Part shown: positions 1-47,945 of the stretch, in pieces
Numbering within the stretch: the first letter of the stretch is position 1
How the letters are laid out: every line of letters starts with the position of its first letter
Assembly: GCA_039188945.1 (NCBI GenBank)
Contig: JBCCYW010000006.1
Coordinates: forward strand, 1 to 47,945
DNA length: 47,945 nt
Origin: Patescibacteria group bacterium
Lineage (GTDB): Bacteria; Patescibacteriota; Minisyncoccia; Phycocordibacterales; UBA918
Reading direction: 5' to 3'
Notes under the pieces: model-generated
Databases searched by the model: none
What the model was told of the DNA's origin: nothing
Seen by the model: the letters and a program-made list of their open reading frames with translations, nothing else
Made by a program: the position numbers and the translations under genes

Positions 1-313
1 CACCCCCCCGCCCCAATACGATATCACCTACTTCCAGCGGAAATACTCGCGACTGATTGTTAAGCATCACCCGTACAGCCGCCCGATTACCTCGCGACAC
101 TTTCTCCGAACCACCCCAAATTAAGTCTTCCCCTTTCTTGCCGCGCATCGACTTCACCGACTGCTCACCCAACACAAAGCGAAACGCTTCAGCCACGTTA
201 CTCTTGCCCGAACCATTAGGACCAACAATCGCCGTAATTGGCGCTGAAAATTCTAATTCCCCTTTTTTAGCAAATGACTTAAAGCCATTGATCGTTAACT
301 CCTTAAGATGCAT
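1..313 (-). CDS. smc: SMC-family chromosome segregation ATPase, N-terminal part (runs off the window start)
   Basis: Not in the ORF track. Manual translation from the ATG at 313 gives MHLKELTINGFKSFAKKGELEFSAPITAIVGPNGSGKSNVAEAFRFVLGEQSVKSMRG, with the GFKSF and Walker A GPNGSGKSN signatures. Confidence 0.93.
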   Translation of the reverse strand, partial: MHLKELTINGFKSFAKKGELEFSAPITAIVGPNGSGKSNVAEAFRFVLGEQSVKSMRGKKGEDLIWGGSEKVSRGNRAAVRVMLNNQSRVFPLEVGDIVLGRGG

Positions 314-321
314 TAAATCAA

Positions 322-978
322 CTAACTACCACTTGAGGTGGTATTACCTAAGCAGCCACCGCCCGGACTGTACACTGCATAAGAGGCATAACCGTCACTA
401 TCTGAATAGACAGAGGAGTCACTACTGTCTGGCTGCGGACAAAAGAAACCACTTCCCGTTGGACACGACAGCGGACAACGAGCAAACTCGTCTCCTGGCT
501 GTACTCCAGTATCCTGACTAGCTCCTTCTGCGCACCGCTCAGCTCTCAGCTTATAACTACTACCGTCCGGCGAGACCAAATACCAAAACACGCACTGATC
601 ATTTTGTGAATCTGAATAGCTCGGCAGAGAATCAATGTACTCCGGGACCAAACCACCCATCCAATCACGACAACTGATCTTGTTAGGTAAGTTAATGGTG
701 TGATCACTCGTCGCGACAAAGGCTGTGTTGCTTACCTGACAGTTACTACCTAAACCACCAATATCAGTTGCGCTGGGTACTGGATACGCTCCATTTTGCG
801 CTCTATAAAGCTCAAGCGCTAACTGCAACTCTTTCAACTCACTCTGCACTGCTTTATTGCGAGCATTTTCTCGCGCCTCTTCAAAGCTCGAATAGACAAT
901 GGCCACCAAGATCGAAATAATCACCAGTACCGTCAAAATCTCGATGAGAGTAAATCCCCTACTTAGATGTGATCTCAT
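322..978 (-). CDS. type IV pilin / pseudopilin
   Basis: Class III signal G|FTLIE, hydrophobic helix, ALELY...GAYP motif, Cys-rich C-terminus. Confidence 0.9.
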   Translation of the reverse strand: MRSHLSRGFTLIEILTVLVIISILVAIVYSSFEEARENARNKAVQSELKELQLALELYRAQNGAYPVPSATDIGGLGSNCQVSNTAFVATSDHTINLPNKISCRDWMGGLVPEYIDSLPSYSDSQNDQCVFWYLVSPDGSSYKLRAERCAEGASQDTGVQPGDEFARCPLSCPTGSGFFCPQPDSSDSSVYSDSDGYASYAVYSPGGGCLGNTTSSGS

Positions 979-1032
979 GTTCTTCTTATACTATCACCAG
1001 CTTTAAGACTCCACACAGCAACTGTTAACAGA

Positions 1033-1614
1033 TTAGACAGAGGTCAAATTGATCGCAAATGGGTAGTGCGGCTCACTGGTGTTGCCATTGAAGTTATACC
1101 AGCCGTCGTTATTGCTTCCACTATCGGGACAAACGGTGTCTCGATTTGAATTGTCTTGATTTTCCATCTGGGTCCAAATTAAAAACTGCGTTCCACCGAC
1201 TGGAGCCCCACAATCATGCGCATTGAAATAGAAGTAGAAATCCTCACTGTCTGCCCCCAGAGGATCGACAATGTCTTGCGAGACGGTTTCAAGAAAAAAA
1301 GTACTAAGTTCCGTCGTGACACTGCAAGCCCCAGAGAACGGTGCAAAATTTGCAACCCCATTTACCACCTGAATCCGTCCGCCGCCATCACACTCTGCCT
1401 GCGTCGGTAACCTTCCCTCAAGCGAGAGATACAACTCAAACACCTGAGTGATTTGGCGAAGCGTGTCTTGTCGTTTGGTGTCGCGTGCATTTTCGCGAAA
1501 AGCATTCACTGTTACTAGAATAATCGATACGAGAATGGTGATAATAGTGATTACCACAATCAACTCCACTACGGAATATCCTTTTTTATAGCCTGACGCT
1601 TTTCTAGCTACCAT
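1033..1614 (-). CDS. type IV pilin / pseudopilin
   Basis: KKG|YSVVELIVVITII...ARDTKR. Start placed at MVARK (1614), which overlaps the upstream stop. Confidence 0.85.
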   Translation of the reverse strand: MVARKASGYKKGYSVVELIVVITIITILVSIILVTVNAFRENARDTKRQDTLRQITQVFELYLSLEGRLPTQAECDGGGRIQVVNGVANFAPFSGACSVTTELSTFFLETVSQDIVDPLGADSEDFYFYFNAHDCGAPVGGTQFLIWTQMENQDNSNRDTVCPDSGSNNDGWYNFNGNTSEPHYPFAINLTSV

Positions 1615-2279
1615 GGTGTCGCACAAGTTACGATCTCGGTGTAGTACTCAACCTCTCGGTCAGTATCACCTTCTGCAAACCCGCCACTCATCGCATAACT
1701 ACTTGCGACATTAGCTGTATTAGTACACCCTGCTGGAGTATTGCCGGCAGTTCCACTTGGGCCTGACGGAACAAAGTTACAGGGTCTGGTACTCACATTT
1801 GTGTAGCCACAGACAGCTAGTTCGTCGAGATTCGCTAATGCGGCTTGCGTAAAATTCAGTACAACTTGGTTTTGTTCTACCGTCCTGGCGACGATAATCT
1901 TATAGGCAGTACCGTCGGTATTTGTGAGGTACGCAAAACCTGAATCTGTACCATTGAGACGAGGATCACGAGGCAAAGCGGCAATGTAGTCTGGGGCCAG
2001 ACCAGTAACGTACTCTTCAGTGGCAGTACCACACGCATAATCAGTACCTGGTTCCCCAGACCAGTTAGTACCATTACAACCAGCTGGATACCGTCCGTTA
2101 TCACGGCGATAATTTTCAACCGCAGCCTGCATTGCCCGTAACTTAGCCTCCCGCTCAGCGTCACGACCAACCTCTCGAGCATCATTAACCGAGAAAATAC
2201 CAATACCCGCCAGTATGGAAACAATGGTAGTGACCACAAGGATCTCTACCAAGGTAAAACCCCTGCCATGCTCTTTCAT
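1608..2279 (-). CDS. type IV pilin / pseudopilin
   Basis: MKEHGRG|FTLVEILVV...GRYP...LPRDP. Start moved to 2279, 7 nt after TGCTACAAT. Confidence 0.9.
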   Translation of the reverse strand: MKEHGRGFTLVEILVVTTIVSILAGIGIFSVNDAREVGRDAEREAKLRAMQAAVENYRRDNGRYPAGCNGTNWSGEPGTDYACGTATEEYVTGLAPDYIAALPRDPRLNGTDSGFAYLTNTDGTAYKIIVARTVEQNQVVLNFTQAALANLDELAVCGYTNVSTRPCNFVPSGPSGTAGNTPAGCTNTANVASSYAMSGGFAEGDTDREVEYYTEIVTCATPW

Positions 2280-2326
2280 TACGTCTATTGTAGCAACTAA
2301 CGACTGGCTAGCGAGCGGCTTTCCAC

Positions 2327-3034
2327 TTACCAACCTTTGTTCTCAAACGCTTTTTCGGCAGCGTCTTGCTCAGCTTCTTGTTTGGACCGTCCCTTACCTT
2401 CGGCAACTTTTTCACTCCGCAGGAATACGCCGACTGTAAACACTCGATCGTGGTCTGGGCCATCTTGTGAAAGGGTTTCGTAGGTTGGGGTCACTGATAC
2501 ATGTTCTTGGGACGCTTCTTGAAAACGACTTTTTGGGTCTTGCCACAGTTTCTTCTCCACAATCCGCTCAGTATGCTTAAAAAGATTATCAGCAATAAAA
2601 CCAGCTGCCACGTCGTAGCCCTGATCAAGATACATGGCACCCACAAATGCTTCGAAGGTATTGGCAAGAATATACTGCCGCGCCCGACCCGTATCTTTAC
2701 TCTCACCCTTAGACATTAAAAGGTATTGGTTGATATTAAGCTCAGCTGAGGCATTGGAGAGTGAGACGGTATTAACCAGCGCTGCCCGAATGGCAGTCAG
2801 CTCTCCTTCTGGTTTTTCAGGATACTTCTTAAACAAATAGTCTGTTACCACCAGCTCCAAAACGGCGTCACCCAAGAATTCGAGACGTTCATTGTGATCT
2901 TGTTTGGCTTCACGATGCTCGTTGAGATATGAACGGTGAGTCAGTGCCGTCAACAAAAGATCAGTGTCGCTAAACTGCACCTTGAGAATGTCTTGCACGG
3001 CCGCTAAATCGGCTTCTATATTTCGTTCTTCCAT
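2327..3034 (-). CDS. rnc: ribonuclease III
   Basis: HNERLEFLGDAVL signature and C-terminal dsRBD (SKQEAEQDAA). Confidence 0.98.
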   Translation of the reverse strand: MEERNIEADLAAVQDILKVQFSDTDLLLTALTHRSYLNEHREAKQDHNERLEFLGDAVLELVVTDYLFKKYPEKPEGELTAIRAALVNTVSLSNASAELNINQYLLMSKGESKDTGRARQYILANTFEAFVGAMYLDQGYDVAAGFIADNLFKHTERIVEKKLWQDPKSRFQEASQEHVSVTPTYETLSQDGPDHDRVFTVGVFLRSEKVAEGKGRSKQEAEQDAAEKAFENKGW

Positions 3035-3067
3035 AATGTAAATCTATTGCTGAAAACCTAGCACACC

Positions 3068-3967
3068 CTAGCTGCGCTTGCCAACCAACATGGTTACCGC
3101 CTTAGTGACAATCGGGAGGATATCTTCGTAGAAGTTAAGATCGAGGATGTCAGCCACCTTAAACCACTGTGCATCATCAAGGCCACCTTTTTGTTCGAGT
3201 ACTAAGTCTTTGTACTCAGCTTTAGCTAAAAAATATGATACCTGCTTGCGGATCTTACCTTCCTCGGGATGCGAGGCGACGTATTCGTTCTTACCAAGCT
3301 CAGCTTCGATGTCTATATCTAAGCCAGTCTCCGCTTTAATAGCTCGCATTGCCCCCTCTTCAATTCCTTCACTTTCTTCGATCGACCCCTTTGAGAGGGT
3401 CCAGTGTCCAAAGATATCATGTACGAGCGCGAGGTACATCTCGCCGTCATGCTCTGCGTACACGACCGCTCCAGCCAAGCGCTTAATGGGCATTTGATCA
3501 AACGGTACGTCTTTCTTCTTTTTCTTGCCCGTTTCGTCTTTACCTGGCTCACCGATCTCTTTATAGACAGCACCCAAGACACCGTTCACAAACCGACTAC
3601 TGTTATCACCTCCAAACTGCTTGGCTAACTCAATCGCTTCGTTAATAGCTACTTTGGCTGGCACTTCTTTGCGATCAGCAAACAGGAGCTCGTAGAGCCC
3701 TAACCGTAAAATATTGCGATCAACTGGTGAGATGCGGTCAATTGGCCACTCGGGAGCGGCTTTGGTAATAACAAGATCGAGCTCTGATTGCTTCTGCATG
3801 ATCCCGTCAAGGAGTTTTTGCATGAAAGGTAAGTCGGTTTTGTTGGGTGCAAATTCAGAAATGTTGCGCTCGAGTACGTCATGCACCTCTTTTTTTTCTA
3901 TCGCATTAAGATCCCACTCGAAGAGTGATTGCAACACGATTGAGCGTGAGAGATGTCTATTTGCCAT
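3068..3967 (-). CDS. nusB: transcription antitermination factor NusB fused to a C-terminal Nudix-fold domain
   Basis: DRNILRLG...VAINEAIELAKQFG...FVNGVLG, followed by a degenerate Nudix box GSIEESEGIEEGAMRAIKAETGL. Confidence 0.95.
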   Translation of the reverse strand: MANRHLSRSIVLQSLFEWDLNAIEKKEVHDVLERNISEFAPNKTDLPFMQKLLDGIMQKQSELDLVITKAAPEWPIDRISPVDRNILRLGLYELLFADRKEVPAKVAINEAIELAKQFGGDNSSRFVNGVLGAVYKEIGEPGKDETGKKKKKDVPFDQMPIKRLAGAVVYAEHDGEMYLALVHDIFGHWTLSKGSIEESEGIEEGAMRAIKAETGLDIDIEAELGKNEYVASHPEEGKIRKQVSYFLAKAEYKDLVLEQKGGLDDAQWFKVADILDLNFYEDILPIVTKAVTMLVGKRS

Positions 3968-4035
3968 ACTAATGTACTTACCTAATCTGATGTAAGATTA
4001 CCATACTGTACTTCGTCGAAAGATCAGCCTATCCC

Positions 4036-4064
4036 CAAAAAACCTCGCCTGAAGCGAGGTTTTG
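4036..4064 (-). terminator. intrinsic terminator after rpmF
   Basis: AAAACCTCGC-ctgaa-GCGAGGTTTT hairpin with a U tract on the minus strand. Confidence 0.75.
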
Positions 4065-4066
4065 GT

Positions 4067-4375
4067 TTATTTCTTATCGTCTTTCACCTCCTCAGGAGTC
4101 TGTTCTGAGATTTCTTCAGCTTCAGTTGGTGCTACCTGGTCTTGCTGAGCGCGGATCATATCGCGCTTGGCCTGCAGGCGAGCCTCTCGCTTTTCGCGCT
4201 GCGCTTTGAGGTCAATCACCATTCGACCTTTATAAAAGCCACATTCTAGACACATGTGGTGTGGTCGGTGCTTCGCGCCACAGTTAGAACACGTTGAAAG
4301 CGCCGGACTTTTTAGCCCGTGATGAGAACGGCGGTTAGCGGTATGTGCCCGCGTATGTCGCATTCGTACTACCAT
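4067..4375 (-). CDS. rpmF: 50S ribosomal protein L32 (Zn-binding type, C-terminal extension)
   Basis: RRSH...CSNCG...PHHMCLECGFYKGR. Confidence 0.96.
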   Translation of the reverse strand: MVVRMRHTRAHTANRRSHHGLKSPALSTCSNCGAKHRPHHMCLECGFYKGRMVIDLKAQREKREARLQAKRDMIRAQQDQVAPTEAEEISEQTPEEVKDDKK

Positions 4376-4417
4376 AAGTGGCCAGAACTATAGCAGAATC
4401 AGCCAAAAAGGCAAGAG

Positions 4418-4450
4418 AAAATGGGTCGCCCTGCCAAGGACGACCCGTTT
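4418..4450 (-). terminator. hairpin/terminator after the orphan ORF
   Basis: AAATGGGTCGCC...GGACGACCCGTTT. Confidence 0.6.
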
Positions 4451-4456
4451 GTTGAA

Positions 4457-4786
4457 TCACGCAGCTTTGCGCAATGATTGTTGCCCGGCAAACACATGTT
4501 CACCATATTCACAGAGCTGTCTCACGGAAATCATGTGAGCTTCTGGAACGTCAGTGAAACCTACACCAAGCATTTGTTTATGAAGACCAGCCAAGACTTG
4601 AGCATTGAGGCCACAGCCGCAGAAAGCGATCTGAACATCTCCCTCAGGTTGCACGACAACCTGATTGTTGTGTTGCCACCGATTTGGCAGTTGGCCAATC
4701 GCTTCTTCGAACACAGCATCTCCCTCGAATATTCGCAGACCACCAAGTGTTGCGGCAATTCTTTGCCATCTTTGTTCTTCAGTCAC
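4457..4786 (-). CDS. hypothetical protein
   Basis: Probable GTG start at 4786 after the purine-rich AAGAGGGA; followed by a hairpin. No recognisable family. Confidence 0.55.
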   Translation of the reverse strand: MTEEQRWQRIAATLGGLRIFEGDAVFEEAIGQLPNRWQHNNQVVVQPEGDVQIAFCGCGLNAQVLAGLHKQMLGVGFTDVPEAHMISVRQLCEYGEHVFAGQQSLRKAA

Positions 4787-4852
4787 GTAAGTTCCCTCTT
4801 TTTGTTGTGAAACCATATTGCTACATCGCAGCAATAGCCGGTAGTTTCTCAC

Positions 4853-5449
4853 TTATGTCAAATTTTTGCAATAGGTTGTCCTGTGTTCAACTGACAAACC
4901 CTTTTTCATAATCACCTCTCTGTGAGCTTGCGTGCCGTAGCCTTTGTGAATATGAAAGGCATATGGTGCGAATGACGGCTGCGCCGCAATTCGGGTCATG
5001 TACCGGTCTCTGGTTACTTTTGCCATAATCGACGCTAAACTGATCTCAGGCTCAGTCAGATCACCCTTAATAATTGTCTGCTGCTTGTATTCTCGCTGCG
5101 CTTTGAGCGACCCATCGAGTTTTATAAATACTTCTTTTGGGTCGAGTTTGAGGCGCTTGATCGTGCGCGCCATCGCCCTGGCGATGGCGCGCACGATCCC
5201 TTCCCGATCAATCACTTTGGCACTCACCATTGCCACTGTGTAATCCAGCTCACCCGCTTTTTTTAAGTGTTTTGCCATCTCAAAAAACTCTTCTCGCTTA
5301 GCCTCAGATAGCTTCTTGCTGTCAGTCACGCCCGGCAGTTTTGACTGCCAGTCAAAACTGCCGGGCACCACAACCACTCCTACTGCAACCGGCCCAGCCA
5401 AAGGACCCCTACCGGCTTCGTCGATTCCAACGTAAGATTTTATTTGCAT
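4853..5449 (-). CDS. rnhB: ribonuclease HII
   Basis: GIDEAGRGPLAGPV, DSKKL, ASIMAKVTRD, HKGYGT. Confidence 0.98.
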   Translation of the reverse strand: MQIKSYVGIDEAGRGPLAGPVAVGVVVVPGSFDWQSKLPGVTDSKKLSEAKREEFFEMAKHLKKAGELDYTVAMVSAKVIDREGIVRAIARAMARTIKRLKLDPKEVFIKLDGSLKAQREYKQQTIIKGDLTEPEISLASIMAKVTRDRYMTRIAAQPSFAPYAFHIHKGYGTQAHREVIMKKGLSVEHRTTYCKNLT

Positions 5450-5514
5450 AACTTTACCCTAAACTGTACATTACATTCAGTTATCATGTGCTCAACACGA
5501 TAAGGAGTGGTCCG

Positions 5515-5727
5515 ATGTATTATCTTCTATCTGTTCTTCTAACTCTCACAGTGGCAGTAGTCCAAGCAATAGCAATGAGACAAAGATACGTCCATGCTGA
5601 CGCAGGTTGGCGTAAGCTTCCTGAGTCACCACAGCATTACGATTTGTGGTGCAGAATATACTTGGTTCTTTCCGTGGTTTTGTTTGTCTTCTTGAGCACC
5701 GCCATAGCAGTCACTTTCCTGTCGTGA
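5515..5727 (+). CDS. small two-TM membrane protein
   Basis: TAAGGAG SD before ATG 5515, two hydrophobic segments, downstream terminator. Confidence 0.65.
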   Translation: MYYLLSVLLTLTVAVVQAIAMRQRYVHADAGWRKLPESPQHYDLWCRIYLVLSVVLFVFLSTAIAVTFLS

Positions 5728-5767
5728 CTCTTGTGAACACGTAATTTTACGAAAACTATTTAGCACC

Positions 5768-5796
5768 GCGCCTCCCTGAGGCGCATTTTTCTTTTT
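5768..5796 (+). terminator. intrinsic terminator
   Basis: GCGCCTC-cct-GAGGCGC followed by a T-rich tract. Confidence 0.7.
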
Positions 5797-5820
5797 TCAC
5801 TCAACACTCAAGTGAAGAAT

Positions 5821-5955
5821 GATGGCTGGCAAATGTTGCGGAGCCGTCTGGCATGGTTTCTGCCGACCCTTTAGGCGCGGAGCGCATCGGCAGAAGCAGA
5901 CGGCGAGCATAGGGCAAATCTTCGCCGGAGATTTGATCCGCGTTTGCCAGCTATC
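5821..5955 (+). repeat. branched palindromic element (three-way junction)
   Basis: Outer stem GATGGCTGGCAAAT/GTTTGCCAGCTATC plus GCGGA/TCCGC; arms GCCGTCTG..TTCTGCCGA/TCGGCAGAA..CAGACGGC and CAAATCTTC/GGAGATTTG. Confidence 0.7.
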
Positions 5956-5972
5956 GGCCGAGCGACACGATT

Positions 5973-5981
5973 TGCTATAAT
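5973..5981 (+). promoter_or_regulatory. extended -10 promoter, probably giving a leaderless dnaE mRNA
   Basis: TGCTATAAT ends 6 nt before the ATG at 5988; no SD. Confidence 0.7.
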
Positions 5982-5987
5982 GTTCGC

Positions 5988-8900
5988 ATGAGCTTGTCTG
6001 CTGACTTCATTCACCTCCACGTCCACTCGATGTACTCCCTTCTGAACGCTGTCCCAACTACCAAAGAGCTGGTAAAAGCTGCCAAAGCTGATGGTCAGGA
6101 CGCCCTGGCAATCACCGACGCTGGCGCCCTCTATGGTGCTATCGATTTCTACCAAGCGTGTATGAGTGAGGATATTAAACCGATTATTGGTCTCGACGCT
6201 TTTTTGGCTCCCCGCACTCGCTTTGATAAAGAACACCCCACCGACAAGCCGCGTAGTCGCCTGGTGCTTCTCGCTAAAACCTTTAAGGGCTACCAAAACC
6301 TGATTGAGCTGGTTACCCGCAGTAACATCGACGGCTTCTATCACAAACCACGATTGGACGGAGAAATTATTGAGAAACTAAAAGATGATTTGATTTGTAT
6401 CATCCCGTCTTTTGCCGGTGAGGTGGCCCAAGCACTCAAAGACTCCTTGCCCGAACGAGCCGCCGAACGACTTGATTGGTACAAGGGTGTATTTGGCGAT
6501 GATTGCTACCTGGAAATTTCACATCATCCAGAAATCTTTGGTCACAATGAGAACCAAGAAAAGATTAAAGCCTTAGCCAAAGAGACCAACACTCCGCTCG
6601 TCGCCGCTCACGATGTCTACTACATCAATCCCGAAGACCGCCTCGCCCGTGAGACGATGGTCAAAATCGGCACTGGTGGTGTGGTTGATACTGCGGCCGA
6701 TCATGACGGCGCTGAAGACTTTTCCTTCAAAACCCAAGCACAAATGAAAGAGTGGTTTTCAGATGTGCCTGAAGCAATAGCGAATACAGTAAAGATTGCC
6801 GAGCAATGCAATGTCGAGATCACCCTCGGTATGGATGCCTGGGTGTTCCCTGACTACATTATTGAATCTGGTAAAGAACCAGACGATGAGCTGCAAGTGA
6901 CTGCATATGAAGGGGTCACCTGGCGTGGTTTGTCGCTTGAGGATGAAGAAGTAAAAAAGCGCCTTGATTACGAACTCGATGTCATCAAGATGAAAGGCTA
7001 TGCCAAATATTTCTTGGTGGTAGGAGATTTGCTGCGCGAAGCTCGTGAGCGCGGTATTCTAACTACCATTCGAGGTTCGGTGGCTGGCTCACTCACCACC
7101 TATGTACTCGGAATTACCAATGTAAACCCGCTCGAGTACCGTCTCCCCTTCGAACGTTTCTTAAACCCAGAACGTCCGTCTGCACCCGACATCGACATGG
7201 ACTTTGCTGATAATCGCCGTGACGAAATTATTTCTTATGCGCGTGAAAAGTACGGTCATGACAAAGTCGCGCAGATTGGTACGTTTGGAACTATGATGGC
7301 CCGAGCGGCCGTGCGCGATGTGGCGCGTGCCTTGGGACACAGCTACTCGACTGGTGATCGGATTGCCAAGCTGATTCCTCTTGGTGCCCAAGGGTTTCCG
7401 ATGACCATTGACCGCGCGATGAATGAAGAGCCCGACCTAGCAACTCTCTATAAAAAAGACGCTGAGAGCCGGGAAGTAATTGACCTGGCGAAGCAAATCG
7501 AAGGGCGAGTGCGACACTTGGGTGTACATGCCGCCGGAGTGGTGATCTCGCCAGTGCCACTTAATCAATACGTACCAGTCCAGATCGACTCCAAATCAGG
7601 TAAGCAGGTAACCCAGTACGAAATGCACAGCGTCGGTGAAGATGGTACCGGCTTGCTGAAGTTTGATTTCTTGGGCATTAAGAACCTAGCGATTTTGGCA
7701 GACGCGGTGAAGCGCGTGAAAAAAATTCATAACGTCGATATTGATATTGAAAACATCCCCCTTGATGATGAGAAGACCTTTGCCATGCTGGCGCGCGGTG
7801 AAACCATGGGACTCTTCCAGCTTAACGGTTCTGGTATGACGGCGTTTTTAAAGCAACTCCAGCCAAGCTCCATTCACGACATTAACGCCATGGTAGCCCT
7901 CTATCGTCCTGGACCGATGGAATCAATCCCACAGTATATTGAACGTAAGCACAACCCAGCGCTCATTACCTTTCTTGATGAACGCATGGAGACTATTCTC
8001 GATCGTTCCTACGGTATCATTACCTATCAGGATGATGTGATGATGATCTCAATCGAGCTCGCTGGGTACTCGTGGCTAGAGGCAGATAAACTCCGTAAAG
8101 CGATGGGTAAGAAGATCCCGGAAGTGATGGCGGCAGAGAAAGATAAACTGATGGAAGGTCTTCAGGCCAAAGGGATGAGTGAGCAAAAATGTGAGCAGCT
8201 GTGGAAGCTGATTGAGCCGTTTGCAGCTTACGGGTTCAACAAAGCCCACGCTGCCTCGTATGGCCGCGTCGCCTACCAAACTGCCTACATGAAGGCTAAT
8301 TACCCGGTGGAATATATGTCGGCTGTTCTGACTGCTGATTCGGGTGATACGGAAAAAATTTCTGAGATTATTCATGAATGTGAACGGATGGAGATTGAGG
8401 TATTGCCACCAGATATTAATGAATCATATTCTGACTTCAGTGTTGTCCCACTGCAAAATCAAAACAGCGCCACCCGAGGTAGTCAGAACACCGCTAGACG
8501 AGGCGACGACGAGCAAGCGACTGAGTCGTATCGAGCATACGGTGAAGGAGAGGTGAAGGAGTCAACAAAGTCTAGTGGTGAATCTGGCTGGCGAGGCCGC
8601 ATACGTTTTGGGCTTACCACAATTAAAAACTTTGGTGCGGGAATTGCCGAGACCATCATTGAAGAGCGAAAAGCCAGCGGTGCGTATGAATCGATGCAAG
8701 ACTTCCTGTCTCGGGTGCATGATAAAAATCTCAATAAGAAATCACTCGAGGCGCTGGTGATGACTGGCGCGTTCGACATTTTTGAAGAGCGCGGCATGCT
8801 TTATGCCAATATCGATAATATGCTGGCGTACAACCGTGAACATGTGGCCGGCAAAGAGTCGAATCAAGATTCGCTCTTTGCCGGCCTGGGCGACTCCTCC

Positions 8901-9362
8901 GTCACCGCCCTCACTCTTGAATCCGCACCCGAAGCTACTAAGGAACAAAAGCTCACCTGGGAGAAAGACTTACTTGGTGTCTATGTTTCTGGCCATCCCC
9001 TGGAGCAATTTAAAGACGAAGTCGCCAAGCGCCCAACCATTAGCGCCATCAAAGCTGATACTCGTAACGGCATTCCAGTAGTCACTGTTGGTATGGTGGA
9101 AACCGTGCGTGAGCTTTTAACTAAAAAAGGTGACCGAATGGCGTTTGTGCAACTCGCAGATCAAAGCGACTCGATTGAAATGGTCGCTTTTCCGAACACC
9201 TACGCAGATCAAAAAGAGCTCCTGCAGCCAGGGCAATGTATTGCCGTCAAGGGTCGATTATCAATTCGTAATGATGAACCAACGATTGCAATTGAGCGAG
9301 TAAAATCTCTCAACGTACAAGAAAATACTCATGAAGAAGAGATGGTTCTAAGTAGTACGTAA
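5988..9362 (+). CDS. dnaE: DNA polymerase III alpha subunit
   Basis: HLHVHS PHP domain, RGSVAGS, FERFLNPER, PDIDMDF, YGFNKAHAASY, C-terminal OB fold. Confidence 0.98.
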   Translation: MSLSADFIHLHVHSMYSLLNAVPTTKELVKAAKADGQDALAITDAGALYGAIDFYQACMSEDIKPIIGLDAFLAPRTRFDKEHPTDKPRSRLVLLAKTFKGYQNLIELVTRSNIDGFYHKPRLDGEIIEKLKDDLICIIPSFAGEVAQALKDSLPERAAERLDWYKGVFGDDCYLEISHHPEIFGHNENQEKIKALAKETNTPLVAAHDVYYINPEDRLARETMVKIGTGGVVDTAADHDGAEDFSFKTQAQMKEWFSDVPEAIANTVKIAEQCNVEITLGMDAWVFPDYIIESGKEPDDELQVTAYEGVTWRGLSLEDEEVKKRLDYELDVIKMKGYAKYFLVVGDLLREARERGILTTIRGSVAGSLTTYVLGITNVNPLEYRLPFERFLNPERPSAPDIDMDFADNRRDEIISYAREKYGHDKVAQIGTFGTMMARAAVRDVARALGHSYSTGDRIAKLIPLGAQGFPMTIDRAMNEEPDLATLYKKDAESREVIDLAKQIEGRVRHLGVHAAGVVISPVPLNQYVPVQIDSKSGKQVTQYEMHSVGEDGTGLLKFDFLGIKNLAILADAVKRVKKIHNVDIDIENIPLDDEKTFAMLARGETMGLFQLNGSGMTAFLKQLQPSSIHDINAMVALYRPGPMESIPQYIERKHNPALITFLDERMETILDRSYGIITYQDDVMMISIELAGYSWLEADKLRKAMGKKIPEVMAAEKDKLMEGLQAKGMSEQKCEQLWKLIEPFAAYGFNKAHAASYGRVAYQTAYMKANYPVEYMSAVLTADSGDTEKISEIIHECERMEIEVLPPDINESYSDFSVVPLQNQNSATRGSQNTARRGDDEQATESYRAYGEGEVKESTKSSGESGWRGRIRFGLTTIKNFGAGIAETIIEERKASGAYESMQDFLSRVHDKNLNKKSLEALVMTGAFDIFEERGMLYANIDNMLAYNREHVAGKESNQDSLFAGLGDSSVTALTLESAPEATKEQKLTWEKDLLGVYVSGHPLEQFKDEVAKRPTISAIKADTRNGIPVVTVGMVETVRELLTKKGDRMAFVQLADQSDSIEMVAFPNTYADQKELLQPGQCIAVKGRLSIRNDEPTIAIERVKSLNVQENTHEEEMVLSST
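8448..8597 (+). repeat. in-frame palindromic insertion within dnaE (RPE-like)
   Basis: About 50 codons between DFSVV and RIRFGL. Stem TAGTCAGA-CACCGCTAGAC / GTCTAGTGGTG-TCTGGCTG with apical CGTAT-cgagc-ATACG. Confidence 0.7.
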
Positions 9363-9365
9363 AGC

Positions 9366-9782
9366 ATGACTGAAGACCGTTATTCACAATTTGTTATAAA
9401 ACAATTCAAGCACTGGAAATTGCAAATATTTGAAAATCAAGGCTACTTAGGGAGATGCATTGTTTGGTGTGACAGGGAAAATGCTCTAGAACTAACGGAC
9501 GTGACTGAGGAAGAGTATTTGGAGCTATTGGAAATTATAAAGTTGTGGCAACAAGCGACAAAGGATTGTTTTGAAGCTGAATGGCACAACTATTCGTTTT
9601 TGGGAAATATCACTGCACACCTTCATGGTCATTTAGTTCCACGCTATAGTGGATCACGAACATTTGCAGGTATCACATTCACCGACGCATTATGGGGACA
9701 ACGTTACCAAACAGATACTTCTTTTGTGACACCGGAACCTGTTCTTAAAAAAATCCAGAAAGAGTTAACAGATTGGTTCTAA
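9366..9782 (+). CDS. HIT family nucleotide hydrolase
   Basis: HLHGHLVPRY histidine triad; visibly AT-richer than dnaE. Confidence 0.9.
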   Translation: MTEDRYSQFVIKQFKHWKLQIFENQGYLGRCIVWCDRENALELTDVTEEEYLELLEIIKLWQQATKDCFEAEWHNYSFLGNITAHLHGHLVPRYSGSRTFAGITFTDALWGQRYQTDTSFVTPEPVLKKIQKELTDWF

Positions 9783-9783
9783 T

Positions 9784-9811
9784 TTGACATCATAGAATTA
9801 ATTAGTAGGAT
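9784..9811 (+). promoter_or_regulatory. putative sigma70 promoter for the thrS leader
   Basis: TTGACA-16 nt-TAGGAT. Confidence 0.5.
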
Positions 9812-9821
9812 TACAGAAACA

Positions 9822-9983
9822 GGGATTGTGGCGCTTACCAACCGCCAGAACATTCGGGAGAACCTCCCCTAACCTGTCACAATGAAGTGCAGTTTGGCAT
9901 ACCAAACTGAAGCTCGGTGGAACCGCGACAAGATCGTCCGAGTAGTTACGCAACATTTTGTGTACCTACTCGGACGTTTTTTT
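9822..9983 (+). promoter_or_regulatory. T-box riboswitch (Thr) with transcription terminator
   Basis: Stem III CAGTTTGG/CCAAACTG; antiterminator CTCGG-TGGAACC-GCGA..TCGT-CCGAG; overlapping terminator CGTCCGAGTAG/CTACTCGGACG + T7; ACC codons in the 5' stem; lies upstream of thrS. Confidence 0.85.
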
Positions 9984-10010
9984 ATTTACCAGTTAACAAC
10001 ACCCTGTCGC

Positions 10011-10140
10011 TTACTACAAACCTCCTCTAGACACGCGTCCTCGCCTCCAGCGGTCTCGGCGCTCTGCTCACTCGATTTTCACCCAATTGGGTGATCAAGC
10101 AAAATCGAATTGCGCAAGGTCTAGAAAAGGTTTGTAGTAA
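10011..10140. repeat. palindromic element in the thrS leader
   Basis: TTACTACAAACCT..TCTAGAC / GTCTAGA..AGGTTTGTAGTAA with inner TCGATTTT/AAAATCGA and CACCCAATTGGGTG. Confidence 0.75.
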
Positions 10141-10150
10141 CCGATTACCC

Positions 10151-10238
10151 TGTCGGCAACTTACTAGCTTGGCGAAGCATCCGCAACGACAATACTCGGA
10201 GCGAGGACCAGCTGAGAGAAGTTAGTAGGTTGCCGACA
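10151..10238 (+). repeat. second palindromic element in the thrS leader
   Basis: 20-bp stem TGTCGGCAACTTACTAGCTT/AAGTTAGTAGGTTGCCGACA with two G-U pairs. Confidence 0.75.
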
Positions 10239-10256
10239 AAAGAACCCCATAAATCT

Positions 10257-12056
10257 ATGAACAGACCAATCGAACACAAACGACACACGCTTGCTCATCT
10301 CTTGGCAGCAGCGGTGCTGCAAGAATACCCGCACGCCAAAGTCACCCTGGGGCCAGCCATTGATGATGGTTTTTACTATGACTTTGATTTCTCTGGTGGT
10401 GAGGCGCCTGGTGAAGATGATCTGAAGAAGCTGCAGAAGACCATGAAAAAGTTGGTCAACAAATGGACTGATTGGACCGTGGAAGAAGTGTCTGCCGAAG
10501 AAGCAAGGCAACGCTTTGCCGGTAATGAGTATAAACTTGAACTCATTGATGACATTGCTGAGAAAGGTGAAGCTATTACCCTCTACACCGTCGGTGATTT
10601 TATGGATCTGTGTCGAGGTGGTCACGCAGAGAACCCGAGCAAAGACATTGCCATGGACGCCTTTAAGCTCGATAAAATTGCTGGTGCCTATTGGCGAGGT
10701 AGTGAGAAAAACCCAATGCTTACACGCATCTATGGCATTGCGTTTGACACCAAAGAAGAGCTCGAGGCATATGAACAGCAGCGTGAAGAGGCTAAAAAGC
10801 GCGACCATCGCAAGCTCGGCAAAGAACTAGACATCTTCATGATCAATGAGGAGGTTGGTACCGGTTTACCAATGTACCTACCAGCCGGAGCCACGATTCG
10901 GCAGACCCTAGAGCGATACTGCTATCAAGAAGCGAAGAAAGCTGGCTATCAGTACGTGTACACGCCGCACATTGGTAAGTCAGACCTCTTTGCCCGTAGC
11001 GGTCATCTTGATCATTACAAAGATGGCATGTTCTCGCCAATTGATATGACCAACCTTGATGGTGAAGGAGCAGACACCGAGGGCAAGGTTGAGCAGTTCT
11101 ATCTCAAACCAATGAACTGTCCGATGCACCACTATATCTATCTGAATCAGCCACGCAGCTATCGAGATCTTCCGTATCGCTTGTATGAGTATGGGACCGT
11201 CTACCGCTATGAAGATAGCGGTACACTCAGCGGTTTGATTCGAGTTCGCGGGTTTACCCAGAATGATGCCCACGTGTACTGTCGCACGACCCAACTCAAA
11301 GAAGTGATCGGAGAAGCAATCACTCGCTTCCAACAGGCATATACTGACATTGGTATTACTGACTACAAGATGCGTTTCAGCCTACCTGACTTTGAGAACG
11401 AACCGGAAAAGTTTGATGAAGAAACCCAGGAGTGGATAGACTCAGTGGCAGCTATGCGTCAGGCCTTGGATGAGCTTGGGGTTGAGTACTACGACGCCAT
11501 CGGTGAAGCCGCCTTTTATGGACCAAAGATCGATATCATGACCAAGAACGTGAACGGCAAAGAAGACAGTCTGTCGACCATCCAGGTTGATTACTCGATT
11601 GCTCCGAAGTTTGGCATCACCTACACCAACGAGAACGGCGAAGACGAAGTCCCGGTCATCATTCACATGGCACTCATGGGATCGATCGATCGCTTCATGG
11701 CGTTTATGATCGAGATGACTGGTGGCCGTCTGCCGTTTTGGCTCGCGGCAACCCAGATCAAAATCCTTACAGTGAACAATGAGGAGGAGACCTTGGCGTA
11801 CGTTGAGAAAGTCAGCGCGATTCTTGACGATACTGTCTTGATGGAACCGCTTCGGTACAACGAAATCCGTTACGAGGTAGATAATCGAAACGAATCACTC
11901 GGTAAGAAAATTCGCGAAGCTGAGAGCTTGAAGATTCCTATGATGCTGATTGTTGGACCAAAGGATGTTGAGGCAAACACGGTCAACGTCCGTCATGGTG
12001 GAGAAGAAAAAACCGTGTCCCTTGATGAGTTACAAGCCTATGTTCAAGGGTTGTAA
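10257..12056 (+). CDS. thrS: threonine--tRNA ligase (no N-terminal TGS domain)
   Basis: RHTLAHLL, DLCRGGH, RDHRKLG, KPMNCPMH, RVRGFTQNDAH, AFYGPKID. Start set at the ATG at 10257. Confidence 0.98.
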   Translation: MNRPIEHKRHTLAHLLAAAVLQEYPHAKVTLGPAIDDGFYYDFDFSGGEAPGEDDLKKLQKTMKKLVNKWTDWTVEEVSAEEARQRFAGNEYKLELIDDIAEKGEAITLYTVGDFMDLCRGGHAENPSKDIAMDAFKLDKIAGAYWRGSEKNPMLTRIYGIAFDTKEELEAYEQQREEAKKRDHRKLGKELDIFMINEEVGTGLPMYLPAGATIRQTLERYCYQEAKKAGYQYVYTPHIGKSDLFARSGHLDHYKDGMFSPIDMTNLDGEGADTEGKVEQFYLKPMNCPMHHYIYLNQPRSYRDLPYRLYEYGTVYRYEDSGTLSGLIRVRGFTQNDAHVYCRTTQLKEVIGEAITRFQQAYTDIGITDYKMRFSLPDFENEPEKFDEETQEWIDSVAAMRQALDELGVEYYDAIGEAAFYGPKIDIMTKNVNGKEDSLSTIQVDYSIAPKFGITYTNENGEDEVPVIIHMALMGSIDRFMAFMIEMTGGRLPFWLAATQIKILTVNNEEETLAYVEKVSAILDDTVLMEPLRYNEIRYEVDNRNESLGKKIREAESLKIPMMLIVGPKDVEANTVNVRHGGEEKTVSLDELQAYVQGL

Positions 12057-12067
12057 GCCAGGCATCC

Positions 12068-12108
12068 AGGCACGAAAAAACCGGCCGCTGGCCGGTTTTT
12101 TCGTGCCT
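12068..12108. terminator. bidirectional terminator
   Basis: Perfect AGGCACGAAAAAACCGGCC/GGCCGGTTTTTTCGTGCCT between convergent genes. Confidence 0.85.
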
Positions 12109-12119
12109 CATCTATCACT

Positions 12120-15100
12120 TTATGAAAGCGCCTTAACTGCTTTCATAATAGACATTTTCACTGCTTCTTCTTCGGTAGAATAGGTACCATCAAGCGCTGA
12201 AGTAAGAGCGGCAATTGCAGCTTTGAGTTGCTCGTCAGAAAACTTATTTCCTTCTCCTTCAAGTAACTGAGACACTACTACGTTCTGTGAACCATGTCGT
12301 TTTCGGTAGAGAGCATCCAGGTCAGCCGCAGCATCAGCAAGCGAGAACATCGGTCGGTTACCGATCATCTGGTACGCCGCTGTCACATTACCAGTCACGA
12401 TCGCCTCAGCCAGTGAGCTTGTACCGGTTGGTACAGCTTTAGCGGCAGTTGGATCAGACTTCGCAGAAGCACCAATATACTTCTTACACAACTCCCCCAT
12501 GCGAGTTTTGTTGATCACCACCCAACCATCTTCTGCTGGGAAGGTCGCTTTTGCAGCAGTAATGAGTTCTTCCATATGTGCAACTCGTTCCGCTTCACGT
12601 GGAAAGGCGCTCACAAAGTGACGAATTGCATCACTTGAGAGTAGTACCTTATGCTCATGAGCTAGATCCTCAAGAGCTGACAGGCGTGCATCACTTGATT
12701 CATCAAGCGCTACCTCCTCTGTCTCTACATAATTAGCGTAACCAATGGTTGGTGTGCCAGTCGGGAGATTACTCGGTACTGTCGGTGCTGCTACACTGGC
12801 CACAACCGGCGCTTCTGTCTCTTCAGGAGCCTCATCTCGAACAAAGAGATCAGGGTTAATTTCATGCTGCTCTCTAGTCTCTGTAGCGATTACCGGAGCA
12901 GCGGCTAACGAAAAACCTGCAATCGAATCACGGCGGATAACGAGAATGTACGTTACGAAGAGTGCCCAAGCGATCAAGAGTGCGTAGAAGATGAAGGTCA
13001 AGATTGGACCAGCCTCAAAACCAGTGTATGGCGTCGCTGCTAGCGAGATACCAGCAACTAGTGGCTGCTGGTCTCGAATCTCAATCACCGTTACATCATT
13101 TTCTACCTCCACTTCAACTCGACACTCACGATCACGACGACCACGTTCAGCAGTCAGGGTGTATTCAGTGTCACGGTCTGGACGAAGCGTGATTGATCCA
13201 TCAAGGAGCTCATCTTTATCGTCACCAAGTAGATCGTCAGTTGAGATAATCACGTTGCCGCGATCGTCTTCAATGATAATGTCATTGGTTCGTGACGTCT
13301 CCCATCGGAGGGTAATTTCCTCTCCTCGAGTAATACTGGTGTCAGAGATATCAAGTTCACAACGTGGACTTGAAGAGCCCCCACCTCCGCCGCCACCGCC
13401 AGAACTGACGTCAACCGATACTGGACAGGTGATAGTATCAACACCGTCTGTCGCAGTCATCACGAAGGTCGTATCAACATCAGGACTTACTGTTTCAGAT
13501 CCTGTGAGATCAGTACTGGTAAGACCACTAATTGAGAGGCTGGTAATACCGGTTGTCGTCCAATCAAGCGTGACTGACTGACCGCGGTTGATGCTCGTGT
13601 CTGAGATAGTAAAGCTGACATTTGCCGCACACGAGATCGGGGTTGGCTCGTCTTCTTCTACATCAATTGCTACCGTACAAGCATTTTGATCACCATCAAG
13701 TTGTGAAGCGGTGAGGGTAAATACCGTATCACTGGTCACATTCACAGACGTGGTTCCAGTACCATCTACTGAACCAACGATTGGTGTAATCTCAACATTG
13801 TCAGCTCGAAGGGTTTCCCAACTCAGTTCTACATCGCCCCCACCAATTGGCAGACTAGTGCGATCAGCACCGAAGGCAACACACTCAGGAACTGGGTTCG
13901 TTTCATCTTCGACCTTAAGCGTTACTTCACACGAGTCTTGCTGACCATTAGTGCCAAAGGCAGTGAGGATATAGGTAGTATCTTCTAGTGGCGTCACTGG
14001 AAGTGAACCATCTTCGTCAACCTCACCAACACCGTTGTTGATCACCACCCGGTTGGTATTAGTTGTTTCCCAGGTAAGGGTCGCTGTACCACCACGAAGG
14101 ATCATCTGTGGATTTACCTCAAAGAGGTCACATGATGGAGCTGGTTCAACTGGTTCAGGATCAAGCGCTCCACAGATAGGTTGGAGGCTATTCGGTGAAC
14201 TGGTGTCTGGGAAGACAGCGTGAATTCCTTGGGCACCAGTAGCAGCTTCATTGAGGACAAAGCCAGTCTGGACCTGCTCGTTTACCAGCGCTTCTCGAAC
14301 TCGATCAGGAATATCTGAGTGGCTGTTGGTAGTCACCGTACCAGACGGAGTGACCAGTCCGAGCACATAACGCTCATTTGGTTGCGTTACATTTTCGCGA
14401 CCAATATAACCATCCCAACCAACAAGTGTTACGTCGTATGTACCAGCCGGCACGTTTACGTCAACAATACTCGTTCGTGAATTGGCTTCATCCTGATTGC
14501 TACGGATGCGCTCATCAGCAAAATCGATAATGATGCGACCGTCTTCAGGAAGGAGTGGACAGCTTGGCGGTTCTGGGTTTTCTTTTCGTACGTGTACGTT
14601 AGCGTGACACTGTACCTGCTTGCTATAACCAGTCGCAGTAAGGGTGTATCGCTGGTCACTAAAGAGTGGGTCGGTCGTGCCTGAATCATTCAGTGCAACT
14701 GAACCAAAATCGGTAAGTGTTACCGTATCAGCATTGGTGGTAGTCCAGGTAAATGAGGCTCGATCACCTTCATCAATTGTTTGGTTTTTTGGCGTAAGTG
14801 TACATTCGGGATGCTTCGCAACTGGCGGCAGACACTGTACGTAGACTGTCGCGTTACACTTGTGCTTGCCATCAGCTGACTTAGCTTCAAGCTTGTAGGT
14901 GGTATTAACCTGTACGTTAGTGTAAGTACGTGAACCCTTGTCTCCACTTACCAATTCGCCGTTGAGGTAAATACTGTCATAACCCTTGGTATCCCAAGAA
15001 ATAGTAACGCTGTTACCAACGTAAATAACCTCTGAACTAGCGCGCACTCGACAAAATCGATGTGAGACACTTTGATGGTCATTGTCTGGAATATCCAGAT

Positions 15101-15521
15101 CAGGAATGTCTAAGTCTGGGATATCGAGACTTGGGATACCAAGGCTTGGAATGTCTAGAGTTGGTACCGTCAATGACGGAGTATCGAGACTTGGTACATC
15201 GAGTTCCTTAGGGGTTTCAAGCTCCGGCACCTCGATCGCAGCCGGCACTTCTAGCTCTGGAACTTCGAGCTCCTTTGGCTCAACTTCGGGCACCTCGATC
15301 TCTGGCGCTTCCAGTTCTGGCACATCGAGTGATGGTGTGGCAAGATCTGGAATCTCCAAACCACCTTGATTGGTGGCTTCGACTGCGTCTGGAGTAAGAA
15401 TAGTGAGCTCATTGCGAGGATCATACGATCCAACCGCAAAGAGTCCTACGATAAACACTCCCAAAGCAATGGTTGGGATGAAAATGTTTTTAGTCATAGT
15501 TTTAGTAGTAATTGAGTTCAT
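12120..15521 (-). CDS. large surface protein with tandem Cys-paired Ig/PKD-like domains, internal TPYTG + TM and a C-terminal cytoplasmic domain
   Basis: N-terminal hydrophobic segment, (L/I)(D/E)xP repeats, about six repeats of C..TLxWxT..T(Y/F)xLTA..C, then LAATPYTG-TM-RRD and about 270 further residues. Confidence 0.85.
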   Translation of the reverse strand: MNSITTKTMTKNIFIPTIALGVFIVGLFAVGSYDPRNELTILTPDAVEATNQGGLEIPDLATPSLDVPELEAPEIEVPEVEPKELEVPELEVPAAIEVPELETPKELDVPSLDTPSLTVPTLDIPSLGIPSLDIPDLDIPDLDIPDNDHQSVSHRFCRVRASSEVIYVGNSVTISWDTKGYDSIYLNGELVSGDKGSRTYTNVQVNTTYKLEAKSADGKHKCNATVYVQCLPPVAKHPECTLTPKNQTIDEGDRASFTWTTTNADTVTLTDFGSVALNDSGTTDPLFSDQRYTLTATGYSKQVQCHANVHVRKENPEPPSCPLLPEDGRIIIDFADERIRSNQDEANSRTSIVDVNVPAGTYDVTLVGWDGYIGRENVTQPNERYVLGLVTPSGTVTTNSHSDIPDRVREALVNEQVQTGFVLNEAATGAQGIHAVFPDTSSPNSLQPICGALDPEPVEPAPSCDLFEVNPQMILRGGTATLTWETTNTNRVVINNGVGEVDEDGSLPVTPLEDTTYILTAFGTNGQQDSCEVTLKVEDETNPVPECVAFGADRTSLPIGGGDVELSWETLRADNVEITPIVGSVDGTGTTSVNVTSDTVFTLTASQLDGDQNACTVAIDVEEDEPTPISCAANVSFTISDTSINRGQSVTLDWTTTGITSLSISGLTSTDLTGSETVSPDVDTTFVMTATDGVDTITCPVSVDVSSGGGGGGGGSSSPRCELDISDTSITRGEEITLRWETSRTNDIIIEDDRGNVIISTDDLLGDDKDELLDGSITLRPDRDTEYTLTAERGRRDRECRVEVEVENDVTVIEIRDQQPLVAGISLAATPYTGFEAGPILTFIFYALLIAWALFVTYILVIRRDSIAGFSLAAAPVIATETREQHEINPDLFVRDEAPEETEAPVVASVAAPTVPSNLPTGTPTIGYANYVETEEVALDESSDARLSALEDLAHEHKVLLSSDAIRHFVSAFPREAERVAHMEELITAAKATFPAEDGWVVINKTRMGELCKKYIGASAKSDPTAAKAVPTGTSSLAEAIVTGNVTAAYQMIGNRPMFSLADAAADLDALYRKRHGSQNVVVSQLLEGEGNKFSDEQLKAAIAALTSALDGTYSTEEEAVKMSIMKAVKALS
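15084..15359 (-). repeat. pentapeptide (L/I)-(D/E)-(V/I/T)-P-(E/D/S) coding repeat
   Basis: LEIPD LATPS LDVPE LEAPE IEVPE ... LDIPS LGIPS LDIPD LDIPD LDIPD. Confidence 0.9.
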
Positions 15522-15711
15522 AAACTTGATACTCCCACCTACATAACGCGAGAGTAATAAAGGCTATGAAACAAAAGAGCGAGAGAACAAACGGGCCGAA
15601 GTTACGAGAACTTCCCCATCAAACGTTGCTATGTTTTATAACATTTTTATTAATTTGTCAATATTTCCACTGGCCAAGGATTTAAACGGTATGTTTCAAT
15701 ACTTGGTAGTG

Positions 15712-15748
15712 GAGGGGGCCAGAAAAGCACTGCTTTTCTGGCCCCCTC
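15712..15748. terminator. 17-bp perfect hairpin after the orphan lipoprotein gene
   Basis: GAGGGGGCCAGAAAAGC-act-GCTTTTCTGGCCCCCTC. Confidence 0.65.
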
Positions 15749-15752
15749 AATC

Positions 15753-16442
15753 TCAACACGGCTCATTCTGCGTTGACACCTGCAGTTTGGCTCGATAGAC
15801 GTATGTCCGGGACTTTTCGTCATACTGGCGATACGCCAGGTCCCTAAGTCGATCGCGTCGAAGATATGGCTGCCGCATCCCCTTTTCTGTACCAGCTTTC
15901 ACAGACAGAAATGGTGGGTTGGCTGACTGATACTCATCAGCTACAAAATCTTCGCGTCGATTGTTTGAAAACTCTATGAAGACGACTCCATCGTCTGGCA
16001 TTGTCAGTGTAACGATGCCGAGTTTCCGATCGCCATAGAGCGGTGTCAGTTCCTGAACCGATCCATTAAACTTACCGAAGAACCGAACTCCCCGAAGCCT
16101 ATGGAAGTAATAGTCTTTTCGCTTGAAGAAGCCACTTCCTATCGAGACATCATCAAAGCTGGATTCTTGGTCGTCTAAGTTCAACTCGACCAGGGTGCAA
16201 CGAGTTGGGCCTTTACCATCATGAGTGAACCCGATCACCGCATAGGCTTCTTTTGGAGCCTCGCTTTGAGCGGATTCTTCCGGCGTAATCAACCGATCTC
16301 CAGAAGCAATGTCTCGTAGGACATCTCCGGCAGAAAGATCCAGTACCTGGCCACCGTATGGTGTGCCTACCTGTACCGTGCAGCCTCCTGCGATCATAAG
16401 ACCGACAAAAGCGGAGGCTCTGATGATTGACATAACGTTCAT
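15753..16442 (-). CDS. hypothetical exported protein, possible lipoprotein
   Basis: AAAGGAGG SD; signal-like N-terminus ending IAGG|C. Confidence 0.65.
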   Translation of the reverse strand: MNVMSIIRASAFVGLMIAGGCTVQVGTPYGGQVLDLSAGDVLRDIASGDRLITPEESAQSEAPKEAYAVIGFTHDGKGPTRCTLVELNLDDQESSFDDVSIGSGFFKRKDYYFHRLRGVRFFGKFNGSVQELTPLYGDRKLGIVTLTMPDDGVVFIEFSNNRREDFVADEYQSANPPFLSVKAGTEKGMRQPYLRRDRLRDLAYRQYDEKSRTYVYRAKLQVSTQNEPC

Positions 16443-16578
16443 TGTTCAGGCCCTCCTTTGGCCAAGTTTCAGTTTTTTGAGATTTTTGTGAAGAACTTCT
16501 TGATTCGCACTTCTTTGAGCGAATCTTCCGGAGGAATCGAACGAGGATAGTTCGGTTCCCAGCGGAAGCGCCGCTACT

Positions 16579-17310
16579 TTAGAGTGATCGGGTTTCGATG
16601 AGTTTTGACTCAACGATGTACCGGTCATCTTTACTCGCAAAGCTGTTACAGGTAGCGAGCGTGAGTCGTGGGCCAGTATTAGCAATTGGTACTGTTACCT
16701 CACTTGCCTTTGCCTGATAAACTCGCTCCACTCGGTAAACATATTCCATGTCTTCAGACTGAAGTCGGATCGTATCACCCCACTCAAGGTTCTGAATTCC
16801 GTTGAAGGCTTGGAAAAATTCGTTTAGCACATTTGGCAAGTAGCTGGAGTGAGCCAGTACGAAAATTGTTCCTTCGTTGGTAAACGTGGCTGAATCAGGG
16901 TGCCGTACCGCGCCAGTCAGAAGAGCTTCATCTAAATCAGCAATCGAGCGAGAGGTTGGGTTGTTAATTGGGATGGTGCGGTCAAGTCGATCAATAATGA
17001 TTTGGTTTGGCAGAGCCGCCACATCTGCCGAAACAACTTCATCAAGCAATGAGACAGCTCCGGCTTCATTATGAATTCGGTCTACTGGTTCAACTGGTGT
17101 GTCTTGATTTTCAACTGGTTCTGCTTCGGCTTGGGCTTCGGCAGTAGTATCAGTTGCCTGAATGACGTCTTCGGCTGGTGCCTCGGGAATAAAATCAATT
17201 GCAAACAAAAGACCGTAACTCAGTACAAACACTCCAGCAAACACAATGAAGAACGGGCCTTTTCGTCGCCACGCAGTTTCAATAAGAATGTTTGTGTCTG
17301 GGCTGTTCAT
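16579..17310 (-). CDS. sortase
   Basis: N-terminal TM; catalytic His (LAHS), TLATC and Arg (DRYIV); GD.I.L...Y.YRV fold motif. Confidence 0.93.
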   Translation of the reverse strand: MNSPDTNILIETAWRRKGPFFIVFAGVFVLSYGLLFAIDFIPEAPAEDVIQATDTTAEAQAEAEPVENQDTPVEPVDRIHNEAGAVSLLDEVVSADVAALPNQIIIDRLDRTIPINNPTSRSIADLDEALLTGAVRHPDSATFTNEGTIFVLAHSSYLPNVLNEFFQAFNGIQNLEWGDTIRLQSEDMEYVYRVERVYQAKASEVTVPIANTGPRLTLATCNSFASKDDRYIVESKLIETRSL

Positions 17311-17323
17311 AAGTAATGATTAT

Positions 17324-17352
17324 ATATTATCACGAAATAAGGCTTTTGTCAA
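17324..17352 (-). promoter_or_regulatory. putative sortase promoter
   Basis: TTGACA-17 nt-TAATAT with an upstream TG on the minus strand. Confidence 0.6.
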
Positions 17353-17408
17353 TGGTATAGGGGCTTGTTTTGCAACGCTTTCCTCTCGAGACTATCACTT
17401 TTCGCTTG

Positions 17409-17437
17409 TTGACATTTAAACTTATTCATGGTAGTGT
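17409..17437 (+). promoter_or_regulatory. putative divergent promoter
   Basis: TTGACA-17 nt-TAGTGT with TGn extension, 9 nt before the ATG at 17447. Confidence 0.6.
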
Positions 17438-17446
17438 TGCGCCACT

Positions 17447-18499
17447 ATGAATAACGCACCACAGTCACAGAAGGACGCAATTATGAAATCGCTTGCTATT
17501 GCAGGCTTTGTTGCGATCATTCTCGTTATCGCTTGGTCAGCTGTACAAGTAATTAGCTTCCTGCCAAGCGCTTTCACGTCCCTCGCCTCTTTGGCCGATG
17601 GCGTGTATGAAAACCAACCGGTCGAAATCACCTTAGTGGCAGAAGAATCTATTGTTAATGCCGACGAGCCAGTGACCGTACGTTGGTCAAACGTGTCTGC
17701 TGCCGGCACCTTTGCTCTCAGCTATGCTTGTACTGACGGCATCTCACTCAATGTAGTGAGTGAAGCTGGTAATCAGAATCTTGATTGTGATACCAATTAT
17801 AATCTTGGTGACGTTCAAGAGACTACCCTGTCAGTAGAATCTGAGAAAAATCGTTTTACTGATGTTACGTACCAAATTGGATTCGTACCAGCAACTAGCG
17901 AAACCGTAACGGTTGTGTCTGAAGACGTACTGACTGTGGTTAATGCTAGTATTTCTCCTGCTCTCATTGTTGAAACTACTGACGTAAGTGATGAAGAAAC
18001 TGACGAGGCTACTGCTGAAGAAGTGGTGACCGAGGAAGAGGTCGAAGCAACAGAAGAAGATACTCCAAGCACTCCCGTTGCTCCTGCTCCAGAGGTGGTA
18101 GAAGAATTTGTGTTTGAAATTCCAGTCTCTAATCCTAATGGCTTCGTTGACCTCTCTGTAACGTATCTTGGTGTTGGCCGCCTCACCAGTGGCAATGCCT
18201 TTGTGCCCGGCAGTGACATTGATAACGATAGCCGAGGCGCCTTCCAATTTGAAGTAAAGAATATTGGTACCAAGACTTCAGACGAATGGGAATTTACTGC
18301 CGAGCTACCAACTGGCGGCGAATATGACTCACCTGAGCAAGACCCACTTCGTCCTAACGAACGATCTGTCCTCACCCTCGGGTTTGACTTCCCGAACGAC
18401 GACACGGGCATTGCCATGTTCCGGGTAGCGATTGATGAAGACAACGATAACAACCGCAATAACGACCGATTCGACTGGGCGGTAAATGTGGTGAACTAA
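17447..18499 (+). CDS. membrane-anchored acidic protein with a C-terminal CARDB/Ig-like domain
   Basis: N-terminal TM, Glu/Thr-rich linker, DLSV...FEVKNIGT...LRPNE...NRNND pattern. Confidence 0.8.
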   Translation: MNNAPQSQKDAIMKSLAIAGFVAIILVIAWSAVQVISFLPSAFTSLASLADGVYENQPVEITLVAEESIVNADEPVTVRWSNVSAAGTFALSYACTDGISLNVVSEAGNQNLDCDTNYNLGDVQETTLSVESEKNRFTDVTYQIGFVPATSETVTVVSEDVLTVVNASISPALIVETTDVSDEETDEATAEEVVTEEEVEATEEDTPSTPVAPAPEVVEEFVFEIPVSNPNGFVDLSVTYLGVGRLTSGNAFVPGSDIDNDSRGAFQFEVKNIGTKTSDEWEFTAELPTGGEYDSPEQDPLRPNERSVLTLGFDFPNDDTGIAMFRVAIDEDNDNNRNNDRFDWAVNVVN

Positions 18500-18513
18500 T
18501 ACCTCATTATAAG

Positions 18514-18557
18514 ACAAAAACAGGCCGGGCCCCTGCGGGTCCCGGCCTGTTTTGTTT
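18514..18557. terminator. bidirectional terminator
   Basis: AAAACAGGCCGGG...CCCGGCCTGTTTT between convergent genes. Confidence 0.85.
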
Positions 18558-18560
18558 TAC

Positions 18561-20672
18561 CTACACGTCCAAGTTAGCCAATTTTGCGTTACTTTGAATA
18601 AACGACTTACGACTTGAGACATCCGTTCCCATTAAGATATCAAATACCTTATCAGCTGCTTGAGCGTCTTCGATCGTCACTTGCTTGAGAAGACGATTCT
18701 CTGGATTCATGGTGGTTTCCCACAACTCTTCTGCGTTCATCTCACCCAGTCCCTTATAGCGCTGCTGGTTGATTTTCGCTCCTTTCTTCGCCGCTGCCTC
18801 TTCGGTAGTTTCTTCAGTAACTTCCTCCCCTTCTCCTTCCTCATCCATTTCAATCACTTCACCACCCATCGCTTTAATTACTTCAGCTTTCTCTTCTTCA
18901 ACATAGGCATAGCGGATATCTTTTCCTTTCTGAAGTTTATACAGTGGCGGCATCGCAATATACACATACCCACCATCTACCAATTCGCGGAAGTACCGGT
19001 AAAAGAGTGTGAGTAAGAGTGTACGAATATGGGCACCATCCACGTCAGCGTCAGTGGCAATAATGATCTTGTGGTAACGCAGCTTCGACGCATCAAACAC
19101 ATCACCAATCGCAGTACCCAGCGCAATCACTAAGTTCTTAATCTGCTCAGAAGCCAACATCTTATCGATGCGCGCCCGCTCGACATTGAGGATCTTTCCA
19201 CGCAACGGCAAAATCGCTTGGGTTTTTCGATCCCGACCCATCTTGGCTGATCCACCAGCTGAGTCTCCCTCTACAATAAAGAGCTCTGAATCTTCCGCTT
19301 TCTTACTCTGACAATCAGCCAACTTACCGGGCAAAGACAGGCCTTCAAGTGCTCCTTTACGCAACACGGAATCCTTTGCAGCCTTGGCTGCCTTACGCGC
19401 CTTCACGGCGATAATCACTTTGTTGATGATGGCTTTGGCATCATCGGGATGTTCTTCTAGGTACGCCTGGAAGGCCTCGCCAAATACCGACTCCACTGCG
19501 CCACGCGCTTCCACTGAACCAAGCTTACCTTTGGTTTGTCCTTCAAACTGAATCTCAGGCATCTTCACCGAAACCACAGCAGTGATTCCCTCCAAGACAT
19601 CATCACCGGTAAAGGCTCCTTCTTTTTCTTTAATAAAATTATTCTTCTTAGCGTAATTATTGAGCGTACGCGTGAGAGCTGTTTTGAATCCGGTAATATG
19701 CGTACCATGCTCGGGGTTATAGATGTTGTTCGCAAAGGCAGAGATGCGGGCAGAAATATCATCGACATACTGCAGCGCCACCTCAACAGCCATCACGCTC
19801 TGATCAACTTCCAACTTTTCGATGTAGAAAATATTCTTATGAATTGGCTTTTGGTACTGATTATTGAACGCCACCAAGGAACGCAAACCACCTTCAAAGT
19901 AGAAGGTCTGGTGCGGCACCTCTAGGTGCTCATCTGCCAAGTACTGCTTACCCTTAAGATCAAGGGATTTTTGTGCTTTCTCATCGAGTTCACGAGCGTC
20001 AATCACTGTAATGCGCGTTCCTTTTACCAAGTACGCTTGCTGACGAAGATGGGTCACGATTCGCTTCCACTCGTATTCGACTGTATTAAAAATGGTATCG
20101 TCCGCCTGGAACGTAATGACCGTACCCTGCATCTTAGATGCACTTACTTTCTTTACCTTTCCTTTAGCCTTACCGATGTTGTACTCCTGCATGTGATACG
20201 CTCCGTCGCGGTGTACTTCAGCAATAACGTGAGTCGAGAGCGCGTTGACGACCGACACACCAACGCCATGAAGACCACCCGACACTTTGTAACCTGACTC
20301 ATCACCACCAAACTTACCGCCTGCATGCAAGGTGGTGAGAATGGTCTCCAGCGCGGACACCTTTGTCTGTTTATGTTTGTCAACGGGGATACCGCGACCA
20401 TTATCAACGACACGAATGTAATTCCCTGGCAAGAGTGCCACCTCTACCCGGTCAGCAAACCCACCCATCGCTTCATCACGCGAATTATCAAAGACTTCCC
20501 AGATCAAATGATGCAAACCATCAGGACCGGTAGTACCGATATACATACCTGGGCGCTTACGAACCGGCTCAAGTCCCTCAAGGACGGCAATCGAAGTAGC
20601 GTCGTATTTATGCCCGGAAGCGGCTTTACTGCTTTTTTTTGGGACAGATTTTGCTGGTTTCTTTGTAGCCAT
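18561..20672 (-). CDS. gyrB: DNA gyrase subunit B
   Basis: VRKRPGMYIG, HAGGKF, SGGLHGVG, VEGDSAGGS, PLRGKILN, DADVDGAHI, RYKGLGEM. Confidence 0.98.
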   Translation of the reverse strand: MATKKPAKSVPKKSSKAASGHKYDATSIAVLEGLEPVRKRPGMYIGTTGPDGLHHLIWEVFDNSRDEAMGGFADRVEVALLPGNYIRVVDNGRGIPVDKHKQTKVSALETILTTLHAGGKFGGDESGYKVSGGLHGVGVSVVNALSTHVIAEVHRDGAYHMQEYNIGKAKGKVKKVSASKMQGTVITFQADDTIFNTVEYEWKRIVTHLRQQAYLVKGTRITVIDARELDEKAQKSLDLKGKQYLADEHLEVPHQTFYFEGGLRSLVAFNNQYQKPIHKNIFYIEKLEVDQSVMAVEVALQYVDDISARISAFANNIYNPEHGTHITGFKTALTRTLNNYAKKNNFIKEKEGAFTGDDVLEGITAVVSVKMPEIQFEGQTKGKLGSVEARGAVESVFGEAFQAYLEEHPDDAKAIINKVIIAVKARKAAKAAKDSVLRKGALEGLSLPGKLADCQSKKAEDSELFIVEGDSAGGSAKMGRDRKTQAILPLRGKILNVERARIDKMLASEQIKNLVIALGTAIGDVFDASKLRYHKIIIATDADVDGAHIRTLLLTLFYRYFRELVDGGYVYIAMPPLYKLQKGKDIRYAYVEEEKAEVIKAMGGEVIEMDEEGEGEEVTEETTEEAAAKKGAKINQQRYKGLGEMNAEELWETTMNPENRLLKQVTIEDAQAADKVFDILMGTDVSSRKSFIQSNAKLANLDV

Positions 20673-20777
20673 GGATTGCTGAAATATGCTTTAAAAGTAA
20701 AGCTATTATAGCATTTTTTACGCTTGCGCGCACATCATTTTATGCTACATTTTCACTGAGATTGTAAGGAGACAACC

Positions 20778-21104
20778 ATGGTACGCTTCAACGTCAAGTG
20801 GAGATACTATATGGTGTATTTCCGCTTTCCAGATGGTCGAATTTGGTTCTTTCGAGGACAATATCGACGCCAACCGTTCTTCACCGACTGTCGAGTAACT
20901 GACAATAAAGACTGGGTCAACGACCAAGATATGGCACGATTGTTCGAAAAAGAGCCTGACGTAACAAATGACCGCCTCTTTGATAAGAACGTCAGGTTTG
21001 ATCAAAAGTTTCGTCAAAAGCTAAACATGAAACCTTTTGATGAAACAGTCTTGAGAAGTCATTTGATCGTTCCTGAGAAAATAAAAAAACTGCCGCCTGG
21101 CTAA
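20778..21104 (+). CDS. hypothetical basic/aromatic protein
   Basis: TAAGGAG SD, 108-aa ORF, followed by a CCCCGC/GCGGGG hairpin. Confidence 0.65.
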   Translation: MVRFNVKWRYYMVYFRFPDGRIWFFRGQYRRQPFFTDCRVTDNKDWVNDQDMARLFEKEPDVTNDRLFDKNVRFDQKFRQKLNMKPFDETVLRSHLIVPEKIKKLPPG

Positions 21105-21107
21105 CTT

Positions 21108-21132
21108 CCCCGCTTACTTCATGCGGGGTTTA
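21108..21132 (+). terminator. putative terminator
   Basis: CCCCGC-N9-GCGGGG-TTT. Confidence 0.5.
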
Positions 21133-21240
21133 TATTGACAAAATAAAAAAGCATGGCAATTAGAATCACTGTGTTGACGGTTGATTTGCTTCGGAAGTAT
21201 GGTGTAAATATGGCAAGTTTTTAAAGGAAAGGAGAAAGCC

Positions 21241-21351
21241 ATGCCAAAGAATGTAGCCAAAGACCCGCGCTGGAAAACGTTTGATCACAGGCCCCACAAC
21301 TCCGCGACCGGCAAAAGCCCTCCAGCGAAACTACCAGCAGTTGCTCGATGA
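21241..21351 (+). CDS. 36-aa small protein MPKNVAKDPRWKTFDHRPHNSATGKSPPAKLPAVAR
   Basis: Below the ORF-track cutoff. AAAGGAG SD, upstream TTGACG-18-TATGGT, downstream ATCCCCG..CGGGGAT hairpin plus Ts. Confidence 0.5.
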   Translation: MPKNVAKDPRWKTFDHRPHNSATGKSPPAKLPAVAR

Positions 21352-21420
21352 CTCGAGCCTTCATCCCCGACGACGCAGAGCCACTATATGACTCAATAAT
21401 CGCCGGGGATTTCTTTTGCT

Positions 21421-23355
21421 CTAGCGCACCTCCCAATCTTTTTTACTAACAGCTTCGTATACGCTGTCCATTATTACATTTACCTCCTCGTCAGTGAGGG
21501 TTTTTTCATAAGACTGAAATACTAGACGAAACGCAAAGCTGGTTCGACCATCTTTCGTAAATTCATCAAACAAGGTTGTCCGTACTCGTAATTCTCCAGC
21601 TGTTTCATTAAGCACAGTTTCTACTTCCTTAATCGTTGTTCCTTCATTTGTCCAAAGTGAAATGTCTCGACTCATGGCTGGATAGCTTGAAAAGGCCTGG
21701 AAGACACCATCAGAACGTTGCGTGATTGGCTCGTAGGCTTTTGGTGTATCCAAACTTTCAAGTACTGCACTTAGATTAGTTTCCGCTACCCCCTGCTCTA
21801 CTCGCCATTCAAGTTGTACTCCTAGCAGTTGATGAATCGCCTCCATTGCTTCATAGAGCGGCTTGTCATCTTTTGGGGTGTAGCCGGTTGCTTTGGTGCG
21901 AACACCGAGCGCTAGCGACACATGCTCCCCTACACTATCTTCAGTTTTCATAAATACCGTCCCGATTTCAAACACCTGCACTCGAACCAACCCCAGCAGG
22001 TCGATGTGAGAAACGTTACGATCGAGGGTTTCTGAGATATTTTTTATAAGCGATGATCGAATGAAACTCTTATCACTCGCCAATGCATTTTGCAGTTGGA
22101 TCTTGTCTTTCTTGCGAAATGAGGACGTGACCACCTCTGAAAAGCCCTTCTCAAGGAGCAACTGCCGCAACTGCTCACTGTAGTATTGGCGTTTGTTAAG
22201 CTCGGTGAGTTTGATAGGTTCAGGTATTACTGAAGTGATGTTCGTTAAACCATGAATCCGGCCAATTTCTTCAATGTAATCTTCTTCAATCAAGAGATCG
22301 GTGCGCTCAAATGGACCAACGGCACTAAAGCCATTTACACTCTTGGTAACAACCGCACCTAAGCGCTCAACAATGCTGATCATATCATCTTGCGAAAGTG
22401 TGAGACCGAGTAGAGCATTTACTTTTTCAGTACGCACCTCAACCTCAGGAGTCACTACAGTTTCAAGATACTCATCCACTACCCCTTCACACGTTCCCCC
22501 AGCAATATCAGCGATCAGTGTTGCGATATCAGCCTGCGCATACAGCGGTAGCTCGCGCGAAGGCTCATTCTCAAATCGCTTACTCGCGTCAATCACGATT
22601 CCTAAGCCGCGCGCTGTCTTGCGGGTGAGAACCGGATTAAAGTGTGCGGCTTCGACAATGATCTTAGTTGTGCCAGCATGCACGCCAGCGTAGCGACCAC
22701 CCTTCACTCCTGCGAGACCAATTGGTGTGTTAGAAGACTGGTCAACAATCAGGAGCTCTGTACCTTTAAGTTCAAGCACTCGATCTTCATCTTTTCCACC
22801 TTCAGCCAAGAGACTTACTGTCTCTCCCGCTTTGGCTTTACGTACTGAAAATTGCCACTTCCCATCAACCTGCGGAAAGAGGTCAGCATCATACGCATGC
22901 AACGGTTGACCAATCGCCAACATCACGTAGTTCGTAGCGTCAACAATGTTATTGATCGAGCGCTGCCCAATCGCTTCTAAGCGATCTTTTAGCCACTGCG
23001 GTGACTCTTTCACCTCTACTCCAGTAATCAGTGACGCCGTAAAGCGTGGACAGTCTTGTTTGTTTTCAATCGCAACTGAAATTTTGTCTGTCGTTGGCAG
23101 TTCGGGTGTGTGAGCCAGCGGGTCGTTGTAGAGACCCTTAGAAGTAAGGGTGGCGATCTCGCGGGCAATTCCGCGGTGGCACAAACAATCACTCGAGCGA
23201 TTGGGCAGCACATCGACATCAATCACCGTGTCGTCACCTACCTCTTCAACCTCATCAATTTCAAACGCATGAAAGGTAAGTAGTTCCTCAATCTCTTGTG
23301 GAGTCGGTGCACTCACACCCAAATATTCTTTTAGCCAATCGTAGGAGACTCTCAT
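21421..23355 (-). CDS. pheT: phenylalanine--tRNA ligase beta subunit (short form, no B2 OB domain)
   Basis: MRVSYDWL, PNRSSDCL, INNIVDATNYVML, QPLHAYD, EEIGRIHG, C-terminal FDX-ACB (KTLTDEEVN). Confidence 0.96.
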   Translation of the reverse strand: MRVSYDWLKEYLGVSAPTPQEIEELLTFHAFEIDEVEEVGDDTVIDVDVLPNRSSDCLCHRGIAREIATLTSKGLYNDPLAHTPELPTTDKISVAIENKQDCPRFTASLITGVEVKESPQWLKDRLEAIGQRSINNIVDATNYVMLAIGQPLHAYDADLFPQVDGKWQFSVRKAKAGETVSLLAEGGKDEDRVLELKGTELLIVDQSSNTPIGLAGVKGGRYAGVHAGTTKIIVEAAHFNPVLTRKTARGLGIVIDASKRFENEPSRELPLYAQADIATLIADIAGGTCEGVVDEYLETVVTPEVEVRTEKVNALLGLTLSQDDMISIVERLGAVVTKSVNGFSAVGPFERTDLLIEEDYIEEIGRIHGLTNITSVIPEPIKLTELNKRQYYSEQLRQLLLEKGFSEVVTSSFRKKDKIQLQNALASDKSFIRSSLIKNISETLDRNVSHIDLLGLVRVQVFEIGTVFMKTEDSVGEHVSLALGVRTKATGYTPKDDKPLYEAMEAIHQLLGVQLEWRVEQGVAETNLSAVLESLDTPKAYEPITQRSDGVFQAFSSYPAMSRDISLWTNEGTTIKEVETVLNETAGELRVRTTLFDEFTKDGRTSFAFRLVFQSYEKTLTDEEVNVIMDSVYEAVSKKDWEVR

Positions 23356-23463
23356 CCTATTAGAAATTAACCTTCAAACCTTGTAAAGATGCTTTATTGC
23401 TGTTTGCTGGTTTTGTCATATTGCTGTCTTAGGACCTATTATTAATTACTAACAGGACTCATA

Positions 23464-24186
23464 TTAAAACTGGTTTACGAACCGCAAGTCACCGGTGTAG
23501 TAGTCACGCACGTCCTCAACGCCATACTTCATCACGCCCAGACGATCGATCCCCATTCCAAAGGCAAACCCAGAATACACGTCTGGATCAATTCCGGAAT
23601 CTCGTAGAACGTTGGGGTGCACCATGCCAGCGCCCATGACCTCAATCCACTTTCCTACTAATTTCCCTTCGCCTTCGAGCAGTTTCATATCAACCTCTAC
23701 CCCTGGTTCAACAAACGGGAAGAAGCTCGGGCGAAAACGCACTTCGGTTTTGCCACTAAAGAATTTAGAAAAGAAATGCTCCAGCGTACCCTTGAGGTGT
23801 CCGAGATGCACACCCTTATCAACGTACAGACCTTCCAACTGATAAAACTGGGCTTCATGCGTAGCGTCGGTAGCTTCATTGCGAAACGTTTTGCCAGGCA
23901 CGATAATTCGCACCGGTGCTCCATGCGCTTCCATGTAGCGCGCTTGTACCGGGCTCGTGTGAGTACGAAGCACCATCGGCTCGCTCACATCTTTTGCTTT
24001 AAACCAGAATGTATCCTGCATATCCCGAGACGGATGGTCTTTGGGTACATTCAGACGATCGAAGTTGTAGTGCTCGGTTTCCGCTTCTGGACCCTCAGCA
24101 AAGACAAAGCCAATTTCAGCAAAAATCTGATTGATCTCGGCGATCATCCGGGTAATTGGGTGTTGATGTCCATGGGGTTGTTGCAT
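23464..24186 (-). CDS. pheS: phenylalanine--tRNA ligase alpha subunit (catalytic core only)
   Basis: HPSRDMQDTF, LRTHTSPVQ, RPSFFPFVEP, GFAFGMGIDR. Start at 24186 after TGCTACTAT. Confidence 0.97.
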   Translation of the reverse strand: MQQPHGHQHPITRMIAEINQIFAEIGFVFAEGPEAETEHYNFDRLNVPKDHPSRDMQDTFWFKAKDVSEPMVLRTHTSPVQARYMEAHGAPVRIIVPGKTFRNEATDATHEAQFYQLEGLYVDKGVHLGHLKGTLEHFFSKFFSGKTEVRFRPSFFPFVEPGVEVDMKLLEGEGKLVGKWIEVMGAGMVHPNVLRDSGIDPDVYSGFAFGMGIDRLGVMKYGVEDVRDYYTGDLRFVNQF

Positions 24187-24206
24187 AACAATGAGATAGT
24201 AGCACA

Positions 24207-25358
24207 CTATGCTTCAGGAAGTTCGGTCAGGGCCTCTAGGTAATAGGGGCCGTCTTTTATGAAAATTTGGCCGCCATCAACTGCCACTTCAAGATCAGTA
24301 CCGGCATACAGCATCTGGGTGTTTTGCCAGGCTCGATCATCGATCTCAACAATATGGACCCCGTCTTCAAGCACCATGATGACGAGATCCGAAGAACCAG
24401 GATAAAACGCAAATTGACTCACCGCTTGCCACTTCCGGTCAATTCTAATTTCCGAACGACACAAGCGTTCTTCATTGCTTAATTCATTGACTGAGCGCTC
24501 GGCCACTTCTACTGCCTCACTCAACAGCGCAACAATATGATCTCCATACAATGCGCTGGTGGATGCATTTTGTCCAAACGGAATACAAAAGTAGTATGGA
24601 ATATCCTCGAGAGCGCCGGTATAGCCAGCGTACACTTCCCCGTCTTTCTCAAACAGCTTAAGATCTTCAAAGACGATACTTGAAGTTGCTAACGCAGTGG
24701 TTGTGGTAGCTTCGGATGAGAAGCGAAAGGCTTCCACCACCCCTTCAATCACCCGCCCCACTAAACCAGTAGTGGTACTGGTCGTCGCAAACAGCGATTC
24801 TATAAATTCAAATTCTGGATTCAGCAAAAACGACGATGTGGCGGTTGTTGAGGTAGCTAGCAGTGGAATAGTAGTGGAAGCCGCTTGAAATGGTAGCGAT
24901 GTGCTCGCAACACCGACATACACCGCCTCACCGCTTACTGTTACATACTCAGTAATTGGTCGGACCTGAGACACCTCTGGTAAGTTGAATGAGCTCGCCT
25001 CAGTGACAATCTGGCCATGGACCGGCAGTTCCTTTACCCAGGTTTGTAATCCAGGCGCTTGCACATGCAAGCGATGCAAGCCAGGCACCAGGCTTTGAAT
25101 ATAGGCTGCGTTACGAAATACTCGTAAATTTTTGACCTCTTCTTCATCTAAATAAATTTCACTATTTTCAGCCTCAGCTGACACATACAATCCACCAGTA
25201 GTAGTAATGGCTGGTTGCTCGGCAAAAAAATCGTAGCGATAGCCCGTAGCATAAAACACAAACATCGGGACCCCTACCAAAAAAACCAAACAGAGTAGCC
25301 AAAAGAACCGACGTCGTCGGTTATACGAAAGTGGTTCAACTTCTGGTGAAGCAGGCAT
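24207..25358 (-). CDS. membrane-anchored PEGA-like domain protein
   Basis: N-terminal TM, YATGYR, GGLYV...IYLD...LVPGLH.L.V.APG..TWVK; repeated ATST-type motifs. Confidence 0.75.
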   Translation of the reverse strand: MPASPEVEPLSYNRRRRFFWLLCLVFLVGVPMFVFYATGYRYDFFAEQPAITTTGGLYVSAEAENSEIYLDEEEVKNLRVFRNAAYIQSLVPGLHRLHVQAPGLQTWVKELPVHGQIVTEASSFNLPEVSQVRPITEYVTVSGEAVYVGVASTSLPFQAASTTIPLLATSTTATSSFLLNPEFEFIESLFATTSTTTGLVGRVIEGVVEAFRFSSEATTTTALATSSIVFEDLKLFEKDGEVYAGYTGALEDIPYYFCIPFGQNASTSALYGDHIVALLSEAVEVAERSVNELSNEERLCRSEIRIDRKWQAVSQFAFYPGSSDLVIMVLEDGVHIVEIDDRAWQNTQMLYAGTDLEVAVDGGQIFIKDGPYYLEALTELPEA

Positions 25359-25361
25359 GAA

Positions 25362-26918
25362 TTATGATTGTCTGGTTTTGGGTGTAACCCAGAAGCCCAT
25401 GTACCGTCCCAGCATGAGTCTGGTCTGTGCGTCGAGACCTGGAATAGCACTGAAAATAATCATCGTGGCCGGCACAAGAATCCACTGTACCGCCATCACA
25501 ATATAGCGCAACTTACTCTTTTCTTCAGGGCGTGGTGGAATAAGCGTGAGCGAAATAATCGAAGAAACTACCAAACCAAACATCGCGACAATCAAGAGAT
25601 CGCGGACCAAGATGGGTAAATTATATGAGAGAACGGTCTGGTGAAACTCTTGGCTACCAAGGAAAATTGGCGCCCAGCCCAAGATAAAAAGCATGATTGG
25701 GTTTGTCACAAGCGACCAGTATCCTTCGGCTTGCTGCAAGCCCACCACAATCCGTTTCTTAAGTGAGATATTTTTGTTTTTGGTAAAGTGGTAGATGATG
25801 TAGACAAAATTCTCCACCCCGTAGGTCCAGCGACGGTGCTGTTTATAGATTTGCACTAGCGTGCGCCAGAAGGTTGGTGCTGCGTTAGCATCCATCGATA
25901 CTGGATACGACATCGGGATTACATCAAACTCGCCATCGTTAGCGACCATCAGGTTCCAGTAAATACGAGAGTCCTCACTCACCATATTGCTTTGCCAGTA
26001 GCCGATTTCGTAGAGCGCTTTGAAACTTACGGCGTGTGAGGAGAAAGTGGCCATGCGTTCTGGTCGCTCTTGCTGGACCATTTCCCAGAAGGTACTACTC
26101 ATGGCGACCACTCGCGAGATCGCTGGAGCGTCCCACATATTGTTATTAAAAATTGGCACCGGCTGGAACGAACTCTTCAGTGGGCGTGGGGCGGTCATGA
26201 AATGCCAGATAAGACAATTGAAATAATCGGGGTAAATAACGGTGTCGATATCAAAAATTGAAACCAACGTGTGGTTGTAGCGAATACCGTGTGGGTCGAG
26301 TATTTTGGTGCGAACTTCTTCTGCAGCATAGGCAGCATTTGATCCCTTCCCCGCCATCTCGCCTGGCACGTCCTGGGGATGGGTGGTGACTAAGAACGAG
26401 CCAAACTCCTTGGCGTACTTCTCCTTCATTTTGTTCGCAATCACTTGCGCCTCCTCCCCTGCCCGCTCTTCCGCAGCCAGCACCACAATAATACTTTTCT
26501 TATCATAGCGAGCAGCCGCGAACGACGCCAAGGTATTATCAATCACTGATTCTGGCTCTTTATAAAACGGCAAGATCACCACATGGTAGAGATGATCGTA
26601 CGAGAAGCGTTCGATGAGCTGCTGCCAATCAAGGGAAATATGGTGGCGGAGTCGTTTCCAGTTGTAACGAAGGTGATACGAAAGAAAAGCGGTCTTCAAA
26701 ACCCAATACAGCGCAAACGCGATCACAAAATACGCTGCGAAAAATGGAGCGTAGATTGAGAGCAGAATCACGCCAATCAGAGTTGTCCATGAAGCCAGCC
26801 CTGGCAGAATTTCAAGGAAACGGTAAAACCGGCGGTCGCTACCCGCGAGTTCGGTAGCTCGCCCGACTTTAAAATCCTCTCGCTGGGCGTATTCCAAAAG
26901 ATGTGCTTTCTCCTCCAT
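25362..26918 (-). CDS. membrane glycosyltransferase family 2
   Basis: PFYKE, GKGSN, DID, ED and QHRRW (D,D,D,QxxRW-like) motifs with several TMs. Confidence 0.88.
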   Translation of the reverse strand: MEEKAHLLEYAQREDFKVGRATELAGSDRRFYRFLEILPGLASWTTLIGVILLSIYAPFFAAYFVIAFALYWVLKTAFLSYHLRYNWKRLRHHISLDWQQLIERFSYDHLYHVVILPFYKEPESVIDNTLASFAAARYDKKSIIVVLAAEERAGEEAQVIANKMKEKYAKEFGSFLVTTHPQDVPGEMAGKGSNAAYAAEEVRTKILDPHGIRYNHTLVSIFDIDTVIYPDYFNCLIWHFMTAPRPLKSSFQPVPIFNNNMWDAPAISRVVAMSSTFWEMVQQERPERMATFSSHAVSFKALYEIGYWQSNMVSEDSRIYWNLMVANDGEFDVIPMSYPVSMDANAAPTFWRTLVQIYKQHRRWTYGVENFVYIIYHFTKNKNISLKKRIVVGLQQAEGYWSLVTNPIMLFILGWAPIFLGSQEFHQTVLSYNLPILVRDLLIVAMFGLVVSSIISLTLIPPRPEEKSKLRYIVMAVQWILVPATMIIFSAIPGLDAQTRLMLGRYMGFWVTPKTRQS

Positions 26919-27044
26919 AGGTGGCCCCTACTATAGCTAAAACTGAGGAAAAATACAGCTTTAGGAACTGGATTTGCTGCTACTGGTATGATACGATTCT
27001 GATCACTTTTTGCGACGTTTTACACTGAGAAAGCGGAGTAAATT

Positions 27045-27118
27045 GCCACCTTAGCTCAGTTGGCTAGAGCAACGGATTTGTAACCCGTAGGTCCCCGGTT
27101 CGAGCCCGGGAGGTGGCT
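27045..27118 (+). tRNA. tRNA-Thr (anticodon UGU), CCA not encoded
   Basis: Acceptor GCCACCT/AGGTGGC, D arm GCTC/GAGC, loop TTTGTAA, T arm CCCGG-TTCGAGC-CCGGG, discriminator T. Confidence 0.96.
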
Positions 27119-27121
27119 CAA

Positions 27122-27418
27122 ATGAAGTTTAAAACTGATCAGTTTAAACGGTCTAGAGGTGGTTACTCTCGATTACTTCTTATTAGATGCCAAAAATGTG
27201 GTGAAGAAATTTGTCTTTATCAAAAAGACGGGCCCGGGAATCTGCGGAGAATGTATTTAGATCGCATGTACGAAACTAAAGTGCCAACCTCGAAGAAATT
27301 TCTTACGTGTTCTTGTGGTCACGTTCTAGGAATGAAAATGATCTACGAAAAAGAAAATCGACCAGCATTCAGATTATTCGTCGATTCAATTAGCAAAAAG
27401 ATAGTGAAATCGAAATAA
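27122..27418 (+). CDS. small basic Zn-ribbon-like protein
   Basis: CQKC...YQKDGPG...CSCG; ATG 3 nt after the tRNA end; AT-rich. Confidence 0.75.
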   Translation: MKFKTDQFKRSRGGYSRLLLIRCQKCGEEICLYQKDGPGNLRRMYLDRMYETKVPTSKKFLTCSCGHVLGMKMIYEKENRPAFRLFVDSISKKIVKSK

Positions 27419-27420
27419 CT

Positions 27421-27849
27421 CTACCCCTCCAAACTATCAGCTTTGCGTTTTTGTTTTTGTTTATCGGTAAGCGCGACCGCTTCTTTATGCTCAGCCAGCG
27501 CGCCAAGATTACCACTCCGAGGTGTTTCTGCCCTCGCCTGTGTAGCCTGGCGATGGTGCCAGCGCATTTTTTGCTCAAGGTACAGGTAGAGACTTTCCAA
27601 CAATTTTAAGAGGCCACGAAAAAATGAACTTATCGAGTAGTACCAGGTGAACTTAATGATTCGGCGAGCTATATAATCAAACCCATGATCTACCGCTCGT
27701 CCCAACTTACCAAGTTGACGATCTAACCATCCACGTACGCCACCAAGAATCAGTCGCTTACCGCGCCGCTGCTCGTAACTAGTGAGCATCGCAAAAACCA
27801 CGAAAGCGATCGTGGTTCCTACAAATGCACTGAGTGCAGAGATAACCAT
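27421..27849 (-). CDS. hypothetical membrane protein
   Basis: N-terminal TM, basic; starts 5 nt after tsf. Confidence 0.7.
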   Translation of the reverse strand: MVISALSAFVGTTIAFVVFAMLTSYEQRRGKRLILGGVRGWLDRQLGKLGRAVDHGFDYIARRIIKFTWYYSISSFFRGLLKLLESLYLYLEQKMRWHHRQATQARAETPRSGNLGALAEHKEAVALTDKQKQKRKADSLEG

Positions 27850-27854
27850 CGTTT

Positions 27855-28439
27855 CTATTTTATCGATAGACGGCTCATTGAGCCAACAGTTACATTCTCA
27901 CCAAACTTCTGAACCGCACCCGTCACCATTTCACCAATTGTGGTGTCTGGGTTTTTGATGTGTGGCTGTTCAAGGAGAATTTGATCCTTAAAGTATGAAC
28001 TCAGTTTACCTTCCATGATTTTCTCTTGCATCTCAGCTGGTTTATCCTTCACCTCTTCTGCAAACACTTCCTTGGCCTTTTCAATCGCTGCGTCATTAAC
28101 CTCGTCACGAGAAACATACTTTGGATCGGTCGCTGCTACCTGCATTGCAATTTCTTTAGCGAGCGCTACAAACTCTTCGTTCTTCGACACGAAGTCGGTT
28201 TCACAGTTAAGCATGACCATTGCCGCCACTTCGTTAGTGTTATGAGTGTAGACACCAACCGCACCAGCTCCCAACTCTCGGTCTGATTTCTTCTCCGCTG
28301 CTTCGCTACGCTTCTTTTTTAAAATAATAAGCGCCTTTTCCATATCACCCTCAGCTTCTTCAAGGGCTTTTTTGCATTGCATGACTGAAATACCAGTCTT
28401 ATCGCGCAATTCTTTGATCTGTGCAGAAGAAATCTCCAT
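27855..28439 (-). CDS. tsf: elongation factor Ts (short form)
   Basis: IKELRDKTG...CKKAL, LNCETDFV, KFGENV. Confidence 0.98.
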   Translation of the reverse strand: MEISSAQIKELRDKTGISVMQCKKALEEAEGDMEKALIILKKKRSEAAEKKSDRELGAGAVGVYTHNTNEVAAMVMLNCETDFVSKNEEFVALAKEIAMQVAATDPKYVSRDEVNDAAIEKAKEVFAEEVKDKPAEMQEKIMEGKLSSYFKDQILLEQPHIKNPDTTIGEMVTGAVQKFGENVTVGSMSRLSIK

Positions 28440-28471
28440 ACTAAAAATAACCGTTAGTTGTTAAACATGCC

Positions 28472-29236
28472 CTAGGCGTTGTCTCGAGGACGGCGATAGC
28501 GGGCATTGCCACCTCGTGGAGCAACTGGCTTTGGTGTGTACTCCTTGCGACCAGCTACGTAAGCTTCCGCCAATTCGTCGATCGCCAGAGAGAGACTCGA
28601 CTGAAGAGCATCATTGAGAATGACTGGGTGAGTGATCGGGCCAAGGTTTGCATCAGAACTGGTGATACCAATCACTGGAATATTTGCTTCACCGGCTTCA
28701 GTTACCGCAATTGCATCGTGGCGCGGGTCTACTACTATCATCAAATCCGGGTTCCGCTCAATTGTTTTGATACCACCGAAGTTAAAGCTGAGCTTATCAA
28801 CCTCTCGATCGAACAACACTCGTTCTTTCTTGGTGTACTTACGTTCTAGCTCACCAGATTCTTTTTCGTCGTTAAGCTCTTTGAGACGGGCAATTCGCTT
28901 CTTGATCTCACCAAAGTTAGTGATCATGCCACCAATCCAACGGTTTACGACGTATGGCTGTTCTGCCTTCTCTGCAGCCTCTCGAACCAATCGTGAAGCT
29001 TCTTCTTTCGTACCTACAAAGAGTACCGTTTTGCCGTTCTTACCGGCTTCAGTAACGACTGCTTTAGCAGTCTCAATCAGTTCTGCAGTCTTTTCAAGAT
29101 CAAAAATATCGTTGCCATTCTTGGTACCAAAGAGGTACGGGGCAACGGTTGGGTGTCGACGACTCTTAGAAAAGCCAAAATGCGCTCCGGCGTTGAAGAG
29201 TCGTTCAATGAGTGTATTGTCAGTATTGTTTGCCAT
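28472..29236 (-). CDS. rpsB: 30S ribosomal protein S2
   Basis: AGAHFG, LFVGTK, RWIGGMITNF; rpsB-tsf synteny. Confidence 0.98.
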   Translation of the reverse strand: MANNTDNTLIERLFNAGAHFGFSKSRRHPTVAPYLFGTKNGNDIFDLEKTAELIETAKAVVTEAGKNGKTVLFVGTKEEASRLVREAAEKAEQPYVVNRWIGGMITNFGEIKKRIARLKELNDEKESGELERKYTKKERVLFDREVDKLSFNFGGIKTIERNPDLMIVVDPRHDAIAVTEAGEANIPVIGITSSDANLGPITHPVILNDALQSSLSLAIDELAEAYVAGRKEYTPKPVAPRGGNARYRRPRDNA

Positions 29237-29310
29237 TTCTAAATAAAAACGCCCGAAGGCTTTAGCGGCGAGATAGTACCATACCGCCTATATGATCGCA
29301 ACCCCTAAAA

Positions 29311-30282
29311 TTAATCCTGCAGTGCTTCTTCAGCTCCCTTAAGAGCGGCGAAGATATTGTCCCACTTACCAGCCATTACCTCTTCAATATTGTGCCAACT
29401 TTCCTTGATGCGGTGATCGGTAATACGATTTTGCGGGAAATTATACGTACGGATCTTTTCCGAGCGGTCACCGGTACCAATTTGCTTGCTGCGTACTTCG
29501 GCATGCTTTTTCGCCTCCTCTTCGGCATGCAGTGTTTCAAGCTTCGCGGTCAGGATACTCATGGCTTTTTCGCGGTTCTTGAGCTGCGAACGCTCCGATT
29601 CACTCCGCACTTCAACCCCGGTTGGGCGATGGACCAAGCGAACGGCAGTCTCTACTTTGTTGACATTCTGCCCACCAGCACCACCCGCTCGTGAGAATTC
29701 CATATCGATATCACCCATATCAATGTCAATTTTTGGTTTTTTACGCAACGGCAAAATTGCTACCGAGCAAGTTGAGGTGTGAATTCTTCCTTGCTTCTCA
29801 GTTACCGGGATACGCTGCACCCGGTGCACACCTGTCTCGAAGCGTAGATTCGGATACACATCTGGGTGAATAATTTCAAATACCGCTTCTTTATAACCAC
29901 CCATCGGTGAACGCGATTCATTCTCAACGCTATAGCGCCAACCCTGTACTTCAGCGAACTTCAAGTAGGCATTGGCGAGCTCTTCAGCAAACAGCGAAGC
30001 TTCATCACCCCCTGCCCCAGCTCGTACCTCAAGTGCTACCCCATATGGTCGCTCCTCCTCTTCTTTTGAAGCCTCAATAATTCGATCCATCTCAGCAAAC
30101 TGGACTTTGAGCTGTTCTTCAACCTCCCTCACTTCCTCAGCTGCCAATTCAGCCATATCTGGATCTTCAGCCATTACCTGGGCTTCTTCAAGCTTTTTCT
30201 GCCACTCCGAAAACTGCGACGCGAGAAACTGCGTTTTTGGATTTTCTTTAAATGTATTCAGTTTGTCTTGATCAAATTCCAT
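29311..30282 (-). CDS. prfA: peptide chain release factor 1
   Basis: [11 protein letters not shown] (PxT motif), [20 protein letters not shown]. Confidence 0.96.
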
Positions 30283-30292
30283 ACCTTAGTGT

Positions 30293-30385
30293 GTTCGTAG
30301 CATAACAGTTTTCTTCGCCCACCGCCCTTGAAACAGTCTCCAAGACTGTTTCAACCCTCCGAAAACTGTCACGCTACTCCCGAAC
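30293..30385 (-). repeat. palindromic element immediately 5' of prfA
   Basis: Minus-strand stem GTAGCGTGACAGTTTTC/GAAAACTGTTATGCTAC with inner TTGAAACAGTCT/AGACTGTTTCAA. Confidence 0.7.
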
Positions 30386-30386
30386 C

Positions 30387-30416
30387 CAAAAAGCAGCGGT
30401 GGTACGCTGCTTTTTG
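30387..30416. terminator. terminator after rpmE
   Basis: CAAAAAGCAGCG-gtggta-CGCTGCTTTTTG. Confidence 0.75.
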
Positions 30417-30505
30417 AAGACCTCGCGGAAGCATCGATGATGCTGAGCGGAGAACTTGATTCGTGTCTGAAAAAAGGAGCGTGCCGCAGATGCGATACAC
30501 CGACG

Positions 30506-30778
30506 TTACGCCTTTTTCTTGCGACGACTGGCTGCCGCATCCTGGCGCGCCTTGAAGCGCTCTACACGACCAGCAGTGTCCATTACCTTTTCCTGTCCAG
30601 TATAGAACGGGTGTGAGGCACTAGAGACATCAACGGTAGCGAGTGGGTACTCCTTGCCGTCTGTCCACTTGTCGGTTTCGCTTGAAGCGATGGTTGAACC
30701 AATGAGAAAACGCTCGCCAGACGAATTGTCTTTGAAGATAACGAGACGGTAGTTCTCAGGGTGAATATCTGTTTTCAT
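30506..30778 (-). CDS. rpmE: 50S ribosomal protein L31, type B (no Zn-binding Cys)
   Basis: MKTDIHP...[10 protein letters not shown]...AGRVERF. Confidence 0.97.
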
Positions 30779-30854
30779 ACTTATTACTTCGGCGACTTAC
30801 TGCCACCTACTTTTTGGGTGCGTGAACTATAGCAGAAAAGCTTGGTTTGGCAAC

Positions 30855-32219
30855 CTAATTGCCAAGAATCTTGATCTCCTGCTCCAGGCGGGCCTTGCGG
30901 CGCATCACGCCATCGCCATAAAATTGATTCTCTGGGCGTGATGCGCCGCCCCAACCAGCGTAATAGCGCAGGGCTGCTAAGCGATCTGCAGTATAACCGC
31001 CAGTTGAACCGTTATCACGTAAGAGAAGTGCAGTAGCCAAGAACGCATCTTGGTTCACAAATGGGTTGCCTGGCACCGACTTTCCTAAGAGTGAGCGGAT
31101 GGCATCTTGGTTGCGATCATACTCCCATCCATTACCACGATTTACAAAACCACCATAAATAGCCCAGGTTGAGGGAATAAATTGTGACGGCCCCATGGCG
31201 CCGCCCCAACCAATTCGTTGTCCACCACTACGGATCGGACACGACACCACTTGTCGATCGACATCAAACCCTAAGGTAGCTGCAATAGCCCGGAAGACTG
31301 GCTCGTCACGATCTGGATGCATCACCGGACGACCATCGACAAGATCATCAACGGTACATGAACCAAGGTTCGACCCATACGATGATTCTTGTTCAAGAAT
31401 TGCCAAAATAAGAGCGGCTGGCACACCGGTCCGGGCGCTCGCATTTTGTGCTAGGCTCACCGCCTCAGGGAACGGAATAGCTGCTCCACCACCCAAGAGA
31501 TCGAAGAGCTGAGCTCGAAGTTGCGCCGCAGTTTTCTGCTGTGATTCCAAAAGTTGTTGGTACGCTTGCTCTTGCCCTTTGGTCACATCAAGAATATCTT
31601 CTTTTACTTGCTCTTTCTGCTCAATCTCGGCCTTCTCAACTTCCTGCACTCGCTTCAGTTCCGCTTCGTCAGTCTGGCGTCCTTCCAGGGCCGCTCGTTG
31701 CTCTTGGGTATCACGTTTAATTTCTTTGAGGATATCAAGTGATTCATTAAGTGACGCTTTGATTGACTGGAAATTTTCAAAATCAGAGAAGAAGTCCGAA
31801 AAGCTTTGGTTGCTCAAAATAACCTCAGCTAGAGAAAAGTCGTCCACCTCAGCTGATTTTCGTACCAAGTTTGCCAGCGATTGCTGTTGTCGATTGAGGC
31901 GACCATCAAGCACATCAACCACCTCAACTTTCTCGTCAATCTGTTCCTGTAGCTGAGTGATCGCCACCGCTCGAGCTTGAATACCCAACTGAGCCTGACG
32001 GATTTCGCCATCAATAATATCTAAGTCACGCTCTAGTGACTGTACTTCAAGCTGCTTATCTTCAACCAACCGACGTTGGGTAAGAATCTGTCGTTCGATC
32101 TGCTCGAGTTCTCGCTCAATCCGCTCCCGACGCTGATCTTCGCTTTCTTGCGCAACCACTACAGGTAAATCAACCAGCAAGATCGCTATTAGTAACGTTA
32201 CGCACAAAATCTTCTGCAT
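30855..32219 (-). CDS. secreted coiled-coil protein with a C-terminal lytic transglycosylase domain
   Basis: Signal peptide, long heptad region, AILEQESSYG and GAMGPSQFIPSTW motifs. Start put at MQK, 7 nt after TATAAT. Confidence 0.85.
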   Translation of the reverse strand: MQKILCVTLLIAILLVDLPVVVAQESEDQRRERIERELEQIERQILTQRRLVEDKQLEVQSLERDLDIIDGEIRQAQLGIQARAVAITQLQEQIDEKVEVVDVLDGRLNRQQQSLANLVRKSAEVDDFSLAEVILSNQSFSDFFSDFENFQSIKASLNESLDILKEIKRDTQEQRAALEGRQTDEAELKRVQEVEKAEIEQKEQVKEDILDVTKGQEQAYQQLLESQQKTAAQLRAQLFDLLGGGAAIPFPEAVSLAQNASARTGVPAALILAILEQESSYGSNLGSCTVDDLVDGRPVMHPDRDEPVFRAIAATLGFDVDRQVVSCPIRSGGQRIGWGGAMGPSQFIPSTWAIYGGFVNRGNGWEYDRNQDAIRSLLGKSVPGNPFVNQDAFLATALLLRDNGSTGGYTADRLAALRYYAGWGGASRPENQFYGDGVMRRKARLEQEIKILGN

Positions 32220-32242
32220 GGGCATCATTATACCTAATTACG

Positions 32243-32300
32243 CACCCGAAATAAAAACCGGGCGGAGCCAGCTGGCCCCGCCCGGTTTTTATTTCGGGTG
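32243..32300. terminator. long hairpin / terminator after rplY
   Basis: CACCCGAAATAAAAACCGGGCGG...CCGCCCGGTTTTTATTTCGGGTG. Confidence 0.8.
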
Positions 32301-32308
32301 GAAAGAAA

Positions 32309-32965
32309 TTACTCAGTCTTCTCAGCCTCTCCTTCTCCCTCTTCAGCCTTTCCTTTCTCTTCGGTCTCAATCGCATCCATGTCAGGCGCTTCAGCAGCAG
32401 CGGCTTCCTCAGCTTCAATATCACGGGCAGCTGAGACACTAGCGACCACATCGGCTGGATCATTATCAATCTTCACTCCCTCAGGTGCTGTAAGGTCACC
32501 CACTGTAATCTGCGAATCCTCCGCGTCCATACCAGACAGATCAACCTCGATCTGTGGCGGCAACGCACTTGGTCGACAGGTTACCGTGACGTCATTCATA
32601 ATCTTGTTCACCGTAGCACCAGACTTTTCAATTGGAGCCTCTCCTTCATACGCAAGTGGCACAGTTGTGGTCATTTCTTTACCACGCTCGATGGCGTAAA
32701 AATCAGCGTGTAATACACCACCTTTGGCTGGATCAAAAGCCAAATCCTTTACCAGCACCTCGATATCTTCCTTCAGGCCAGTAAGCGTAATAATGGTTGA
32801 TTCACTGGCTTCTTTATACAGCTTTTCAAACGTTTGCTTATCAAACGCAATCGCCAGAGCTTCTTGTTTTGGGCCATACACAATCGCCGGCACCTTACCA
32901 GCGTCGCGAACGGTATCTGCAGAGGCTGCGGTATCGCGTGCCTCAATAGTTAGTGACATAGTCAT
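32309..32965 (-). CDS. rplY: 50S ribosomal protein L25 (Ctc type)
   Basis: VPAIVYG, HADFY, LPPQIEVD, acidic tail. Confidence 0.96.
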   Translation of the reverse strand: MTMSLTIEARDTAASADTVRDAGKVPAIVYGPKQEALAIAFDKQTFEKLYKEASESTIITLTGLKEDIEVLVKDLAFDPAKGGVLHADFYAIERGKEMTTTVPLAYEGEAPIEKSGATVNKIMNDVTVTCRPSALPPQIEVDLSGMDAEDSQITVGDLTAPEGVKIDNDPADVVASVSAARDIEAEEAAAAEAPDMDAIETEEKGKAEEGEGEAEKTE

Positions 32966-33063
32966 ACGGGCAAAAGCCTACCACAGAAGGTTATTTTTTC
33001 AACCTCACTCCCCTCCACAACCCGAGAAAGCCGTCGTATAGACAGTGCTATACTTTTGGGTAT

Positions 33064-34071
33064 ATGGCACAACAATTTGATTTCGTAGCACTTGGCGACA
33101 TTGTTGTCGACGCCTTTATCGAGCTCGACAAAGACTCAGCCGACGTGACACAAGACCTCGATACTGGTCGAAAAACCCTACAAATGCCCTTTGGCAGCAA
33201 ACTTCCTTATCAAGACGTCACCGTAGTAAACGCCGTTGGTAATTCACCAAATGCAGCTGTTTCAGCTCATCGTTTGGGACTTGAATCGGCGTTGATTACC
33301 AATCTCGGTCACGACCGATATGGAAAAGACTGTCTCGAAGCGCTCCGCACCGAAGGTGTACACACCGACTTTGTAAAGCTACACGAAGGCAAAGAGACCA
33401 ATTATCATTACGTGCTTCGGTACGGACCTGAGCGAACCATACTTATTAAACACGAGCAGTTTCCATACATATTGCCTGATTTTGAAGTCCCACCTCGCTA
33501 TATCTATTTCTCATCAATTGGTGAGCATGGTCTCCCGCACCACTTTGAGATTGCGGAGTATGTAAAAGCCAATCCAGAAACGAAGCTGGTATTCCAACCT
33601 GGTACCTACCAGATTCGCCTTGGTCACGAAGCCCTCAAAGAACTCTATGAAGTGACAGAAATCTTCTTCTGTAATAAAGAGGAGGCTCAGGAAATCCTCA
33701 AGAGTGACGAGCAGCATGTACCGACCCTGATTCGTGAATTCCGTAAGCTTGGTCCAAAAATGCCGGTGATTACTGATGGGCCGCATGGCGCGTACGTGGT
33801 TGATGAGGATGATCAAGCGTGGCACATGCCAATGTACCCTGACCCAGCGCCACCTGTGGATCGAACCGGCGCAGGAGATTCATTCTCCTCAACCTTTACA
33901 GCGGCGATCGCTCTTGGTAAGACACCCGCCGAAGCGCTTTCTTGGGGACCAATCAACTCGATGAATGTGGTGCAGCACATCGGTGCGCAGAAAGGACTCC
34001 TCTCTCGGGAAGAACTACTCAAATACCTCGAAGAGCGCCCCGAAGACTACGTTGCCAAGAAGATTGACTAA
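33064..34071 (+). CDS. PfkB-family carbohydrate kinase
   Basis: GNSPNAAVSAHRLG, CNKEEA, DRTGAGDSF. Confidence 0.93.
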   Translation: MAQQFDFVALGDIVVDAFIELDKDSADVTQDLDTGRKTLQMPFGSKLPYQDVTVVNAVGNSPNAAVSAHRLGLESALITNLGHDRYGKDCLEALRTEGVHTDFVKLHEGKETNYHYVLRYGPERTILIKHEQFPYILPDFEVPPRYIYFSSIGEHGLPHHFEIAEYVKANPETKLVFQPGTYQIRLGHEALKELYEVTEIFFCNKEEAQEILKSDEQHVPTLIREFRKLGPKMPVITDGPHGAYVVDEDDQAWHMPMYPDPAPPVDRTGAGDSFSSTFTAAIALGKTPAEALSWGPINSMNVVQHIGAQKGLLSREELLKYLEERPEDYVAKKID

Positions 34072-34075
34072 ATAG

Positions 34076-34115
34076 CACAATAAAAACCTCGGCCTAGCCG
34101 AGGTTTTTTATTGTG
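34076..34115. terminator. bidirectional terminator
   Basis: AAAAACCTCGGC-cta-GCCGAGGTTTTT between convergent genes. Confidence 0.85.
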
Positions 34116-34120
34116 GGATC

Positions 34121-35107
34121 TTATGAATTTTTAACAGCTTCTTCAATTGCACTTATACCCATCCCGTAATGTTCAACCAATTCTTCTGGATCTCCCGATT
34201 GTCCAAACTTATCTTGAATACCAATGCGTGTAATCTTGATTGGGTGCATTCCTGAGAGATGCTCCGCTACTGCTGAACCCAAGCCTCCCGCTACTTGATG
34301 CTCTTCTACAGTCACTAACGCCTGATGATTCTTAGCGAAGTCTTCAAGCGCTTTGGTGTCGAGCGGCTTAATTGTTGGCATATGTAATACCGAGACACCA
34401 ACCCCATCTTTTTCTGCCTGCTCAGCTGCTGCAATAGTGTTGTTCAAAAGTGAACCAGTCACTACTATACCAACTGTCTTTTCGTGAGCATCATCTTTCT
34501 CAAGCACTAATTCTGCTTTTCCAATTTCAAATGGTGACTCTTCAGTAGTTACAACTGGTGTCGCTGAGCGACCAAGGCGAATATAGACCGGTCCGTCGTA
34601 CTTTGCTGCTGCCAAGACAGCCTTTCGTGCTTCATGGACATCAGCTGGAGCAATAACAACCATACCTGGCAGTACCCGCATAAGAGCAATATCCTCTGTC
34701 ATCTGGTGTGTCGCACCATCAGGACCAACTGAGACTCCAGCGTGGGCACCGATTACTTTTACGTTTACTTGATTATACGCAATAGTGGTACGAATCTGCT
34801 CCCAGTTGCGGCCTGGGGAGAAGGCTGAGTAGGAAGCCATAAACGGAATCTTCCCCATTGCGGCCATACCTGAAGCCACTCCAGAGAGATTTTGCTCGGC
34901 TACACCGACTTGAACAAATCGGTCAGGAAACTCATTGGCAAAGAGATGTGTTTTTGTAGAGTCCGTCAGGTCAGCTGCTAACGCAACTATATTCTCATCT
35001 CGTTTTCCAGCTTCAAGCAACCCTTCACCGTAGCCATTACGATTAGGAACCTTCTCGACGTCGTCGGTGCAAATAGTTTTTGCTAAATGTGTTGCTCGTG
35101 TACTCAT
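34121..35107 (-). CDS. transketolase, C-terminal subunit
   Basis: GVAEQN, GPDGATHQ, YIRLGR, VEEH...GGLGSAV. Confidence 0.95.
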   Translation of the reverse strand: MSTRATHLAKTICTDDVEKVPNRNGYGEGLLEAGKRDENIVALAADLTDSTKTHLFANEFPDRFVQVGVAEQNLSGVASGMAAMGKIPFMASYSAFSPGRNWEQIRTTIAYNQVNVKVIGAHAGVSVGPDGATHQMTEDIALMRVLPGMVVIAPADVHEARKAVLAAAKYDGPVYIRLGRSATPVVTTEESPFEIGKAELVLEKDDAHEKTVGIVVTGSLLNNTIAAAEQAEKDGVGVSVLHMPTIKPLDTKALEDFAKNHQALVTVEEHQVAGGLGSAVAEHLSGMHPIKITRIGIQDKFGQSGDPEELVEHYGMGISAIEEAVKNS

Positions 35108-36000
35108 GATAATCCGTCTCGTTCAATTACTCCGGCGAGGGTACGCAACTTCTCTAGTGCCACCTCCTTTTGCTTATCTTTTGGAACCTGATCTTCTGGA
35201 CCTTTCCCTGGTGGATTGCCGTGCCAGCGGAAATCACGCTCAAACACATCAACCCCCTTACTGGCAATCGTGTGTGCAATGATCATTGATGGCTGGCTGT
35301 ATACCGCTTGCGCTTTCCCGATCGCATCGCTCACCTGACGAATGTTATGGCCATCCACTTCCTGCACATCAAAGTTAAATGATTCAAATTTTTCCTTGAG
35401 TGGTTCAAGCGGCATGACATCTTTGGTGTAGCCATCGATTTGAATGCCGTTTCGATCTACAATCACAATCAAGTTATGCAGCTTTTCTTTTCCAGCGAGC
35501 ATCGCCGCCTCCCAAATCTGCCCTTCGTTAAGTTCCCCGTCTCCAGTAAGGCAATACATAAACTTCGCAGAATATGGATTATTCATGCGTTCCGCCAACG
35601 CCATACCAACTGCCTGAGAGAGACCAGATCCAAGCGGACCTGAGCTGGTTTCAATACCCGGTAACGCCGTGCGGTGCGGGTGTCCTTGCAGCCTGGTTCC
35701 AAACTTGCGCAGCGTCATCAGTTCATCAACCGGAAAATAACCAGCATGTGCCATCGTGGCATACAGCACCGGACAGATATGTCCATTGGAAAGAATAAGA
35801 CGATCTCGGTCTTCCCAGTCTGGATTCTTCGGGTCGTGATGCAGCACTTTAAAGTACAGCAGCGTCAAAATATCCGCCATGCCAAGCGGGCCGGCTGTGT
35901 GACCACTCTTTGCTTCATAGAGCATCTCAATAATGCTCTGACGAATCTCATTCGCCTTAAGCTCGAGCTCAGTAACCTCCTCTGACGTCATGTAGCGCAT
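35104..36000 (-). CDS. transketolase, N-terminal subunit
   Basis: SGH, DRLILSNGH, LQGHP, TPP motif GDGELNEGQIWEA. Confidence 0.95.
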   Translation of the reverse strand: MRYMTSEEVTELELKANEIRQSIIEMLYEAKSGHTAGPLGMADILTLLYFKVLHHDPKNPDWEDRDRLILSNGHICPVLYATMAHAGYFPVDELMTLRKFGTRLQGHPHRTALPGIETSSGPLGSGLSQAVGMALAERMNNPYSAKFMYCLTGDGELNEGQIWEAAMLAGKEKLHNLIVIVDRNGIQIDGYTKDVMPLEPLKEKFESFNFDVQEVDGHNIRQVSDAIGKAQAVYSQPSMIIAHTIASKGVDVFERDFRWHGNPPGKGPEDQVPKDKQKEVALEKLRTLAGVIERDGLS

Positions 36001-36050
36001 ATCGTGCCATTAGTATAGCAAGTCTTCGTCCGTGACTTAATCCACACCTG

Positions 36051-36731
36051 TTAGCTCAGTGCGAGTGATTGCAGTTGTAAGAACGTTGCCGCTGGATCTT
36101 CAGCTTTTGCAATCACCGAACCTGGTGCAAAACGATTGGCACCGGCCTCTTTAAGTATTGAAATTGTATCCTCTTTCACACTGCCATCAACGGCTATTTC
36201 AAGTTCTGGGTACTGCTCTCGTAGCTCCTGGATCCGGGGCACGGTACGGACATCAAAGGGTTGACCTTGTGCACCAACGACCGCAATACCCATTACTTGA
36301 ACACAATCGATGTGTGGAATATACGGCTCCAACTCACGTAACGGTCGATCGTTTGTCAGAGCGATCCCAACCTTTGCACCTCGTGCTTTGATATGTGCAA
36401 CCGCGTCCATGATGTGCGGAGTACTTCCGAGATGGATGGTTACTCGATCGACGTTTATATCAAGTATCGAGTCGAGGTACTGCTGTGGGTCAACAACCAT
36501 ACAATCAACATCAACCGCAAACTGCTCAGAAATGACCTCTAGTCGAGCCAGTGATTCCTGCACATCGCATGCTTCGGTAAACGGCCAGGAGGTTGCAGCA
36601 ACAAACTGGCCGTCAACAATATCAACCTGAAATCCCGATGCGGTACCTGTAAGCGCTTCGGCTAATGAAGTTAGTTGCTCCCAAGAATGAGCCGGTAGTG
36701 AAGGCACAACAGTGATTGGCAAATCAGACAT
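36051..36731 (-). CDS. rpe: ribulose-phosphate 3-epimerase (divergent)
   Basis: QVDIVDGQFV, QVMG...GAQGQPF, IAVDGSV, AGA..GS; context with rpiB and tkt. Confidence 0.85.
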   Translation of the reverse strand: MSDLPITVVPSLPAHSWEQLTSLAEALTGTASGFQVDIVDGQFVAATSWPFTEACDVQESLARLEVISEQFAVDVDCMVVDPQQYLDSILDINVDRVTIHLGSTPHIMDAVAHIKARGAKVGIALTNDRPLRELEPYIPHIDCVQVMGIAVVGAQGQPFDVRTVPRIQELREQYPELEIAVDGSVKEDTISILKEAGANRFAPGSVIAKAEDPAATFLQLQSLALS

Positions 36732-36733
36732 AG

Positions 36734-37210
36734 CTAGCGTAGATCTTTGGTAATTTTTTCAGCTTTCTTAATGCGGCGTTCGTATTTCTCATCTGGATGT
36801 TGTTCAGTATGCAGCCAGTCCCATATCACCTTAAGAGTGTCATCTTTGGAAACAAATCGAGCGCCAATCGATAGTACATTAGCGGCATTATGTTCACGTG
36901 AGAGTGAGATAACCTCGTCAGTGCCACCATAATACACGGTAGCTCGTACGTTCGGATATCGATTGGCCAGCATCGCCTCGCCTTGTCCTGAGCCACCAAA
37001 AACAACCGCTCGCTTGCTTTCTGGAGCTTTACTCACCGCCGCAGCGGCAAGCGAAATAAAATCTGGATAATCATCAAGTGGATCATGACTGCAAGCCCCA
37101 TGATCATGCACTACATAGCCCTCATTTTGAAGCCACTCCTTCACACACTCCTTATGTTCAAAACCAGCGTGATCGGTCGCTACGTGAATGGTGAATGGTG
37201 ATTTAGCCAT
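36734..37210 (-). CDS. rpiB: ribose-5-phosphate isomerase B
   Basis: TDHAG, DDYPD, GGSGQG, SREHNAANVL. Start at MAKSP, overlapping the gap stop. Confidence 0.92.
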   Translation of the reverse strand: MAKSPFTIHVATDHAGFEHKECVKEWLQNEGYVVHDHGACSHDPLDDYPDFISLAAAAVSKAPESKRAVVFGGSGQGEAMLANRYPNVRATVYYGGTDEVISLSREHNAANVLSIGARFVSKDDTLKVIWDWLHTEQHPDEKYERRIKKAEKITKDLR

Positions 37211-38240
37211 GTTGGTTATTAAAGAACGTTGCAACGCTCTCTACATGCTGCACCAACGTATGAGTGAAACTTGATTCATTATCATACCAGGCCAACACTT
37301 TCACCAAGTTTCCGGCCACCACTCGGGTCGATGGCAGGTCGGCGATTGAAGCATACCGAGCGCCAATGATATCTGAAGAGACAATTGGTTCGTTGGTAGC
37401 AGCGAAGAGGTTTTTCCACTTTTCGCTCTGGGCCGCATCGGTGAGCACCTTATTGACCTCCTCAACTGTGGTATCCCGACTGGCCACAAAGGTGACATCA
37501 ACAATCGAACCAATTGGCACTGGTACCCGCATCGCAATACCGTCAAATTTATCTTTCAGGTCAGTGTGAGCGAGGGTTGTGGCAATCGCTGCTCCAGTTG
37601 AGGTTGGGATAATATTCTGCGCCGCTGCCCTTCCCTTCCGAAAGTCCTTTTTAGGACCATCGACGAGCGACTGCGTGGCAGTATATGCGTGCACAGTGTT
37701 GAGAATTGCCTTATCAATACCGATGCCTTCTTTCAGGATTGCGACTAATGGACTCGTAGCATTGGTTGTACATGAAGCATTTGAACTAATAGAGCAACCC
37801 TCACCAAGCTGTTCGTCATTCACTCCCATCAGCACTGTCGCTCCTTGAATACCTACCGCCGCTGGATCGTCCTTGACTGGGCCAGTAATCACGACTCGCT
37901 TCGCTCCAGCATCGAGATGCATTTTTGATTTTTCGTAACTTGAAAAGACACCAGTCGCTTCCACGACAACATCAATGTCCATGTCGCCCCATGGTGCAGC
38001 TGCCGGGTCACGTTCACTTAAGAAAGCCACTTCTTTGCCGTTCACCATCAGTTTTCCATCTTGCACGTCGACACTAAATTGCCCACGTCCGTAGACGGTG
38101 TCGTACTTCAGAAGATACGCGAGGTTCTCAATATCTCCGAGATCATTAATCGCTACAATATCAAACGCTAGGTTGTCGACCGCCATGCGGAAAAAAGCAC
38201 GACCGATTCTACCAAAACCATTAATTGCCACTCGAGCCAT
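37203..38240 (-). CDS. gap: glyceraldehyde-3-phosphate dehydrogenase
   Basis: AINGFGRIGR, SNASCTTN, NIIPTSTGAA, WYDNE. Confidence 0.97.
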   Translation of the reverse strand: MARVAINGFGRIGRAFFRMAVDNLAFDIVAINDLGDIENLAYLLKYDTVYGRGQFSVDVQDGKLMVNGKEVAFLSERDPAAAPWGDMDIDVVVEATGVFSSYEKSKMHLDAGAKRVVITGPVKDDPAAVGIQGATVLMGVNDEQLGEGCSISSNASCTTNATSPLVAILKEGIGIDKAILNTVHAYTATQSLVDGPKKDFRKGRAAAQNIIPTSTGAAIATTLAHTDLKDKFDGIAMRVPVPIGSIVDVTFVASRDTTVEEVNKVLTDAAQSEKWKNLFAATNEPIVSSDIIGARYASIADLPSTRVVAGNLVKVLAWYDNESSFTHTLVQHVESVATFFNNQHG

Positions 38241-38297
38241 ATATAAAACTTACTTGCTAACTGGCTTAACTATAGCGCAGATTGCGAGTCAGCAACA

Positions 38298-39875
38298 CTA
38301 CTGACTATCCTCAGTCTTGTCGCTCTTACGCCGCCTACCAAGCAGCCACAATACCATAAGGAGACTCAGGGCGAGTAAGAAATAGAAGAACCAACTACCA
38401 ACCTCAATAATCCGATCGAGTAATAGCCCTTCACGTTGTGATAGACGACCTGAGACAATGTCCGCTTCCCCGGCCACGGTTCGAACTTGGCGCAGTTGGT
38501 GGTCAAATACATGCACCACTAGCTTGACTGGTCCAACAAAAGCAAAGGCTGGAACAACCGCCTCGTAAGCAGATTTATCCTTATTAATACGGAGCAAGAA
38601 TGATTGCAGCACAGACCCTTCACCGTCTATAACGTCATAAATAATTGATTTGAGATGCTCCGGAACGACTTCGTAAGGCAGGCTAACGAGATATGAATCA
38701 TTGCCATTAATAACAATATTCTCATCACTCAAGACAAACAACTCCGGAGGTTGCTCCAGGGACACATCGCTGGCTTGTAGTTCTAGGTACGCCGGGTCAA
38801 TTGTTTCATCATCTCCTGGTGCTAGGTCTACTCCTGGCACTAAACGTTCATCGCCACTAACAGCGGCCTGGCGTACAGCCAGCACAATCGCACCCGAAGA
38901 AATATTGCCGGCTTCATCATAACTAAAAACGGTATAGTACTGTCGATCAAAATCTCTAAGCGCCGCAACATCCAAGACCTCAGTATTTCCTCCCTGATAC
39001 ACAAAGAAGCCGTCCTGAGGACTGTTTGGATAGAACAGGTAGTTGCGCATCACGCGGACCTCCTTAAAGTCCGGATCAAGTGGTTCGTCCCAAAAAAGTT
39101 GCACATTCTCACCTTCAACAACCGCTCGTACATTACTGACGTTAGGTGGTGGCACAGCGTCAGCTTGTCGCGACGTAGTGAATTGATCACGCGAAAGAAG
39201 TGACTCACGCCCATACTCGTTAATTCCGACTAACTCATATTCATAGGTGGTGCCCGGCTCTAAATCGGTAATTTCCGTAACGTGGTCGATCGCGTAGATA
39301 TCTGTTGCTATAAAACCACTCTCAAAGTCGGTGGTTCTTCCCCACCGCAATACATACCGAAAGATGCGACTGCCCGAAAAGTCAAACGCCGCGGTTCGCA
39401 AGCTCGTTATGATATCAAGTGTTTGTAACTGTACTTGATTCGATGAAAATCGAAGTTGGCGCTCTTCTGTGGTGGTTGGGGTAGAAGTTGGCGTAATGAT
39501 GGTTTCCAATGTCGTCGTTGCAACCGGCAGTGACGTTGTAGATGTATTACCAACAGCATCAAACGCATTTACCTCATAGGTATAGAGAGTATTTTCCGTT
39601 AATCCTGTATCCGAGAATGATGTCAGAGTTGTAGTAGCAATTTGTACGCTGTCGCGAAATAGTCGATAGCCTGCTAGTGAAAAGTTATCAGTCGAAGTAC
39701 TCCATACCACGTCAATCTGTGAGGTCGTGATCGGTGTCGCGGAAAGAATTGTTGGTGTCGTTGGCGGCTCGGTATCACCTCCCACCAGCGTACGAATCGT
39801 AAAATCATCAGTCGCAGCTAAAGCCGCCTGAGAAATAATGAGGAAAAAAACACTTAGCAAACAAAATCTGATCAT
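38298..39875 (-). CDS. secreted fibronectin type III repeat protein with a C-terminal membrane anchor
   Basis: Signal peptide, DTEPPTTP...W..STDN...GL..NT.YTY.V.AFD..GN.S, DLEPGTTYEY, TM + RRRK. Confidence 0.88.
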   Translation of the reverse strand: MIRFCLLSVFFLIISQAALAATDDFTIRTLVGGDTEPPTTPTILSATPITTSQIDVVWSTSTDNFSLAGYRLFRDSVQIATTTLTSFSDTGLTENTLYTYEVNAFDAVGNTSTTSLPVATTTLETIITPTSTPTTTEERQLRFSSNQVQLQTLDIITSLRTAAFDFSGSRIFRYVLRWGRTTDFESGFIATDIYAIDHVTEITDLEPGTTYEYELVGINEYGRESLLSRDQFTTSRQADAVPPPNVSNVRAVVEGENVQLFWDEPLDPDFKEVRVMRNYLFYPNSPQDGFFVYQGGNTEVLDVAALRDFDRQYYTVFSYDEAGNISSGAIVLAVRQAAVSGDERLVPGVDLAPGDDETIDPAYLELQASDVSLEQPPELFVLSDENIVINGNDSYLVSLPYEVVPEHLKSIIYDVIDGEGSVLQSFLLRINKDKSAYEAVVPAFAFVGPVKLVVHVFDHQLRQVRTVAGEADIVSGRLSQREGLLLDRIIEVGSWFFYFLLALSLLMVLWLLGRRRKSDKTEDSQ

Positions 39876-41725
39876 AGCGATACGGCAGTAAGCGTAGAAG
39901 TAGCTGTATAGACACCAGGCGCTAATCCAACCGAGCCACCAAGCCCTACCCGAAAGTAAATTGTCGTAGTTGCGCCACTTGGCAAGTTTGGTGAGGTGCT
40001 TTCAGCAATTGGTTTAGCTCCAATAGACAACCCATCCCAACAACGGTCAGTTGCTATGGTGCTGCCACCATTATTACAGTCAGCACCATCGTGCTGAAAA
40101 TACGCAATGACATCATCACCAAACGGCGAGAAGCCAAACACCGCGTCTGTACTAACAAAGTCAAAGGTAAATGTCGGCATAGCCCCAGAACTGTCCACTG
40201 TCTCCTCACTGCCAACAGTATAAAAATCAGTTGAGGTAGCTTGGTTTATATACTCAGCGCTTATCCAGGCATCTGATCGAGAGGTTGAGGCAATCCTAAA
40301 TTCGTCCATAATCCCATCAAGCGCATCTTGTGCTGAGTCGGTCCTACCTCCGACACTAGGTGATTCGTTCGATGCTAAACCCAGATTGTCACCCGTGCCA
40401 TCGATACTCGCCCTTGAAACACTATTAACGAACAGATCACCACCCGCATCATTAGTATAGGAAACACAAATATGATTCCATTCATTTGTGGTAATCTCAC
40501 TACCACCAGCTGGGTAACTGAGTTCTATAGTCCCATTAGCAGCAGACCTAAATTCTAAGCCCCTTCTCGTTCCACCATCAATAGAGCTCCCGCTGAACTC
40601 CAAAAGAAAATCTGAATTTGTGTTAGCAGTATCAGTACGAATAATAATTTCCTGGTCGTTACCTGTACTAAAAGTTCGATTGAAAGACCAGGTACATAGT
40701 GTGATTGCTTCATTCACATCGACGGTAGTTGGCAGTCCAATCGCATCATCAGTGCCGTCAAAATCAAGACCTTGTCCGACCTGACCACTTACCAAGTCAG
40801 CTAACACCATCGACCCAGTAGTGCTTCCATGATTAGCGTTAGCTGTACTATCGAGAATAACGCCATCGGTACTGTTTGGGTCTTCGTTGAAGTGCCATAC
40901 TCCTACAAAATCATTGGTCCACACATTCTGTGCGCCAAACTGTTCATCAACAGTGTAGTCAATGGCCTCGTCATTGTCGTAATAAATATAAAATGAAGTG
41001 GTAGCTGATGAGGAGAGTGCACTGGCTTTAAAGTGTACTTCACCAGTTTCAGCTCCAGTATTACAAGATACCACCTCACGTGGTACTTCCGCATTTGAAC
41101 TATCGGTTACTCGAATATCACCACAATCGTTATTCATTCGTCCCACTGCACCGGCCGGCAAATCAGCTAGATTAATATAGATAGGGAAATCAGTCAGAGT
41201 CTCATCGATCACCTCGGGCGGAATTTGTAATTCAACACGATACTCCCAAGCCGTACTATACCAATCCGCACCGCCGTAATCATCAATGACGCCTCCTTCA
41301 GGAGATTGCATTGATGGATTATTTTCAGACTCTATAGACAAGCGATATCCGGAAGGACTATCAGTCGTGACAACAACCGAGGTCGAACCATTACTAGTAC
41401 CCCCCGTAAGACCACCGAGCGACGGATTCATGACAACATCTGCTGGTGTCGTCATAGACAAAAAAACCTCTTGCATTTGTTGATACCCAGCGCGCAACTG
41501 ATAGGTTGAACTATCCGAAGGACCCGTGGCAATTTCTCCGACGGTCGATTCTTGGACAAAATTTGTCGATGAACTTAAGCCACCACCGATATTGATACTA
41601 TCGCTCTGAATTTGATAATTACTACTGGTGCGTACCTGAGCAAACGATAACGACAAAATCGCTAGTACCAGAAGAGTACCGATGGCACTTTTGGCAGCGA
41701 GTTGTAAAAGAACATATCCTCCCAT
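39872..41725 (-). CDS. secreted WxL-like subunit with an inserted DUF2341/LamG-like module
   Basis: Signal peptide; N- and C-terminal parts align by eye with the 228-aa ORF; middle has LTDFP, DIRVTD, YIYY, FDGTDD, WNHI, MDEFRI. Confidence 0.8.
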   Translation of the reverse strand: MGGYVLLQLAAKSAIGTLLVLAILSLSFAQVRTSSNYQIQSDSINIGGGLSSSTNFVQESTVGEIATGPSDSSTYQLRAGYQQMQEVFLSMTTPADVVMNPSLGGLTGGTSNGSTSVVVTTDSPSGYRLSIESENNPSMQSPEGGVIDDYGGADWYSTAWEYRVELQIPPEVIDETLTDFPIYINLADLPAGAVGRMNNDCGDIRVTDSSNAEVPREVVSCNTGAETGEVHFKASALSSSATTSFYIYYDNDEAIDYTVDEQFGAQNVWTNDFVGVWHFNEDPNSTDGVILDSTANANHGSTTGSMVLADLVSGQVGQGLDFDGTDDAIGLPTTVDVNEAITLCTWSFNRTFSTGNDQEIIIRTDTANTNSDFLLEFSGSSIDGGTRRGLEFRSAANGTIELSYPAGGSEITTNEWNHICVSYTNDAGGDLFVNSVSRASIDGTGDNLGLASNESPSVGGRTDSAQDALDGIMDEFRIASTSRSDAWISAEYINQATSTDFYTVGSEETVDSSGAMPTFTFDFVSTDAVFGFSPFGDDVIAYFQHDGADCNNGGSTIATDRCWDGLSIGAKPIAESTSPNLPSGATTTIYFRVGLGGSVGLAPGVYTATSTLTAVSL

Positions 41726-41734
41726 AACTATCGA

Positions 41735-42832
41735 TCAGGTTCCTTTACGTTTAAATTCGAAGGTTCTGAAGAACGCTCTAATCAAGAAGAAAATAATAAA
41801 TAGTCCACCAAACACCCCAGCGATAATCTTCCACGGCAACACCCAAAACGAAATGGTCATTTCATCAACAATATCTTCGTAGCCGCGGTTAATCTGGGCT
41901 ACTGCCGTATAGCGTCCCAACAACAACTCACGATCCCAGGAGAGCTCTCGTAATCGAACTGATTGCGGTAATGCAAACCAGGGATCAAGCTCTACAAATC
42001 CAACTTCTTCGCCAAGCATATTGCTAATACGAATCTCCCCGTACGGATTAAGGTGTCGTGTACCAGTATTCTCGTACGTTAGGCCAAAGTTAATTGGTCC
42101 ACTCTCATACCACAGCCTACCATCGGTAGTTTTAAAATCTTGTAACTGGGCAGCTGTCTCAACTGCACCCGGTACCGTTACAAAAAAGAGTGAGCCAATG
42201 CGGGCAATGATTGGAGAACGTGCCACCCCTTCCTCACTAGGTCGCTCACCCTTCCGAACTGTCGAAACAATAACTGAACCATAATATCCGCCAGGCTCAG
42301 CATCAGGTGGCACCGTGATGGTCACTGGGATACGGGCTCGTTCCCCTAAACCAATCTCGAATGTATTAGATGGAAATGAAATGAGATCTTTCAATGAGTA
42401 TGGCCCTCGATCATCACCTAAAAGGACAACAGCCTGGCTCCCGTCAGCGGTTCCAGAAATGTCTTCAACTTCAAGAATAAATTCACGACCATCGCTAATT
42501 CGATTCGAGACTGATACTTCACGAACGACTGTCTCACCTGGCTGTATCTCCAATTCTACCTTGCCAGGACCAATCACAAAGTCACCAACTTGAATATTAT
42601 TTCCAACTAATCGCTCTACTCGAAACCAGTCGTTGTTGGTTGCGACATCTTCGATAACAGTCTCATTGGCTTGTCCAGCAATGTCAGCTTCCTCGACCAG
42701 CTCCTCAGAAACTTCAGTAGTTTCAGCTTGCTCAGACTGCGAATGCGCGACCGAAGGTAGTGCATTAAGTAGCAGTAGTGCTACAAGCGCCAGTGAAATC
42801 GGATAGCGTGACGCCTGTAAAACCGCGATCAT
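41735..42832 (-). CDS. DUF916/WxLIP-like two-Ig-domain protein with a C-terminal TM
   Basis: IGPGKVELEIQPGE, ITVPPDAEPGGYYGSV, ENTGTRHLNPYG.I.I.N, GRYTA, FWVLPW-TM-KRK. Confidence 0.75.
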   Translation of the reverse strand: MIAVLQASRYPISLALVALLLLNALPSVAHSQSEQAETTEVSEELVEEADIAGQANETVIEDVATNNDWFRVERLVGNNIQVGDFVIGPGKVELEIQPGETVVREVSVSNRISDGREFILEVEDISGTADGSQAVVLLGDDRGPYSLKDLISFPSNTFEIGLGERARIPVTITVPPDAEPGGYYGSVIVSTVRKGERPSEEGVARSPIIARIGSLFFVTVPGAVETAAQLQDFKTTDGRLWYESGPINFGLTYENTGTRHLNPYGEIRISNMLGEEVGFVELDPWFALPQSVRLRELSWDRELLLGRYTAVAQINRGYEDIVDEMTISFWVLPWKIIAGVFGGLFIIFFLIRAFFRTFEFKRKGT

Positions 42833-42849
42833 AGTGTTGTATAGGTTAC

Positions 42850-43536
42850 CTACTGGTTATTCGCTGTCAAGGTAGCAGTCGCCGTGTAGACGTCTGAGTC
42901 AAGTGCTGGCACCGGCGCATTTGGTACATTTACCAAAAACTGGAGGGTGGTGGTAGCACCGGTTGGTGCTGAAATACCACGATCTATGACCTGGAAGTTC
43001 GCAGTTGTTGGACCGCGCCAGCAAGTATTGGCAGTGAACCCACCAGCTGGTTGGTTGCAAGATACACCGTTATCGAGGAATGAATCATCTAGGTCAGAGG
43101 TGGTACTAGCGTTTACTGTATACGCAAAAAGAGCAGCTGAGCTGGCAGTGAAGTTCAGGGTTGGCTCTCCAGTATTGCTGTAGTCACGAATGCCTTGATT
43201 GCTAGTTGAATTACCAATCATAGATGAGCCTTGATTTTCAAACGAAATCTGCATGATATAACCAGTAGCACTGTTAGTTTGTACTACCGCAAAGGTGGTA
43301 CCGGTGGCGTTACCACCAGTCAAACCATTGATACTACCGTCCATAGTGACATTGGCCGCATCTACCAAGAAAGAAATTTCACCATCAATTGTCTGACTAA
43401 TGGTGAATGGTCCACTCGTAACTGCGCGGCTGACTTGTGGTTCGAGAACTAAAAAGGCAAAGCTCGCGACCAAAGTTACAATCACGGCTGTAACGAAAGC
43501 GGCTCGAGCAGAGTTGATTATATGTAACTGAGTCAT
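42850..43536 (-). CDS. secreted small WxL-like beta-rich subunit
   Basis: Signal peptide, TN...GY, C..CW pair, C-terminal YTATATLTA strand. Confidence 0.75.
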   Translation of the reverse strand: MTQLHIINSARAAFVTAVIVTLVASFAFLVLEPQVSRAVTSGPFTISQTIDGEISFLVDAANVTMDGSINGLTGGNATGTTFAVVQTNSATGYIMQISFENQGSSMIGNSTSNQGIRDYSNTGEPTLNFTASSAALFAYTVNASTTSDLDDSFLDNGVSCNQPAGGFTANTCWRGPTTANFQVIDRGISAPTGATTTLQFLVNVPNAPVPALDSDVYTATATLTANNQ

Positions 43537-43640
43537 ACCTAATACATTTAAAACACTACGGTTCTTATATAGGTACCATTATAGCGCTTTTTAGTTACCG
43601 GGTTTGTTTGTTTTCCCCATTAATCTTGATTAAATACGTT

Positions 43641-43699
43641 GATACATAAAGCTAAAGTGCCTGGCTCGTGTAGAGCTAGGCACTTTAGCTTTATGTATC
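43641..43699. terminator. long hairpin after the giant adhesin gene
   Basis: GATACATAAAGCTAAAGTGCCT...AGGCACTTTAGCTTTATGTATC. Confidence 0.7.
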
Positions 43700-43708
43700 T
43701 TGATCTTA

Positions 43709-46700
43709 CTAAATCGAACCGCCACCACCAGCACCGCCACCACCAGCTTGATTATAGACGTTAATCTGTAGTGCATCGAGATCAACAAAACTCTCAGAAA
43801 TAACCACATCAAGCACCAACGACCCATCATCGAAGTCGCTCGGCACCCAACTGCGGCCCCAGGTATCGCTTGGTCCACCCAAGGTATAGACCTGATCACT
43901 GGCGAAATTAATTGTTGGGGTCGTCTGAGGACTTGTATAGTTTACACCGTTGTTCCAGGACAGATAGACAGCGAAGGTTGCTGGACTAGCGTTATATGAT
44001 CCATCAAGCTTCACTTCGATACCAACTATCTCGTTACTGACTGGAATCGAAAATCCAAAACCGCTATACGAGTGTCTTTCATCACCTGAAATAGTCGACG
44101 CATGACTACCGTCACTCTCGTAGGCCTGATCACTGTTAGAAAATTCCATATTTGGACTACCATCACTGCTCGGCTTCAAAAATTGTGGATCATCGACAAT
44201 ATTTTCACCATCATCGTCACCGTCATCTATCGCGTCGCCACCTCCTTGTGTACCACCAGTAGTAGTAGCTCGACCAATAATTGGATCGTCGACTCCTCCC
44301 CCTCCTCCACTCTTACTTAAACGATTATGTTGAATGTCATCTACTTCTCCAAAGAAGTCGTGTGTACCATCACTATCAATTGCCGTAATATTGTCTGGCC
44401 AGAGGTCGAGCACTAACGCAGCGTCTTTTACTGGTGCATTCCAGTCAGCCACGACCAGGTAATTCTGCGACGTAGTCGAGAGGAAATCAGCGCTGAAAGT
44501 AATTGAACCTAATTGTTCAGCGATTACCAATGCTCCAACGCCGCCAATCTCTGGTTCACTGGCGTCGTATTCGCCATCGCTATCAAGGTCACGGTACAGA
44601 CGGATATTTGAAAAATCAGTTGGATCAATATCAGTGACACCCGATACTCCGATTACAAGCTCAGTGACCGTAGCGTTACCACTGTTCGGCGTAATCTTAA
44701 AACCAAAGAGCGGTTCGTTGGTCTTGTTTTGGAAGTCAAACGCATTATTAACCTGCGTATCGTCATGATCAGAGATGGTGGATGAGCCAACAGGTGGAAT
44801 GAAATTAACAGAATAGAAATCAGTTGTGGTTGATTGATTCAAATGCTCAGCACCGATCCAACCACTGCTGCGAGTAGTGTTTGCTAGACGTACTTCATCG
44901 ACCTCACCCTCATAAATCGCAGTCCCATTTCCGCGAGCAATATTCCATGGAACGGTATTGCCTAGATTGTATGGCTTAGATCCAACGTTACGACTGGTAG
45001 TAAGCGAAGCAACAGCGCCATCAATATACACCTCAGTGTCAGAAGACCCTTCTCGAGTTAAAACTGTATGACGCCATGTGTCGTTCGCTACTTCAGCGGT
45101 AGTATATTCAAACATTCGATTAAACTCATTTTGAACTGTGAAATATACAAAATTCTTTCCACTAAGCAGAGAACCAAAACTATTACTGCTGCCAATACCC
45201 ATACTCCATTGAACAAACTGTCCAGAATTTTCTCGCTTAGAAACGGCAAACCCTGCCTGATTACTGTCTGGTGGCCTAATCCAGGCTGAGGTAGTGAAAT
45301 CACTGGTTCCCACCCGGTTATCAACCGTATCGGCAATACTGATGTAATCAAACGAACCATCAAAGTCTTGGGCGGTTCCTAGCTGCCCGGAAACATCAGA
45401 AGCACTGGTCATCGAGACACCAGTACCATCATGTGAAAAAGCAGTAGAGTCTAAATAACCACCAGTATCGCTATTACCTTCCTCGTTAAGGTGATATACC
45501 CCGACATAACCATTCGTCCAGACGTTTTCGGCCCCATATGGATCAGTCACACCATAATCACCCGTGGTTGTGCCGTTGTAATACACTCTGAAAACAGTAT
45601 CAACTGAGCTAGAAATAAAGTTAGCTTTGAAGTGCAATTCGCCCGTCTCTAGTGTCGAGGAGGCTGTCACCAATTCTCTTGGCAACTCAACCGGAGAACC
45701 ATCGTTAGTGGTAACACGAATATCAGTACCGACCACACTCGCTCCAGCCGGGGTCGTAGACCAAAAATCACTTGAGAGGTCAGCCAGGTCTATATAGACC
45801 GGAAAATCAGTTAGGTCTTCATCAATGTTATCACTCTCAATTCTAATCGTGTCATACGTAGTCCAATCAGTACTATTCCAAAATGGTGCAGCTGCCGTAA
45901 TGAAAGTCCAATTAGTGTTGTTGCCACTATCTTCTCCGTTGGTGACGGTAATATTTTGCACCGCGTAATTATCTCGCACATCAACCATTACAACATCCAC
46001 CTGCGTACCAGGCACATCCCAGATGGTCTGGGTGCCGGTAGCTGAAGAACGAATGAAAATTGGTTCATTCACGTTGCCACGCAAATCAATGTTTTGGAAC
46101 GTGTTCGTGGCATTCGCTAGGAAACGAGCCGAGCTTGAAGCTTGCATCGTGAAGGTACCGGTCGTAGAGGCTGGCGCGCCAAAGATCACCGATTGCGACG
46201 TCGTACCATTCGAGCCGGTATTGGAAATTGTCAGGTCGTTGAAAGCCGCCGCTCCAGTCATGGTACCGGTCGCGGTTTGCGGTTGGGCAGCGATAGCGTA
46301 CTGATCCACATCGCCATCGGTCAAACCAACAATGTAAGCATTAGTACCATCTTGACTAAAGAACACATCCTGCGGATCAGTTTCTTCACTGCTAACACGA
46401 AACGATCCAATGAAATCTCTGGTCGTAATATCCCACGGTGTCGTGAGGTCATACGTGTAAATAGCTTGGTTTGCGCTACCAATCATATACATTCGCGAGC
46501 CGTCTGGCGCAAAGTCAATTCCCTGAGCAGAGCCATCTTCAGTCGATACTGTCTCGGTAGTGGCAAGCGAGGCGGTCGTAATATCCCACGGCGTCGTAAG
46601 GTCATACACCCTAATAGTGGTACTAAAGACCACAAACAATTGTCTTCCATCTGGAGTAAAGCGCAGTCCTTGTTGTCCACCGCCCGTAATAAATGTAGCG

Positions 46701-47945
46701 CTTGCCTCAGAACCAGCAATATCCCACGACGAAGTCAAACTGTAGGCTCTGATCGTATTTGAATTGTTGTCCGCCGTGAAATACATCATGCCGTCGGGAC
46801 GAAATGCCACGTCTTGCGCACCGTTAAGACCGGTCGGACTAATGTTTGTATCGAGCGTAGCCGAAGTAACATCCCATGGTGTACTTAGATCGTACTGATA
46901 GAGCAGGTTGCTGGTGTTTCTTATAATATGCATGACCGTGCCATCAGGCTTGAACGAGACGCCAATTGGCAGGCTGAAGAGGTTGAGATTACCAACCGCC
47001 TCAGTACTACTCGAGAGCACCCACCCTTCACCCGGGCCAAAGATAGTTTCAGAGTTACTAGAGAAGCTAGCGGTGCCGAGATTGGTATAATCTCCTTGTA
47101 TAGACAGGTCACCAGCAAAGACAGCTGTCGACGTAGCCGTGCTACTACTCATAAACAAGATATGCAGGGCACCTTCAGCTGTGTCACCACTAGAAGTAGC
47201 TTCATCACTTTCAGCTCCTACCGCTAGGTCAGTGACACCGTCACCGTTGAGGTCGCCGAGGTTGGCGAGGGCAGCACCAAAAGCATCACTGCTATCCAGT
47301 CCACTTGGTCCGCCGTTTTCGTTGTCAGAGATTTTGACGGTGGAATCAACCGTGCCGTCACTGTTCATGAAGAGGATGAAGAGGGCGCCTTCACTACTAT
47401 CACCACCGGAAGTCGCTTCGTCAAATCGTGCCCCCACCGCTAGATCAGTCACGCCGTCACCGTTGAGGTCGCCGAGGTTGGCGACAGCGGAGCCGAAGCT
47501 GTCAGAACTATCGAGACCGGATGGTCCGCCGTTTTCAGAATCGGAAATCTTGACGGTGGAGTCGACGGTACCGTCGCTGTTCATAAAGAGGATGTAGAGG
47601 GCGCCTTCAAAAGCATTACCACCAGAAGTCGCTTCGTCAAATCGTGCCCCCACCGCTAGATCAGTCACGCCGTCACCGTTGAGGTCGCCGAGGTTGGTAA
47701 CTGCAGTACCAAACTCATCACTGCTATCCAGTCCACTTGGTCCGCCGTTTTCGTTGTCAGAGATTTTGACGGTGGAGTCGACGGTGCCATCACTGTTCAT
47801 GAAGAGGATGAAGAGGGCGCCCTCACTACTATCACCACCGGACGTAGCTTCGTCAAATCGTGCCCCCACCGCTAGATCAGTCACGCCGTCACCGTTGAGG
47901 TCGCCGATAGTAGCGACTGAAATACCAAATCTGTCAAAACCATCC
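43709..47945 (-). CDS. giant adhesin-like protein (FG-GAP repeats, beta-propeller, DUF2341/LamG-like); 5' end lies outside the window
   Basis: The frame stays open to the window edge (DGFDRFGISVATIGDLNGDGV). GDLNGDGxxDLAVGA repeats, YDLxTPWD repeats and LamG-like motifs. Confidence 0.88.
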   Translation of the reverse strand, partial: DGFDRFGISVATIGDLNGDGVTDLAVGARFDEATSGGDSSEGALFILFMNSDGTVDSTVKISDNENGGPSGLDSSDEFGTAVTNLGDLNGDGVTDLAVGARFDEATSGGNAFEGALYILFMNSDGTVDSTVKISDSENGGPSGLDSSDSFGSAVANLGDLNGDGVTDLAVGARFDEATSGGDSSEGALFILFMNSDGTVDSTVKISDNENGGPSGLDSSDAFGAALANLGDLNGDGVTDLAVGAESDEATSSGDTAEGALHILFMSSSTATSTAVFAGDLSIQGDYTNLGTASFSSNSETIFGPGEGWVLSSSTEAVGNLNLFSLPIGVSFKPDGTVMHIIRNTSNLLYQYDLSTPWDVTSATLDTNISPTGLNGAQDVAFRPDGMMYFTADNNSNTIRAYSLTSSWDIAGSEASATFITGGGQQGLRFTPDGRQLFVVFSTTIRVYDLTTPWDITTASLATTETVSTEDGSAQGIDFAPDGSRMYMIGSANQAIYTYDLTTPWDITTRDFIGSFRVSSEETDPQDVFFSQDGTNAYIVGLTDGDVDQYAIAAQPQTATGTMTGAAAFNDLTISNTGSNGTTSQSVIFGAPASTTGTFTMQASSSARFLANATNTFQNIDLRGNVNEPIFIRSSATGTQTIWDVPGTQVDVVMVDVRDNYAVQNITVTNGEDSGNNTNWTFITAAAPFWNSTDWTTYDTIRIESDNIDEDLTDFPVYIDLADLSSDFWSTTPAGASVVGTDIRVTTNDGSPVELPRELVTASSTLETGELHFKANFISSSVDTVFRVYYNGTTTGDYGVTDPYGAENVWTNGYVGVYHLNEEGNSDTGGYLDSTAFSHDGTGVSMTSASDVSGQLGTAQDFDGSFDYISIADTVDNRVGTSDFTTSAWIRPPDSNQAGFAVSKRENSGQFVQWSMGIGSSNSFGSLLSGKNFVYFTVQNEFNRMFEYTTAEVANDTWRHTVLTREGSSDTEVYIDGAVASLTTSRNVGSKPYNLGNTVPWNIARGNGTAIYEGEVDEVRLANTTRSSGWIGAEHLNQSTTTDFYSVNFIPPVGSSTISDHDDTQVNNAFDFQNKTNEPLFGFKITPNSGNATVTELVIGVSGVTDIDPTDFSNIRLYRDLDSDGEYDASEPEIGGVGALVIAEQLGSITFSADFLSTTSQNYLVVADWNAPVKDAALVLDLWPDNITAIDSDGTHDFFGEVDDIQHNRLSKSGGGGGVDDPIIGRATTTGGTQGGGDAIDDGDDDGENIVDDPQFLKPSSDGSPNMEFSNSDQAYESDGSHASTISGDERHSYSGFGFSIPVSNEIVGIEVKLDGSYNASPATFAVYLSWNNGVNYTSPQTTPTINFASDQVYTLGGPSDTWGRSWVPSDFDDGSLVLDVVISESFVDLDALQINVYNQAGGGGAGGGGSI
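47150..47945 (-). repeat. 216-bp (72-aa) FG-GAP tandem repeats
   Basis: CCGTCACCGTTGAGGTCGCCGA recurs at 47238, 47454, 47670 and 47886. Confidence 0.95.

Follow-up and report, generated by a model that had tools for sequence, protein, structure and literature searches.

RPE-1 elements are about 150 bp long and palindromic, and they are described both from intergenic positions and in frame within core genes (PMC10969869, PMC1779305). ERIC (IRU) repeats are about 127 bp long have TA at both ends, and are often found at gene 3′ ends (PMC3184786, PMC10969869). Among shorter repeats, GTAG REPs are described as often supplying a TAG stop (PMC3733652). Compensatory changes are reported for bcr1 of the Bacillus cereus group (PMC3184786); bcr1 and CIR of Caulobacter are mobile repeats of 110–155 bp.

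We analysed an insert in the replicative polymerase gene of a Patescibacteria (CPR) genome (GCA_039188945.1, contig JBCCYW010000006.1), within a stretch of 47,945 nucleotides that we call the window. The insert is very probably a copy of a dispersed hairpin repeat, here called a rod, that lies in frame in dnaE, and it is likely a CPR member of a miniature mobile-element superfamily that would include ERIC and RPE-1. The origin and movement of ERIC and RPE have been open for decades, and a fold-based model would tie both to a large family that BLAST does not see and that occurs in the majority of genomes of a CPR genus and, among Pseudomonadota, in 51 of the 151 sampled. In scattered lineages the repeat adds a 46-residue loop to the replicative polymerase. 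The family also supplies material for tests: bursts of young, identical copies whose ends are exact, alleles both filled and empty, and in-place swaps between genomes that are 96% identical.

The rods resemble RPE-1 in size, palindromy and occupation of both intergenic and in-frame sites, and a few bridging loci match models of both, on the RPE-1 side below the cut-off. In contrast to RPE-1, the CPR peptide gives no match to TIGR01045, the protein profile of RPE-1, and there is an extra pair in the apex; arms and peptide vary by copy, and only 4 of 99 copies lie inside long open reading frames. With ERIC they share length and siting at gene 3′ ends, and two E. coli copies match the rod model weakly but in register at basal loop and apex; however, these two E. 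coli copies have the sense orientation relative to their operons whereas CPR copies are mostly antisense, and the CPR arms have no fixed terminal repeat. TA at both ends, as in ERIC, is present in 11 of 14 young copies of a proteobacterium (G408), while in CPR there is only the indirect sign of a preference for TAA and TAG. Like REP, BIME and REPIN sequences, the rods are strand-specific mismatched hairpins dispersed near gene ends, but they are three to six times longer than these 20–40 bp hairpins and lack their GTAG or CGTC foot. The bcr1 repeat differs in having two arms and direct repeats of 5 bp. The conserved terminal inverted repeats of a classical MITE are absent in CPR, where the arms vary, and present in G408.

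The in-frame insert in dnaE and its counterparts in congeners

Profile searches matched PHP, pol III alpha, finger, HHH_6 and OB domains in the host open reading frame, identifying it as DnaE. Table 1 lists the insert and its parts. The site between DFSVV and IRFGL holds 51 residues here, compared to 5 (PGxxT) or 9 in most congeners. The earlier note, made from the sequence alone, had counted about 50 codons in place of a short turn; the translation of 8448–8597 is indeed the 50 residues that it quoted, and comparison with relatives sets the count at 51. Its inverted repeat at 8480–8590 is as described, with the three G-U pairs in two outer stems, and its CGTAT/ATACG apical hairpin lies at 8527–8541. 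It was also right to set an intein aside: the insert has neither a Cys/Ser start nor a His-Asn end, and falls short of the >130 residues of an intein.

Table 1. Positions in the window of dnaE, its insert and the parts of the insert.
Feature	Positions	Strand	Remarks
dnaE, DNA polymerase III alpha subunit (host gene)	5988..9362	+	1124 aa; domain matches
Insert	8448..8600	+	51 codons (821–871) where a beta-turn of five residues in the HhH region would stand; in-frame gain of 46 codons; predicted disordered loop
5′ leader of insert	8451..8479	+	A/C-rich; pairing weak or absent
Rod-shaped hairpin (repeat proper)	8480..8590	+	model R2 match at 78 bits
Basal loop motif, 5′ half	8499..8505	+	conserved (C-RA-G-GC-G)
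Conserved apex	8522..8546	+	tandem GA/GA loop, G-U pair, CGTAY-loop-RTACG stem
Basal loop motif, 3′ half	8563..8570	+	C-AA-C-NNA-G

In an AlphaFold2 model of residues 731–966 (49 sequences), the insert had pLDDT below 50 and was flanked by two beta strands. We predict that it is translated into a floppy surface loop, in line with the surface position that the earlier note had suggested checking by a structure model; as with RPE, rods are inserted in frame in conserved genes at surface positions, a placement that is predicted for dnaE. The dnaE rod lies in the sense orientation, the rarer one in the family, and no TA flanks are visible at this old copy. Leaders resembling that of the insert also occur in other dnaE copies and in one clean intergenic insertion.

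Taken alone, this sequence folds into the rod weakly above chance (z −1.37; 23 of 200 shuffles were equally good), and the fold of the insert by itself gave z −1.88 against dinucleotide shuffles (9/200) and z −1.06 against synonymous recoding (26/200). Comparison with relatives is more informative: at the identical dnaE codon, 7 of the 127 other genomes of the genus have a loop that is 46–50 codons longer. All eight copies keep an open frame, with lengths in multiples of three and no stops, despite divergent residues and arms, and they fold into one common rod with 94.3% of cells paired and 12 of 22 pairs changed on both sides. None of 500 shuffles reached their covariation score. Orthologue inserts of the same length therefore keep the fold, whereas the reading of the earlier note would have been refuted by similar-length loops that lack DNA palindromy. 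The insert peptides have a common E-x-Y-x-x-Y-x-E motif because the underlying bases are invariant; one codon, for example, is NCG in all eight copies and is read as S, A, P or T. Rod cores are 55–83% identical, compared to 19–44% for fourfold sites in the flanks.

The nearest relative of each dnaE copy is another dnaE copy (identity 0.69–0.83, against 0.57–0.66 to any of 177 others). The carriers are scattered over a quick DnaE tree of 52 rows from which the insert was removed and in which the G023 row is unusable because of an intein; forcing seven carriers together was rejected on 22 rows that leave out G023 (AU p 6e-17). Given that the copies are mutually closest and the carriers scattered, one or two origins of the filled allele are most likely, followed by gain or loss through allele exchange; the tree fits gain and loss alike.

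Other insertions also occur in this gene. In G023, dnaE (L004, minus strand) is interrupted at YGFNK|SHAAS, upstream of the rod insert, by a full intein that is about 430 residues long and has endonuclease-like blocks; the gene thus holds both an intein and a rod at different sites. In G014 (L003, 1804–1956, minus strand) the rod site carries a 31-residue acidic loop that keeps the PL and GR ends and has no rod; it is possibly a decayed rod copy. G042, from another family (L005), has an unrelated 40-residue loop at the insert site.

A dispersed family of rods, its placement and its turnover

The earlier note had proposed BLASTN and tBLASTN searches and made its reading depend on copies elsewhere. 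Such searches with the insert detected no second copy in its own 903-kb genome, as BLASTN misses a family that covariance models find. Model R1, built from the eight dnaE copies, matched three times in this genome and at least 738 times in 102 of the 128 genomes of the genus when 30 candidates per genome were scored; full searches gave 54 matches in G099, 36 in G024 and 20 in G118. A second model, R2, was built from 92 copies, all from CPR. In its alignment, which was fitted to the model, 93.5% is paired and there are 484 compensated cells compared to 145 after shuffling. With R2 we found eight matches in the insert's own genome at E up to 1 (six at E <1e-6), 63 in the whole of G007 and 0–6 in five low-copy genomes, so that copy number among congeners runs from 0 to 63. 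Across the phylum, 15 of 151 genomes gave R2 matches as well. The earlier note had envisaged a palindromic repeat compatible with coding in a CPR genome; such a repeat, dispersed and of the size of RPE, is therefore present, and the insert is very probably one copy of this family, which would have no coding capacity of its own.

Rods have a median length of 128 nt (78 of 99 copies measured) and are RPE-like in size, dispersal and multiplicity. They have two fixed, purine-rich motifs: a C-RA-G-GC-G / C-AA-C loop at the base and, at the apex, a GA/GA loop over a CGTAY / RTACG stem. Except for an A/T tract, the CPR arms vary from each copy to the next, yet they pair. The fold belongs to one strand, as the outer stems of 50 of 91 copies contain 116 G-T against 16 A-C oppositions. 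The model strand folds better in 89 of 91 copies as RNA and in 88 of 91 as DNA; because the advantage is similar, RNA and single-stranded DNA are indistinguishable here. Among 39 G007 copies compared, the highest pairwise identity was 84%, with no near-identical pairs. A full-text literature search, which covered main texts, found no description of the family. A resemblance between the apex and domain 5 of group II introns was considered and dropped, as it had no Rfam support. We also observed head-to-tail rod pairs with a period of 126–129 nt and back-to-back pairs between convergent genes (G024:C45 9466–9701, G024:C11 16226–16459, G099:C8 65794–66028).

Placement was scored on 99 copies from G007, 260 kb of G099 and the insert's own genome, with open reading frames called by length. 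In 72 of the 99 the 3′ end of the rod lies at the stop codon of a gene on the opposite strand. The mirror placement occurs once, a same-strand start is adjoined in seven cases, and four copies lie inside open reading frames of at least 300 residues. The abutted stops are TAA, TAG and TGA in 42, 28 and 2 cases, compared to 638, 292 and 122 for all genes, and YTAR is modestly raised at these sites (0.55 vs 0.40). Among 43 pattern matches in named Patescibacteria genomes, the counts were 17, 1 and 4. Neighbours are core genes around the chromosome (rpsL, rpsG, rplN, rplJ, secY, ftsA, atpD, thrS), dispersed rather than in the cassette arrays of accessory genes beside an integrase that characterise integron attC sites. 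Replication-strand polarity was considered and rejected: the contig-wide bias is real, but orientation follows the abutting gene and not the replichore, as judged from a table of which 90 of 91 rows were covered.

Coding rods also occur outside dnaE, in an N-terminal extension of an ABC-2 permease with the same reading frame as in dnaE (L192 of G118, L081, L085), and further rods are located within or at mutM, gltX and two long open reading frames of housekeeping type (L356; L393; G007:C2 7227 and 221827). T-box-like matches under the Rfam cut-off were seen upstream of thrS, downstream of dnaE (L035:670–829, L033:346–591, L036:2524–2694 and, by position, 9783–10229 of the window); in several genomes a rod lies between the T-box-like leader and the thrS start.

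Related genomes show that rods are gained, lost and replaced in place. G099 and G098 are about 96% identical, and of ten G099 sites located in the examined part of G098, five hold nearly identical copies, four a different, fully paired family member and one no rod. Outside dnaE, G118 has 19 copies. At ten of these sites G007 has a model-detected copy with an identity of 0.17–0.92, and four of those ten are 0.88–0.92 identical although fourfold sites are saturated (21/64). Five other G118 sites are empty in G007, with both arms missing. The earlier note had called the repeat selfish, which these data bear out in part: its mobility is evident from the gains, losses and swaps, but resident copies are also conserved far above saturated synonymous sites. 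The idea that arms are copied from the target was discarded on two grounds, the missing arms of the five empty alleles and pairing past the stop codon that is barely above swapped controls (mean 3.1 vs 2.5 pairs, 54 copies).

Relatives in other phyla and a probable kinship with ERIC and RPE-1

A pattern for the apex found at least 121 stretches in GTDB genomes, of which 80 were examined. Copies from Rokubacteria and Acidoferrum score 63–67 bits with R2. Matches in Burkholderiales and myxobacteria represent a longer-stemmed variant, mostly below the R2 threshold, which also adjoins opposite-strand stops, in five Pfam-named cases.

We tested a presumed likeness of the apex to those of RPE-1 and ERIC. 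TIGR01045 matched neither the insert's own genome nor 30 element translations. Across 401 Pseudomonadota genomes it gave a single match, at 22 bits and under its cut-off, and this match sits on a rod with the same basal loop (fold z −4.4; R2 29.6 bits, E 3.5e-5). A pattern generalised from this locus found at least 122 metagenome stretches; 79 of 80 such loci, all picked on that apex type, were searched with R2, which gave 32 matches. Four of nine stop-free translations of such loci match TIGR01045, the best at 29.7 bits against a cut-off of 30, although these matches are partly built into the pattern. The bridging loci L452 and L531 match both R2 and TIGR01045, the latter below cut-off. R2 found nothing on 50 kb of plasmid pRF; the comparison with RPE-1 covers the profile and this plasmid.

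For ERIC, we used 13 kb of E. coli K-12 picked as likely to bear such repeats. The two best R2 matches there are weak in score (18.8 and 15.5 bits; E 0.0045 and 0.036 for 13 kb) and are in register with the rods at basal loop and apex. Both are intergenic repeats that contain the ERIC2 primer site, with three and one mismatches; the literature ties this primer sequence to the ERIC name.

A broader and less specific model, R3, made from 22 sequences, matches the 51 Pseudomonadota genomes referred to above. In G408, R2 finds 21 copies, and the 14 examined are nearly identical. Thirteen of them are preceded by YTA, twelve are followed by TA, and eleven have TA on both sides; two of the exceptions form a single tandem junction. 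Six of the 14 are at stops in sense and one in antisense, the reverse of the CPR bias, which indicates that the antisense bias is lineage-specific.

As judged from sequence comparison, ERIC, RPE-1 and the CPR rods are probably relatives within one mobile-element superfamily. The earlier note had proposed an analogy with RPE; the evidence goes beyond that, towards kinship with both RPE-1 and ERIC, through a link that is weak in score. More tentatively, all three may belong to a single ancient superfamily that spans phyla and is defined by its one-strand fold and not by terminal sequence. Fold-recognising machinery that targets stop codons would move its members or swap them in place, and could pass a filled essential-gene allele from lineage to lineage as a homing element does, though with no nuclease encoded. 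A likeness among CIR, ERIC and RPE may already be on record in the original description of CIR.

Possible routes of movement and maintenance

We propose that a TA-duplicating transposase, acting in trans, would place new copies at TA (YTAR) targets. TA flanks on young copies, together with the preference for TAA and TAG, point to insertion at TA targets, as stated for ERIC-type repeats (PMC3184786), and with such targeting TAA and TAG stop codons would be harmless landing sites. TA target duplication is linked to IS630-type transposases, and we name an enzyme of this type as a possible agent, with some doubt. Against it, the searches gave no mobiliser, profile searches found IS630-type DDE_3 in only 4 of 128 genus genomes, the CPR arms vary too much to be recognised in the way of usual terminal repeats, and the strong CPR antisense bias is not explained by TA targeting. 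Because DDE_3 is rare and the arms have no fixed sequence, present turnover is more likely recombinational or due to a fold-reading enzyme. Within the genus, where such a transposase is rare, copies would mostly turn over as family members recombine with one another and dnaE alleles do likewise, which would account for the scattered carriers. Selection would act on the open frame rather than on the peptide, and also on the nucleic-acid fold, most likely through recognition of the looped single strand by a protein.

It is less probable that the agent which moves the rods is a single-strand HUH transposase (Y1, RAYT-like) that recognises structure, as proposed for REPs and REPINs. The one-strand fold with fixed mismatches would suit such an enzyme, as TnpA(REP) is described as needing a mismatched one-strand fold on its own substrate (PMC3333891). 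Genomes with Y1_Tnp also have more copies (median 5 vs 1, p 6e-5, with kin that are not independent), and there is one clean insertion at a C|T junction. However, IS200/IS605-type enzymes are described as making no target duplication (PMC3333891), whereas young copies carry TA on both sides. A Y1 match is absent from 5 of 27 high-copy genomes, from the insert's own genome and from two genomes that hold copies with identical apices. No rod flanks a RAYT gene at the two G007 genes or at six Y1 genes in three proteobacteria; the G007 RAYT-like Y1 genes (C1 300533–301414, C2 243986–244456) have their own short, perfect GC-rich hairpins, a separate REP-like family. We also scanned 81 of 88 G007 proteins that are common with the examined two thirds or so of G099 and weak or missing in the genome studied here; those of mobile type numbered three, two of them Y1 proteins and the third a tyrosine recombinase encoded near the terminus.

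To a similarly low degree, we consider that the rods could be domesticated host elements, serving as a DNA or antisense-RNA signal at gene ends, with mobility secondary and the dnaE copy a tolerated relic. The conservation of the four orthologous copies above synonymous sites would also fit a host function, low-copy genomes retain rods at rpsL, rpsG, secY, rplN and rplJ, and the geometry at stop codons is fixed. A host signal is harder to reconcile with the range of copy number among congeners, with sites that are gained, lost and swapped, with a fold kept in the opposite orientation inside dnaE, and with bursts of identical copies elsewhere.

Both remaining readings concern the dnaE copy. A long hairpin within an essential gene might suggest a mini-intron or bypass element, removed from RNA or skipped by the ribosome; this is very improbable, since all eight copies stay stop-free and in multiples of three, most family members are intergenic, and Rfam (introns, sRNAs, leaders) gave no match on the element. 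That the insert is an ordinary lineage-specific protein loop, palindromic by chance, might seem to follow from the weak lone z-score and the shared peptide motif, but the motif is a by-product of invariant bases, the carriers are not monophyletic, and hundreds of non-coding homologues with covariation refute it.

Other candidate mobilisers and vectors were rejected. Reverse transcriptase, present in 40 of 128 genomes, shows no association with the rods (p 0.52) and is absent from G007 and G099. Phages and plasmids as vectors were dropped after near-empty searches: the strict dnaE-type pattern occurred in 0 viral contigs and the family apex in one, from which the rod is absent, and the plasmid search gave one Ralstonia megaplasmid match for the first query, none for the second and three short, weak matches for the third. 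Finally, G007:C1 (280–420 kb) shows a switch in gene orientation at about 274 kb, next to a gene for a tyrosine recombinase, but its GC skew changes sign only about 130 kb later, an offset that suggests an inversion.

What the first reader, a model, noticed from the sequence alone, without database searches (positions are those of the whole stretch)
12120..18499. Sortase locus with a non-canonical TPYTG substrate
Seen: a sortase with an intact His/Cys/Arg triad lies about 1 kb upstream of, and co-oriented with, a multi-Ig protein containing LAATPYTG (13020-13034), a TM and RRD. A CARDB-like membrane protein is transcribed divergently from back-to-back TTGACA promoters. Established: sortases cleave LPxTG between T and G and ligate to lipid II or a pilin Lys. 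Inference: a CPR-type sortase recognises xPYTG; the acceptor (own wall, another protein or a host surface) is unknown.
Basis: partly seen in the sequence, partly recalled or inferred. Interest (0 to 1): 0.75.

Follow-up and report, generated by a model that had tools for sequence, protein, structure and literature searches.

The report
Sortase with PYTG-tagged surface protein
An ultra-small (Paceibacteria-type) bacterium keeps a surface-anchoring enzyme, a sortase, beside one long surface protein whose conserved sortase-type tag is unusually followed by a membrane helix and a large domain inside the cell; cleavage itself has not been shown.

Summary
The window has a genuine sortase (16579-17310, minus strand) with an invariant His154/Cys221/Arg230 triad. 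It lies 1,058 nt upstream of a co-oriented 1,133-aa string of beta-sandwich domains (12120-15521). That protein carries LAATPYTG, a membrane helix and RRD. A CARDB-type membrane protein (17447-18499) is divergent.

Across the order it reads LSQ[V/I/L]-P-x-T-G: P, T and G are fixed, and x is mostly Y but also A, S, N or E. It is an LPXTG-class signal, and the window's T at position 1 is a rare local variant.

In 151 genomes of the order, 48 of 49 with the motif module have a sortase, against 23 of 102 without it. In 39 of those 49, the sortase lies upstream on the same strand.

The unusual part is position. About 299 residues follow the motif, including a conserved cytoplasmic domain folded like an AAA+ lid plus clamp-loader collar. 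In some genomes this domain is a separate gene.

The cassette CARDB protein / sortase / substrate sits between gyrB and thrS. I found no paper describing the motif. This scan has reported the same system in at least eight other genomes. Cleavage and acceptor are untested.

The parts
12120..15521 (-). Gene for the 1,133-aa candidate sortase substrate. Order of parts: N-terminal membrane helix, Pro/Glu-rich disordered spacer, about seven beta-sandwich domains, sorting-type motif, membrane helix, cytoplasmic domain.
   Evidence: ORF; full-length model; Ig-string fold matches; 499 representative relatives at E<=0.001 for the C-terminal third.
15426..15482 (-). N-terminal hydrophobic helix (residues 14-32): signal or anchor.
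   Evidence: Helix 14-32 in the model; sequence.
13101..15059 (-). Extracellular string of beta-sandwich (Ig-like) domains, residues 155-807, each with a conserved Cys pair and a Trp.
   Evidence: invariant Cys and Trp columns.
13020..13043 (-). LAATPYTG (residues 827-834). This is the local form of the family motif L[S/T]Q[V/I/L]PxTG. The inferred sortase cleavage site lies between T833 and G834.
   Evidence: Sequence. P831, T833 and G834 are invariant in 28 of 28 aligned relatives. The motif lies in a low-confidence linker, residues 808-838.
12936..13007 (-). Membrane helix (residues 839-862) with conserved F845, Y846, L849, W852 and Y858.
   Evidence: Helix 839-862; invariant columns.
12927..12935 (-). 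RRD (residues 863-865): positive stop-transfer residues on the cytoplasmic side.
   Evidence: Sequence. Basic residues follow the helix in most of the relatives printed; a minority show none directly after it.
12756..12770 (-). Conserved NLPTG in the disordered cytoplasmic linker (residues 918-922). Role unknown.
   Evidence: P, N, L and P are invariant in A1; P916, L919 and P920 are invariant and N918 nearly invariant in A5. pLDDT is below 50 across 868-942.
12123..12701 (-). Cytoplasmic folded domain (residues 941-1133): an AAA+-lid-like alpha/beta subdomain plus a helical, clamp-loader-collar-like subdomain. No ATPase core.
   Evidence: Model with pLDDT 85. VIA-align: clamp-loader chains Z 9.0-10.0; lid-only matches Z 7-9.4; collar against 8val_E Z 9.4, rmsd 3.1 A over 102 residues. 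Foldseek best E is 1.8e-3. The domain also exists as a stand-alone protein in 25 of the 150 best representatives.
15753..16442 (-). 229-aa orphan ORF with a lipoprotein-like N-terminus (..LMIAGGC..). It occupies a variable slot between the sortase and the substrate gene.
   Evidence: ORF. No Pfam or NCBIfam hit. Only itself was found in the 5.8-billion-cluster search. Other loci carry unrelated small secreted ORFs in the same slot.
15711..15747 (-). Perfect 17-bp-stem hairpin just after the orphan ORF's stop codon. There is no T-run after it.
   Evidence: Read from the sequence.
15635..15661 (-). TTGACA followed by an A/T-rich -10-like stretch about 115 nt upstream of the substrate gene: a possible own promoter.
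   Evidence: The site was not reported by the promoter scanner.
16579..17310 (-). Sortase gene (243 aa): N-terminal membrane helix, acidic linker, catalytic domain with H154 (16849-16851), C221 (16648-16650) and R230 (16621-16623).
17324..17352 (-). Promoter-like site for the sortase gene: TTGACA, 17 nt, TAATAT, with TG before the -10.
   Evidence: 10 of 12 matches. The region as a whole has fewer promoter-like sites than its shuffles.
17409..17414 (+). TTGACA hexamer 33 nt before the start codon of the CARDB-type gene. The best -10 candidate, TAGTGT, is weak.
   Evidence: The site was not reported by the promoter scanner.
17447..18499 (+). 350-aa membrane-anchored protein: N-terminal helix, conserved SLASLA, a beta domain with two conserved Cys, an acidic/Thr/Pro linker and a C-terminal CARDB-type domain. 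It is a conserved third member of the cassette.
   Evidence: Alignment A3. CARDB passes the cut-off in 8 of 15 homologues. The protein lies next to the sortase. In one genome it is fused to the sortase.

Best explanation
This is a dedicated sortase-substrate cassette of Paceibacteria (Parcubacteria-type CPR bacteria).

Shown: the sortase is an unclassified member of the sortase superfamily. It has an N-terminal hydrophobic segment (residues about 20-42) that reads as a membrane anchor; the outward-facing position of its catalytic domain is inferred. The 1,133-aa protein has an N-terminal helix, about 650 residues of beta-sandwich domains, a flexible juxtamembrane linker carrying L-A-A-T-P-Y-T-G, a membrane helix and RRD. 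This layout is expected to hold the motif at the outer face of the membrane.

Inferred: Cys221 attacks the T833-G834 bond, as in LPXTG sorting. The Ig-string ectodomain is then transferred to an amine acceptor. The most likely acceptor is the peptide stem of lipid II or peptidoglycan, which this genome can make. The conserved CARDB-type neighbour is another candidate. The leftover piece is G834 to the C-terminus: a short stub, the membrane helix and a roughly 270-residue cytoplasmic part. It would stay in the membrane as a separate protein. Its folded domain resembles an AAA+ lid plus clamp-loader collar, and its role is unknown.

The pentapeptide belongs to the LPXTG class ([V/I/L]-P-x-T-G). 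The window's T at position 1 is a rare lineage variant.
For: Enzyme
- Pfam Sortase scores 60.8 bits against a cut-off of 26.6.
- The catalytic H, C and R align to solved sortases and are invariant in 84 of 84 related sortases.

Motif conservation
- 125 of the 150 best representatives carry [V/I/L]P[Y/H]TG plus a helix. The other 25 are stand-alone C-terminal domains.
- P831, T833 and G834 are invariant in 28 of 28 aligned full-length relatives.
- 68 of 70 loci from named Paceibacteria/Parcubacteria genomes carry VPYTG or IPYTG.
- In 40 of 40 order-wide loci: P 40, G 40, T 39; position 1 is V 19, I 18, L 2, A 1; x is Y 35, A 3, S 1, N 1 (my count). This is the pattern expected of an LPXTG-type site.

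Co-occurrence in 151 genomes of the order
- 48 of 49 module-positive genomes have a sortase, against 23 of 102 module-negative genomes.
- The one module genome without a sortase hit (G297) has a degraded motif, APYIG.

Adjacency
- The sortase lies upstream, on the same strand and within 10 kb, in 39 of 49 genomes. Six of the ten misses are contig-edge cases.
- It is upstream in 58 of 70 loci. Eleven of the twelve misses are contig-edge cases.
- It is upstream in 20 of 20 loci of the genus.
- Adjacency persists where thrS is no longer a neighbour (L107-L111).
- I fetched 20 sortase regions from 19 genomes with no module hit. Ten hold this sortase type, and 7 of those 10 have a downstream [V/I]P[Y/E/A]TG-plus-helix protein with a tail of 36-343 aa.
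- Extra paralogues in three loci carry canonical LPETG, LPDTG or VPETG.

Other support
- Topology: the motif lies in a low-confidence linker between the last beta domain and helix 839-862.
- It is the only plausible candidate site found in the genome.
- An acceptor pathway is present: MraY, three PBP transpeptidase domains and two FtsW/RodA.
Against: - No cleavage, acyl-enzyme or anchored product has been observed. All evidence is comparative.
- The signal is not C-terminal. 299 residues follow G834, and no NCBIfam sorting-signal model hits the protein at E<=0.1.
- T at position 1 is rare in the family: 2 of 118 PYTG sites.
- Among closer relatives, the helix and its flanks (FEAGP; F845, Y846, L849, W852, Y858) are conserved far more than in ordinary sorting signals. 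That would also suit a stable bitopic membrane protein.
- The whole block gyrB / CARDB protein / sortase / substrate / thrS is syntenic across the group. Adjacency is therefore partly inherited, and related genomes are not independent.
- 23 of 102 module-negative genomes still have a sortase. In G029 and G201 the sortase and the CARDB gene lie next to thrS with no substrate gene between them.
- In this window an orphan ORF, a strong hairpin and a separate TTGACA lie between the sortase and substrate genes. Co-transcription is therefore doubtful.
Confidence: 0.78

Rival explanations
1. The protein is a stable bitopic receptor or adhesin that is never cut. On this view LSQVPYTGF(E)AGP is a conserved juxtamembrane structural or interaction element. 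The cytoplasmic clamp-loader-like domain stays joined to the ectodomain, linking outside binding to an inside partner. The neighbouring sortase acts on something else or has another role.
For: 299 residues follow the motif, and they contain a well-folded, conserved domain. The helix and its flanks are conserved among closer relatives. No sorting-signal model hits. Some genomes keep the sortase and CARDB gene with no substrate gene beside them.
Against: - In distant relatives the helix and FEAGP diverge, while [V/I/L]PxTG stays.
- The variable position is exactly the x of LPXTG.
- Tails after the motif range from 36 to 375 aa, and the cytoplasmic domain is absent or encoded separately in many genomes. 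It is therefore not needed in cis.
- The module is almost never found without a sortase: 48 of 49.
- No other candidate substrate for this sortase was found in the genome.
Confidence: 0.12
2. The sortase does cut at PYT|G, but the acceptor is a protein, not peptidoglycan. Either the CARDB-type neighbour is the acceptor, or further copies of the substrate are joined in a pilus-like polymer, in the manner of class C sortases. The product would be a covalent surface fibre or complex.
For: The CARDB-type gene is the most constant neighbour of this sortase. It stays when the substrate gene is elsewhere (L124, L126; L169). In one genome a CARDB-like domain is fused to the sortase C-terminus (L181; Pfam Sortase 74.1 bits plus DUF11 23.1 bits, just under its cut-off of 24.6).
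Against: - No invariant Lys or pilin-type motif appears in the alignment of 20 CARDB-type proteins.
- No class C sortase signature: 22 bits against a cut-off of 160.
- A fusion argues for a helper role of the CARDB domain as much as for an acceptor role.
- Peptidoglycan synthesis genes are present.
Confidence: 0.08
3. The motif is a chance LPXTG look-alike next to a sortase and has no functional link to it.
For: Short motifs arise by chance. The first residue here is T, not L.
Against: P, T and G are conserved across hundreds of representatives and about 40 families of the order. The motif also co-occurs strongly with the sortase.
Confidence: 0.01

Closest known systems
LPXTG cell-wall sorting signal with a housekeeping sortase (class A paradigm of Gram-positive bacteria; established knowledge)
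   Same: The cysteine transpeptidase has a His/Cys/Arg triad and a TLxTC-type motif (LATC). The substrate has an N-terminal export helix and a P-x-T-G pentapeptide with an aliphatic first residue in relatives. A hydrophobic helix and basic residues follow. Peptidoglycan synthesis genes are present.
   Different: One private substrate is encoded beside the enzyme, rather than many substrates across the genome. An extended conserved motif, L[S/T]Q, precedes the pentapeptide. The window has T at position 1. The signal is internal, and 299 residues, including a folded cytoplasmic domain, follow the G. The sortase reaches no class cut-off.
Class D and class E sortases: closest by sequence, B. anthracis 2ln7 and 2kw8 and C. 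perfringens SrtD 4d70 among solved structures, and NCBIfam class E and D models
   Same: These are the best partial matches: 2ln7 E 4.9e-6; class E 33.6 bits and class D 31.1 bits. The catalytic region aligns.
   Different: Scores are far below the class cut-offs of 160 and 165 bits. The motif is neither LAXTG nor LPNTA (motif assignments recalled, not tested here).
The second sortase pair of the same genome (contig C3) and its relatives
   Same: The sortase is encoded directly beside one large surface protein with a P-x-[T/A]-G signal, a helix and basic residues.
   Different: The two sortases share no significant BLAST similarity (E = 1). The C3 pair's signal is truly C-terminal. It reads ..GAPN[T/A]GAGG.. 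in this genus and GLPNTG or GFPTTG elsewhere. A CAP-domain membrane protein follows in 5 of the 8 loci of this genus fetched, instead of a CARDB protein.
Domains II-III (AAA+ lid plus collar) of bacterial clamp-loader subunits gamma, delta and delta-prime
   Same: The cytoplasmic domain has the same two subdomains in the same order. Whole-chain Z is 9.0-10.0; collar alone Z 9.4 at 3.1 A; lid alone Z up to 9.4.
   Different: There is no ATPase (domain I) core and no sequence similarity (11-17% identity). The domain is tethered to a membrane helix. The Z values are within the range the tool warns can reflect only a common helical arrangement.
Signalling by the cleaved sorting-signal remnant ('C-pep') in Streptococcus gordonii
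   Same: The piece left in the membrane after sortase cleavage has a function of its own.
   Different: In S. gordonii the remnant is a short peptide sensed by a two-component system. Here the remnant would be a roughly 300-residue protein with its own folded domain, and no function has been shown for it.

Membership tests
Sortase superfamily (Pfam PF04203) | Domain match above the curated cut-off | tested here: met
   60.8 bits against 26.6, residues 105-237.
Sortase superfamily (Pfam PF04203) | Catalytic His, Cys (TLxTC-type motif) and Arg | tested here: met
   H154, C221 (LATC) and R230 align with 2ln7, 2kw8 and 4d70. They are invariant in 84 of 84 relatives.
Sortase superfamily (Pfam PF04203) | Transpeptidase activity on a sorting signal | not testable with these tools
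   Needs a peptide cleavage and ligation assay.
Defined sortase classes (NCBIfam class C, D, E and GN models) | Score above the class model's cut-off | tested here: not met
   Class E 33.6 against 160; class D 31.1 against 165; SrtD 32.3 against 140; class C 22 against 160; class GN 24.1 against 158. No other class model scored at E<=0.1.
LPXTG-type cell-wall sorting signal | Pentapeptide [L or similar]-P-x-T-G | tested here: inconclusive
   P, T and G are present and invariant in relatives. Position 1 is V, I or L in 39 of 40 order-wide loci, but T in the window.
LPXTG-type cell-wall sorting signal | A hydrophobic helix and then basic residues directly after the motif | tested here: met
   Helix 839-862, then RRD at 863-865.
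LPXTG-type cell-wall sorting signal | Signal lies at the extreme C-terminus | tested here: not met
   299 residues follow G834 in the window. In relatives the tail is 36-375 aa, and split-gene forms have 38-77 aa.
LPXTG-type cell-wall sorting signal | Match to a curated sorting-signal model | tested here: not met
   No NCBIfam family matches the 1,133-aa protein at E<=0.1.
LPXTG-type cell-wall sorting signal | Co-occurrence with a sortase | tested here: met
   48 of 49 against 23 of 102 genomes.
CARDB domain (Pfam PF07705), for the 350-aa neighbour | Domain match above the curated cut-off | tested here: inconclusive
   The window's own protein has no hit at E<=0.1. 8 of 15 homologues score 23.8-35.7 bits against a cut-off of 22.7, in the aligned C-terminal domain.
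Clamp-loader / AAA+ ATPases, for the cytoplasmic domain | P-loop ATPase core (domain I) | tested here: not met
   The model has only lid-like (42-118) and collar-like (134-235) parts. The region before them is disordered.
Clamp-loader / AAA+ ATPases, for the cytoplasmic domain | Lid plus collar fold | tested here: inconclusive
   Z 9.0-10.0 to gamma, delta and delta-prime chains. Foldseek best E is 1.8e-3. These values are within the range the tool calls possibly generic for helical domains.

The most novel reading that the evidence does not exclude
Sortase cleavage works here as a one-shot switch. One precursor is split at PYT|G into two parts. One is a wall- or partner-linked Ig-string adhesin. 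The other is a membrane-tethered cytoplasmic protein with a clamp-loader-like lid-plus-collar domain and an invariant NLPTG linker motif. The freed or unmasked remnant then acts inside the cell, for example by reporting successful surface display or by recruiting a cytoplasmic partner. Surface assembly would thus be coupled stoichiometrically to an intracellular event. The natural split-gene and remnant-only forms would be the uncoupled versions.
Probability: 0.15. Interest if true: 0.85.

Novelty: new variant of a known kind. Interest (0 to 1): 0.58.

Why it matters
CPR/Patescibacteria are thought to live attached to other cells, yet how they build their surface is largely unknown.

This cassette gives a concrete, order-wide rule: one unclassified sortase, one private Ig-string substrate tagged L[S/T]Q[V/I/L]PxTG, and one CARDB-type partner. 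The rule could be used to annotate surface proteins in hundreds of genomes that curated sorting-signal models miss.

A sorting signal followed by a conserved 270-residue cytoplasmic part is unusual for sortase systems as I know them. If it is cleaved, it would show that sortase processing can generate a second, intracellular product.

The natural variants are ready-made controls for experiments:
- Y replaced by A, S, N or E;
- T at position 1;
- split genes;
- a sortase-CARDB fusion;
- a sortase-less genome with APYIG.

Tried and rejected
- Structure-based complex test. Chains were the sortase catalytic domain, substrate residues 715-840, and the CARDB-protein ectodomain as the scored partner. 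The tool returned no answer, because a control scored about as high as the complex. This counts neither for nor against binding.
- Class-wide search for the module. Only 2 of 151 genomes matched, so the module as modelled is confined to one order. The class sample was useless for co-occurrence, and I switched to the order.
- ESM Atlas look-up of the cytoplasmic domain: no usable hit.
- Pfam and NCBIfam on the 1,133-aa protein: only a sub-threshold NMT1 match (14.6 bits against 20.5), which I disregard.
- Tandem repeat search over 12000-18600: nothing. The Pro/Glu-rich spacer is not a DNA-level tandem array at the tool's threshold.
- Homologues of the 229-aa ORF: only itself. BLAST against 90 related loci also found nothing.
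- Search for other [V/I/L]PxTG-plus-helix proteins or canonical LPxTG substrates in the genome. None was convincing. The VPTTG hit on contig C23 sits inside a polytopic membrane protein.
- Pilin-type acceptor Lys in the CARDB protein: no invariant Lys in 20 sequences.
- Longer sortase ORFs in G304 and G204, checked as possible fusions: they have N-terminal extensions only. Only G306 is a sortase-CARDB fusion.
- Literature searches. 'PYTG' plus 'sortase', 'VPYTG' and 'LPXTG' plus 'Patescibacteria' returned only irrelevant papers, judged from the listings. 'Sortase' plus 'Candidate Phyla Radiation' gave PMC6744442, where a passage I read says more than half of CPR genomes have a sortase family. 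It also gave PMC13278184, where a passage mentions sortase pili only as background. Neither passage mentions this motif. I opened no supplements.
- A script formatting error was corrected.

Full report
**What is in the window**

The window is contig C6 of a 0.90-Mb, 29-contig genome rated 97.8% complete. Related loci come from MAGs labelled Paceibacteria, Parcubacteria, Kaiserbacteria or Nomurabacteria. I therefore treat it as a Paceibacteria-type CPR genome.

Between thrS (10230-12056, plus strand) and gyrB (18561-20672, minus strand) lie four ORFs:
- a 1,133-aa protein (12120-15521, minus strand);
- a 229-aa ORF (15753-16442, minus strand);
- a 243-aa sortase (16579-17310, minus strand);
- a divergent 350-aa protein (17447-18499, plus strand).

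**Checking the observation**

The sortase is real. Pfam PF04203 scores 60.8 bits against a cut-off of 26.6. H154, C221 (in LATC) and R230 align with the catalytic residues of solved sortases 2ln7, 2kw8 and 4d70. They are invariant in 84 of 84 related sortases. No NCBIfam class model comes near its cut-off; the best is class E at 33.6 bits against 160. It is therefore an unclassified sortase.

TPYTG is at 13020-13034 (residues 830-834). It is followed by FEAGP, a 23-residue hydrophobic helix and RRD.

The full-length AlphaFold model (mean pLDDT 69.8) shows, in order:
- an N-terminal helix (14-32);
- a disordered Pro/Glu-rich spacer (33-153);
- about seven beta-rich domains (155-807);
- a low-confidence linker (808-838) that holds the motif;
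- a helix (839-862);
- a disordered stretch (868-942);
- a folded C-terminal domain.

Its best PDB matches are strings of Ig-like domains, with E down to 1.6e-18.

The 350-aa neighbour has no Pfam hit itself. However, 8 of 15 homologues pass the CARDB cut-off in the aligned C-terminal domain.

Two TTGACA hexamers lie back to back at 17347-17352 (minus strand) and 17409-17414 (plus strand). Only the first is part of a site that passes the promoter scanner. TTGACA is depleted in the window, with 14 sites against 35 expected, which makes the intergenic copies somewhat more credible as signals.

- 299 residues follow the G of the motif, so the 'sorting signal' is internal.
- An orphan ORF, a perfect 17-bp hairpin (15711-15747) and another TTGACA (15656-15661) lie between the sortase and the substrate gene. 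The two are probably not one transcript here.
- The genome has a second sortase on contig C3.

**Is the motif conserved?**

Yes, and the comparison changes what the motif is.

A search of 1.84 billion representatives with the last 334 residues found 499 relatives at E<=0.001. Of the best 150, 125 carry [V/I/L]P[Y/H]TG plus a helix. The counts are VPYTGF 99, IPYTGF 10, LPYTGF 6 and TPYTGF 2. The other 25 are stand-alone copies of the C-terminal domain.

In 28 aligned full-length relatives, P831, T833, G834, F835, A837, G838 and P839 are invariant. Sixty-eight of 70 loci from named genomes have VPYTG or IPYTG.

Across 40 loci drawn from the whole order, mostly from different families, all 40 have the motif (my count):
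- P 40, G 40, T 39;
- position 1: V 19, I 18, L 2, A 1;
- middle position: Y 35, A 3, S 1, N 1.

E occurs at the middle position in one further locus. In these distant relatives the helix sequence and FEAGP are no longer conserved, while L[S/T]Q[V/I/L]PxTG is. This is the conservation pattern of an LPXTG-class site. The window's ATPYTG is a rare sub-lineage variant, shared with representative P0003.

**Does it go with the sortase?**

Within the genus, all 20 loci examined have the order thrS / substrate / sortase / CARDB gene / gyrB.

In 70 loci from named genomes, 58 have the sortase upstream. Eleven of the twelve misses are contig-edge cases. The twelfth (L097) is frameshift-ridden, and even its gyrB is split.

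Because gyrB and thrS are syntenic too, adjacency alone could be inherited. I therefore used presence and absence. In 151 genomes of the order, 48 of 49 with the module have a sortase, against 23 of 102 without it. Related genomes are not independent, so I give the counts rather than lean on the Fisher value. In 39 of the 49, the sortase is upstream on the same strand within 10 kb. Six of the ten exceptions are contig-edge cases.

The single module genome without a sortase hit (G297; 92% complete) has APYIG in place of the motif.

I fetched 20 sortase regions from 19 genomes with no module hit. Ten hold this sortase type, and seven of those ten have a downstream [V/I]P[Y/E/A]TG-plus-helix protein with a tail of only 36-343 aa. 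The link therefore belongs to the motif, not to the cytoplasmic domain.

Three loci carry an extra paralogue with canonical LPETG, LPDTG or VPETG. The module is confined to this order in the samples searched: 2 of 151 genomes class-wide.

**The second sortase as an internal comparison**

The C3 sortase shows no significant BLAST similarity to the window's sortase (E = 1). In every locus of this genus that I fetched, it lies beside a large surface protein with a truly C-terminal signal..P.GAPN[T/A]GAGG, a helix and basic residues. In G000 it reads GAPNAGAGG...RRNATE. In other families the signal is GLPNTG or GFPTTG. Each sortase type thus has its own private substrate type.

**The cytoplasmic part**

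After RRD comes a disordered linker. It contains a conserved NLPTG motif: its N, L and P are invariant in one alignment, and L and P in the other. Then comes a domain predicted with high confidence (pLDDT 85).

VIA-align finds clamp-loader gamma, delta and delta-prime chains at Z 9.0-10.0. The first subdomain matches AAA+ lids (Z 7-9.4). The second matches the delta-prime collar (Z 9.4, rmsd 3.1 A over 102 residues). Foldseek's best E is only 1.8e-3. There is no ATPase core. The tool warns that such Z values for helical domains can be generic. I therefore call this a resemblance, not membership.

The domain is dispensable in cis. It is a separate, overlapping downstream ORF in several genomes (L033/L089, L034, L091, L105). 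It is truncated in others. In G009 a gene beside the sortase encodes only the helix plus this domain.

**The CARDB-type partner**

This gene is the most constant neighbour of this sortase. It is there even when the substrate gene is elsewhere (L124, L126; L169). In G306 a CARDB-like domain is fused to the sortase's C-terminus. This natural fusion argues that the two act together outside the cell. Whether the CARDB protein is a helper or an acceptor is open. It has no invariant Lys.

**Mechanism**

Shown:
- the enzyme family and its triad;
- the architecture and predicted topology of the substrate;
- conservation of the motif;
- co-occurrence of motif and sortase;
- the presence of MraY, PBPs and FtsW/RodA, with no FemAB found.

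Inferred:
- cleavage between T833 and G834;
- transfer of the Ig-string ectodomain to peptidoglycan, or possibly to a protein partner;
- retention of the G834-to-C-terminus remnant in the membrane.

I put 0.78 on sortase processing of this motif. I put 0.12 on an uncut bitopic protein and 0.08 on a protein acceptor or polymer.

**Novelty**

Sortases are known to be common in CPR (PMC6744442; passage read). My full-text searches found no paper with this motif. The library lacks most subscription journals, and I opened no supplements.

Within this scan the same system has been reported for at least eight other genomes. Those reports include the clamp-loader-like domain and the gyrB-thrS position. 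I had reached these points before reading the notes, and I re-tested them here.

New here, as far as those short notes show:
- the order-wide position-by-position motif variation, with x variable and P, T and G fixed;
- the APYIG motif in a genome with no sortase hit;
- the motif-sortase link in genomes that lack the cytoplasmic domain;
- the sortase-CARDB fusion;
- the contrast with the second sortase pair.

I class it as a new variant of a known kind.

Noticed in passing
G000 contig C3:43000-52000 (locus L113), outside the window: A second sortase pair, unrelated by BLAST. An 1,820-aa surface protein has DUF642, SdrD_B and carboxypeptidase-regulatory-like domains over their Pfam cut-offs, plus sub-threshold PA14 and LTD matches. 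It ends in ..IVPLGAPNAGAGG, a helix and RRNATE. A 230-aa sortase and a 372-aa CAP-domain membrane protein follow. Relatives show GAPNTGAGG, GLPNTG or GFPTTG at the true C-terminus.
   Followed up: partly
window 15753-16442 and the same slot in loci L027-L108: The gap between the sortase and the substrate gene is a variable slot. It holds unrelated small ORFs with signal-peptide or lipoprotein-like N-termini, and some have twin-arginine-like leaders. The window's 229-aa ORF is an orphan found only in this contig.
   Followed up: partly
window 15711-15747: A perfect 17-bp-stem hairpin (GAGGGGGCCAGAAAAGC / GCTTTTCTGGCCCCCTC) directly after the orphan ORF. No T-run follows. The terminator scan did not report it.
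   Followed up: no
window 12756-12770 (residues 918-922 of the 1,133-aa protein): A conserved NLPTG motif (N, L and P invariant in A1; L and P invariant in A5) lies in the disordered cytoplasmic linker, with a conserved G-Y a few residues later. It is one residue short of LPxTG and lies on the wrong side of the membrane for the sortase. Its role is unknown.
   Followed up: no
locus L181:6477-7874 (-), genome G306: A natural fusion in a 465-aa protein: membrane helix, sortase domain (Pfam 74.1 bits), Thr/Asn-rich linker and a CARDB/DUF11-like domain homologous to the window's 350-aa neighbour (BLAST 2e-13).
   Followed up: partly
loci L033/L089, L034, L091, L105; genome G009 (L032, L088): The cytoplasmic domain is encoded by a separate ORF that overlaps the end of the motif-bearing gene by 7-60 nt. 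In G009, a helix-plus-domain gene without an ectodomain sits beside the sortase, while a motif-bearing protein lies on another contig.
   Followed up: partly
locus L147 (genome G297): This is the only module-positive genome with no sortase hit (92% complete, about 5% contamination). It has APYIG in place of [V/I/L]PxTG.
   Followed up: no
whole window; sites at 9784, 15656, 17347, 17409, 29660 and 29724 among others: TTGACA is strongly depleted: 14 sites against 35 expected, and all 100 shuffles had at least 14. Several of the remaining copies lie in intergenic regions. I did not check the setting of a second closely spaced pair on opposite strands at 29660 (+) and 29724 (-).
   Followed up: no
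window 17447-18499, residues 45-50: A conserved SLASLA lies right after the N-terminal helix of the CARDB-type protein. It fits a signal-peptidase A-x-A-type site, so the protein may be released rather than membrane-anchored.
   Followed up: no
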